DNA from: Harriotta raleighana
Lineage: Eukaryota
Direction of reading: 5' to 3'
NCBI GenBank assembly: GCA_050575255.1
Contig: JBNZDD010013718.1
Span: 8,683,677 to 8,747,676 of the forward strand
DNA length: 64,000 nucleotides
This document shows positions 1 to 64,000 of the stretch, piece after piece. Position 1 is the first letter of the stretch; the number at the start of each line of letters is the position of its first letter. A program made the translations under genes and the position numbers. The notes beneath the pieces were generated by a model that did no database searches, had not been told where the DNA came from, and was given only the letters and a program-made list of their open reading frames with translations.

Positions 1-1748
1 CACCTGAAAGACAACACCTCCAACAATGCTGCATTACCCCAGCACTGCATTGGAGTGTCAATCTAGATTATGAATTTACAATCTGGACATGGGGTTGAAC
101 CATGCAGTTTGGGTCATCCTCCTGATGTGAAAGACACAATTCAAATGCTGCTGTTGTTGAACCCACAAGCTTTGGACAGCAAGGCAAGTGTATTATAAAT
201 CCAGATTGCCATCAGCGATCAAACCTGGCGCTTTCCTGGTCTGCGTGGCTCAGTACTACATGAGATCAATAATTTACTAGTCCATTCATGGAAAAGAACT
301 TCATATATTTTCATATTGGTAAACTTGTACACTGTGGAGATAATCAATTAACAAGGGATTCCTCATGCAGCTCATTTGATCACTTTACCCCTCAGTGTGA
401 AACCGAACCATTACTATAGGTTTCAATCTTGTCCTATATAGAGTTAGATCTTAATAATAATATCAATAATCCTTGCAATTGATAAAGCACCTTATCACAT
501 CTTCAGGACGTCGCAGAGTGCTTCACAGAATACATTGTAAAATATTGACCGTGTATTTTGTGGTTGAAACATGGCAGCCAATTAACTAATTAAGTAGGGG
601 CAATTTGAACTGCAATTGGTCTGAGCACTCTTAGGCAAGGGAAGGAAAAATAAAGCTACCAGGGTTACTATTTGTGCCCATCCCCCTATGTAAAAAAAAA
701 AGTATGAATATCTGGGTGGAGCTAGCAGCAGGGACCAACCACTGTTGTTGTCTCAACTCCAGTATTGAAAACTATTCAATTCTGCCATTCACCATTACTC
801 CATTGCTGGCACTCACCTTCTAATCATGCATGAAGAGTGGTCACTCAGGCAAGGTGCCAGAGGGGAAATTGTCCCCTGCCTCCAAAACAAAGCCCAACTT
901 CAAAGATTCGAGCTCCAACACCTCCTGGGGGAGAAAACTCCACAAAACAAAGCCTTGTACACCTCATAATGTATCTGTATACATGTTCCTCATGGTAAAG
1001 AGGACAAGTGACTGTAAGTATTAGTCTTTTTTGAAAGAAACGTATAGAGAGGAACAACTCCAATAGTAGGCAACCAATCCAAACAACTGCAGAGACAACA
1101 CAGCCAATTGACTCGGGGATAGCTTGGCCCATATCTAGGCAACAAATTCACAGCAGCTGGCTCCCATTAATAGTTAAGTGTCAACTTGTTGTTTTGAGGC
1201 ATGCTCTGAGAATGAACAGGCTGAGACTGAAGCTGTACGAGTGCATTTGTGTTTTTTTCCCCATCACATTGGGCTTTGCTATAGCAACAAGCACAGAACT
1301 GCAAAAGCACTCATCTTACATGTGCAATATTTCTTTGCTCTTTTACAGGTTGGATCGGATGCAGGATACAGAAGGTTTACTTTGAAAAAGCAATTCCCTG
1401 AAGTGGCACTTTACAATAGCTCAGTTGATAGAGTGTGATAATGAGCCACATATACTAGGGAGGCCCCAAATTAAATTCTCAATTTGTGCTGAATTAACAG
1501 ATCTCAGCCAGGGCAACAGGCCATGTTAACAACTGACTACACCTGTAGAGATAAGGGAGGGAATCAATGATTGTTGCTTTTGATGATTACATTGAGATTT
1601 CTGCAGTAAATTGAACATCAGACCAAGACAGTCTCAAGCTCGATTTTGACATCCACCTGTAGCACTTTCGGGTTTGCATTTTAGAATAGCTCCAAAAATG
1701 GCTCTCACAGAATTCACAGTATAGCCCTGTAATATTCTCGTTGCGTTT

Positions 1749-2090
1749 GTGGAGCTCCTGTGGCTCAGTGGTTAGAGCACTCGCCTTACATGCCTTACAA
1801 GCATGAGACCTGTGTTCGAATCCAGGCAGATCAGGGCGAAACCTTGGGCAAGTTTCCTTACTCCACATGCCTAATAATAATCCCTCCAAAAAAAAACACA
1901 ATAATAAAATTGGTCATTTCAATCTATGACTGTTTGTGGGACGCTGCTGTGCGCAATTGGCTGCTGCGCTCCGCCCACAAATATACAGTCAATTCACTTT
2001 ACAGTATATTCTGTGAAGCGCTTTGGGACGTTGATAAGATGTGAAAAGCGCTATATCAAATGCAAGGATTATTATTATTATTATTATTAT
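1749..2090 (+). mobile_element. Young full-length tRNA-derived SINE (Deu-domain type) with (TTA)n tail
   Basis: A box TGGCTCAGTGG 1761-1771, B box GTTCGAATCC 1814-1823, central TGTTTGTGGGACGCTGCTGTGCGCAATTGGCTGC domain, LINE-like tail; near-identical inverted copy at 12577-12912. Confidence 0.92.
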
Positions 2091-5000
2091 CTCTCCCTAG
2101 TCCTAGGGGAACTCACCTATAGCTCTGCACAACAGTGCACCATGCAACATTGCCCTGGCCAAATATGCAGGTGATACACTATCTTGTTACACAATCTCGT
2201 ATCTCATAGGGTGACTGGGTCAGTGAAAAGACCCCAGCACAAGTCAGGACCTTCAGGAGTGAACAGTTTGTAAATAACTCTAGAGTGGATCGGAGATCAC
2301 CTTCACAAGAACCTTTCTGTTCTGCCTGACCCAATTCCACAATACAATTGCCATCACATCTTGTTTCAATCGCTGGAGAGATTTATTTTCCCCCCCAGAA
2401 AAAAAATGTTACGGATGGAACAAAACCATCGACTTAGCTCATCTGCAACTCAACTGTGGTAACCAGTATTTATCTAAATCATGTGACATACAGCACGCCA
2501 CAAATTACAGTCCCTGCAGAGGAATAATTCTGGAACCTTCTACGTTAAGTGTATAATTACTACAGGCAGCAATACATCCGCTGTGTGGTTTTAAGCCTTT
2601 CAGTGCGATACAGTCAGAGAACAATCCAGTCCATTATTTAGCGACCGATTGGATAGTACAACCTACTAGGAGATGTTCATTACACATACAGAGCAGCAAC
2701 CTTACTGGACTGGATCAGCCACTCATGTTTCCATATTTACATTTTAATTGGATTGGTGGGGGGTGATTGGGGGGTGGGGGGAGGCAGGAATCCAAATTGA
2801 GTCAACACTATTTTGAATTAAATGGCATGAGTTTGGGCACAGAGGATTCAGAACAGTAACAACACTATTGTATAAAGAGAAACCTGCCACTGGCCACAAT
2901 GTGGACTGACAGCTGTTGGCCTTAGTGGAACAATAAGCTGACCATCCAGAGACATCGGACATACAGCAAAGAAGTACACTGACTGCCCAGAGACATAGTG
3001 AAGCAATCAACTGACTGTCAAGATATACAAGCCACACAAAGCATACAGGCTGATCACAAAGATCATTGTGGAGAATTACCCATAGATTAATTATGGGAAC
3101 TAAAAATATAACACTGATGAGGCATGGGGTTTCCCAAGCCACATATTTACTGTGTCTTTCACTTTTCCAACAATAAGTTCTCATAAGGTTGATAGCAGTC
3201 TGTCAGCTCCGTGCCTGCTGCAGAATGAGCTGCCAGTGCATAAAGCAAGCACTAGGCATTGCTCCAGCTGTTACACCTACTGTCTCTGCACCATGCAAAT
3301 CACCATCTTTCACAAATTACCCCTTTCATCAAGGTCAGGAAGAGGAGGGGTTGGCAACAAGTGCACATTGAAAGACACAGATGCTTTTCTTCAGAGGCTT
3401 TTAATGTAAAGTGACAAATATCAAGGGACATCCTACTTACACACATCAACAGACATGTCACCTTCCTGTTCCAGGATACAATCATCTAACCTCGAATTTA
3501 CATTCAGTTGGTGCAATATCCGCAGACTCACTGCAGCTCAATCCAACCTGCCAACCTGGTTACAGCTCTTATGGGGTATAGAACAGTGTAGAATTGGAGA
3601 GGCAGCATTTGTTTCTGAGGATTCTATAGGGAGCCTTTCTGCGGTGTGGAGTGGAGAAATCAGATTTGACAGAAAGGAAGCATTGGCTGCTGTCATTATC
3701 CCAAAAATATATTGGGAATATCTTTTTCCCTTTCCCTCCTATGTTCACCCTTCCTCTCCTGAAAGCATTGATTTGCAATTTCAAAGCACTGAAAACTCTC
3801 CATAGGTGTCCCTCGTTCCCCGTCTGTTATTAAGTGTCTGTTCTTCAAATGTGAACTCAGACTTTATCTTTCATTTATACTTAACTTTCAGGAGAGTTTG
3901 GTGTGTTTGTGAAAACAGGCAAGAGCGAGTGTGATAGAGTACAAGTTTTAGAACTTGTCCATATTTGTGTTGTTAATGCAGATTTATAACATGTTAGTTG
4001 TATAGTTATTGTAACAAAGGAATTGTACATGACACAGAATGTAAAGTCTCTCATTGAGCAGGACAGACATAAAATCAGAGTCACTCCTGGGAAGTGAGGC
4101 ATTGACAGGGAAGCTTAACCAGTTTCTAGGGAAACCTAAGGTAATGCAACTTTAAAAAAAATATGTTTTTTAAAATGTGTTAATATTGCTTTCAAATCCC
4201 CCTGTAAAAGTGGTAAAATTGTAAAATGTCCTTCAAATTAAATTGGGAAGCCAGGCTAATGTGTCAATGCCCACATTGCAGGACACATCAGGGCTTAAGA
4301 GAGTGGATGAGCTAATCACATGAGATCAGTCATGTTTGTGATACCAGATTTAATCATGAGCTAGGGGGAGCGAGTGCTATAAATATCACTAAAATGAAAA
4401 CACTCACTCAAAATATATGGAATTAAAGTGCAAGGCTGAGCCAGACATCTCAGAGAGACCAACTTCAGGCTCGTTATTTAATGACTCAGTCTGGTTTCAG
4501 TGATTGTACTGATGGCAGGAATGGGTTGAAACTGCTCATGAAAACCACTCTTTAAGCGTGCCTTTGGTCAATGCACTTAAATTCTCCTTTCTCTCCTCTG
4601 GGCTCACTGTTCCCCAACGACACAAGTTCTACATGATAGGAGCAATATAAGTGCAAGTTATTGTTGGCAATCTCCCCCAGCTTCTTCTGTTCATTACCCG
4701 AGAAGACAGTGATGGGGATTAATAAGGTCCCAGGAAACCAGTCAATTCAAACATAATGTATTGGAGGAGACATTGCTGGGCCTGTTAACATTAAACAGTG
4801 TAACAGCTGAGTCAGATAGTGGAATGAGAGGAAGGGGCAAACAGGCAAAGTTTTACCACAGAGAGTGGAGGTATGGGATCAGGATTCAGCTTTGGATGAA
4901 TCTTATAAAGAATTAAGCAATAAAGAGGGGAAACTGAAGTTTTATGATGTAATCACAGTTAACAGACTAGATCATCGTTTTTTTTTAAACAGAGCCTGAA

Positions 5001-5238
5001 CTCCTCCCCAACTCCTTGTGAGGCCTGGATTATGTGCCTTCTGATTCAGGGTAAAATTTACTATGTGCCTAGTTACTGTTACCAGGCAAAACACACGTTG
5101 CTGTGATGTGCAAGGCGACTTGATTGGAAATTCAGAACGCTAGACTTTTTTTTAAAAAGCAGTTTGAATTGACTCAAGAATCACAAAGCAAACCTCATTT
5201 GCTTTCCAAGACGTGTTTCGAGCTGCATCTCTGGAGTC

Positions 5239-5252
5239 GTTACCAGGGTAAC
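5239..5252. promoter_or_regulatory. Palindromic RFX X-box-like motif GTTACCAGGGTAAC
   Basis: Matches the GTNRCC-N2-RGYAAC consensus with perfect 6-bp arms; function not shown. Confidence 0.45.
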
Positions 5253-6670
5253 TGCTTGGCTCTTATAGGAAGGGCTCCCGTCAGTCCCTGATCTGAAGAT
5301 GGCATCTTCCAATGGCTGGCTCTGCTAACGGGAAATCCACTCACACGCTGAGATAAACTGACTCCCCAGAATATCTCGCAGAGCTGTGTGCTAGCATCTT
5401 CACAAACGAGTCCTGTAGAAAAGATTGTGAAGCAGTGTAGCCTGCGTCAAGGACCGTCTGCGCTCTTTAACCACACTGCGTTTCTTCCCTTCTCCCCCAC
5501 CTCCCCCCTCCACCCCACTTCCAGTGGGAGCATTTTCCCCCTCCCCCTTATCGCTTCACTGCACTACACCTTCTGTGTAAAATGCCTTTTTATTTCTATT
5601 CTCTATTTCCCATTCATAGTTTTTCCAATCTTATTTTATAAGAATGGGTCACAAGATGATATTCAGAAGCAGGAGATGGAGTGACCTGACACCTCCCTGG
5701 CCCAAGAACATCAAGATGGATTGTAATTGCCTTACTCTGCTGCTCTGAGCGGCCATCCGGTGTGGAGGACGCTCTATAAATCAAAGTTGTTGTTGTTGTT
5801 ACTGCCTACCTGGCAGAAATTCACAAATTCCACTCAAATCTGGGATTTTCCTAGTGTCCTCTGATCCTTCCACTCTGATCAGTGCTTTATCCAAAGAGCC
5901 ACCAGGAAATGATCTGCAACAATTCTGGGATCAAAATGACAACTCGGATCTGGTCACGCTATCCCTGGGACTCCAGATCAGTTTATCCCTGATCCTGAGA
6001 TCCTGCACATTGTACAACTAGTCACAGGTGCTGGGATCTGGCATTAAGATAGGCCCTGGGATCAAACCATTTTTGAGCCTTGGATCCAGGATAAGTCTTT
6101 GCCTGGGCATTTATCAGTCATCAATCTGGGTTTGGCATTGGGAACTATGATCAATCTATGCTTAGTCTTGGGATCCAAGATTATTTGCACTCTTACTGGA
6201 GAAACTGACACAGTTTTGTTACATCAGGAAGCACCAAATAGTACAATTTAGAATCTGAAAGCATGACTAACAAAGTGGTTTGAAACAGCAGTAAACAGAC
6301 AATTGGGTCACTGACTGAACCTCCACCACCATCTAATTAATGTGAAAATAAGGTGCCTCCTCTCTAAGTGATATCAAATACTGGAAGATAATTAATACTG
6401 TGAGACATTCATATGTCAAACATTGGCATCTGAATGCCTTTACTAAACCATTAATTAAAATGTGATATATATATAGAAAAATTAAGTTTGGGATGACTAA
6501 TATCATCTGGGTAGCTAACATATAATTTGCTACTAGCAGATGTCTGCTCAGAGATTGGAAGTGGTTTCTGAGATCGTCTGCCATTTGGTCATTATAAGAG
6601 AATTGTTGCCATCTATTGAATTACAGGTTCCATCGATATAGTAGCTGCACAGTGCAGAGATTCTAAAAAA

Positions 6671-7405
6671 TAATCCTTGCATTTGAAATAGTGTCTTATC
6701 ATGTTGAGACGTCACAAACCACTTCACAAAGTGACTGTATATTATGTAGGCAAAACGCGACAGCCAGTTACGCACAGTAGTGTCCCACAAACAATCGTGG
6801 ATTGAATAATCAGATCAAATATATATATATATATATAGTTGAAGTGATTATTACCTCCAGAAACTAATCTACCAATCAACTAGCAACCGGGTTCTTACCT
6901 ACTGCTAGATAACAACAACAACAACAACAAGATTACATTTATAGAGCGCGTTTCACGTCAGGAGGACGTCCCAAGGCGCTGGACAGATGATTTAAGACCC
7001 GATCAGGGGGAAATGTTCGGGGCGAGGGGGGAGGGAGAGGGTGGGAGCAAGGAGGAGGTAGAGAGTCGAGAGGGGAGCTGAAGGCACGGTCGAAGAGAAA
7101 GGTCTTGAGACCGGCCTTGAAAGAGGAAAGGGAGGGAGCGAGGCGAAGGCACTGGGGGATGGAGTTCCAGAGCCTGGGGGCTGAGCAGCTGAAAGCCCGG
7201 CCGCCAATGGTAGGGCGGTTAGGGCAGGGGATGTGGAGCAGACCAGAGCCAGAGGAACGGAGGGTACGGGCAGGTAGATAGGATAAACAGACACATGTGG
7301 AATATGGAATCTTGCCTAAGGTGATTCCCCGGGTTTGATCCACTGCCTGAGAATTGAACCTGGTTTTTCGCTTGTGAGGTGAATGCTCTACCCAATACAC
7401 TATAC
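6671..7405 (-). mobile_element. Older SINE (body about 6671-6908, tRNA head about 7286-7405) interrupted by an L2 fragment
   Basis: Tail and body match the SINE family; a degenerate tRNA head follows the L2 piece. Confidence 0.75.
6910..7285 (-). mobile_element. 5'-truncated L2-clade LINE (ORF2 C-terminus + 3'UTR + (TTG)n tail)
   Basis: Translates as RTLRSSGSGLLHIP...GGRAFSCSAPRLWNSIP...LSSFKAGLKTFLFDRAFS, the typical L2 ORF2 end. Confidence 0.9.
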
Positions 7406-8969
7406 GCAAATTCAATAGTAGAAGAAAGACCAGTATTAATGGTTCCTTTCTTGGTTGCATTCCCAAGAGGATATTTTATCCCATGTTTACATTATAATAA
7501 GGATGGATAATAAGACTGTTGCTGAATCAATTTGTAATGAATGATTGGAGGTGCTTTGTTGGGCTGTTAACACCCAGAGTCCCTTGAGTGGGGGTGGGCA
7601 GGAGTTTCATTCCTGCTCCGCACTGCTCCTGATCAGAGGTTGCTGAGCAGTTAGCAGTTACCTGGGTGGTTTCCATTTGCCGCTGGGGTTGAAGTTTCAG
7701 TACGTTGCTGCTTTTGTTCTGTTGCATTCTGTTAAAAAAAAATGTCCAGCAGCAAATCCCATTAATGTTTATTTCCAACTATGGTGATTCTACCTTCACT
7801 CTATTCCATTTCAGGGCTGTGAGCTGCAATCTATATTTGCATGGGACCATTTACAATGTAAAACAGTTTTAGACAGTGAAATGGTTCCATCAAAGCAATA
7901 AATTGCTGCATCATTTTACCTTGAAAAAGTTGTAGAGATTATAGGATCACAAAGCCACAGAAGTAGGACATTCGGTGCGCTGTGTCGGGGCAGATTTTCG
8001 GGCCAGACTGAGCTGCAGCAATCCTCACTGACTGGAGTATTGAAATAATCCATGTATTTGAGATAGAGCCTTTCACATCAGGCTGACATCTCAAAAGCAC
8101 CTTACAGGGTTTACTGTAAAGCGTAGTGATTTTATTTTGTAGGTGAACAAGGCTCTAATTTTACAGAGCAATGACTCACAAACAGCCATGGAGTAAATCG
8201 CTAATTATATCTGGAGAATTGTAAGCCAGAGCACTGGGAGAAACTTCTTTCTGTTTTCAAGTAGCACCACGGGATTTTTAACATCCACTTGAAGAGGCAA
8301 ATGGGACGGTGCTTTAACATCTCAACTGAAGGACTGCACCTCCATTGAGTCCCTCCTCATCTGTGTCTCTCGGAGAAAAATGTTAGCCCAGAAATCGTTG
8401 CCTAGAGACCAACACCAACGTCCTCAGAAGGCAGGCATATTGAGGAAAGAATGGGGAATAGCCTAAAAGTTGCAATAATTGGCCTGAACATGTAAGGCAC
8501 AATAAAGTGGAAAAGAATTTGGGACAAACCTAAATTACATATTGTATATGCCTTGATCTGATCATTCTAGTTTAAAAATGGACCCCATTGGATGTGGACA
8601 TTCTTTTTGTACAAGGGCCCCACGACAGGATTTTTGGCATTCACTCATTTTAAGCTTTACGAGTGTTGACACTGCAAGAGCCACTTGAGGCTTGTGAATA
8701 AATTGTGACTTTGCAAGGGCCGTAAAAGTTAGTGCTCTGTGTGATTGTGAAGCCGCAGTTCTTTCTTTGTGCTGGGGCGGGAGTTAATGGGTCGCAGGAA
8801 TCGGTTTTATGGAGTCATGTTTAACACAATGTCAAGGTTTTACAGGCTTGTTCAAATAAAATACTAGATTATTAGGGAGTGCTGCTTATTGCAGAATGCA
8901 AGGCCTCTCTTCTCCGGATCCAATCGGGTTTTGTAGGCAACCAAAAAGGATTCCAGGTTTATTACTGTA

Positions 8970-9163
8970 CCCTCTGCCTCATCCTCTCCCTTGTCTGTTT
9001 TCAAAACCTGTCTGAAAACCCTCATCAACCATGCCTTCAGTTACCCTCCTAACCCCACCCTCCACCCCCAATGATTCCAACCACCAGCTCAGATCCCTAA
9101 CCTTTCAGCACCTTGGGAAGTCCTCCTTACAGGAAAGGCACTATACAATGTAATTTGTTGTTG
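8970..9163 (+). mobile_element. Degenerate L2 3' fragment
   Basis: Ends GAAAGGCACTATACAATGTAATTTGTTGTTG. Confidence 0.7.
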
Positions 9164-10550
9164 CCCCATCAGTCATCAGTTTTTGGAGTGACTAGAAACT
9201 GGGGACTTTTAAGCGAATTCTCAATGTTGAAAACCGAGTCAGAGTAAATACTCACTGTCGCCTTGATTTGTTATTACAGCTACTAGATCTCTGGTTTAGT
9301 ATTGTAGGAGCGTTGCCATTGATCTTTCAAAAGTCTTGGTCAGGCTGGTTGGATGGTTTGACGAAGTTGATTTGGATAGTTTTGTTTGCAAAAGAAAAAT
9401 TGCAAAGTTGACAATTCCTCCAGTTCTGGAACGAGTGTTATTATATTATTATGGTAACCACTCTGCTGCACTTCTAACAATCAAATATGTTTTTGCTGCT
9501 TAACATGAGTGATTTTCCTGGTGTCTCTGTGGAATCTCTGGTTGTCTGATGCTCCCTGCATTATTTATAACACATTTTATCTGACTTGCATCGAGTGCTT
9601 GCATTACCCCAGGATATTTAGTCTCCGCAGTAATGTCCCGATCAGATATTTTATATAAACAAACATAATATCATGGATAATTTATGAAATCTATCAACAG
9701 AACTCAGAAGACAGAAATAGTCCACTCCTCACAGTGAATGCATAAACCCCTCAAAGCCAAACAATCCCAGGTTAGAAACTCAAACTTCCATATCTTAGTT
9801 ACCTATGAGTTGGGTGCCACAGTTTTGGTCCTCATGATAATGAAGGATACCTGTGTCGAGTACAAACTTCTTCCATTTTTCAAAATCTACCAAAATTGAG
9901 CACACCCAAATATAAGCAGTCAGAATATAGCTGATTTCACTCTGCCCCAGTCATAGGAAATACTGTAATACTAATCATAATACTGTACCCACATTTGATA
10001 TAGCGCCTTATCACATTGTTGAGACTTCTCAAAGCATTTCACAGAATATAATGTAAAGTGAATTGACTGCATTTTGTGGGTGGAACGCAGCAGTCAAACA
10101 GTACTGCAGTGTCAATCAATCGTGGATTGAGTGACCACATTTTTGTTTGGAGGGATTATTACCCCCCGGAAAGTGATCTACCAATCGACTAATTTGAGTT
10201 CCTATTTATTAATCTCCTAGATTCCCACACCACATGCAATGGCTTCCTCCAGCGAGGTGTCCAGGTTAGTGCTGAATTAAGTATTAGGAGCTGTTTTGTG
10301 CTGTGACCCCTCCCCATTTCCACTAGGACCTGGGCTGCAATTGCCCCAAACATTTCACACACTATTTAATATTCATTACATTTCTGACTGGAGAGCAGGA
10401 GTTATAGTCTATTCCCTGCACCATACAACACATTTCTGTGCTGCTCCACTTACAATATCCCATGAGGAGAGGCTGAAGGTGAATCAAATATAAGAAAGAT
10501 GAAGACAGGCGACTTTAAATCATGTGTAGTAGGGAGGAAGAACACACAAT

Positions 10551-10566
10551 TTTATTAAGCTTTATT
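10551..10566 (-). terminator. Candidate distal tandem poly(A) signals of PPIP5K1
   Basis: Minus strand reads AATAAAGCTTAATAAAATTGTGTGTT: two AATAAA followed by a GT-rich tract. Other AATAAA occur near 11500 and at 13354-13359. Confidence 0.45.
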
Positions 10567-12440
10567 AGTGATTTTTCAAAAAAAACACACAATGGCAAAT
10601 ATTTCAATAAATTAAGATAATTGCATGTTTCTAAAAACAGCCCAATGTCTGTCTTTTGAAGATCTTCTCAAGCTTCTGTTCAAAGATCACAAAATAGATT
10701 TGTTATTTATAAAAAGTGATTGCTTTCATATATCAGCACAAATGTAGACCCATCACTACCAACAGCTTGTATTTACATTGCGCCCTCACGCAGGATAGCA
10801 TCCCAGAGAGCTTGACAGTGGCGGAGCACGAGTCATAGGCAAATTCAGTGAAATTGACAGAAGCTTTTCCAATATATTATTGTGCAAAGCATACAAGAAT
10901 GTGACTGAGGCATGTTCACACCAAGGAAGCTTTTTTCCAATCAACTGTGTACTTATCTACAGCTTTGATTGGTCTGTAAAAACAAGAATTTGTATCAAGC
11001 ACCTATTTTGTGTGCTGAATGGAGCGTTTACTTGTGATCTGCTAAGCACCTTTCCTCCCTCCCTCCTTCCCATAACCTGCTGAAAATGACAATAGAAAGC
11101 CGTCAATAGCAAGCTCTCTACATGGCACTAATATCTCATTTATACAATACAAGCAAATTCACTTATAATAATGCTTATTTAAAAGGCAGGTGATACAGCC
11201 ACAATACTGAGTGGGACCATTGCACAATGATGATGTGTCCACTCCTCTCTGATTTGAACTGTTAAGTTTTTAATATTACATCCTTCATCCAACACACACA
11301 AAAACATTCATAGTGTACAAAATTAACACAGCTGTCTTGGGAGGACAAAAACTAAAATTTATCAAAATAACTGTTATCCCAGCATAAGAGAAAGTGTAGC
11401 AGAGAGTGCAACAAAACATTTTTAGGTTGATAAAAACAGTGCAATGATTACAAATTTTGCCAATACCATTTATTATAAACACTGAATTACAAACACCTTT
11501 TATTTAAAATAAAGTCATGAGCCGTTGCTGATTTGATTTGGGGAGAATTAATTTAAACTCATCGAATGCGCTGTGATTGACACTGAGGTACATATGTTGA
11601 AACAGCAGTGCAATATTGCAACTCATATCCCAGTGAATAGTATAACCAGCATTCTGCCCAAAGCATAAAAAATTACTGTTGATATATACAATTTAACAAC
11701 AAACATCAAAGCAGTATCTGGTTTCCTTTGATCATACTGGCTTCCACATATGAACCATTTATCAATGCTTGTACTTAATGATTCTATATTCCATTTGTAG
11801 TTTTACTGTGGAAATAGTCCCCCAAATTAATCACTAAATCTGGGTTATTTCACTGCAGAGGGAGGGGTGGGGGAGGTCATACTGCAGTGGTTTCAATTGG
11901 CTACTACTCTATATGCTTATGAGTCTCAACTTTTGATTAGATTCAACGGGTAAGATTTTGTGAAAATTTAATGTGAAGCACTGAAGGCAGCCTAAGCTCA
12001 GATAGGATCCCAGCTCTTCATCACTATTCGGTGACCCCTGCTGGAAGATATGTGTGTGGGTGCTGCTTGAGTGCAAGATCAGGCTCCAAATGAGTATCTA
12101 GAAATCCGGGGCAACTAAATATTTATCTTACATTACCACTTGTGACTTAATTGTACATCAGTTGTACCTCCTACCCCCAAACCATAAAAATGGGCAATGA
12201 AATCCTTATGATGTAATCTGGATTAATGCCACCCACCCAGGTCATTATTATGCCTTTGGAGATTCCAGCAATTTCAAGAAGCTAGGGTTCAGGAAACCAA
12301 ACAAAGAGACACAACAGCAATTCCCTTATTCACATTTTTGTTTTAGGCTAGAATGGTACACTCTACCACACTCATTTTATGATAATTGCAGCACAATTTC
12401 AATAAGGTTAGGCAGCAATGAGGACAGCATATCACAACTT

Positions 12441-12975
12441 GATAATAATGTTCCTTGCATTCGATATAGAGCCTTATCGTGTCTTCGAGACGTCTCAAGG
12501 CGGTTCACAGAATATACTACAAAGTGAATTGATTGTATATTTTGTGGGTGAAATGCGGCAGCCAACTGCGCACAGCAATAATAATAATAATAATAATAAT
12601 AATCCTTGCATTTGATATAGCGCTTTTCACATCTTATCGACGTCCCAAAGTGCTTCACAGAATATACTGTAAAGTGAATTGACTGTATATTTGTGGGCGG
12701 AATGCGGCAGCCAATTGCGCACAGCAGCGTCCCACAAACAGTCATAGATTGAAATGACCAATTTTATTATTGTGTTTTTTTTGGAGGGATTATTATTAGG
12801 CATGTGGAGTAAGGAAACTTGCCCAAGGTTTCGCCCTGATCTGCCTGGATTCGAACACAGGTCTCATGCTTGTAAGACGAGTGCTCTAACCACTAAGCCA
12901 CAGGAGCTCCACGAATGTCCCACAAGCAGTCGTGGATTGAGTGACCAAATTATTATTGTTATTATTATTTTTGAT
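12441..12975 (-). mobile_element. Older SINE copy split by the younger SINE
   Basis: ...GCCAACTGCGCACAGC | AATGTCCCACAAGCAGTCGTGGATTGAG rejoins into the family body. Confidence 0.8.
12577..12912 (-). mobile_element. Young full-length tRNA-derived SINE nested in an older SINE
   Basis: Reverse complement of 1749-2090 with few differences; interrupts an older copy at 12441-12576 / 12914-12975. Confidence 0.92.
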
Positions 12976-14750
12976 GTGGCTTATAGGCAGCAAAGGCAGC
13001 ATCCATTACCTCATGAATAACCTTAATCACTTGAATATGTGCATAAAAAATTAATAATGCCATTATACGACTGTGTGTTACTATGAGAACATGAGCAGGA
13101 AGTCAAATTAAATATTGCTGCACGTTTTTGCTGTGCTCGCTGGTTCCTGCTGTATTTAAAGAGAAAATATTAATTCTGCTTCCCTAGTCAGTATGAATTG
13201 TCAAAAGTAGTAAATGTTTTGTTTAGAATATTAAAAGAAATCGCCATGCGCCGGGCAACAAGGAAGTCTGTCGACTAACCAGACATGGAAATTAATCACC
13301 CTATGAAACGTCATCAGCATTTTCTTTAAACTTCAAACCACACCACTTTCACATTTATTCACTGCTGCAGCAGGGTCAATAGGAGGGCAGATGCTTTCAG
13401 CAAGTTTCATACGCTCTTCTGAAATAGTTTTTTTTAAAGGAAAGAAAAACACTGCAAAACAAAACTGCTAAATAGCGAAAAGTGAGTTGAAGGCTGGTGG
13501 TCAAACCTCTGGGTGTTGACTGTGATATATGTATACCGTTCGCTGTCCCTTAGAAATTTTCAATTGTCCCAACCATGAAGCAGCCATCACCTCTTGCGGT
13601 AGAAGAAAAAACCTCACCTCATAACCCAGCTCAATTGTTGCTGTGTGTTTCACATCAGTTCAGTTGGTGCCTGAGAACATCACTGAAAACAAAAACATTC
13701 ATACTTTCCAAACATGTATGGAACACCACACATGTTTCACGAGCACCTGGCAAGTGAACGGACCCAGTGCAGGATTGTCAGCTCGTCAAATTTAGTTATA
13801 CATCCACATCAAATGTCACTGATCAACTTGAACTGCAATTTGTACCAAATAAAGTGATACAACTATAAGTTTTTTTTAAAAAAAGGATTCAGTTACTCAA
13901 AGCTTTCAACTATCATGAAGCATTCAAGGGGCTCCTAAAGCCTGAATTAATCTCACATGACACCTTGACTGTACACAAAACCAATATTGGAATCGTCCAA
14001 GCAGTTGTGTTAAGTTTTTGGTAAGGAGCTCACTGGAGGAAATGCGTTACATTGTGTTTTTTTTACTGTGGGTAAGTTGTGCTACTCAATCTCTAAGAGC
14101 ACACATTGGGGGTGGGGTTGGGGGCGATAAATGGTGATCCATATCTGTGAGATAACTCCAGTCACACTCAAATCAACATGTATTGGCAGCACTTGTACAA
14201 AAACACATATTAAAACAAGTTTCAGCAACTAAATGCAAAACGTTCAGTATATTTTTCAGTTATTGCTCTTGGAAAGTTTTGATGGCCACTCCAGTATGAT
14301 ATAATTCTTTCTCTCGTCCCACACAAGCCACAGTTTGCCTGATCACCGTGTGCAAAATGGAAAGATATTCCACTGTCCCAACACTTTCACCCTCACTTGA
14401 TTCAGTTCACAGGCACCAACCCGATGCAACATTGAGTTGCTAATCTCACCTTAATTTGCTTACAAGTCTTTCATACTTAATTTGAATGGTTCACCTTATT
14501 ATAGACACACATCACACTTTCATATTTTGCTTTGTTTGGTTATTTTTTGTAGAATATAATTAGAAAAGAAATAGGTTAAAATATTCTGATACAGTAGTTC
14601 TTTCAATCTCAAGGTTTAAACTCATCTCAGATTTGCACAAAACCATCATTAAATAATTATGTAAAACTTACAAAGTATATTGGATAAATAAATAGTTTTC
14701 TGTTCACAGGTAAGGGCATAAGAAACTTGCAAATTACAGATACACCTACG

Positions 14751-14792
14751 TATTCCAATACCAATGTATTCCAATACCAATATATTCCAATA
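14751..14792. repeat. 16-bp tandem repeat TATTCCAATACCAATG, about 2.6 copies, in the PPIP5K1 3' UTR
   Basis: Directly visible in the sequence. Confidence 0.85.
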
Positions 14793-15018
14793 TCAGACTG
14801 AAATAAACCACGAGGTCAGAGATATAAGTTCACAGCCATACTCGATTAGATCTAATCTGGAGAGTGCAAATGGCTTACTTCAGTGTCAGTCATTTCAGTG
14901 GTACCAATACCAGATCTATACCACTGGATACTAAATATAAAATACACCCCAATGCTCTCTCTATTGATTCATTACAACCGGAGGTGCGTAACTGAAAAAT
15001 GATCTGCTTATGTGAGCG

Positions 15019-15068
15019 CCTCCCGACATGAAAGGCGCTCTATAAATGTAATTTTGTTGTTGTTGTTG
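15019..15068 (+). mobile_element. 50-bp L2 3' tail inserted antisense in the PPIP5K1 last exon
   Basis: CCTCCCGACATGAAAGGCGCTCTATAAATGTAATTTTGTTGTTGTTGTTG, nearly identical to the L2 tails at about 38621-38665 and 54495-54545. Confidence 0.9.
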
Positions 15069-15692
15069 CTAGATCTCCACTAGGGCTTTCACTACTTATT
15101 AAACCTATCTGACCCTGTGGATCCTTACAAGTCTGGTCGAGTTGTTGATCTTGTGTAACTTGTTGCGTCTTGCTGTCATTAAGGCCTTGTGTTGGTTGAC
15201 TGTGGCTCAGGTGTTGGCTTTCAGTGGACTGTTGCTCCTGGCTGAGTCGATCACCTTGCTGATCTTTGTCACTCTGACTCGGAGCTACTGGTTGGCTCAG
15301 GCTGCCCTGCATACCATGTGATGGTTGGCTCTGGCTCAGAGTTACTGTATGTCTCCGGTTCTCCTGAGTATCAAGTGTTGGTTGGCTCAGGTTAGAAGTT
15401 ACTGCTTGCCCCTGGATGACCTGAGCACGGTGTTTAGGTTGGTTCAGGCTTGGAGTTACTGGTTGGCTCTGGATTCCTTGTGTGGTTTGGCTCTGGCTGC
15501 CCTGGATACTTGTTATTGATTGACTCATCTGTAGACTTGGAGTAATTTGCTGTCCACAACAGTGCTGCTGTTCTTCACTACTCTGCGATGTAAGTGATGA
15601 CTTCTCACTGAAGCTAAATCTCGGGGAATTATCAGACGTGTTGGGAGATGATGGGCCAGCACTTGACACGGTGCTTGAGGGACCACTGCTAT
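15040..15692 (-). CDS. PPIP5K1: PPIP5K1 terminal coding exon: YSSGPSSTVSSAGPSSP...Q/S-rich tail...GDLATTTTKLHL*
   Basis: atacag|AT AGC AGT GGT; open to TAG at 15040-15042 (ORF 15040..15669). Confidence 0.9.
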
Positions 15693-16265
15693 CTGTATTT
15701 TAGGATTCAAGAGATATAAATAAGTGAAAAGCAAATAGAGAAGGAAAGAACTAGTAAAAGCTACAATATTGCATCTGTCCATGTCCTGAAGTATCTATAC
15801 CTTAAACACAATTACTTTTTTTTGTAATTTTTGGACAGAAAATGCTTTGTTGATGATTTGCCCAATGCCCAATGTGCCTTAAACTCAAGATACAATACAA
15901 ATTACAAGATCAATGTGCCTACTTATCCAATACTGCCCTGAAATCAAATAAAGATGACTTTTCCATCGCATTTTAATGCTCTATCACAATATTCCACCTA
16001 AAATATGCCAAATTTTTCATTTAAAATAGTTTCCATACAAAGATGGCATTATACAAAGGGGACACAAATCTCAAATCTAATATTTTAGACATTTTAGTCA
16101 TCTCTTTGGGTACTGATGTCCCGATTCCCAATCCAGCCTTTTTGTATAATGAGTTCCAATTCCCCTATCCCCAAATCCAATTTTGATGTCCACACATTTG
16201 GTAGATGAAACCTGCAAGGACAGAATGATTTACACCAAAAGTGATTTTTAAAAAAGGTTACTCAC

Positions 16266-16394
16266 ACCATGCAGGTTTATCAGAACGAGGACGCAATGAC
16301 AAGGAGGCAACCGATGAGGACAGGACTTGCTGAGGTATGTAGGCATCAACCACAGGCTGGCTGCTTCCCATGGTCTCAAACATAGATGAAAGTG
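16266..16394 (-). CDS. PPIP5K1: PPIP5K1 exon, 129 nt: ALSSMFETMGSSQPVVDAYIPQQVLSSSVASLSLRPRSDKPAW
   Basis: ctacag|CA...T|gtgagt; phase 1-1. Confidence 0.9.
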
Positions 16395-16715
16395 CTGTAG
16401 GGTAAAGCAGTGCAGGCTCCATCAACAACAACAACAACATGGATTTATATGCCGCACGCCGTCTCAGAGTGCTTTAAACCATCAATATGAATAAAATGCA
16501 GAAATCAAACAACTATTCATCAACTGAAGCCCACTATGTAAGATAGCAGATGCCTGGCAGTATGATACAAAGGCAGGACAGTGATTCAAATCATTGGATC
16601 TTAGTCCAAGCAAACACCTGGACATTGTTCTGAAGACATTTGGATGGGTGAAGCTTCACAGTGATATCGATTGAGAAGCACAAACAGAGATCACAAGTAA
16701 AACTGCATCATTTAC

Positions 16716-16853
16716 CTGTTGAAGATCCAGTGCGATTCATGCTACAAATTTTTGAAATGGACGAGAGAAATTCATCCACCTGCTTCAAGGAGAGAGAATT
16801 GTGGAGTGTTTCCAGAGGATAGATGGAAGGCACCATGGAGCATCCCTCAAAAC
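16716..16853 (-). CDS. PPIP5K1: PPIP5K1 exon, 138 nt: [46 protein letters not shown]
   Basis: atttag|GT...G|gtaaat; phase 1-1. Confidence 0.94.
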
Positions 16854-19800
16854 CTAAATAAAGAAGGATAAAGAAAGATGACACCCAAAATGAACTAATT
16901 GCACAAAATATAATAGCCATCCAACCCTTCAGAGCTCTAATGGTTGAAACTAAAATCTATATTTTTAACCCAATTTTATAATTCTTTGATAAGACAAAGG
17001 CAGTCAATGAGCCAAACCAAAATGAGCCAGGCAAATGCAGCACATTACCTGTTGCGAGAGCCTGAATACAAAGCTGCACGTATCACACCACCATAAGCAC
17101 ACTTCAAGAACATACCTACATTTAACAGTAGAAACAAACTTCTGAAACATCGTTTAGAAGGAGCATACACTTACAACCTTTGCTATCATTGACATGAGTT
17201 AACAATGGGAAAACACACTTCCCTGCTATGGACAAGTGGACTCTAACAATAGTAATTGTTGTCAGTATAGAAAACACTGTAATAATAATCCTTACATTTG
17301 GTATAGCACCTTATCACGTCTTTGAGACGTCGCAAAGCGCTTCACAGAATATGCTGCAAAGTGAATTGATTGTATATTTGTATGGGTAATTACACCAAAT
17401 TATGTTTCTCCTTTAAGGGTTAGATGATCTTTTTGTGATAGCTCTGAATATCTCGAACATCTTGAATATCAAATTTGTCAAGAAAAAAGTTAAACCAGTC
17501 TATAGGGAAACTCATTGGATAAGACATGAGCTAAATTTAAAATATAGTATGGGTCCATGAAGCCAGTTTATTGCAAGCTATGTAGTTTTATTACAAATCA
17601 TCACTGGTTACTTATGGGTTGCAAATTAAAAGAATGTAGGCGTTTGGTTAAAAACCTACAAAGAGGAGAAAAATCAGAGAAATTATCCGCTGCAGTGGCG
17701 TAGAGACTATGACCAAATCCATCCATCAAGATTTTATGGTTCTGTTCATTTAAATCTAACTCATCTGAGGTGCAGCCATGGATATTGCTAATTTTGTGCT
17801 TTAAGAAACCCCAAATTACATCAATCCTTCTCTTCCCTTTTTCTCTTGATCATTAGTTTGGTTGGAGAGGTTTCCAAAAGATAATCTGATTAAACTGATC
17901 AAAGCAAATGTGCTAATTGTTGCAATTAACACTGTTCACCGACAGGTCAGCAACATATTCTCTGCAGTTGAATCGTGTGAATTTATTTCAAATTGCACTG
18001 CCATTTGTAACCTTTCAGAAATTACAATTATAAATTACAAAGCTACTTAAAGAACTGTATGTTGCTATGTATAGTCATCTGCTTTCTTATTAATCTAAGC
18101 AGCAAGAAAAAGTGAGCAACACTAACTTTTCTATCAGTGCGTGTGGGTGTGCGGGGGGGTGGGGGGGAAGTGGGAAAGGGTAAGGGGGGAAAAACCAAAG
18201 TAACAGATTCCAGTATATTGAAATCCGAGAGTTTAACAGCAAAGGAGGTGGCTATTTAGCTCATCATGTCACCACCAACTCTCTGAAAGAGTAGCTGTTT
18301 ACTTCCACTTTCCTGCCTTTCTCCAAAACCTTATACATTTTCTTTTCAAATATTTGTCTAAATTTATTTTAAAAACTATACATGATATCACAGATTATAC
18401 ATTGCACATGATTATTACCAACCTATTGAATCGGTAAATGGATATTAAGCTATGATCGAGGATACGATTTATTGTCACTATTCAGATGTGCCATTATGGT
18501 TACTGCCTTTTGTGACAGAAAATTTGCAGTGTACTTTCACCAGTTTGGGTGAGGAGCTTTGGGAAAAATATGGATCTAGACCATTAAAGTGATTAATGGC
18601 TAGAAGTCAGTTTGACAGAAAGGAAGGAAACATCGGCAGATTGATTGAACAGCTGTGAGCACAAATGTCCAATTATGTGATTAGTGCACAAGGTAATCCT
18701 ATAGGACTATTCATAATTAAAACTCTTGAATAATTGGCAGATTTTATAAACCAATAACTCTTGTTATGGTAAAGGTCTGTTATCAATTTATGGAGACAAT
18801 CAAAGGACTTTAAAATCAGAGGGTCATCCCATTAAATTTGGGTGTTTCAACCCATTCAATTCCCTCAAGCAAAAAAAAAAGTGCCTTATTCATTTTTGGC
18901 AGCTGTCCAGATATTGGGAGACATACCTGATACTTTTCTGGTACTAGATGCTTCTACTAATGCAGTTTTTTATGCAGTAGTAGGTCTAAAATTTCAAAAC
19001 CTCAGAACTAATGGATTTTCAGACGAGAGCCCCATTCCCCTCACTGGAGGTGAAGATTTGGGAGTTGAGTACAATCTATCTAAAACGCGGCATCAGGTGA
19101 TTTAACTCCAGGAGGAAGGTCAGAATGGGACATTAACCACAAATCAGAACAGATGGTTGGGATGATGCTTTGAGAAAGTGTTACAGGCTTATGGGAATAC
19201 GAACAGTAATCTTGTTGTATTAGAGCCACACAATTTATTTGTAGGCCACTGTGCTAAAGAATTCTAGAGGCATTCCCAGGTCAGCAACATCCTGGTCTCC
19301 TTTGGACCATCAGGGAAACCTAGCAGTTGCTCAGCCACGAAGGAAGAAGCAGAAGGCAAATCTGTCCTTTCTACCCACTAATTAGAGTGACACTGGGACA
19401 GCCACTTTCAAACAGAGTGACAAAGTGTCACCACTGGAGTGTGTATCTTCCATTACAGGTAATGAAAGATTGTCGCAATGATTGCTTGCTTTTTTTCCCC
19501 CCCCCTTCAAAAAAAGCACCTTACACACCACTACTGTGTCAGTCTTGCTTTATACCAGTTGCCAGCGTGAGGCCCACTTTTTCTTTAGAATGACTTGCAG
19601 ACATTCAAAATGGTGTCAGGTTCTACCAGAGTCTAATTACCATATTGCACATTAAGTTATTCAGTCGACAAGTACAGCACTTAACATTTTGTAAATCTCC
19701 AGATTCTATCAGAGTAAATACTTGAAAAGTGTCTGAAAAAGCAGCTTTGACAAGAGGTATAAAGCACTGTCCAGACATATTGTCCCAAAAGTCCTGGTGT

Positions 19801-22800
19801 AACGCACACGATAGCAGCAAGTGCGGATTGCGCCCTGGGAAGCTCATCAGGAAGAAAAGCAAGCTTGGGAGTGTATTGCAAAGCTGTAATAATAATAATC
19901 CTTGCATTTGATATTGCACCTAATCACGTCTGCGAGACGTCTCAAAGTGCTTCACATAATATACTGTTAAATGAATTGACTGTATATTTTGTGAGTGAAA
20001 GACAGCAGCCAACCATAGTGCAATTGAGTTCACATAAAGTTTCATAAAACCATGTGAAATATATTTTGAAATTGCTGTGTTTGCCAATACACTACTGCAC
20101 ATTAGCGGACATAGCAATTTAAAAATAACACAGAAAGCAAATATTGAAGTTTCCAAGACTGGGGAACCAAAAGGAGACCCGACATATTGAGATTCCAACC
20201 ATGCCAGCCTGCCTCCCAGTGACAGGAATGTGTTTAATAGCAAATGTAGACACAATCAGTAATTGCCCAATATTTTCCCTTCCACTTGTTGCATCATTCC
20301 ACATCCGACCACTCGTAGATGTTGATAGGAAAATGGCTAGACATCTTTGGAATGTAATGGAGCACAATATGTAGCACAATTATATGTACTGCATCAGAGT
20401 TTCAGATTCGGATATGGTTTTAATTGAACAACTTGTTTAGTTTCATAGCAGGAATAAGGACTAGTCTGACCTTCATTTCTCTACAAATAATATCACCAAA
20501 TTCTACATCCAATGTGATGGCTTGGGAAGTCACATTCTCAGGCAGTTTTTTTTTCAACTTTAGAACTGGATTAATTTCATTGAATCAAAAGAAAAATGTG
20601 GCTACATCAGGTTGCCTTTGCATGTAATTAGATCCATTGTAGCAAAACTTATTCAATCTCCCATTCTAGTTTTATCTTCGCACTGTTTCTAGTATTTTTC
20701 CATCAGGGATTCAATACTAAAGACTGAAATAAAAATATTTTATTTAGGCAGTCATACATCAATAGGAAAGCTTCACACTTGTATGAAGCACTGTAGGGCA
20801 TGTTCAGAAAGTACACTACTCACCTCTTGGTGCACGCAGCCTTTCTCACTCTCCGAAATACGTATTCCTTCACATACACATAGGTAAGAGACGGGCGATC
20901 CTTCAGGTGAAAATCACTAGGGATACTCGTCCTTTGAAAGGTTTTCACTCCACACCACCAGTTTGCCTCCCCATGGCCCATAAGTAGTATACTCACCTCG
21001 TACATGGTTAATCACTTGTTGCCAGAAAGGCCAGATAATAAACATGGGGAAATACAGAAGGAATTCACGGTTTCATTTTACCTTTTAAAAAAAAAATACT
21101 TTTAACAATTTGAATTCATCTACCTTCTAATAATTGTGGCCGAGCAACATACAAGAACATTTTCTTTTTTTAAAAAAAACGGAACAGTGTCAAGTGAGAA
21201 GGAAGGCAAGCCACGTAGGTGGAAGATATATCAGAAATTCTTCTAAGTAACTACATAACATATGGAGTGAATCTTCAGATACCGTGGGAAATTCCTCTCA
21301 AACAGCAGTTTGAGGTTTAGAAGGAGGCAGAATTTTCCCACATAATAATGGATGGGTGGAACGTATTCCATCCAAAACACGTGTTAATTAACTCTAAAAA
21401 AATCGGAATGATTTAACTGGCTGGGAGATTTTAGAGATTACTACAGGTTGAAATAGTCCATGGGATACAATTATCTCACTGCCTATGAAGCATGAGGAAC
21501 ATTGTGGTGTTTGTTTGCCTGTGGAGAATGGGAAGTATCTAAGCTATTTGCCAGCATAAAGTGCATATGGTGGTATATGAAGCGGACAATAGGGTTTGCC
21601 TGGAATGATCTTTTTTTATCCCATGGTTTCTGATGTTTAAGGTATGTTGCCAGAGGGATCGATGTTCTCCTCCAACACAACTAATTCCAAAGAACTAAAT
21701 AAACGTATCTCGCGAGTGCCAAATTCTTAATATTTTTTGAAGCCAGTTGAATGTCCCTAAATCATTGTGGTGAGGAAAAGGAGAATGGAACACACATTCT
21801 GCTAAACAATGTTTGCTGCTGAATAACTCAGTCAAAGATGCTTCCAGCTGGCGCTCATTGGTTTACATATAAGTTCCATCGGTTTATTGTAATATAATAG
21901 TCATGAAATTCACTGCTAACCCTTGATAAAAATGATAGGAAGTGTGAAAAAAGCATACCAAGGTTATCACTTGGACCAAGACATTGCCCAGAAAGATATT
22001 GTTCTACAATATGAATGATGTAACATTATATATGCACTTACACTTTATTGCACTAGTCAAAATTTATGGTATCATATGCCTGATTGTAACCTAAGAAGGC
22101 GATGCAATTGGATAAATGACCAACTTTAAAATAACATTAGAAACAATGGAGCTAAATATCATCGCAATTATTTGGCAGAATAAGTATATTATGTACAGGA
22201 TATCTTCAGGTCATATTTCAACAAGACTAAAAATATATATTTCAGGTAAGATACACCAATGACAAGGTCGAACAAAATACAAACAACAACTATACATTGC
22301 AAAGCATTTATACTCCACAATCCATATAAACTGGGCTAAGCTCACATCAATGCAAACTCCAATGCACGATAAGTCTGCTACAACATTTCGCAATGTGACA
22401 CATGCAATCCCAAAGCCACTACTGAGGCAATCGTCCGAATCAATAGAAAAGTAATGGCAACAAAACCAGAGCAAAAAACACACACACACACACACATACA
22501 CACTGGTATATTACAAACTACAAATCCACCAGCATTCCACATGCAACACTGCCTCTCAGCAGGAGAGCGCTTTATGCAAGGTTTCAGGCATCAAATAAAA
22601 ATGTACAACAAGCCAATCAGCAATGGAGAGAGAAAGAGGGCTCAACAGTTCAGAAGTGAATCATCTCGATTTCCCGAGACATTAACTTGGCTTTCTCTCT
22701 TTGAGAAGCTGACTGACCTGTTGTGCTCGCTTTTCAAACTCAGGCATTTTGTGCGGTTGTTGTAAATTCTACATGAACATTTTTTAGTTTTCTGTCTAAA

Positions 22801-24189
22801 CAACAGCTAAACTCGTTCAGTAATGTGCAATGATTCAAATTTTAAATTGATGTTTCTCTCGCTTGCAAGTCAATACCAGTGTAACCCAGCCCAGCTCATA
22901 AGCTACTATTGTTGATAGCTAATAAGGGACTAAGTACACACATTCTTAATGTTTCCAGAGAGCACAAAGCATAGAGAAAATCATCAACTTGTGATGCTCA
23001 TGGACATTAACAAAAAGACAACTATTTATTTTCTTTCATCAGCTGCAAAGGACTTTATTTTTGGCACCTTTTGTATATTTTATGCAGTTCTTCGACAGCC
23101 TGTTCTTATATCAAACGAAGAGACGGGAGTGATCAACTGGTTCAGTCTTTTACAAGCAGAATATTATGTTGGTCAATTTTGGAAATGTTAGGGAAATAGA
23201 CTGGTTTCTTAATAACTGCAGTATCAGACATTGATTAAAATAAATAAGCTTTCATTCATTTTTATTTCTGGAAAGAGGAATTCCGCTTCAAAGCTACAGA
23301 AAACATCAAATTACCATTACCAAGTTAGCAGCTTTAGAAACTGATCTGTAATTAGCAAAATGAACAAAACAATTCCTGAATCAGCATAGACCCACACTAG
23401 GGTGAATAATTCAACCCTGGCTAAAGAAGGATCTTCAATATAACCATTTCACAGGTCCTGCATTTGGTTCTGTGATCTGTGAATTACTACTGCATGCTGA
23501 GGAACAAAGGACCACTCCCCTCTATTTATCCAATTTCTAAACAGATCATTTAGAAAATCAGACATTGTGTGACAGACTACCATGCAATACAGCTTTTGAG
23601 AGAAACAGATTATCAATAAACGTTAAATTTTGCATCTAAAATACAATATTTAAAGTTTTAATACTAGTCAACAACATGGAATTAATTTCTAGGCATAGTT
23701 AATACTGATAAATATTATGGGGAATGTTGCAAATCACTAACTCAGGACAAATGATAGAAGTTTACAATAAAATTGTCAGCGTAGTGTCTCATATTTATTA
23801 AACTTGGATGAATGAATAAGCCATGCTGCTTTGCTCCCATTTCGTGCTGGTTATGCTAGATTTTTTGGCATTCATACAGCCAGTTTACTCAGGAAACTTC
23901 AACAGATAAACCATGGTTGCCTTGGAGCTCATACACCAGCTACAGAGTTCAAAATTAAATGACTGGGTAAGAGCCAATTTCTGGCGATTACACTTCATTT
24001 ATTTCCTAACCTGTGATCACTCTCCTTTTCACACAATGGTCGGCCAAACTGAGTGCACTAATACCAACACTGCACTAATATTAATAAAACTATACAAAAC
24101 ATCCAATATCTTTGTGAAGATCAGGCAGTAACAAAGCTACACTTCACAACACATTCAACAAGGTGACGAGGGATCCAAGAGAATTACAA

Positions 24190-24450
24190 AAAGATTTAAA
24201 AGGAATGTTAGGAGAAAGTGCCTTCACACAGTGGGTGGTTGGAATGTAGTATTTATTCTCTGCCACAAACTGTAGAGGCAAAGCCCAGACAGTTTAAAAG
24301 AGAATTAGACAGATGCTCGAATAGAGGAATATTAAAGGGTTATGGGAAGCAACCAGGAGAGTAGGATTAGATTAGTTGGTTCATGTGGCGAAAACCAGAG
24401 ATTTAATGGGCTGAATCACCATTTATTTGCTGTGACATTCTATGATTTTA
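24190..24450 (+). mobile_element. Degenerate CR1-clade LINE 3' end
   Basis: GGAGAAAGTGCCTTCACACAGTGGGTGGTTGGAATG...TTTAAAAGAGAATTAGACAG...GGTTATGGG, the typical CR1 FFTQRVV..WN / FK..LD remnant. Confidence 0.65.
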
Positions 24451-25707
24451 TGCAACTACCTCTCAGTAGGTGTAGAGATCATAAATAAGTCATGCGACTG
24501 GAACTAAGGTGCTCTTTAGTCTGCTGTAAACAAATTATGATAGAAACATGCAGTTGAAAGAGGCTGCTAGCTAACTGGGAAGCAGAGACACTCAGGAGAG
24601 AATATCTGTGTGGTACCTTCATTTCAAGCTATACAACCCCTTTTCATATTAACAGAACAGAAACGTTTTACTTAAAAAAAACACAAGCTACCCCATCAGA
24701 GCATGGAGTCAGAGCATGGATAACCAAGACTTTTTTATTTGGGGCTTTTATTTTAAATAAATAGTCCCTGATCTTCACATTTCACTATTGCAATGTTACA
24801 ATTGCAAGGATGGCGTAAAGCCAACTCGGATATAAATACAAAAGCGATTGCTTTGCTTCATTCTAAGAAACATTTAATACCTTAAAAAAATCAAAATGGA
24901 TTGAAAGCAATATTTCCTAACTTTGATGAGCTCTATTGATTTAAAGTTAAAGTTTGGATACTGTATTTTTATGACATTGCCTTCCTTTTTAAATGTGATC
25001 TAGTGTACTTGCCTGCTGGTCACAAAATCACTGGCAAAACAATCCTCGATATCTGCCAACGTTTAATTTCGATCACTGTAGCGCAAAGCCTGCTGAAAAA
25101 AAGCCAGGCACAAACAATAAGAGCATTTCAACTCTTACTCTAAACACTGCCAAGAATGAGCTGCAAGACTCCTGCCTCCAGACACCTCTGAGTAGCTTGC
25201 ACCCAGCAGAAGAGAGGAAACGTCAGCATCAATATTCTTGGACAGACAATGGCACACGATTTTACAAGCTAAAAATCAGACTTAAAAAACATCAGTAGGT
25301 AAGTAAAAGCATTGGATCTGTGCCTAGAAATGATGATAGTCAGGTGGGTTCTCACATAGTTCAATTTCTACATTTTATAGCCTTATTAATGTTCAATGAA
25401 TATTTCTATAGTGTGCAGAAATGTGAAATTACAGTACTCAATATTGCAGATCTTGCATGATATATAGTCTGATTTTTAACCTGCAAAATTATCTATTTTA
25501 GCGGAAAACATTTTATATCCAGGCTTCAAACGCAGTCAGCAATTCTGCCTCTGTGGGGACAGCAGTGGCTGCAGGCTCCTAACAGTGTATATGGAGGCAA
25601 AAACAAATCTGTGTTTGGCAAAGCTCAGTGGTACATCTACATTTCCAAGCTGCAATGGCCTGAGAAATTCATTCAAAGCCAACCGTGCAGCAACAAGCAC
25701 CCGATAC

Positions 25708-25887
25708 CGTAGAGGCAGTCAAAGTCATCCTGCCCAGAGATCAGCCAGTTCTTGAAGAGGCGGAGGTGGTACGAGCACTGGTGGAGGTGCCGGGCCAAGG
25801 CACCGTCAAGGGCAAAGTTCTGGGCAAAACTGTTGTCGGCTGAACACCATCTTAGCAACTGGGCCACGTGATGATCACCAAGCAGGT
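25708..25887 (-). CDS. PPIP5K1: Probable cassette exon, 180 nt: DLLGDHHVAQLLRWCSADNSFAQNFALDGALARHLHQCSYHLRLFKNWLISGQDDFDCLY
   Basis: ccccag|AC...G|gtatcg; phase 1-1, no stop, GC-rich island in an AT-rich intron; HLHQCSYHLRLF.NWL.SGQDD motif recalled from vertebrate PPIP5K1 isoforms. Confidence 0.8.
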
Positions 25888-28654
25888 CTGGGGAGCGGGC
25901 ACCAGTAGCGTACAAAATAAAGACAGCAAAAGGACAGTTACCAATAAATAAAATTATAAACGTGCAAATGCAATTGGTCAAAGAATCTCAGACATTAGAG
26001 GAAATAATAATATACCACAGATATAGAGCTAACAATAAAATTACATTTGGATAGCGCCTTTTTGGTCAGCTGGACGTCCCAAAAACATGTACTTTAATTG
26101 TATCCAACTAACACATTTCTTTTCCTGGCAAACTGTTCATATTTAAATATGGTTTGATAATTCAACCAATGAATGGCAGAGATTGAAATTGAAGCAGAAT
26201 TTCTAGGTGGAGGTGGCGTTGGACACAATGGCTCAGATACACAATCCTAGTAACTCAATTTTCCACAAATCATCTAAATAGTAAATCAATCTCAGCCAGG
26301 CGTACTGCAATTACCACACTGAAGGATCTTTTTTTAAAAATGCTTAAATAAAACCTGCATCACTTTGAGGTTTACATAATATTACTGCGATCGCCTGTGT
26401 TAGTATCCAGTTTTATGTGCTGATTGTTACTAGGTGTGGCGTAAACTCCACCATCAATGTAATGTCTAATGGATTTCAACTGTACAGCTTACGCAATATG
26501 AAGTTCCTCAACATTGATATGCCTCAAATTAAATGCCACAAGTTTATAGTAGCCCCCAAAAATCAAAGTGATCCGGAATCAATGCATTTCACAAATTCAA
26601 AGAGCGCTTTGAAACCATGGTAATAAAATATCATATACTGTAAAAAATAAGTTTGTTGATATCCAGTTGCTGTATCATCTTACCAGAGTAGACCGGCATG
26701 CACAAGAGCATTGAACATCTATACAACCTTGTTCTCATAGATTGTTGACTCCACATCATGTGATGAAGTAATCTTGAAACACATTTAGTGATCAAAGGGA
26801 AAAAAGCCTACTTCACTCGCCAACAAATGATACAAATCCAAGCAGTCTAACAACAACTGATGCCCCAAATTTAATCTAAATCTATCGTTTCCTTTGGATG
26901 AGAATCAACAGCCTAGGAAAGGAACGACAGAGTGCTAAAGAGCAGATCAAACGTGTTTTATGTAAAAAGAATTAGCATTGAAGCTGAAAGTAACCTCATT
27001 ATTCTCATTTGGATTTCTATTCTCAGAAGCATTTACACACTGGAGCAAAGCAAATGTCTGTAATCCTTATGCTCGCACTGATCAATCAATGAATTTGAAG
27101 TATTTTCGACTTGCAGGATATACAATGAATTCAGTGTAGCCCCAAAACCCAGGCAATTTGTATTGCGTGACACTTGCAAAATACGTCAGTTATGTAACAT
27201 AGCACAAATATGAGCTCAATATTATAGTCAAAGTTATTGTATACCCACTGTCCAAAACATGAAAATTGGGCTGCCCTAACTGATCAGTGAGTTTCAGCGC
27301 CACATACACCTGAAAGCTTGGATTGGTTCAATTCCGATTGACATAGTCAGAATGGCACTGGCAGGTAGTAGTATAACCCTTTTGTAAAAGGGGGGGGGGG
27401 TGGGGAAGTTTCCCATTCCTTATTGACATCCAGTGATCCATTCCTGGAACATGTGGCATATGAGAATGTATGTATGATCTCATTCACACACACGTACACA
27501 GGCTGAGGTTGACTAGGGTGGAATTATATGCTAAAATTTATTATTTGGGAGAGGAAGGGAGATTTTTAAAAAATACATATGGAAATCCTTCACTATATTT
27601 AAGAATATCAAACTAAACAGAGCTGGATACCTCCCACCTACACATGGAAATTCCAGAAATATTTAATGGAATGGAATGCAAACTCTCTGCTTGGAGGGAC
27701 GCACCCTGCTTATCTAATTCCGGAGAGTATTAATACCAAAATGAAATGGAAAAAGTGACCCACGACCCACCTAGGATCATGCACATAAGCTGAATATCAC
27801 CTTTTAGATTAAATATATTTGTGCAATAAAGATTTGAATCAATATTTCTGAACCAATTTCATTCAGAGATTAGTTCTGCTAAGTGTGTTCAAAGTATTTG
27901 CAGCCTCTTTGGTTTAATAAATGAAAGAGAACACAGGCAATGGCAAATTTGAGTGGATTACAATGTGTTACATTTCCATACTGAGGATCAGTGAAGAGGT
28001 TGATTTTGCTTGAAATGAGTAAGAATAACTTATACATGTTTGAAAATGAAAAGTTTCCCTTTCACTCGTCTCATCAATCGACTCCCCTCTCCAAATGTGT
28101 TCCAACATCTTTCAAGTTGTACAGGACTGCAGCTCCACATGGAAATTTTTCATGTGTGAGCCTAGACTTAACATTGGCAGAGTATTTGACTAACGCACTC
28201 AATAACATGGTGGATCATGCCTACACACAACTGTTTTTCTCGTCCTTTTGAAGATAAGGTCAACACAAAGGGATCAGCAGGAGGAACACTGGCTAATCTG
28301 CCATTCCCAAACCCAGGAGTTTTGAGGGCAACTTGATGCCGAACTGTCCTGATTTCACCCAATTTGGATGAGAAAATTATAGATATAAACCTAACACATT
28401 TTTTGTTTAAAATCCATGGTGTAAAATTAATTTTCATTGAACAGATGCAGTGAAAGATGCGCTGCCTGTATGCATCCCCTATGAACCAACAAGGTGATGC
28501 AAAGGAAGGAGGCAGTTAGAAATGTGTAATAAATGCTGCCGCACCAAGGTCAATCACGTCCCAAGAATGAGTGGAACTAAGTGTATTTTTGCTCAATTTT
28601 GTGTTTTGTTGGGAGAATCCTCTCCATAAATAGGGTTGTCCCTTTACTGTAATA

Positions 28655-29142
28655 TAGTAAAACTCATGTATGTCATATCAGTCAGGACCATAACTTTTAA
28701 TATGACTTGCTTGAAGTCCGAGGTGCAGGCATATTGTATAAATCATAGTTAATCTGATTTATCAATAATCTACAATGCACATCATAATTTAATACATCTT
28801 GTAAGGCGCACATTGTAGTTTGTCACTGCAGCTGGTAAATGCGCATGGGTCATTCAATGTGTCGTGACCAGTCGCCTTATGCCCACTTACTGGCAAGTAT
28901 TGGAATCGCATTGAATTGTGGAAAATGAAGTTCTTCTGCGCATGGATCATCGGATTAAGACTATTTCCCGTGATTCAATGCAGCCAAGGGAGTATGGAGG
29001 GTCGGTGAGCGCTGTTATGATTCATTTAAATACTGCAAAGAAAATAATGTGGTTTTGATAGGAAACTAAATGGGATTTGGCTGAATGTACTGCTTGGTCA
29101 TTTATACAATTTATAAAGATAAGACTTGTGCAGGTTTTACTG
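28655..29142. mobile_element. Old Tigger-like MITE
   Basis: TA|TAGTAAAACTCATGTA ... TGCAGGTTTTACTG|TA degenerate TIRs. Confidence 0.55.
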
Positions 29143-29769
29143 TATGACATTCTGAAGAATCTTTCTGTGATGACCTAATGCTTGATCTGATGACTAATGA
29201 TTTTCATTCTTTGCTATTTCTCCAGATTTCGCCAAGATATCTATGATTTGTTAAGTTGCAGATTGGTTCAACCTACAGGTACAGTCCAATAAGACCAACC
29301 AGTTTATTGGATGGAAACATGAAATCATTAAATTATTGAGAGATAGACAGTTATCTGAAGATTAAAACAAGATAATAAAGTGAATCAGGAGCTGCGAATG
29401 GCCGCCAGTTTGAATTTCAATCAGCGAAATGATTTGGCTGTGCATTAGTCATTCTGTACTGATGGGAAGCTCATAGAAAGGAAATGTCATAATGAAGTGA
29501 AAAGGATTAAAAATGTGCCAAATTACAAAAGTATCATTTGATTCTATTAAAGCTTTTTTGCTGTGGAAGTACTGAAATACAACCTGCAATAATAACAAAG
29601 GTATCAGATCTGTTAAGGGTGGTGGTGGGGGAAATCAAGAAAAGACAAAGATTGAAGTGGACATTTAAAAGATTTTTAAAAGGCGAGTGCATATTTAAAG
29701 ATTAAGAAACATGCAAAAAAGATCAAAAAGTTAAGATTGTAAAGGATAATTGAAAAGAAGCAAACATAC

Positions 29770-29832
29770 CATTAGTCGGATGCTTTGCAAACGAGACAGA
29801 AAATCTTTTAACGGCTGGCATAGATAACATTT
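29770..29832 (-). CDS. PPIP5K1: PPIP5K1 exon, 63 nt: EMLSMPAVKRFSVSFAKHPTN
   Basis: cctcag|AA...G|gtatgt; phase 1-1; conserved AVKRFSVSFAKHPTNG. Confidence 0.92.
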
Positions 29833-31884
29833 CTGAGGAAACAAAAATGACTGAAGTTAAAACTAACATTGAAGTACTGCAATGCAAGTCTTTCAAACAT
29901 AGAGCTGCCCATGTTACACAAATGGATTTTAAAATGCAAACCATTTCTTTCCTCTCAAGGCCTCTCACTTCAATGTAGTCCTCACTCTGCTTCAGTTGTG
30001 ATGCCTGGGCAGATGAGTGAGAAGACAGCTACTGTGATTGATGCTGTCCAGAGTTTAGCTGCCAGAGGGCATATCCATCACGTACGAGCAGACAACTCAT
30101 CTTTCTAAACATCCATCCAGCCGCCCACCTTCCCATCCCACTGCAATGCAACTGCAACCCAGCATAATGCCATTTCTTTTGGACCACCAACATAGAAGAG
30201 ATGAATGTTATCAGGCCGAGAGAATTTAAGTGCGACTCCAGGACTTGCACCTTGAACTGCACAACTTACTACAATCTGCAGCCAGAGGAAAATGCGCATG
30301 AGATAGTTAAGCCATTATATTCCCCCTTCAATACAGTGTTGACGTTTTGGTATGTTGCAGCCAAATTGAGTGCTATCAAAATACAGTGCACCAATAAGTG
30401 CCACATTAGAAGTTAGGGGTCTTGCAACGACCAAACAGTGTCTGGATGTGACTGGACTGTTGTAGTTGATAGAAAAATAGGATTCCCAAAGGAGCAAGTG
30501 ATTTAGGTGACACCATGCCATGGGTCACCAAAGTATCTTGTTCAAAGCAATTCTATATCTGGTGATCTTTCAATCCATAGTGGTGCCTATCATTTCGGAA
30601 TTTCACCACCAGTTCTGCATTCACCATTCCATTCTCCAGACTCCTTGGTATATTTTGTGAATGAATCAGGGAGCGCGCTGGCAATTCAACTACAGATTGC
30701 CAAACGGGAAGGAGGACAGGTTTCACTGATGTCTATAATGGTCACTACGATAGTACAGCTTCCCGAACTAGCGCAGGAACAAGGAACAGAAAACCTTCTG
30801 TACTGGAATGTCTAATACTTGCAGTGAAACAGATTTGAAGGGCACTCCACTGTAACATGCATATTTGTCCTACAGGTAATGTAATTCCTGGGTAAATTAC
30901 CACAATCTAAAATCACCAATAAAAAAAACATGTTGCACACCAATAAAGCCTAAACTACCAAGTGAGCATCTACAACTATATTTTTCATCTATGAGCTAGC
31001 AGCTTTACACTATACTTCAATTGCTCTAGTCCTGGAAATGCACAAATCAGCATCTTAAAGGAACAAGATGAGCTAGTACTGCATGTCTTGTCCTTTTTTA
31101 CACTGTTACAAGGATCACACCCAATGTACTAACCCATCTTTCCCAAAACGGGCATGCTGGATATCTACAGCAGCTCAATAAGCATCTTTTCATTTTCTAT
31201 CTATAGGTTGAGAAAATCCATACAAAGAAAAGCTATAAATGTATACTCACAAAATTCTAGTCTAGGCCGGAAAATTCTTTTTCAATCAGCTTCCAGTTCC
31301 CTATTCCACAATGAGACTGGATTATAGCCATTATTAGAACACGGGTCACTCAGATGCACTTTCAAATTCAACTTGCATTCTTAGAGGGGATCTTAAACTG
31401 CAAAATCCTGTTGGGGATTAGTGTCATTTGGACGGTCAATCAAAATATTTCAAATATATATCCATTGACATTCACATTTTGCTATTTATTGTGTCAGATG
31501 AATTGCTTTGAAGCGAGTCTATGCAATGCTGGAGTTTAAATCCATTTGAATTAATCCTCATTTCTCCGGGAACACAGGTCTCACCTCTCTCTGCTGCAAA
31601 TCCTTTGAAACATTGTTCGATATTTGGTGTGTAGCCTTACTTGAACTTGAAGAAAAGCAAATTAGAAATAGAAATAAAACATGTTTGTAAAATTGGAACA
31701 GTGAAACTACAATTTAATCCAAGTGACTACTAGAAAGTGTTAAAACAGGCAATAGGTTCAGAGCTATAGTGAGAACACACCATAACTTGTACCTTTTTGG
31801 ATTGCTTATTGCCTTTCAGTTTTTGCTGGGAGAACTTGATCTAAGGCAACAAGTTTTCCCAGGTTATTCTCTCTTCGAATACAC

Positions 31885-32210
31885 TGGCATCTGGTTTGGT
31901 GTGGCAAACAGCACTCTCACATCTGGGTCAGATGGTTGTGGTTCAGGCCCACATTGAGATTTGAGCTCACCATTTAGACAGAGAGCGAGATTCCAGTACT
32001 AGTGAAGCATTGCATTCTTGGAGGTGTTGTCCTTCTGATGAGATTTTTCTCCTGGTGTCCTGACTGACAATTGTTCAAATTATTCTTTTTAACTTGTGGA
32101 TGTTTGTGGAACCCTCCTGTGTGCAAACTGGCTGCAGCATTTTGCCTAAAGGTTACTGAGCTTGACAGTAATTAATTTGACTTGATAAGGCATTATAAAA
32201 AAAACAAGTC
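31885..32210 (+). mobile_element. Ancient Deu-type SINE
   Basis: Degenerate tRNA head (GGTTCAGGCCC), GGAGGTGTTGTCCTTCTGATGAG core and CTGTGTGCAAACTGGCTGC body; similar old copies at 1-105, 8040-8350, 53660-53905 and 56880-57240. Confidence 0.6.
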
Positions 32211-34495
32211 CTATCTAACCCAGGCAAAGTTGGATAATGTTGCAGTTACTACTGTGCTGTGAGGTTCAGACATGGGCTACAACCTATAACATATTAAGGT
32301 CATGAGCATGTTTTAACCAACTGTAAAACAGAACAGAAGCCACATATTTTCAGATCCTAGTGTTAAACAACCATTACGTTTCACATTAAACTTTTCTTCT
32401 CTTACTGTTGTCAAAGGCTGGCAAAATAATAGTCAATCCTTCCCCTCTCACACACTTGCTTGTCTCAGAAATCAGCTGCAAGAATAGGTAAACAAGTCAC
32501 ATATCATTGGCCTTTATGTCCAAAACTTCATCTCATTCAAAGCAGTAGGAGGAAGGGGAAATGCAATATAAATAAATCCTTTTCTACAAAACCATAATTT
32601 GCTTAAAAATCAGTCAATCAATCAAGCTGTTACGGACCCTAGTACAGTCTTTTCAAACCTCAGTTACTTCACTAGCCTTGTGACAAGGGCTTCTCAAAAT
32701 CAGCTATCATGTACAAAGTGTCGACCTTTTAAATAAAACAGTATTAGTCACAAACGCTTTTCAGAAAAAGCCAGGCACAACCTGACCAAAACCCAAAATA
32801 CAGATCCCCATTATTTGTTGTCTATTCTACTGCTCTCAGTTTGACCAATATAAACTCAAATCCTAAAATATAGCTTTTTGCTCAGTTAACAAAAGCAATG
32901 GGAAAATCGTATGATAACAGTTGTGCACAAAATAAAACTATTACAATTTCACTAGAACATATCTGGGGTCATATATTAGGCAGAAACTAATGCAGGCTCG
33001 GATACAGCACCACACTTTGTATGAATGAAAACTCAAAAGTAATATCCTGTGTCAGAATAGTAGAATACATCCAGACCACCAGACATCAGTATGCCAGACA
33101 CAGCCACAGTGTTCTCTCCATTGAAATTAATGCTAAATACAGTATTTTCCTGCGACACACTTTCATGTGTGCTTACATTAAATTCATGGGGAGTCAAGAT
33201 GGCAGGTAAATGATGCTTTCCGTAGGGACAAGTGCAACTCTAATGTACAGAACAAAGTGAGCCAACATAAAGCACGTGAGTGAGTGATTAATATTGAACC
33301 TGTCAGTGTTATCATTTAGATCCCTGCATAACACATAATGCCAGATTGTTAATTTAACACAATCAAATGTATTGAAACCACAGCATAGGAAACCAATTTT
33401 CCAGCAGTCTGTCTGTGATCAAGAGGGAAAAAGTAACCTTCCAAGTGTTGTAGGGAACAACCACTCTTGCTTATTTTTAATTTAATTCTTAAAAGCTGCA
33501 ACTACTTTGCCAAAGTCTGCAAATAGTTCAAGTTTTTCAAATAAACTGCACATAAAATTATGCAACTCTCTCCAACTTTTCCCCCCGAACACCACAGGGG
33601 CAAAGGTTTGCCACATTTTAATAGTTAATAAATTGATTCTCGAAGAGTTTTTAAAGAAAAAAGCAGCAAAAAATTAATCACGTAAAACATTTTAGAAATG
33701 AGCTAAATAATAGGATGAGATGATCATAAAGCCACAACCTCAACATAATGTAGAATAGGTAGATGTACTTACTAATGTGCCATCTATTCAATCAAGCATT
33801 ACAATACTATGGCAGTGCTTCTGTCATGAAATGAGATGGGTTTGAATGAGTTTTTAACCATTCCACTGCAGTAAACATTTTGCAAAGATTGTGGTTCTGG
33901 TATGAATAGCAATGAGTCACCCCGAAGCAATTAATCATTAAACAGTGAACCTAATTATTATGCAACTGTGGTAGATACAAGGCACTGAATTTTTCCACAC
34001 AAAATTATGAAACATAATTCACCATATTATCCAGATAAACAGTTCATATAACACCTTATCTTTGTTGTATGTTTTTCAAAAGACAATTTATTTATCTGTG
34101 AGGTTCTCATTGACCTGCTCCTCTGTAACACAATTACTCTCAGGTCTAGGATATCTTACACATATAATAGCTAACAGGAATGATGAGGTACGTGTGAAGG
34201 TCATAATACCTCAGGAGTTTGCATATTTGTAAAGAGTTGTATAGGTTACTTCTAAGTACACTGTATCTACTTTACAATAGGTGTTATAAGCGCTATATAG
34301 GGGTTAATGATTTAAAAATAAAAGGCAGTCCAGAATGGAAAGAGCATATTTTTTATACTGCAACACTTTAATCTCCTCATAATTGTATGTTTCTACTGAA
34401 AAATACCAATCTGATGGTAAGGCCAGAGGTGACCCAGGCTAATTGCTTGAAGTAATGAGGACTCAGCAACTGAAGAACAATTCCAAGGAACCTAC

Positions 34496-34624
34496 CATCT
34501 TTCTGGGAAAAATAGCTGGAACCACTCAGCTTTTTGCGATGAGAACGGGCGTAGTCCTGGAGGTTAGGGGCACTTGATGACCCACCAAGTACTGTAGTAC
34601 TGAACAAACCAGCACACTGGGAAC
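34496..34624 (-). CDS. PPIP5K1: PPIP5K1 exon, 129 nt: [43 protein letters not shown]
   Basis: gcacag|GT...G|gtaggt; phase 1-1. Confidence 0.93.
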
Positions 34625-37600
34625 CTGTGCATGAGAGGGTTAGGTATTAGGATTAAAAAGTGGCTTAGTAACAACTCCTCATGCTGCATGCATTTATAAC
34701 TGCAATTATTATATGCATGGCACTTAGAGATATCTTGAAGGGGAAAACATCTGGAAATATTGCAGATTTAATATCTGGAGTCAGGGTTCCTGCTAGGATT
34801 TTAAAATATCCTCCAGGATTTACAGGAATCTAAAACTGCAAGTCCCTTTGTCTGGGATCTAGCCCAATCAAATATTTTAAATGTTTTGCACTGTATGAAG
34901 TGAATTTAGTTACATTATGGATTGATTTTGAGGATATATTAATATAGGCTTTTCCACTATGGCAGCTCTCTCTTATCTGAATTCTGTCCTCTGCCTCCCC
35001 CTACCTGATGCTCCAAATGTTTTCTCCTTTGAAAATGGAAATATGATGCACTACATTGCCTGCAGATTACATTTTAATTTAATGCAAACCCTATCTAAAA
35101 GAGAAAGTTAGTCCTCCAAAGACTGCAGTTAAATTTAAAGCAGACAATCACATTGTAATTGACACCCATGTCATCAGAAATTCAAAGAAAGATTAAATGT
35201 TATAATAATAATCTTTTTGCATTTGATATGGCACTTTTAACGTCTGGAAAATAATGTTTCACATTCTACATTCTCAATTCTGCATTACAGTGCTCTGGAC
35301 TAAAAGTTCAACAAAAACAGTTCTATGGGTTACAAAATATAAATCTTCGTCAGTTTCATACTTAACAACAACTTACATTTGTATAGTGCCTTTTCTGTCA
35401 GGAAGATGTTTGACTTTCATTCCATTAAGATAAACCAATATCAAGCCCCCAAAAATCTAAATTCTGGCCAGTACCATCTTGACTTTCAGCTATATTTTTC
35501 GATTTAATTCAAGGAACCAAATTTAATCTAATCAGATTGGAATAATGATATGATAGCAATACATGTGCCACAAAATACAATGTGCCTTCGGGAACTGCTA
35601 TAGGATATGCAGTCCGGAATGGAAAAAGTATTTTTTATACTTCAACACTTTAATCTCCTCACAAAACAGTAGTATGTTTCTACTGAAAAATACCAATCTG
35701 ATGGAAAGGTATCTCATTAGAATTTTCCCCTCTGCCCTATTTAGAGATTTCCAAACGTCACTACAAACATACTGCTGTAGTTTCGGTCTCAAAACCAAGA
35801 TACTTCTTGAATAAAATATTCTCTTAAATAAAAAACATTAAGAGATCAAGCACGAGTCAATATCAATAACACAAATTCATTCATCCCTTGAAAGCTTTAC
35901 ATTTCACTCTACTTTACAGAGTTCACACGAGGAATGAGATCATCAGTTAGTTCAAGGCACCCTGTACTATGTCACTGTTCAATTTTTTTTTACCACATAA
36001 AAGCAGAACTAAGTATTTTCTACTCATTTCAAAAAGCCAGCGTAAGCTAATGAATATTTAGTTATAAGTAAAAGATAGCCAAGCTGTATTAGCGTTTAAT
36101 AAGCAGAAGCTTCCAGCCATTTCAGCCAAAATGGATTCAATAGGAATTCTCCTGTGGGTTTACTTGAAGCCTTTGCACCATTTAGCATTTCTACATTTAA
36201 CCAAAGCAAACACTGCTCCAATGACCTATTTACCTAAACGTCAATCAGTGGGGAAGAACACTTATTTTGCTCTCAGTGACTGTATTGATGATTCTAGTTT
36301 CCATCTGTCAGATATGTTTTTCCCTCTCTCCACAAGTGAAAGAATATCAGAAATCTATACAATGCAGATTAGGTAAAATTTAAAAAAACTGATTTATGAG
36401 TAACTTAATTAAATGCATTTTTTTTAAAAAACGGANTTTCCCTCTCTCCACAAGTGAAAGAATATCAGAAATCTATACAATGCAGAGATTAGGTAAAATT
36501 AAAAAAAACGGATTTATGAGTAACTTAATTAAATGCATTTTTTTTAAAAAACGGACTCATCAAAAGAACACACTGATTGCTTCAAATGGTGATTTATTTC
36601 ACTGACTAAATTTAGAGAATAAATTAAAAACACTTATTTTGTGGAAAAAAAAGTTACCTTTTTTTTAAAGGGATAAATTAGATGCCAGTGTACAAAAAAA
36701 AGGTTTAAAATGATCTTTGGTCGGATGTATGTTGGATGCATCCTGTAATGCTCTGGTTAGAAAGAACCAAGGCTTGGAGGCCAGAATATATGTCGGGGTC
36801 TTGCTGGAGTCTAACCAGCTAAAACAGCACAGCTTGCCATCGAGTTTGTCCAAAGATCACACTGCCTGTTTGGGCTTTGGTTGCAGGGTTAACGGGAGCT
36901 GATTGCGAGACCCTGCCCACTGACTAGTCTGCACTTCCAAGACCTGTGGATGAGTCAGCCTGGCTGTGTAGTCATCAGCAGTGCCCTAGAGTACTGCGCA
37001 CCTGCCTGGTTCAGGAACAAGACGATCAAGACTGCCACAGAGGGTTGGCTCGATTCTGATATTCTGCTGTCAAACATGTCACCTTAGAGGCAGTTCAACT
37101 CCCAGGAGAATCTGTCTACGTCCCACCCACCCCCACCTCAAAAAAATGAGGATAGTAATTACTGGATAGTTATGGAATGATAATCTCAACAGGTTTTGAA
37201 GAGGTGTAAAATGAAGAGATGGGGAGAGGAGGGGAAGGAAACACCCAACGAAATCTTGAAATAAGATTTTATAATTTCAATGAGAAAGATTGGCAAAATT
37301 TGAAGAAAATCACTTTCGATTTCACTTTCGGAAAAAGAACCATGAACGATATACCAGACAATTCGAACAGACAGCTGCAAAGATCCAAAACAGAAATAGG
37401 CATTTTGTTTAGAATCTCATGCTAGTCTTGCATTCTCTATCCATTTCCCCTGAAGGCTCCTGATTAAAGGGAAAAAAAATGCCAAAGAGGTGATGCTGTT
37501 GAATCTAAACATAACCAGCATTTCATGTCAATGAATGCCTGCACTGTGCAATCAACATAACACAGGGAGCCAGAGTTAATGAGATTCTGGGGTGAATCCA

Positions 37601-38084
37601 TAAAAACAAGAGTATAATTTGGGAATCAAATGTCACTCAAATAAGATTTTAATAATATCCTCCTGAATGCAAACAATTAACTATTAATAAGTCTCAGTAA
37701 GAAATTAAATTACAGTTTGAAAGTGCCGATTGCTCAATCCTCCAACATCACAGCATTAGACTGCGCAGGTATGAATCTCCTTCTGTGGCATCAGGAATAT
37801 TGTGTACTGCATGAGCATTGATTTATAATGCGTATGTGGTAGGAGGAAAAAATAATCACTGCGGAACCAAACCAAATCTGCAGTATATATGACCATTAAA
37901 CATGGTGCAATATTTTTTCTATACAGTAGCATTTAAATTGGAATAAATCTTTGCAAATTTCTGTACTGCGCAGCTCAGTTTTGAACAGTGCATTCCATGG
38001 AAAGGGAATTGGAGGCAGAAGCGGTGATGCTGCCCAACACAATACCTTTCCTGTCTAATTGTCTACCTTTGCTTTCTACATCCT

Positions 38085-38672
38085 TCTCTTTCATACCTTC
38101 ACCACATCCAGGCTCGACTACCCAACGCCCTGCTTGTCAGCTTTCCCAACTCTTCCCTCCGTAGGCTGTGGATCATCCAGAACTCTGTAGCCCGTGTCCT
38201 CTACCGCTCTAAGCTCCGTGCCCCATCTCCCCCATTTTCACCTGAATTCATTGGCTCCCCATCACCCAGAATAGTCAATTCAATATCCTGATATTCAAAT
38301 CCCTCCATGGCCTCACCCCACCCTACCTCTGTGACCTCCTACCAACACCCCCATTCCCTCCACTCAGCGGCTCAAGCCTGCTCCATATCCCGGACCCACC
38401 ATCGGCGGGCGAACCTTCAGCCACTCTACCCCTATTCTCTGGAATTCCAACTGCAATCCGTTCGCCTCACCCCCTCCCTAGCCTCCTTCAAGTCCCGCCT
38501 CAAGGCCTTCCTCTTCAACGTTCCCATCGGTCTCCCCAAATCCTCTCCTTTCCCTCCATCTATCCCAATGCCAACCCCAGCTGAGGTCTGAAACATTGAC
38601 TGTCCAGCGCCTTGGGACAACCTCCCGACATGAAAGGCACCATATAAATGTAATTTTGTTGTTATTTTTGTT
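38085..38672 (+). mobile_element. Degenerate L2-clade LINE 3' fragment
   Basis: SRLDY..NAL, LHWLP and LASFKSRLKAFLF-like remnants with frameshifts; ends CCTCCCGACATGAAAGGCACCATATAAATGTAATTTTGTTGTT. Confidence 0.85.
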
Positions 38673-39199
38673 GATGTTTGCTTTCTATATCTGTCTCTTT
38701 CTAGGTGACGGGGATGGCCGACAATGAAAACACATATGGTGGCTCTTAAGTAGTCATAGCAACTTAAAATAAAATAATAGCATTAAGAGAGAAGGAGACA
38801 GGCAGATGGTACAGCACTGGTCAGTGTAGGGAAGCAACATTCCAAAAATAGAATAGCGATTTAGTGGGAAAACAGCAGCCAGCGATAGTTCTCAGAATTC
38901 AGAAATAAATGTTGCCTTTAGCATGCACTGGAAAAATAAACCAGGAGACAAAATAAGTAAATCAGTGATTCAAGCCTGATTTGAGTATTGAGTGATCCTG
39001 ATCCTGGTATTTAAGAGAGCTGGATAGATGTCAAGGTATAGCACTGGGTCTCCTTTGTTGCAGCATTTAACGCTGGATATGTTTATGCTTAACGGAACAC
39101 AACAAGTTAGTGTTAAAGGTCAGAATTTGTGCACACACAGGGGAATCATTGGCCATATGTGGAAGGGGCTGTGATTCTGTGGTAACTGAAGTCCCTTAC

Positions 39200-39293
39200 C
39201 CAAACCACTTTGTTTCATCTCAGTGGATTGTCTGGAATATGGAGGCGCCAGTAGACGACATCCACCAGGTTTGGATGAATTTTCAGATAGTAA
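39200..39293 (-). CDS. PPIP5K1: PPIP5K1 exon, 94 nt: LLSENSSKPGGCRLLAPPYSRQSTEMKQSGL
   Basis: ttgcag|TTA...G|gtaagg; phase 0-1. Confidence 0.92.
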
Positions 39294-39532
39294 CTGCAAA
39301 GACAAAATGTTTCACTTGAATGAAGTCAGTCAGGTCCCAGGCATCAGTAATAGTTTACAAAACCATTTATTCCTTGCCCCACCCACCAACAAAAAAACCT
39401 TTTCTAATACAACATCTAAGCTAGCTTTCTCACCTCCATTCACCCAGCAGTAAATAGGAACCCAGTTGTAAATCAATTGGCAGATCACTTTCCCGGGGAT
39501 AATAATCTATTCATGACAATAAAAATTATGAT

Positions 39533-39691
39533 CTGGTCATCAATTCACGACTGTTTGTGGGACACTGCTGTGTGCAATTGACTGCCCACAAAATATATCA
39601 TCAATTCATTTTATAGTATTTTCTGTGAAGCGCTTTGAGATGTCTCGAAGACATGATAAGGTGCTAGAACAAATGCAAGGAGTATTATTAT
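39533..39691 (+). mobile_element. SINE 3' half
   Basis: Matches 1913-2075; similar fragments at 452-580, 9990-10260, 17281-17385, 19888-20025, 51435-51550, 59300-59425 and 63600-63740. Confidence 0.8.
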
Positions 39692-40296
39692 AAAACATCT
39701 GATAGATTCTCACAGCCAAAAAAAGGGGTGTATTGGGGCCCCAAATTTTCCTAGGGGGGTACAATTCCAATACTGACTTCACTGGAAAATAAAACAAACC
39801 TAATTGAAATCGAGATGCTGGATTACCAGTCTCCTATTGTTAAGAGTAATACCAATACAGGCTGCTGTTTCCTTCCTGCCGTTTTGAAAATGTATGTGGC
39901 TAAGGGAGGCCAAGCATGTACACACAGAGCGATGGACAGACAGCTCTCCATTGCTCTTCCTAACACTTGGGAATGACGGACTGATAACATCACACCAGGA
40001 AAGAGTTAATGGTAGTAGGCAAAGGTAAAATAGTTTCTTGCAAAGTTAATAACAATTTACAAAAACTCCCTCAAAAGTTTGAGAACTGATGAGTGGCAGA
40101 AGGAGTGGGGAAAAAGAAACTCAGTTTGAAAACTTGGAGCAGGAAGAAAACTAACAGGAAGTGCTATGATTTGGGTTATTTTTTCTAATTCTGCAATAAA
40201 ATAAAATCCTGCAAAGAAACGACAGAGAAACTTGAATCCTTTGAATAAAGGCGTAAGAGCTGATCAACAGACCCATGCAGGTTAATATTGTTACTT

Positions 40297-40800
40297 TCAA
40301 TCAATCAATCAATCAAAATTACATTTATATAACGGCTTTCACGTCGGGAGGATGTCCCAAGGCGGTGTATAGTTAGTCAAGTAGGGATCAGAGCGGGGGG
40401 GGGGGGGGGGGGGGGAGGTGGGGGGGAACAAAACACAAAAAAACCCGACACTTTAACAAGANCGGGGGAAAGAAAGTAGGAAAAAATTGACTGTATATTT
40501 GTGAGCAAAACGCAGCAGCCAAATTGCGCACAGCAGAGTCCTGCAAACAGTCACAGAAATAGGGTTAGGGGAGAAAGGGGGAAAAGATGGCAAGGGAAGA
40601 GGTCGGGGTCGGGGGAAGGAGAATAGGAAAAAAAACTGTATATTTGTGGGCGAAATGCGGCAGTCAAATTGCGCACAGCAGTGTCCCACAAACAGTCGCG
40701 GAAGTGGGGCCGGGGAAGAAAGGGGGAAAAGTGGGCAGGGGCAGATGGAGGGAAAGGTGGGGTGGGGTAAAATAAGGGAGGAAACGGGGGGGGGGGAGGT
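40297..40800 (-). mobile_element. (TTGA)n-tailed SINE/L2 composite with two tandem Deu-type bodies
   Basis: (TCAA)n plus L2 tail at 40297-40372; body copies at about 40475-40555 and 40620-40700; single N at 40462. Confidence 0.7.
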
Positions 40801-42169
40801 GGTTGATGTAAGAGTTGAGGCAGGAATCAGACCAATGCACATGCAGTAATAAACAAAAAGGAAGATTTTTCAGTTGACCCGATATTAAACATTACAGCAA
40901 AACAACCACTGGAGCCTTTCACTTTAATCCACCACCAAAAGCCAGTCAATCATCTCACCAGATAATCTGATGTCAAAGACTTTTCAGCTGAAACTGTTCT
41001 AAAAAAAAACAGGAACGTGTCAAACTGGCACTTTTGCTTTGAGTATTTATTATTCTGAAATACCCTCAGAACTTGCTAAAATTACTCCATTGTACAAACA
41101 ACTGTGAATATTTTCAGTAACAATTTAAAGCAAGTTCAATATAGGGTAACTTCCTATGGCAATTCTTAATCTCAGAAGATAATTCTCTACTTTACTAGTG
41201 CAACATAACCATTTACCACAGAAGTCCTATTTGTGGCTTTCTGAATAACAATCGATTACTATTACAGAAGCGGCCAGTGAATGCCATCAACTCACCCTCA
41301 GGAAATGGATCAAACCTGCACTTCCACAAAATCATTTACGCAATGTACTGAACTGCCAGAGGTTCCCAATACTAATAATTAGTAACTAATACTACACCTA
41401 ACATTAATACAGTAACACCTAAAAACTAACACTTGCTGACCTATCCTGACAACATTTAATGAAGTGTCAAACGTGATACAAACAAAAATACTACTCCATC
41501 TAAATTCTAATTTTGGGAACAGTTAAAATGAAAATTATATCAAAAATGTATCCGGGGATTACACAAAAGATGTCAAAGTAATAGTAAGTTTTCTTACATA
41601 AAACTCACCTCACCTCTACTCTCATGCTGTAAAGAATTTTAAGAAACTTATTCTTGTGAAACTTGCTGCATATCTGCAAATCATTTATCAACAGATACAA
41701 CAATCATGTGTTTGAATTACTTGAAGCAAGCATCTTCTTGCTCTGTGAAATATGGTTCTGTGTTCGGGCATAGAGTGTTTGCGGTCCAAGCTGAATTATC
41801 CATCCAATTTGCAATGAACTAAATTCATCCCATAACTGCAGGATAATTAACAGTTCAGACATGTGCAACAACCAGGGTTACATATCTGAAATCTACCACA
41901 CTTCAAGGTAAATAACATGAACAAGACGCTCAATTGGTTATCTCCGAGATGCAAAAAAACTTATGGATTTATTGTGTACAGTAACCCCTTACTTAAAATG
42001 CTCACACAAGAATTACTTTCTAGCAAGAAACTGAATTGGATTGGGACGATTGGATTCAAGACTGAAGAGAGCAATGGGTCAACAAGGACCATTGTAACTT
42101 AAGAGCCTTATAGTGAGGGGTCACTGTATCATGAAAAGGTGGATGGGAAGGGTAAATAAAATGCAAAAC

Positions 42170-42322
42170 CTGCTGCCATGAAGGTATATTACTGGAAGCG
42201 ACAGCCAAAGATTGCTGTGGTTCGCCTGATCTGCATCTACGGCGGGCCACGTGAGAGCCAGTCGCCCAGTTCATCCATGTTTCACTAGACTCGGGATTTG
42301 ACATACTCTTAGTGTCGACTCC
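42170..42322 (-). CDS. PPIP5K1: Probable cassette exon, 153 nt: GVDTKSMSNPESSETWMNWATGSHVARRRCRSGEPQQSLAVASSNIPSWQQ
   Basis: tttcag|GGA...CAG|gttttg; phase 0-0, no stop; similar to the PPIP5K2 segment SVSSPEGTGTWLHY...RRRRRSGEQ...SLAFTSSIFGSWQQ at the equivalent position (recalled, not aligned). Confidence 0.75.
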
Positions 42323-42974
42323 CTGAAATAACATAAGGGTAAAACATCAAATGTTTTGATTTAAAATAGTAACAGGACAGTGCCAATCTCAGAGGAATGG
42401 ACTCCAACCCAATTAGAGGTTATAAATATAGTTTGGACACAATTAAATATTGTTGGGAGTGAAATTTGCAGTGTTGCATAATGCATTCACTGGACAATTA
42501 GATAATATTTTCTTTTTGATATTCTCCATCCCACCCCCAAAAAGTTGGGCACAGAATGCTGTCCGGATGCTAGATATCTGTGAGTACAGCACAAGAGAAA
42601 ATCAACTGAACTGTCAGGTTACTATTCTGCTGGACTCAAAAAATGTACTTTGGGATGGCAGAAGAAGGGATGAGATCTTGGCACATTTAAATTTAAGATT
42701 TCGTCAGGAAGTCTGGAGTTGGTTGGATAGCTGATCTGAAACAAGGCCAGTGTTTTGGCATTTAATATCAAACCATCACAATTGCAGCATTTCATAATCC
42801 TCTTTTTGAGATTGTGATCATGAATGTGTTCTGAGACAAAGCAAAAATTTCAGAGCATAGTTCCTAATCCACAAGGATACCTCAAGGCTGATTTAGGCAG
42901 ACAGATTGATAATTTGGGGAGGGAGGGGGGGCGCGGGGTTCTAGGATTTTTGACTCATTTGATTGACAATTGTA

Positions 42975-43102
42975 NNNNNNNNNNNNNNNNNNNNNNNNNN
43001 NNNNNNNNNNNNNNNNNNNNNNNNNNNNNNNNNNNNNNNNNNNNNNNNNNNNNNNNNNNNNNNNNNNNNNNNNNNNNNNNNNNNNNNNNNNNNNNNNNNN
43101 NN
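42975..43102. other. Assembly gap (128 N)
   Basis: Run of N. Confidence 0.99.
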
Positions 43103-43499
43103 GAAATTATCCATCAGGTCTTCTTCACCTGAATCTCTGACACAATGTTAAGTGGTGCATGCAAGTATTTTATTGTTTCCATTCGGTTCAGTAAGTGACA
43201 CTGGAGCAGAGGATTCAAATCTCAGTCCAGTAACGTGAAAGTACAGTACTGCATTGTTGGGATGTCCAGTCAGCCTGTTCAGGTGGACAATACAGATTCC
43301 ATAAGAAATATACAACATATTTTCTCTTGCAGTGGATGTGGTGCGTATATTTCAATCTAGAAAGCTATTGGTGCATACTTCAAACACTGCAGCCAAATCT
43401 TCCTTCCCAACAGAAAGATAGTGGTTGGCGGTCAGATATTGGGTTTACGCAACTCGAAAATCTGGCATTGGCCAACAAGTCTTGAATTATCCCTGGTTC

Positions 43500-43812
43500 A
43501 TGACTGTGCTGGCTCGTTGAAAAGACGTGCCCAAATCATTCCCACTCCCCCACTCTCTACCCATAGCCCTGCAAACTTGTCCTCCCCAAATAATTACCTG
43601 CTTCTCTCTTGAAAGTTGTTATTGAATTAGCTTCCATTTCCCTTTCAGGCAATGCATTCCAGATCTAAACAACTCGCTGTACGAAAAAAAAATTCTCCTC
43701 TGTTTCTTTTAACAACTATTTTAAATTGGTGTCCTCAGATTACTGACCCAAGCGCCAGTGGAATTAGTTTCTCCTTGTTCACCCTATCACATCCCCTCAT
43801 AATTTTGAAAAA
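43500..43812 (-). mobile_element. Degenerate CR1-clade LINE 3' end
   Basis: TGCATTCCAGATCTAAACAACTCGCTGTACGAAAAAAAAATTCTCCTC is antisense to the CR1 FF..RVV..WNAL motif. Confidence 0.65.
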
Positions 43813-44012
43813 TTGAGGGGATTGGAGGAATAGTTTGAGGGAATGGTCTTCCAATACCTGACAATCATTTCAAACCCAATGATCCTACTGTACAACAGGA
43901 AAATCTTCAAACCAAACTTGAAAACTCTTTGCCAAAAACTTCTCAACCACTGGAGAAATCGCTAGATCACTTGGTCTTTCCAACTTCCTAACTGAATGGC
44001 AAAAGTCCAATT

Positions 44013-44305
44013 ACAAAAACTAATTACATTTGTATAATGCCTTTCACGTCAGAAAGATGTCTCAAAGCATTGGACAGTCAGGGATCTGCACCCGAGCTGG
44101 TGGGTGGGATCAGGAGGGGTGGAGGGCAGGAAGTGTAGGACTAGGAGGGGTGACCAAAGGCAGAGGCGAAGAGGAAGGTCTTCAGGTGTTGAGACGGGTG
44201 TTGAAGGAGGCGGGTGTGGGTGGGTGGGGGGGGACGGTGATGGGGATGCGAGGTGGAGAGACTGTGAGATGGAGATCTAGAGTATAGGGGCAGAGAGGCT
44301 GAAGA
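44013..44305 (-). mobile_element. Degenerate L2 3' fragment
   Basis: Tail AATTACATTTGTATAATGCCTTTCACGTC on the + strand; LKTFLFASAF remnant. Confidence 0.75.
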
Positions 44306-44824
44306 CAACACACAAACAAATATCACAACTGACTCAACACAGACCAGGGATCAATATAGGGTGACCTGGTCTGCCAAGCTCATTATTACCCCAGGTGAAG
44401 CATTTTCATTTTCATATCTGATATTTATCCCCTCCACCCTCCTCATTGATATTACAATATCAGAGTTGTTTTGATTCTGATGTCTTTGATGGACATATAT
44501 GGGTATTGTGCAGGAGACGACAAACAGAGCAATGTACTAAGGTTTGCAGTATCACTTTGCCAGTTTAGAACAGTCAACATTTAACATTGGCAGAAGGTGA
44601 GCTCTGCACAGATTATACCGTAGATATTTTAATTGTTCCTCAAAAGTAACCAAGTAAATCAGCATCGGACAGATGCAGCTTTTCCCTTTCAATATACATT
44701 TATTTTGATATTTGCTTTAGAACCATAAACAGTTGAAACTCACCTTATTACTATATCACTTTCAATACAATTGTGGACTATTTGTGTGTGAATCAGCGCT
44801 GAATTAACTCTTCCTATTGTTTAC

Positions 44825-44992
44825 CTCCATGGAGCCCATCTTCCTAGTTTTGGTCAACGCAGGTCTCCGGTGAATGTGGAAGGGCTCAATCGCCTGAGGG
44901 AAGTTTGGAAGGAATCTGTCTACCTCTTCATTGCTCCTAGTCTCCGAGAGATCTTCCATACTTCCTTGATCAGTTTTTGAGCCACCTTCATT
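44825..44992 (-). CDS. PPIP5K1: PPIP5K1 exon, 168 nt: NEGGSKTDQGSMEDLSETRSNEEVDRF...KTRKMGSME
   Basis: tgacag|AAT...GAG|gtaaac; phase 0-0; resembles the PPIP5K1 NEEMKTNQGSME...RKAGSME exon. Confidence 0.9.
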
Positions 44993-45227
44993 CTGTCAGG
45001 AAAACAAACAGCACAAAAAACAAAGAGAACATCTTAATCTTCAAGTGTAAACTTTGGAATTTGGAAAATGACATTTTAGAGGTTTGGATCTACTGGGTTG
45101 AATTCACAAAAACCTTATGGTAAAATGGCTGCATTTCATGGAGCTCTTTATTGAACTTTAATAACAGTTGGTTCAAAAAAATCCTTCAGTGGATTTTTTT
45201 TCTTTTCTTTTTCAGACGTATCAATTA

Positions 45228-46091
45228 CAGGCAGTCCTCAAGTTACGTCAGGTTCAGGTTCCTAAGATGTGGCGTAAGTCGAATTTGTATGTAAGTCGAG
45301 TCACCCCCCTATAATGCTTACAGTAACATACAGTGATTGGTTGTAGTATAGTGAGCTGCCCTCTCTCCCCTGCACCCCTCCTAATATATACAGTACTGTA
45401 AGTAAAATAAAATATTACTATACTTACATGGCTTCATTGTGAGTCTGGCGCTCGATGTAGCGCAACACAGGAGATCACATGCGACGTAGCGCAACACACG
45501 ACGTAGCGCAACACAGGAGATCACACGCAATGTAGCGCAACGCAGATCACATGCGACATAGCGCAACAACAACAACAACAACAAAATTACATTTATAGAG
45601 CGCGTTTCACGTCAGGAGGACGTCCCAAGGCGCTGGACAGATGATTTAAGACCCGAGCAGGGGGAAATGTTCGGGGCGAGGGGGGAGGGGGAGGGTGGGA
45701 GCAAGGAGGAGGTAAGTGGTCCCGTAAGTGTTGAGAGCGGCGACTCCAGTTTTCTATCGCGCGTGGGGCAACGCAGGAGATCACACGTGACGTAGCGCAG
45801 TCTAAAGGCTGGAGAGTACTGAACCGCCAAGCTCACAGACTCACACAGTACCTGTACAGTACACACTCGCGTCTCGCCTCCATCCTGTTCCTGTCCTGAA
45901 TGCGTATCGTGGTCCCGTAAGTGTTGAGAGCGGCGACTCGTTTTCTATCGCGCGTGGGGCAACTAAAGTATTTACATAGTAGTGTCGTAACTTCAAGACT
46001 TGGGATGTAACTCGGACGTAATTTTACTGATTTTAAATGTCGTAACTTCGAATTGTCGTACCTCGAAACGTCGGAACTAGAGGACTGCCTG
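45228..46091. mobile_element. Non-autonomous pogo/Tigger-like DNA transposon
   Basis: TA|CAGGCAGTCCTC ... GAGGACTGCCTG|TA terminal inverted repeats with TA TSD; subterminal CGTAA-like motifs; internal short tandem repeats. Confidence 0.88.
45563..45714 (-). mobile_element. Young L2 3' fragment nested in a Tigger-like MITE
   Basis: Almost identical to 6910-7060. Confidence 0.9.
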
Positions 46092-46140
46092 TACTTCTAT
46101 TCCTCACTGCCCCTCGTTTTAGACCCTGTGGGTTACTTAC

Positions 46141-46257
46141 CTCTGCTGATGCTGGACGAAAGCCGGAACCTGTAGGAGCATTTTCATCTTCTTCACACCC
46201 TTTCGCTCCAGGACTGAAATGGAACTCCACGTGAAAACGCTCTTCAGAAGACGGATC
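46141..46257 (-). CDS. PPIP5K1: PPIP5K1 exon, 117 nt: [39 protein letters not shown]
   Basis: tctcag|GAT...GAG|gtaagt; phase 0-0. Confidence 0.95.
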
Positions 46258-47467
46258 CTGAGAGTGAGATAATCAGAGACACTCATAAATTACAAGTAAC
46301 ATGCATGTTAGTGATAGTTAGGTGGGGAATGGGGGAAAAAAATATATAACTTACAATACTATTAGCATGGCTTGATGAAATGAGAAATGATCCCAAGAAC
46401 TACAAATGTACATTTTAGTATGATTTGATTGGTACAAATGAATAAATGTCTTCCCTCTCTCAGACCAAAGCCACATTAATTTAGTGAAAGGAAGGGAAGT
46501 TTGGAAACTCATGAAAGTGTAATCATCAATTGAAGCCAAGGACTGCTGATCCACACTATTGATATGAATCAAATGACCTCTGATTATGTGGAATTCAAGG
46601 TAAACTTTAAACTGTTCTCATTTACATGAATGAGAGATTGCTGCACAATTGTAACGTTTTAAAATTGATTTTTCTGCCACCGTTTGGATTTTAATCTCAC
46701 ATAGATGACAGCTAACCAATTCATCAGCAGGATCATTGAACACATAGTCACTCAACTCGTGAGGCTTAATCACATCCTATGATAATGTATCAGTTTAATG
46801 AATGTTTTATTCATTCTGTCATTCCATTGCAACAGCTTGCGTTTATATGCTCAGCAGACATAATAGTGAATACCAAGCAGGAGAAATGGGAGATTTAAGG
46901 ATGTTGACTAAAAACATTGGTAAGTTACTGTAAATGTTTTGTTTTTAAAAACAATCCAGGTTTACTCCCATTATGGAACCTTCCACAACACTGCATTAAT
47001 TTCTTATTTATTCATCTTGATGCATTAAATTATAGCACACGGTTCAATCTATCCTTTGCACACGACACAGTATCAAATATTTTACTCCCGGTGATATGTG
47101 GAGGATGTAGAGTGAAGATATTGGCAATTTTGGTACTTAAATAGCGGAAGAAACCTGCAATTTCTGTATCTATAAACGTCTTTCTTTTAAATTTAAACAC
47201 CATCTGTGACTGTTTAAATATAATCCACTTATCATGTTAATTTGTGACATGCCAATAAGGCTACATAATGAAATAATCAACTGTGCTTATTACATAAAAT
47301 AACAGAGTAGCAAGTATAGACTACTAAAATGTATGCTGCCCAAGTTAATTTAGGAGTGGTATGAGTTGCTTTATCTAATGCAGAATATGTGGTAGTGTTT
47401 GTTAAAATCTAGGCTATGGCATCTTAATAAATATAGCACATTGATATTTTATTGATATGATGAATAC

Positions 47468-47575
47468 CTTATTATTATCCTCGTATAACATAATAACAAT
47501 CTGGGTCATGTAGTTTAGTTCCGAGACAGCTCCAAGATAGTCCATAGCTCTTTTCCATTGCTGATCCTTCAGTTC
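47468..47575 (-). CDS. PPIP5K1: PPIP5K1 exon, 108 nt: [36 protein letters not shown]
   Basis: tcttag|GAA...AAG|gtattc; phase 0-0. Confidence 0.95.
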
Positions 47576-48064
47576 CTAAGAGTTCAAAGAAGAAAATCCA
47601 TCAATTCAGACCAGGAAAAGTTCAGTTCTTCCAAATGGAAGTTTGCTCTCAGAAATGTTGCACACTTTTGATACCGAATGTACAAAGCTTGCTCCTCGTT
47701 TTTGGGAAAGCAGATGATACTAAAGTTCACAACAACCTAAAAGTATTGTGACTTGCTGTCTCCTCTCATTCGAGCCTGTTTCTTTGACCATGTTTTAGGT
47801 CCTCTTTCCTCTCCCACCCCTTCAGCTCTCATCTCCACCTTCTGTGCCTGGCCAACTTTCTCAATTTTTATTCATACCTACAACAACAACTTGAATTTAT
47901 AGTGCCCTCCATGCCGGATGGCGTCTCAGAGCACTTCATAACTCTATTGATAGTCAGCGGCGAACCGCACTATTGGGCCTTGGTTTCTCACCTAGGTTTT
48001 TCAACATAAGGGTTTCGCTTAGGTTACAGTGCAGTTAGCATTGCAATTGAAAAATGCTACTTAC

Positions 48065-48179
48065 ATCCAAAAGACCAGCGTAACGAAACAGGCTTAGTAA
48101 GGAATGGACGTGACTTTCGCTCGTAAAATATAACCGTGTACGGACATGGCGGCCAGGAGACATGACTCCTCGGGAATAC
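48065..48179 (-). CDS. PPIP5K1: PPIP5K1 exon, 115 nt: [38 protein letters not shown]
   Basis: tttcag|G...GAT|gtaagt; phase 2-0; [16 protein letters not shown] motif carrying the second conserved His. Confidence 0.96.
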
Positions 48180-48685
48180 CTGAAAAAAGTAAAAGCTAAT
48201 TAGATGACTAAGATACCAAATCTGCTTTTAGTCATTATTTTCCTTCCTCCCACTGATTTTGACTCCCACTGAAGTGCCTGAATCATTCAGCCTGAACAAC
48301 TGTGTTGTTCACTGCAACACCTAGGCAAACTGAAAAGGAACCACTACTGGTGGCCAGTGTGTTAAAGAGCACAGTGTGCTGTGCTACAGTGTGGGAAGGG
48401 GTACAAAATAACAAAGGTTTAATTTCCCACAAAGGCAGTGTTGCCAATTGATATGATGTTGCAATGGGAAGCAACAATCACAAGGCATAATCCCCAAACT
48501 ACCTTCATTCCTATTGTTGAGTTCAATGTCTCTGGCCCAATGGTGTATGTGCTATANGTCTCTGGCCCAATGGTGTATGTGCTTATAGTCACCCATGGCA
48601 TCACTTCTGCAGATATCACAAAATCAAATAGAGATCTGAAACCAGCAAAAACCATTCAACCTTCAAACCCTGAGAACAGTCTTAC

Positions 48686-48813
48686 AGCGGGTGAAGTTTA
48701 TTCACAGATTCATCCTCATGTGTTCGCTGTAAATCCAGCTGCATCTTCTCAATCAGCGGCTGGCAGTAAGCATAGGCGATATCCAGCTTCTCCTCTTTGC
48801 CAATTCCATATTC
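48686..48813 (-). CDS. PPIP5K1: PPIP5K1 exon, 128 nt: [43 protein letters not shown]
   Basis: tcatag|GAA...CT|gtaaga; phase 0-2. Confidence 0.95.
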
Positions 48814-50997
48814 CTATGAAAAACATGCCAGACTAAGTGTTTGCAGTGTAACTTTGCACACAAGAGACTGAACTTCACAAATTGTGAGTTCAGTCAGGCT
48901 AAAAAGCAATCCTGCTGGTTCAGAATACATCCCAAGGTGCTGGGCAAATTGGATTTGGGGTAAAAAAAAATTGTGGAACATGTTGGATGCCGCTATGAGG
49001 AGATAGAGCGATCACAGTAATAATCACAATAATAATCTAGTAAATTATGAAATGCCTTGCATGTAAACCAGGTGCTCATAGTTCTCCAAATATTGAGTTC
49101 CTTATCCTGGCAAAGTCAGCCTTTAGAGAGCATCGCAGAGTGTTGACTGTTAGAGATTGCAAATCAGCAATGGCTGTTCTAATGCACTTCTAAGAGACTG
49201 AACACACAGCGACACTGTCAGATGTCAGCAAATAAATCACCAGCCTGACTTCTCAATTTGCGAGAGGAGCTTTGCATACAGACAGAGAAAGAGAACTAGA
49301 GAAAGAGAACTGATTTTAAATTGAAGAGAAGGGAGCTTGAAAAATATCATTAATCCTTACTGGGAATTCTATATTGCACAAAGGGGCTTCTTATATCTGC
49401 TTTGTATTGATTAATGTGGTTGCAATCATTAAATGGTGATGGAGGGAGGTGGGGGGGTTGGATGGAGCGAAGAGAGCGGATGTTAATGTGATTTGAACAG
49501 ATTGTGAGACACTGAGCATGGCCCCATATTGTGCTACCCAAACAAAACAAACAAATGACATTCTCACAATCCTGATAAATGGAGGTTCCACAACAGACAA
49601 TGTATATTTACTTCAGTATCTCCCTAGTTGAGAAGCAGAGGATGGGTGCACTGCTTTCTGGTGGAACCAGCTGCAACCCTTTGATGTCAGCCTGAAAGCC
49701 AGCAGTTTCTGCACAGTGTTTGGATTTATTCTTGTTTATTGATCAAACTGCTCTCAGAAGCTGGCACGAGAAGGCACTGTATAATTGTGTGTGTGTGAGT
49801 GTGTGTGTGTAATCAAGGATACAAATACCCATAATATCTCCACAACACAGATGTGAATTGCTGAAGCTAGATCAATAAAAATTAAAACACTTCTGATTAT
49901 ATTCTACAAATTAGGAGCAACATTGAGGAAATAACATGAAACACAGCATTAGATTACATCAATTACCAAGGGTGGACATCAAGCACACAGACTGGAGTGT
50001 TGTACATTCTTCACTCCACACATAAAATCTCATTATGCAAAACACAAGAAGGTGCAGCAATCAGATACACAAAAATGTACAAATGGGTCTTCCCTCTGGT
50101 GAATGAATCTTTGTTTCCTCACTAAATAATTTACCCAATGTTGAACAGAATCGAATCCATAAATGTGGTTTGTTTCAGTGTATAATTTTACCATAATTGG
50201 TTTCTGCAACGTGGGGTAGAAAAAAATGCAATACCCACTCCCCCAACCCAATCCTTTTTTATTGATGACATCTGTGAATCTGGGTTTGTGGCTTTGGACT
50301 TTCATTCAGTCTATTAAGCCTATGTTGGCGTCAGTCCCTCTACTCTAACTAATCAATTGAATTCCCTGATCTTTCCATGTATCATTTTGCTTTATTCCTC
50401 TTCAAATATTTATCAAATTCCCTTTTAAATGTCATGGTATCTCAGTGTGGAAACTTGTAATCTTCCCCCTTAACTCTTCCAGTGTCAAACATGAGCTATG
50501 GCCCTGGTTACTAATTCCCTGCTTAATTTTGTGTTCCAAAGGCTATTTTGTTTTCTCAGAACGAGACGGAAGCAGGGGATTTAGATTGATTAAATAGAGT
50601 CAGATATGACTGTAGTAAATATATGGAAGAAGCAGATGCTGCCACCTATTGAACTTCCTAGACAATAGCGATTTCAGCAGAAACCTACAGTTTTATACAC
50701 AAATTAAAAAAAGAGTTAAACAAAAGGCAGTGAATGTGTCTACTGCACGTACTCCAGGAAACAACTAAAAAGGCCAGAGGACAAAGCACTGTCAACTTAG
50801 TCAAGCAGAGGGTGACTGATCCTAAATTGGTATTGGAATAGAAAAGATAATCCCTGCATTTTGTACTGTAAAAGGTAGGGTGCAGGAACCAAGATTCTGT
50901 TTTGTTACAATGGGAGTGGCAGGACATTAACCCTGTACAAAAAACAGGGACATTAGGAGTACATGCTCAACATCAGTGTTGTTTTAGTCTTCTCTAC

Positions 50998-51221
50998 CTG
51001 AGGGATGATGATGTCTGCAAGGGCTTTGGAGAGCTTGAAGAGTTCCATGGTATCCTCAAGCTTCAAGGCACTGTTGTGTTGGACGTCATATTTAATGCAG
51101 TCGTAGATGTCTGGGATTTTGCTGATATCATAGCGGCCACTCTTCATCCGGAAATCTCGCTCCAGTTTTGACCAGCGCTGAAGCATTAGCTCCAAGGTTT
51201 CACTGTGATACAGCTGAAGGT
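50998..51221 (-). CDS. PPIP5K1: PPIP5K1 exon, 224 nt: [24 protein letters not shown]...[15 protein letters not shown]...ALADIIIPQ
   Basis: ttccag|AC...CAG|gtagag; phase 1-0; ORF 50953..51240. Confidence 0.96.
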
Positions 51222-51884
51222 CTGGAAACGCAAGAAACATTCACAATGAGATGCTATAGTTTTCTTATATTCCACTGGCTAGAATCTAGATACTTATCCT
51301 CATTCTTAAATGGAATAGCTCCTCTGAATATTTCAGTATCTGCCGGCCCATCGTCTCTTAGTAGCAGGTATCACAGATAAAGTTCAAAGCGGTAATTGAA
51401 CCTTGTAGTGAACGTCACTTTGGTTACTTCTGGATAATAATAATCCTTGCATTTGATATCTTGCTTTTCATATCTTCTAGATGTCTCAAAGCACTTCACG
51501 GAATATACCGTAAAGTGAATTGACTGTATATTTGGCTAAACATGGTGGCCGATAGATAGATAACGGATTTTTTTAAAAAACAATAACCATAGGAATTTCC
51601 AGAAGCACTAATAGTCTTATCAGAGCCCAGCCCCTTCAGTTTTCTCCCTTCTTGAAGTTGTTAGCAAACCTTCCCCCCTGGTTCCTATATAAATCAACAA
51701 CAGTCCTCATGTAGGGAAGAAATAAGGGAAAAATTCTAGTTTGACTTCACTTCAATATTTTATAGCCTCAAACAATGATTTTTACATATGTACATTTGTG
51801 ATTTGCAGAAAGAAGGAAGTAATAAATAGACAGAAGGACCATTGGCCATGGATTGAAAAGATGCTGTTGTTAAAGTTGACTCAC

Positions 51885-52026
51885 TTGCTGATTTGGGGTC
51901 TTCCAATCTTTTTTTGATCTGGGAGATCAGGCTCTGGATCAGGGAGTAAACCCGATCGCAGGTCTTTACAGGATTTTTAATCAATTTCATGGAGTTAAGA
52001 AGAGAGGAGCTGCCTGTAGGAGCCAG
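51885..52026 (-). CDS. PPIP5K1: PPIP5K1 exon, 142 nt: [47 protein letters not shown]
   Basis: ttgcag|CTG...A|gtgagt; phase 0-1; ORF 51760..52062. Confidence 0.95.
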
Positions 52027-52486
52027 CTGCAAGTAAATAGAAACATAAAAATGTGCTGTCAATATATGAAACTTTAAACATCAACAAATCTGCTATGACC
52101 CATTGTTTATTCCTGGATTCTGCTTTTATTCCTGGAAGAATGTTTTCCTGCCTGCTCTATTTTCAGACATACTTTTAAGCAAGAATCTCTGCAATGGTCA
52201 AGCAGAACCCTGTCACTTTTTCCACTCCCTTATCAAGACAGCCATGAAAACAAATTTTATCTACAAATACTGCCTTAGCTGAGATCGATTAACGCAGAAG
52301 AGGTCAGGGATATATCCGGGGACATGAATGGCTGAGCTATTCACTCGCTAAACACATTGAGCTATTGTGGAGACTCAAGGGTTCTCTCTTAGAGCTGAAA
52401 GGTGCCAACAATTTCTAAATGAACTGGCATCCACTCAACTCTTTCCTAAGCCACAGCAAATGCGCAGTCCAAAAGTTTTCCGCTAC

Positions 52487-52669
52487 CTTTGCGTAGTCCT
52501 CCTCAGTGAATTCCTGATCCTTCTGCATGATCTCGTGGAGCCTCGCTTTGACACGGTGCTGGCAGCTGCTGAGGGAATCACTGTTGCTGTCCAGAAGACC
52601 ATTCATGTTGGCACTTTTCACCATTTGTACAAGAATGGGAGTCAGCTCGCCTTCCAGAGCCAAGAGCCC
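52487..52669 (-). CDS. PPIP5K1: PPIP5K1 exon, 183 nt: [27 protein letters not shown]...FTEEDYAK
   Basis: ctgcag|GGG...AAG|gtagcg; phase 0-0; ORF 52415..52681. Confidence 0.96.
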
Positions 52670-53178
52670 CTGCAGACACAAACAATCAGACCAGCATCTA
52701 AAACCTGCAGAAGACTTTACCTTTATCTATTCAATTTCTTTAACAAACAAAAGTAGTTTTAGTCATTTTAATTTACAACCGAACTCACAAAAAATCCAAA
52801 ACGAACAAAATAAGGGAACAAATTGACTGAGGCTAGTAAACTGTAGGACACCCTCCAAAAAAGAGCTAGTAAATTGATTTCTCATCTCAATTAATCAGCT
52901 GCATAACTATTACGAATTCAGTAAATGATAAAAGGATTTGTCATTAATATTTCATTGTAAAGTTGCAAGTGACACATGCAAACCATGGAACTCTGACAGA
53001 TCAATCCCTCACCTACAGTGCTGTAAAGAAGCCAATCATTGTTAAACTTAAGAAATTTTACTCTTTAGTTAGAATTTTAAAATGTTGACTCTCGATTGGG
53101 TATGTTCCAACCCCCCCCACCCCAATAAAATACTACCAAGTAATTGATATTCACAAGGACATCCTTCTACTCACAGAC

Positions 53179-53300
53179 CTTGGCAAAAGCTGCTGCCGTC
53201 ATCTGTACTCTGCCCTCATCAGATGCATAGATTTTCAAGTCATGTCTATAAGTACTGTGCAGACGAAGTAACCCACAGCCAGGAAACCCTGCATAGTCAC
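53179..53300 (-). CDS. PPIP5K1: PPIP5K1 exon, 122 nt: [41 protein letters not shown]
   Basis: tttcag|GT...AAG|gtctgt; phase 1-0; SDEGRV motif of the histidine phosphatase fold. Confidence 0.96.
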
Positions 53301-54492
53301 CTGAAAAAAAACGTTACTTCTTGTAGCATTTATATTTCCCTACAGATCAATTGCTTCTCAATATCCAGATTACATTCCAGATCTCGACAAATTCCCTATT
53401 GCTAGTAACTAATTGTGGAGATTGACAGTCAGGACTTCCATTAAAACAAAGGCCAGTGTGAACAACCAAATAATTTCTCTCATCTAGTCGTATAAAGAAG
53501 TGTTTATAATGTACATTGATGTAACATTCTAAACATCTGAATGAAAGCTGAAAGCTCTAGATCAAAAATTAACATCTGAACTGCAAAGAATGAAAACCTT
53601 GAAATAAAGCTTCAGTATTTTCATCAGAGTTACAATCTGAACTAGTCCATTACAAGATCCTTTGGATGAGACATTAAACTGAAGTCCCATCTGTCTGATG
53701 GGATGGATGTTAGAGATGTTATGGCACAACACGAGAAGAGAGTCCTGGCCAACACACTCACTCCATGGCCTTTTATGAGACCTTGCTGTGCCACAATTTA
53801 CAAATCAATCCACTTTGCAGTATATCCTGTGAAACATTTTTGAGACATCTCAATGAGGTGACAATACGATACATCAAATGTAAAATTGTTACTATTATTA
53901 TTATTTTTATCATCAAGATCACCAGATGCAACTTTCACAAATAATCCACACAACTGTTACGGTTAAAAGAAACTGGAGACTTTCTTTAAAGACGTTAATA
54001 CATGATTTACAGATATTGTGCTTTCTTGTCACTCAACAGATGGTGGGAATACCTCAGAACGAGTTATTTATACCATCTGTTTCTTACCTCTCCTCTCCTG
54101 GGCACAACAAGGTGAAATATGGTTAGGGCTGACAAACAAAAGCCTTTTCCATTTCAAACTCCTAGATAAGTTTTCATAGAGTGGAATTCACTGTGCTCTG
54201 CCCCACCAACATGCCACAGCTCCAACCTGTGAAAATCACTTCTTCTGCACCAATTTGAAATATTCCATTTCCTTCATTGTGGGTTCATTTAGAACAAGAT
54301 CATCCTGCTTAAATCAACCCATTCTCAAAATATTTCTTCCCATTTTGGGCTCTTTGGTCTTTTCTTTTGCCCTTTCTCTCAATTTCTGTTAATCATTATA
54401 TCCTCATATTCTATCTTGTATTTTTTTAAAACAAACTGAACTGAAACCACCTTTTTGGAACATGAACTTTCTGATGTATCTCACGATTAAAT

Positions 54493-54680
54493 TACAACAA
54501 AAATAACAAAATTACATTTATAGAGTGCCTTTCACGTCGGGAGGACGTCCCAAGGTGCTGAACAGTCAGGGCTCGGGACCCGAGCAAGACGGAGGTGCAG
54601 AGTGGGGGCGAGGGAGAAAGGTGGGAGGGTGATAGAAGGCACGATCAAAGAGGAGTCTTAACATTGGCCTTGAAGGAAAT
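54493..54680 (-). mobile_element. L2 3' fragment
   Basis: ATTACATTTATAGAGTGCCTTTCACGTCGGGAGGACGTCCCAAGG. Confidence 0.8.
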
Positions 54681-57600
54681 TATGATCTGGTTAGTTGATT
54701 TGAAGATCTAAAATTACTACGTGTTCCAGGATTCCAGGTCATATTTATATGACCAGGAGGACAGATGGCTGACAGTAACATCAGCCACCAAGAATGCACA
54801 GGAGCTCTTGATGACGTTGGAACCTGAAGTTCAATGTCATTCAGTGGGATTGAGAGAATAATCCTTGAAACATTGGCTCTACACAAAAATAAACAAAATC
54901 TGGTAGAGGTTGTGAACAACTACATCTTCAGAAACGCTGAGTCAAAGACAATTCTTCCATATGGGAACAGCGGACCACACAGCACCACTAGTGATTTACA
55001 TTTGCCCAACAAGGAAAGGGGATCACAAGTAGTCCAGATGGCATATCCTGAAACACGTCAAGCAAAGGGCCTCTACCCTTAAAATTCTCTTCAATGATTT
55101 TCTGAGCACATGCATGATCAGGAAGAATTAATGAAACAAAAATCTTTCCAATTTAATACTGCACAAAGTAGTGAGATTTCACATTGTGGATCAGATATGA
55201 ATAGTATTTGCACATTCAGGCTGAGAGAGATACTGCTGTTTTGCCTGCATTGATTTTGTAGATCAAATTTAAAACAGTTCCTGAGACGGAATATAAAGTT
55301 TCATTTTCTAATGCATTCCGAGACATTGCTCGTGTGAAGGGCATTTTGTAATTGGAAGTTGCTGTTTTTGTTGTTGTAATGGGGTCATTCGACAATGTCA
55401 CCAATTAAAACATTTCCCAGTTACTTCCAGACAGACTGAGGGGGATACAAGTTTGCAGAGCAGGAGAATTAATAACTTTTAGTATTTGTAATAATCTTTG
55501 CGTCTTAATTACTTTATTAGAATAAATGTAATTTCATTTGTGAATCACTCAGATTGATGATTAGTTTGCTGTTGCATACCTTTTGCTGTTAGAACGAACG
55601 CAAGATTAAATCAGTTCAGGATGTGGAAAAAAAAATCAAAGATGAAAATTTGATTAAATCACCACACTCAGATACAAAACCTTCAAACCCTTACCACCTT
55701 CAGTGGGAGATTCACAGCTCAAAGCAGTGTCGCTATCATCTATGTTCATGTCGGAGGTTGGAGGGAAAGAAGACAAAATTAACATTCACCCCCTTAAGCC
55801 TAGGTTTAAAAATGTCTGAATTTCCTCAGACTGTATACAACCGGGCTTTACTAGATCATTGTTTGTTATGATCAAATTTGGATTGGCTGAAGGACAAGAC
55901 CAAATAGAAACTCAGTTACATTTTTAAATGTTTCTCCTCAATTTCAACAGTACATGGCCTAGGAGAATTCAATCACACATTTTAAAAAAACAATTAATTT
56001 TAGAACTATTTTCTTAACAGCATTGAAACCGTTATATGTTGGGTAGATTTTTCATAATCAATATGCACAACTGTGGATTGACCTAAGAAATGAAATGACA
56101 TTAATACCAGATCCACAAACACAGGGAATCAGAGTCAGATTAGAGTACAGTAAAGACAGGAGATACGGTTATAATTTAAAATCAGTCATCAGAGTAACTG
56201 AGACAAGGGAAAACTTGTCACATCTGGGAAAAATGCTGTAGTTGGGAATACCCCCAAATAGAACATAAATGTTAAAGGAGCCAATCTAAAAAAAAACGAT
56301 TTCTATGTAGCTCATTAGTCTGGTCTATGGTGGATGCACAAGCTACAGTCGCTGGGTTGGAGACGTCATTTCTACAGTCGAGACATTCAAAACATCAGGT
56401 TAATCATGTTNAATACCCCCAAATAGAACATAAATGTTAAAGGAGCCAATCTAAAAAAAAATGATTTCTATGTAGCTCATTAGTCTGGTTTATGGTGGAT
56501 GCACAAAATTCACAGCTACAGTCGCTGGGTTGGAGACGTCATTTCTACAGTCGAGACATTCAAAACATCAGGTTAATCATGTTTTATAGTGCTGCAATGG
56601 TGGGATTTAGTTTGTGTTATTTATCAAAAACTTGCTTTGAAGCTCATTCTATTTGGAACTAGAGATTTAAACAAACATATACACACACACCCAGTAAAAG
56701 CCCTGCGTACTCACACACTGACTGTCTAGGTATCCACTTACCCACATTGTTCATGACACTGGCCAAAGCAAACCAGCTGTGCGCATGAACTGTGAACTTG
56801 TGTGAACAGTGAATTTGTGTTTATTTATACAGGTAATCTGGGGTTAGAGACATGGAGAGAGTCGGAGAAAAGAAAACGAAATAGTCCAGGCGACACTGCA
56901 ATGCAGTCCAGCGGTGCGCTTGATTATTGGGAGGCGCTGTCCTTCAGATGAGAAGTTAAGCCAAGATTGGCCTCTCTGTTCAAATGGACGTTCACAATTG
57001 CATAGCATTATTTAAAGAGAAGAGAATTTCTCCCAAGGTGCTGGCCAACAATCGCCCAAATAAAATTGGTTACTCACTTCAGGGTTATTTATGGGACATT
57101 ACTGTTTGTAATTTGGTTGCTGTTTGAAGCTCAGTTTATTTCGGATCTCCTACAAATACAGTCACTGCAATACATGGTAAAAAGTTTGAGAACACCTCAA
57201 GAACGTAATAAGAGGCAGTATAAAATTATTGTTAAGAATTATTGTTTTACGTTGCAACAACTAGCAATAGTGAATTTCACAAAACTACATTCCATCCCCA
57301 AATGACATTCAAATGGGCTTTCAATCGACTTCTCTAAACCAGAAGATAACTCTAAATAAAGTAAACACATTACGTAGTACATTTTCTGAAAAAATGTACT
57401 ACATAATATGACTGTGCAAGAAGTTTTACAGTTTGCAAAGAAAATCCTGCTCCTTTTAATACAGACTGCAATCAAACATGGGTATTGTTGTCCGTTTGCA
57501 AAAAGCCAATTGAGGTGATTTATAGATAACCAATGTATATGTACATAACCTGGTTATGTATAAATACTACAGCTTGCTTTCACACTCAATCAAAAATACT

Positions 57601-57755
57601 GGAACATTAACAGGAAGTAATTTCAACTACCTAGACCCAATTACAGTACCTACTACCACTTCATCCCAATAGGCAACTGTAAACAAGTAGGTCAAATTAT
57701 TTTAATGCGGAAATTGCGCTTCAGATGAAATGGTTAGAGCAAGAAATTCACAATA

Positions 57756-58846
57756 CAGTTAACCCTCATCGATCACGGGGTTTACGTTCCTGGAAAACTG
57801 TGCACTCAACTAAATTGCGTTAAGAGAAGTTTATGACGTAATGGGAAAAGGAGGGTTAGGGGAATCCAGTCCCAGGCTACCCACTTCAAGCCTCCAGCAC
57901 ATCCAATGCAAGGTACCTACTGAGGTGGGGCAACAGCTGGCTAGCCCGCTCCTCGCTCCACCCTCCTCTCCCCGCTCTTGTTGCTCCCCCCCACCCCACC
58001 CCCCAACTCTTCCTGCTCTTGGCTCTCCTACCACCCAGGAAGTGGGCAAATCAGGGCAGCCCAGGAGGGAGGCAGAGAGAAATCGGGGAGAGCGGCGGGC
58101 GGAGGGGGAGAGAAAAGAGAACCGCTCGGGGGTGGAGGGGACGGGACTCACTGAGGTGTGGGGCAGCGAGCCGATCGGGGGCACGGGGGGATCCGATGAG
58201 GTGCGGGGCAGCAAGCCGATCGGAAGCTGAGGTGCCATTTTTTCCCCCCTTTCTGCGTGTGTTTGTGGGACACTGCTGTGCGCAATTTGGCTGCTGCATT
58301 TCGCCCGCAAATATAGTCAATTTTTCCTACTCCTTTCCCTGAGCCCTCCCCCCCTACTTGGCTGTACAGCGCTTTGGGACGTCCTCCCGACGTGAAAGGC
58401 GCTATATAAATAAAATTTTGATTGATTGATTGATTGATTGATGAAGGCGAGCTGCTCGGAGAGTGCTGGAGACAGGAGAAACAGAAAGGTTACAGCGGCT
58501 TTGTTATCACTTTATTGCTATAATAAAGTTTTAAAAAAAGCAATAAAACAACAGAGCAGCCTACATTGCTGTATGATTCCTGTCTTTCTCTCTCTGTCTT
58601 CTGTTTACAATGCAAAACAATAAAATTCTCTGAGGCAAAAATGCACATGCGCACATGCACCAGCCAGCTGAGGAAACATCAGATTTAGTCAGGAGCTATC
58701 GGCGTCTTCACCTGTGCGCATGCACGCAGGGGCCAGCCAGCCCGTATACACAAGTTTTCCGCACGCTGCACAAAAAAGTGATGCTTTGCTTTTGTCGCGT
58801 ATACTCGAATTTGCAAACGATAATCGCCTTCATCAAGGGTTAACTC
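57756..58846. mobile_element. Non-autonomous Tigger-like element containing a nested SINE
   Basis: TA|CAGTTAACCCT ... AGGGTTAACTC|TA imperfect TIRs. Confidence 0.7.
58235..58440 (+). mobile_element. SINE subfamily with Deu-type body, L2 tail and (TTGA)n end
   Basis: TGTTTGTGGGACACTGCTGTGCGCAATTTGGCTGC ... GGGACGTCCTCCCGACGTGAAAGGCGCTATATAAA ... (TTGA)n. Confidence 0.8.
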
Positions 58847-60421
58847 TATAGCATGTGCTGGGTCTTTCAAAGACAAATCCATTCAGTCCAATTTATCTGC
58901 TTTTCTCCTACACCGCGGCAAATTTACTCCTTGCAGATGTGGCATCATTAATATTGTATATGTTGTAATAAACCATGTCTGCTCTTCAGAGACCTGCAAT
59001 GTGTTGTAGTGGAACCAGACCTCAGTAGTTATTCTGTATAAGTCATTATATTTCACCATTTACTGTTTTTAAGAGACAGTTAGTTGTTCTTTGGTCTGGG
59101 TAATCAGGACCTAGGTAGGAGTTTGACCATTTATCGATCTTATCTGCAGCACTCCGCACCATTTCATGTCATCAGCAATTTATCAATTGCTTAAATATGA
59201 AGACATTTTAAAATCTTAACATACTACAAAAGCAACTACAGCACTCCCCACAAAGTAGCTAGAATTGTTCATTCTAGAGAAATAAGACCAATACATATAA
59301 ACTATATTCTATTACTGCCTTGTGCATTTCGTACCCAAAATACTGTTAATCCATTTACAGTACATCTTGAAGTGCTTTGAGATGTCTCGACAATATAAAT
59401 CAAATGCAAACATGATTATGATTTTGTTATACTCTACAGTTGTATCTGTTAAAGTTACAGTGAGACATTGGTTACCAGAATAAATTAGGAAGCCTGATTC
59501 TGTACATTGCACAACACTATTTCAGTACAGAGACAGATATGAAAATGAAATTGCATAGAACTTGCAGTAAAATAGATTTTGAAAATTTATCCTTTTATTC
59601 CAGCAGCTTGAGGAATGGACAATTTCACCTGAAGTAGTATTTTATTATTTTGCAATGGAAATATTTGGCAAAAAGAAAACATTCAAAGGAATGGGTTATG
59701 TCCCCAAATGTTTTGTAAAATATGAATTCACTCACACTAAAATAGTAGCAGCATAAACAAAGGTCCAAATCAATTTGTATTTGAAATATTAAAATCTTGC
59801 TACAACTTTAAAATGACAGATCTACAACATTCACATTTTCAGCTTGTCAATTTTGATCTTAATTAGCACTAAAAGATCAGGACTGCCTTCCACTTATTCA
59901 GGCACAGAGTGAACACTCTACATTTCTCCTACTTTTAGGCTAGTGCAGGTACAGTTTGAAAATCTCACCAAGTTATGTTTGGAACAATTTAAAAGATTAT
60001 TCAATGCTTTTAAAAATGTGTCTTGAAATCATTGTTTGAAAAAAAATGGAAGCTTGATCAATTATTCAAAGCACGTCAGTTAGCACTCAGTCAAAATACG
60101 CTTAAAACACTAACTTGTGCAGCTGCCCCTCTGAGAAATATTGACATGGATCTAGAAGAAACATTTAAAATTCGTCAAGCATGTCTCCAAAGTTTATTTG
60201 TGTATTATCCAGGGTGATTGCTAACATGTTGACCAGGTTTCACTGCAATTCATTTATCAAAAAAGCAAGGCTAATTGTAAGCTCTGCAGTGATGCCTAGC
60301 CTAGCAGCAGCAACAACAATAAAATTACATTTATAGAGCGCCTTTCACATTGGGAGGACGTCCCAAAGCTCTGCAGCAGTAAAGTTAACACACTTCCCCG
60401 ACACAGACCACATCCTTAATA

Positions 60422-60798
60422 CAGTAAAAACCTTGTTTATCCGGCATGTTCAGATGGGGGCGGGGGGGGGGGTCGATTAATTGACTGTGCCGGATAAACG
60501 GGGGACAAGTTGCCGAAAACCCAACATAAAAAATTAACTTATTTTAAAACATACCATGTTAATAATAGACTACATAGTAACAGAATATTGTGCGGATACT
60601 TACCAACAAAGCATTCCAGCACAGTCGGGAAAAAAATCGATCGGTAAAAAACCCAAGTTCGTAAGTTTACTAAGTGTGCATGTGCACGCATTGCACGCAT
60701 GCGCAGTGAGCAAACTCGCGATTCTGGAATGGGGAATTGCACCGGGAGGAGGTAGAGCAATTCGGTTGATCGGGTCACAGATGAACAAGGTTTTACTG
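60422..60798. mobile_element. Tigger-like MITE
   Basis: TA|CAGTAAAAACCTTGTTTATCCGG ... GATGAACAAGGTTTTACTG|TA. Confidence 0.85.
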
Positions 60799-61308
60799 TA
60801 CTCAAGTGCACTAAATGTACTAGTACTTAGCAGTGCCACCATCCCTTTAATGGTTAAAAAAGGTAAATGTCAATGAGCGTTAAATCATTTAGATGAAGAA
60901 ATAAAGGCACTATTTACTTTGTTCATTACCTGTTTTTTCCAAACTGCTAAATTTTAAGTTTTTGGCACAATATAAATTAAGCCCCATGAATTTGAACAAA
61001 GTTGAGTTTGTAATCAGATACAAATGCAGAGTGCTCGCTGTGTTAATACACAAGTTTAGAATCACAGCTCAAGTGAATCAGATTCAGGATATTGTACATT
61101 GCCATCCATCTTGCTTTTTATAAAGGCGTCTCATTAAGTCTCGAGGCTAGCAAACGGAATTTCACCCCCAAGGGGTGACAGAGCTTGCCAAGTCAACAGA
61201 AATTAAATGTTAATCAAAGAGTCCACCTAGTGGTGTTAGGGGTTCAGACTAAATGCCAAGTTGTGTGATATGCATACATCCTGTAACACTTCTTATTAAG
61301 TATTGTAC

Positions 61309-61434
61309 CTTGACCACCCGGGTACATGCATCTGAATGCTCGGCCCAATTCCTCTGCTTGCACTCTCCCCGCTGGAGTCAGCTCGCCTCCCCACTTCAAC
61401 ACCAAAAGGAGTGATGGGTCCTCTCTCCTGGAGT
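61309..61434 (-). CDS. PPIP5K1: PPIP5K1 exon, 126 nt: [42 protein letters not shown]
   Basis: tctcag|AC...G|gtacaa; phase 1-1; conserved LKWGGELT motif. Confidence 0.96.
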
Positions 61435-61601
61435 CTGAGAAATAAAATCGAGTCAGTCACCCAGCTCGTGCAACTCTCCTGATTCTGCTCTGGTAAATTA
61501 TATATTTTTTAAAAAGTCGATAACACTAAACATGAACTGATTTTCATCTGGGTGATTGTTGGTTAGTATACTGAGATAAAAAAGAGCTATATTTATCATA
61601 C

Positions 61602-61687
61602 CTTCCTCTTCACTGGATGTTTTGGGTTGTCCATGAGGCAAATATGTCATCTGTACTTTCCTGTTTATTCCTGAAAAGTGGCCGTAC
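61602..61687 (-). CDS. PPIP5K1: PPIP5K1 exon, 86 nt: [28 protein letters not shown]
   Basis: ttgcag|G...G|gtatga; phase 2-1; overlaps ORF 61498..61722. Confidence 0.95.
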
Positions 61688-61745
61688 CTGCAACAAACAT
61701 ATCGAATGTAAGACTTTGTCATCTGTAACTCCTGCTATACATATA

Positions 61746-62389
61746 CAGTAAAACCCCGTTTATCCGTGACTCGATGAACCGGAAACCCCGTTGAACTGGA
61801 ACCTCAAAAAAAAGTCCTGATTCAACAAACTGGAAGTTATCCATCAAAATAGTGATGATGCATTTAATGAATCGATTGTCGCACGCGAGTACTGGTGCAG
61901 GTACTCGGCTGGCCGCTAGTCGAGCCTAAACTCACGCTACTGCCTTTTTTTAAAAAAAGTCGTGATACTGTCCTTTTTAAAAAAAAAGTCACACTACTGC
62001 CGCTTGGTTTTCCTCCCATGGCTGCCATTGCAGAAGTTAAGTAGAAATAATAAAGTACTAATACAATATTCTGTTAATACAATATCTGTTATTCATGTAT
62101 TTAGTCTATTATTTGTATAGTATTGTTTAACATTTACAATAAAGTAGCCACACAATATTCTGTTATTACAGTATGTTATTACTGTCTTTACTCTATTATT
62201 TATATGGTACGGTATACAACATTTACAATAAAATACCCATACAATATTGTTATTTTCTCTTATTATTTAGTCTATTATTAATATGGTATGTGTTTAAATA
62301 ATTTTGCATTTAAAAAAAAATCTATTTTGAAAACCGTTTAACCACCACTGGTCAGATCCCATAGGTGCTGGAAAAACAGGGTTTTACTG
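61746..62389. mobile_element. Tigger-like MITE with internal AT-rich degenerate repeats
   Basis: TA|CAGTAAAACCCCGTTTATCC ... GGAAAAACAGGGTTTTACTG|TA. Confidence 0.85.
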
Positions 62390-63084
62390 TATCCCAATAA
62401 TACACTGAATTAAGAAGAGAGAAAGGAGACGAGACGAAGAGGAGAGAGAGGTGAAGGAATCTGAGAGAAATAGTAAAATAAACACAAACAACTAGAGAGA
62501 AAAAAAAAGGAGTGCTAGCCTTGCGCTACTGCAGTTTGAATTCTGAGTGATGATAATTGTGTCAAGTGAACAGGAGGCATAAAATTAATAAAGTAGGTTT
62601 AATGTCAAAGTACTATGTATCCACCAAACTATTAATGAGTATAGAGTATATCTGGCTAATATTCCTTTGAGCAATATTCAACATCAGCAAAAACTTGCAG
62701 GTGAAGTGCTTGGAACATTTAACAGTGGTGGAACTTGACCCAATCTGGGAAGGGAAGTGAATCATTTTATAACAGGCTAATAATGTACACAAATGCCATG
62801 ATTGGCACCACCATTAATTACTCCATTAGATTACACAGCTCAGAAGAGCTGTAGATTCAAAATCGGGACAATAGGAAGATTGCAGAAATTTTTTTATGTA
62901 CAAAAGGAAGTGGGCAGTTGGAACAAACTAACAGAAAAGGTGGTAGAATTACTGTGTAAGGATTTCAAAAAAGGATCTTAATGAAATCGTAGTCACGGCT
63001 TTGATTGCAAACATGCACATGGAGCTGTTACGTTAAACTGTAAAAACTTAGTTCGCATCATACAAACTGCAATGATAGACCTAC

Positions 63085-63194
63085 ATTTCAAGGACAGTCT
63101 TTAGCTGCTCCAGCTTTGATTTCTTTTCCTCTATTTCACAGTCATTGTGCTGCCCCAGTTCACCCAGAAGATCTCGCGTAATGTCTAGCACTTC
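63085..63194 (-). CDS. PPIP5K1: PPIP5K1 exon, 110 nt: [37 protein letters not shown]
   Basis: ttgcag|GAA...AT|gtaggt; phase 0-2. Confidence 0.95.
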
Positions 63195-63687
63195 CTGCAA
63201 TAAAGAAGAAGAACTAGTCAGACCTCAAACACCAGAGATACAGACTGATCAGCCTCTGGTGAAACGTTTTGGCACTGAGTGTCATCACACACTCAACCTC
63301 ATTCTGTAACCTGAGGGTAACATTATTTTTAGTACGTATACCCTTATTCTTCTAGAAGAATAAGCCTGTTTTTGGCTGTCAGCATTCAATACAGTAGTTC
63401 TGTCAATGTCCCCACGTATTAAAGCAAACACTATCACTTATCGGCGAATAATACCTTATGAGCAGGTTCATCATTCTTTGAGCTCCCCCACCATCCCAAA
63501 CAATCTACACAGAATGTGAGCTCCCCAAGATCTGTGAAAGCAGTTACAAATACATGAGGCTTTCGGTAGAATTAAGGTAGAGATCTCCAGAGTCTTTGGG
63601 CAATTCTACAGTCAAAGGCTCATTACAGTATATTCTGAGAAGCGTTTTGAGACGTCTCGAAGACGTGACGCTATATCAAATGCAAGG

Positions 63688-63688
<1 letters not shown>

Positions 63689-63740
<52 letters not shown>
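63689..63740 (+). repeat. (TTA)n microsatellite (expanded SINE tail)
   Basis: Uninterrupted TTA run after TGCAAGGA. Confidence 0.95.
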
Positions 63741-63789
63741 CACCAGACCTTTAGCATTTCCCAATACTGCTGCAGGAACAAGTTTTTAC

Positions 63790-63865
63790 CTGAAGTTGTT
63801 TTGGTTTCTTCAGTTTCAATTTTCCAGACTTATATCCTTCATATTTCTCAAACAAGTCAAAGAAC
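63790..63865 (-). CDS. PPIP5K1: PPIP5K1 exon, 76 nt: [25 protein letters not shown]
   Basis: tctag|G...CAG|gtaaaa; phase 2-0; conserved PPIP5K peptide. Confidence 0.95.
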
Positions 63866-64000
63866 CTAGATCCAGAAGACAAAGTCATTAAAAATATAAA
63901 ATCTCCATTACATAAACTAACAGATGAACACTAGCTTATTGATGGTTATTAAAGGTGCACAATGAGCGTGCAGACACACGTGTACAGACTACTACAGCAT

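Follow-up and report, generated by a model that had tools for sequence, protein, structure and literature searches.

An antisense LINE tail, probably from an L2 element, as the source of a predicted C-terminal end of PPIP5K1 in chimaeras, likely old and tolerated

How did the tail of a retrotransposon come to supply the end of a conserved protein, when did this happen, and did the new end matter to the host? These questions arise in the window (the whole 64,000-nucleotide stretch of DNA that we analyzed), where the last open frame of a PPIP5K1 orthologue extends on the minus strand from 15699 as far as a TAG (15040-15042), reading SGDLATTTTKLHL up to that stop. The end of this frame lies within a 5′-truncated LINE tail of 50 bp at 15019-15068 (plus strand), which finishes in (TTG)5 and is antisense to PPIP5K1. 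Direct translation of the minus strand gave eight element-derived codons, TTTTKLHL, at 15043-15066, followed by the element-derived TAG, which is the first in-frame stop of the last exon. The dinucleotide GC is common to both junctions, at 15018-15019 on the 5′ side of the element and at 15068-15069 on the side of its tail (both plus strand), so the boundaries of the insert are ambiguous by 1 nt either way; at the 5′ junction, the GC may represent either a 2-bp duplication or two 1-nt microhomologies. When compared with five other tails in the window, the insert was 90-94% identical over 50-52 nt, and at least 41 further places in the 1.10-Gb genome (G000) match it (40 scored of 197 candidates). 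A preliminary description of this locus had reported the 50-bp antisense insert with its TTTTKLHL and TAG end, the GC at both junctions, the repeated occurrence of the tail in the window, and the supply of the stop and last eight codons by a LINE tail, all of which are borne out by the window sequence, its translation, and the other window copies.

The identity of the host gene was assessed by comparison with Callorhinchus. The coding part of the last exon occupies 15040-15692 (minus strand) behind an acceptor AG at 15694-15693, and its best matches are the Callorhinchus PPIP5K proteins P0001-P0005 at 85% identity, over 204 aa in the case of P0004. This degree of identity suggests that the window species is a holocephalan other than Callorhinchus. 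Upstream, an exon chain obtained by tblastn with P0004 and P0159 extends over 16266-63867 (minus strand), with the Callorhinchus PPIP5K exons mapping in order from 63867 down to the last exon and the 5′ part of the gene lying beyond the window. Seventeen junctions, including that of the last intron (16265-15693), are GT-AG at >85% local identity; two further junctions scored lower and one was left unresolved. Since creatine kinase exons (PF00217) lie head-to-head with the gene at C13718:8782576-8785407 (plus strand), ∼35 kb beyond the window, and a separate PPIP5K paralogue is present on another contig (C13692) at 79%, the gene fits PPIP5K1, with the proviso that both "kinase 1" and "kinase 2" appear among the names given by the sources. 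We take the creatine kinase neighbor to be comparable to the human PPIP5K1-CKMT1 arrangement. The last exon matches no Pfam domain and is rich in Ser (20%), Gln (19%), and Thr (10%), a composition that appears in line with the disordered C-terminal region described for mammalian PPIP5K1, the human one of which binds the exocyst, in the portions available of two reports (PMC13573052, PMC13573144).

Several other features of this end of the gene were observed. Measured from its SSAGPSSP motif, the last exon of holocephalans (15043-15690 in the window) has roughly double the length of that of sharks and rays (216 vs 92-124 residues). Read-through of the last donor at 16258-16266 (minus strand) gives Cys-Glu-stop, and one Callorhinchus model in UniRef, P0151, ends KPAWCE; such an end would skip the last exon entirely. 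On the minus strand, the first AATAAA hexamers lie 1.7 kb (13359) and 2.3 kb (12768) beyond the stop, and the insert itself contains none.

To see what the insertion replaced, we followed the host sequence past the insert. The window bases align codon for codon to the Callorhinchus end up to a TAA at 14972-14974 (minus strand), which comes after codons matching the Callorhinchus HHQL and at which no difference is listed in runs X5, X6, and X11 from three other organisms, B, C, and D. This is the ancestral stop. The 14 codons that once closed the frame lie at 14975-15016 (minus strand), where they are now predicted to belong to the 3′ UTR, and align to Callorhinchus FTPADTFSVTHHQL. The preliminary description had instead regarded a TAA at 15008-15010 (minus strand) as the older stop, still intact. 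The Callorhinchus protein reads through this site, its C-terminal sequence being SGDPAFTPADTFSVTHHQL, and the FSVTHHQL end is present in 13 of the 15 members of five Callorhinchus clusters. Because organisms B, C, and D carry CAA there (15010 A>G), the TAA at 15008-15010 is a secondary stop that arose later in the window lineage. It reflects one of three window-lineage changes within the former 14 codons when compared with B, C, and D (15010, 14982, and 14979). With the letters of B, C, and D restored at these three positions, the former tail has no stop over its 14 codons and finishes in HHQL, a reconstruction to be read with the fact that differences within ∼31 letters of a record end are apparently unlisted and that the line for organism D is incomplete there. 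The insert thus did not land just ahead of the ancestral stop, as had been proposed, but 14 codons upstream of it.

The same comparison bears on the empty allele, which had been predicted to end DLALT. Part of that prediction holds, as removal of the insert does leave an in-frame TAA and organism D has an empty site, but the Callorhinchus protein ends FSVTHHQL. Among 120 listed homologues (isoforms counted separately), the most frequent C-terminal ends were the LVET of sharks (49) and the TAEP of teleosts (34), HHQL was found 5 times, and none of the 120 ended in ALT or LHL; orthologues lacking the insert were expected to end in ALT, and those listed do not. A near-length protein search returned 29 matches, none above 45% of the query and none providing a second chimaera C-terminus, and a cluster look-up returned only Callorhinchus records and one unrelated fragment.

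The age of the insertion was approached with contigs of four runs, from organisms A-D (X1, X5, X6, and X11, with one sample each of B and C), aligned to 14850-15300. The run of organism A gave no listed record across the site, and that of organism D is guessed to be RNA. Two gapless records represent organism C (record 24, 14850-15047; record 31, 15054-15300), and one record represents organism B (record 17, 14913-15047). The left-junction records of B and C therefore reach 29 letters into the insert and the right-hand record of C reaches 15. Each of these lengths is below the 31-letter bridging mark, and none of the B or C contigs extends across the entire insert. The right junction of B is outside the listed pieces. 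In C, the right-hand contig includes another 14 letters that cannot be placed on the window, and the tail in this organism likely differs by a longer TTG run. The matches of B and C start at the same base, and their two left-junction records contain 8 differing letters with 7 placed and 9 with 8 placed. Since this leaves at most one unplaced difference per record, the TAG is likely intact in both organisms. In the contig of organism D, on the other hand, 61 letters take the place of 99 window bases, equivalent to 50 fewer and 12 more. The 12 letters match a four-residue indel seen relative to Callorhinchus, and with the changes listed for D, the translation of 15115-15270 agrees with P0001 at 52 of 52 residues. 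By these alignments, organism D has an empty site without the 50-bp insert.

Because contigs of B and C cross the same junction into the insert and D is empty, the insertion would predate the split between the window species, B, and C and postdate their split from D (the Callorhinchus line). Distances from the window were 25/481 for B (5.2%, with some record overlap), 28/445 for C (6.3%), and 32/352 for D. Among the 36 listed sites, 9 distinguish the window from the other three organisms, 4 group B with C at positions with coverage of D, and 15 are particular to D. The divergence of Chimaera from Callorhinchus is put at ∼187 million years in the available text of PMC12952989, and scaling by distance places the younger bound for the insertion near 100 million years, a rough figure that assumes even rates and that the published date applies to the window species. 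The preliminary description had called the insert young and possibly polymorphic, citing its near-identity to other tails. The insert is common to two organisms diverged by 5-6% from the window and differs from the tail of a young copy (locus L032) at 3 of 38 positions. Eleven ungapped tails, taken from long copies that are mostly 76-85% alike in their bodies, differ from their majority at 0-6 of 38 positions (2 of 13 rows, out of register by an indel, were left out). Short tails thus look young even in old copies, which makes near-identity a weak argument about age. Two further markers for chimaera phylogeny were noted nearby: a 12-bp indel at 15114-15115, common to the window, B, and C vs Callorhinchus, and an 8-bp stretch near 14960 that is missing in the window lineage only.

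Which element provided the tail? The insert is 94% identical to the tail downstream of an 840-aa open frame in L032/L046, for which Pfam returned a reverse transcriptase domain (RVT_1) with an E value of 3e-36 in L046. RVT_1 was the sole Pfam match to the L046 frame, which begins at a stop and may lack its N-terminus (the APE endonuclease end). The same tail was found in 11 of 20 fetched RVT_1 loci, in two of which (L032 and L033) it lies directly 3′ of the reverse transcriptase frame on the same strand, and longer copies of the tail family have coding-like sequence upstream. The (TTG)n terminal repeat can be read directly in the tail, and the ORF2 end of the element presumably resembles those of fish L2s. 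We also considered the cTBR, a set of residues (P, W, E at +17, and W at +20) between EN and RT that is named for L2s in the text available of PMC4176376. In L032/L046, the sole copy covering this region, P, W, and E are in register and a Cys occupies +20, although a second PW-x15-E match in the same frame indicates that the pattern is loose. L2s have been reported from chondrichthyans, as far as the excerpt of PMC13343379 extends. Overall, the element can be placed as a reverse transcriptase-bearing LINE of the CR1 group, probably an L2; given that only 50 bp are present, the insert itself may have come from a partner SINE or a chimeric element carrying the same tail. A stem-loop was predicted for 45570-45645 with z = −0.81 and the other two folds gave z = 0.34 and 0.16, and thus none of the three RNA folds of the tail was better than those of shuffled sequences.

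Additional observations on repeats were made along the way. Two window copies of a young subfamily of this LINE, 6911-7060 and 45565-45714, are 98% alike over 150 nt, and since L032 and L033 also have long open reverse transcriptase frames, the family appears to have been active recently. At L004:1500-1570 (G000:C13715), a tail copy with an 11-bp gap has AGCG beside CCTCCC, like the left junction of the insert. The host flank at the insert resembles the element sequence 11 nt upstream of the truncation, a resemblance that may have aided 5′ joining. Loci L002 and L003 (G000:C13566, ∼6 kb apart) are identical over 3055 bp and are either a tandem duplication or an assembly duplicate. Another short repeat family has inverted copies at 1746-2090 and 12581-12915 (94.8% over 345 bp) and many older copies in the window.

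We consider it likely that the insert is an old, fixed antisense LINE tail, in turn likely from an L2, which was tolerated since only the tip of a predicted disordered tail changed. In such a scenario, target-primed reverse transcription would have started at the (TTG)n tail and stopped after ∼50 nt inside the stem-loop of the tail, with joining through a GC duplication of 2 bp or microhomologies of 1 nt. Being 50 nt long, the insert would have displaced the old tail from the reading frame, and its antisense TAG would stop translation within the last exon, where a stop is not expected to trigger nonsense-mediated decay. Drift would then have fixed the allele in the shared ancestor of the window species, B, and C, once the Callorhinchus line had split off, for a predicted net effect of 8 residues in place of 14. 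Once the 14 orphaned codons had become 3′ UTR, their decay would be expected, and the window lineage would have gained its three substitutions there, including the one that created the TAA at 15008-15010. That the rewrite was neutral or tolerated is probable, a judgment drawn from the absence of signal in very little data. Between the window and organism C, 7 of the 13 changes listed at 15088-15249 alter a residue, which suggests weak constraint on the exon, while the 6 that are silent suggest some constraint and count against neutrality. In the protein sequences compared, the low-complexity tail is already different between chimaeras, sharks, and bony fish, with ends that turn over.

Could the insertion nevertheless be recent and possibly polymorphic, placed just ahead of an ancestral DLALT end? 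Its high identity to other tails over 50 nt, the in-frame TAA at 15008-15010 that appears once it is removed, and its membership in a family with recently active copies would all fit. Yet junction-crossing contigs exist in two species diverged by 5-6%, B and C carry CAA where the TAA would have to be old while Callorhinchus reads on to HHQL, none of the listed homologues ends in ALT, and short tails look young in old copies as well. As the insert is common to B and C, this reading is refuted barring independent insertions at the same base, and we find it barely credible. An artifact of assembly, a pseudogene, or an unused exon is likewise very improbable. The UniRef model P0151, which ends before the last exon, would suit an exon that is not used, but 13 of 15 Callorhinchus cluster members use it, B and C show the same junction although their runs are independent, and the gene has open exons and GT-AG introns throughout as well as a paralogue at 79% that sits elsewhere, on C13692.

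We also weighed a minor GC-AG intron, through which the old and new ends would alternate. On the gene strand, 15069-15020 (minus) is a stretch of 50 nt that starts with GC and ends with AG and whose removal restores the empty allele, so its boundaries formally qualify, and in B and C the old 14-codon tail has no listed stop. Its donor scores −0.5, however, when the 17 donors of the gene score 2.5-7.6, and its acceptor −2.9 vs 2.4-15.3, with a G at −3 where all 17 have C or T; these matrices were built from the same 17 gene sites, which favors those sites. In addition, the shortest intron of the gene is 167 nt, and a nonsense change has broken the old tail in the window lineage, leaving such splicing a highly unlikely account. 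A further idea is that KLHL is a selected class II PDZ ligand that gave PPIP5K1 a new anchor in these chimaeras. As the preliminary description had noted, KLHL fits the C-terminal X-ϕ-X-ϕ pattern of class II, here as a predicted match to pattern only, whereas the ancestral HHQL fits none of classes I-III as these are defined in the accessible part of PMC7138185. The insertion also reached fixation in a conserved gene, and the 29 bases at 15040-15068 are unchanged relative to the youngest subfamily copy, with all 3 differences in the non-coding part. However, zero changes in 29 nt would occur with a chance of ∼0.28 at the local rate of the lineage (6/135), X-ϕ-X-ϕ is a loose pattern, and the LVET of sharks and TAEP of teleosts are not PDZ-like and imply no conserved partner. 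We therefore regard selection for PDZ binding as unlikely, and give equally little credence to the boldest form of the idea, in which an L2 tail gave an essential signaling enzyme a selected PDZ-binding end, kept in one chimaera clade for ∼100 million years and perhaps alternately spliced.

With an old and tolerated insertion as the preferred reading, the locus offers a neat illustration of how the tail of a retrotransposon can provide a conserved vertebrate enzyme with its stop codon and last residues, and the filled site, the empty site, and the decay of the orphaned codons are all visible together. As a presence/absence retroposon marker, the insert groups the window species with B and C against the Callorhinchus line. 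The tail is very abundant in chimaeras and contains a short antisense frame with a stop, so the same event may exist in other genes. For the case to gain in significance, the new end would have to bind a partner or be under selection. In the open literature searched, we found no report of the insert or of chimaera PPIP5K1.

The type of event is already known, since elements are common in last exons and new C-termini created by stop shifts have been described. Element-derived protein ends are known in mammals. Callorhinchus milii PPIP5K (P0001-P0005; XP_042198839.1 and isoforms) has the same exon chain and a last exon that is 85% identical up to SGD, but it lacks the insert, ends FTPADTFSVTHHQL, and has four extra residues upstream in the SLPD region. 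A survey of human and mouse counted 10,541 transposable elements in human last exons (PMC2394776), and as in the cases it covers, direct insertion here lengthened the last exon without forming a new one; in the text available, those insertions usually lie in the UTR, whereas this one interrupts the coding part and contributes the stop. The closest analogy in outcome is with stop-codon shifts (PMC4494051), where non-coding sequence also becomes the protein end after an indel displaces the frame of the old stop, and where outgroups are also required to separate the old stop from the new. Those described in the portion consulted are unfixed yeast alleles caused by point changes and small indels, in contrast to a LINE tail that is fixed across species and leaves the protein shorter. 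As for the element, the L2-clade elements ZfL2-1 and ZfL2-2 (PMC4176376, PMC4245944, PMC4760211, each as far as available) and the chondrichthyan L2s of PMC13343379 resemble it in having an ORF2 with a reverse transcriptase, truncation at the 5′ end, a 3′ tail that may form a stem-loop and closes with a short repeat, a target site altered over a short length, and, on the loose pattern noted above, Pro-Trp and Glu at the cTBR spacing. Two differences stand beside these likenesses: the last Trp of the L2 cTBR is Cys in the one copy that covers the region, and ZfL2-1 made duplications of ∼5 bp in DT40 cells, while the insert in PPIP5K1 is flanked by one of at most 2 bp.
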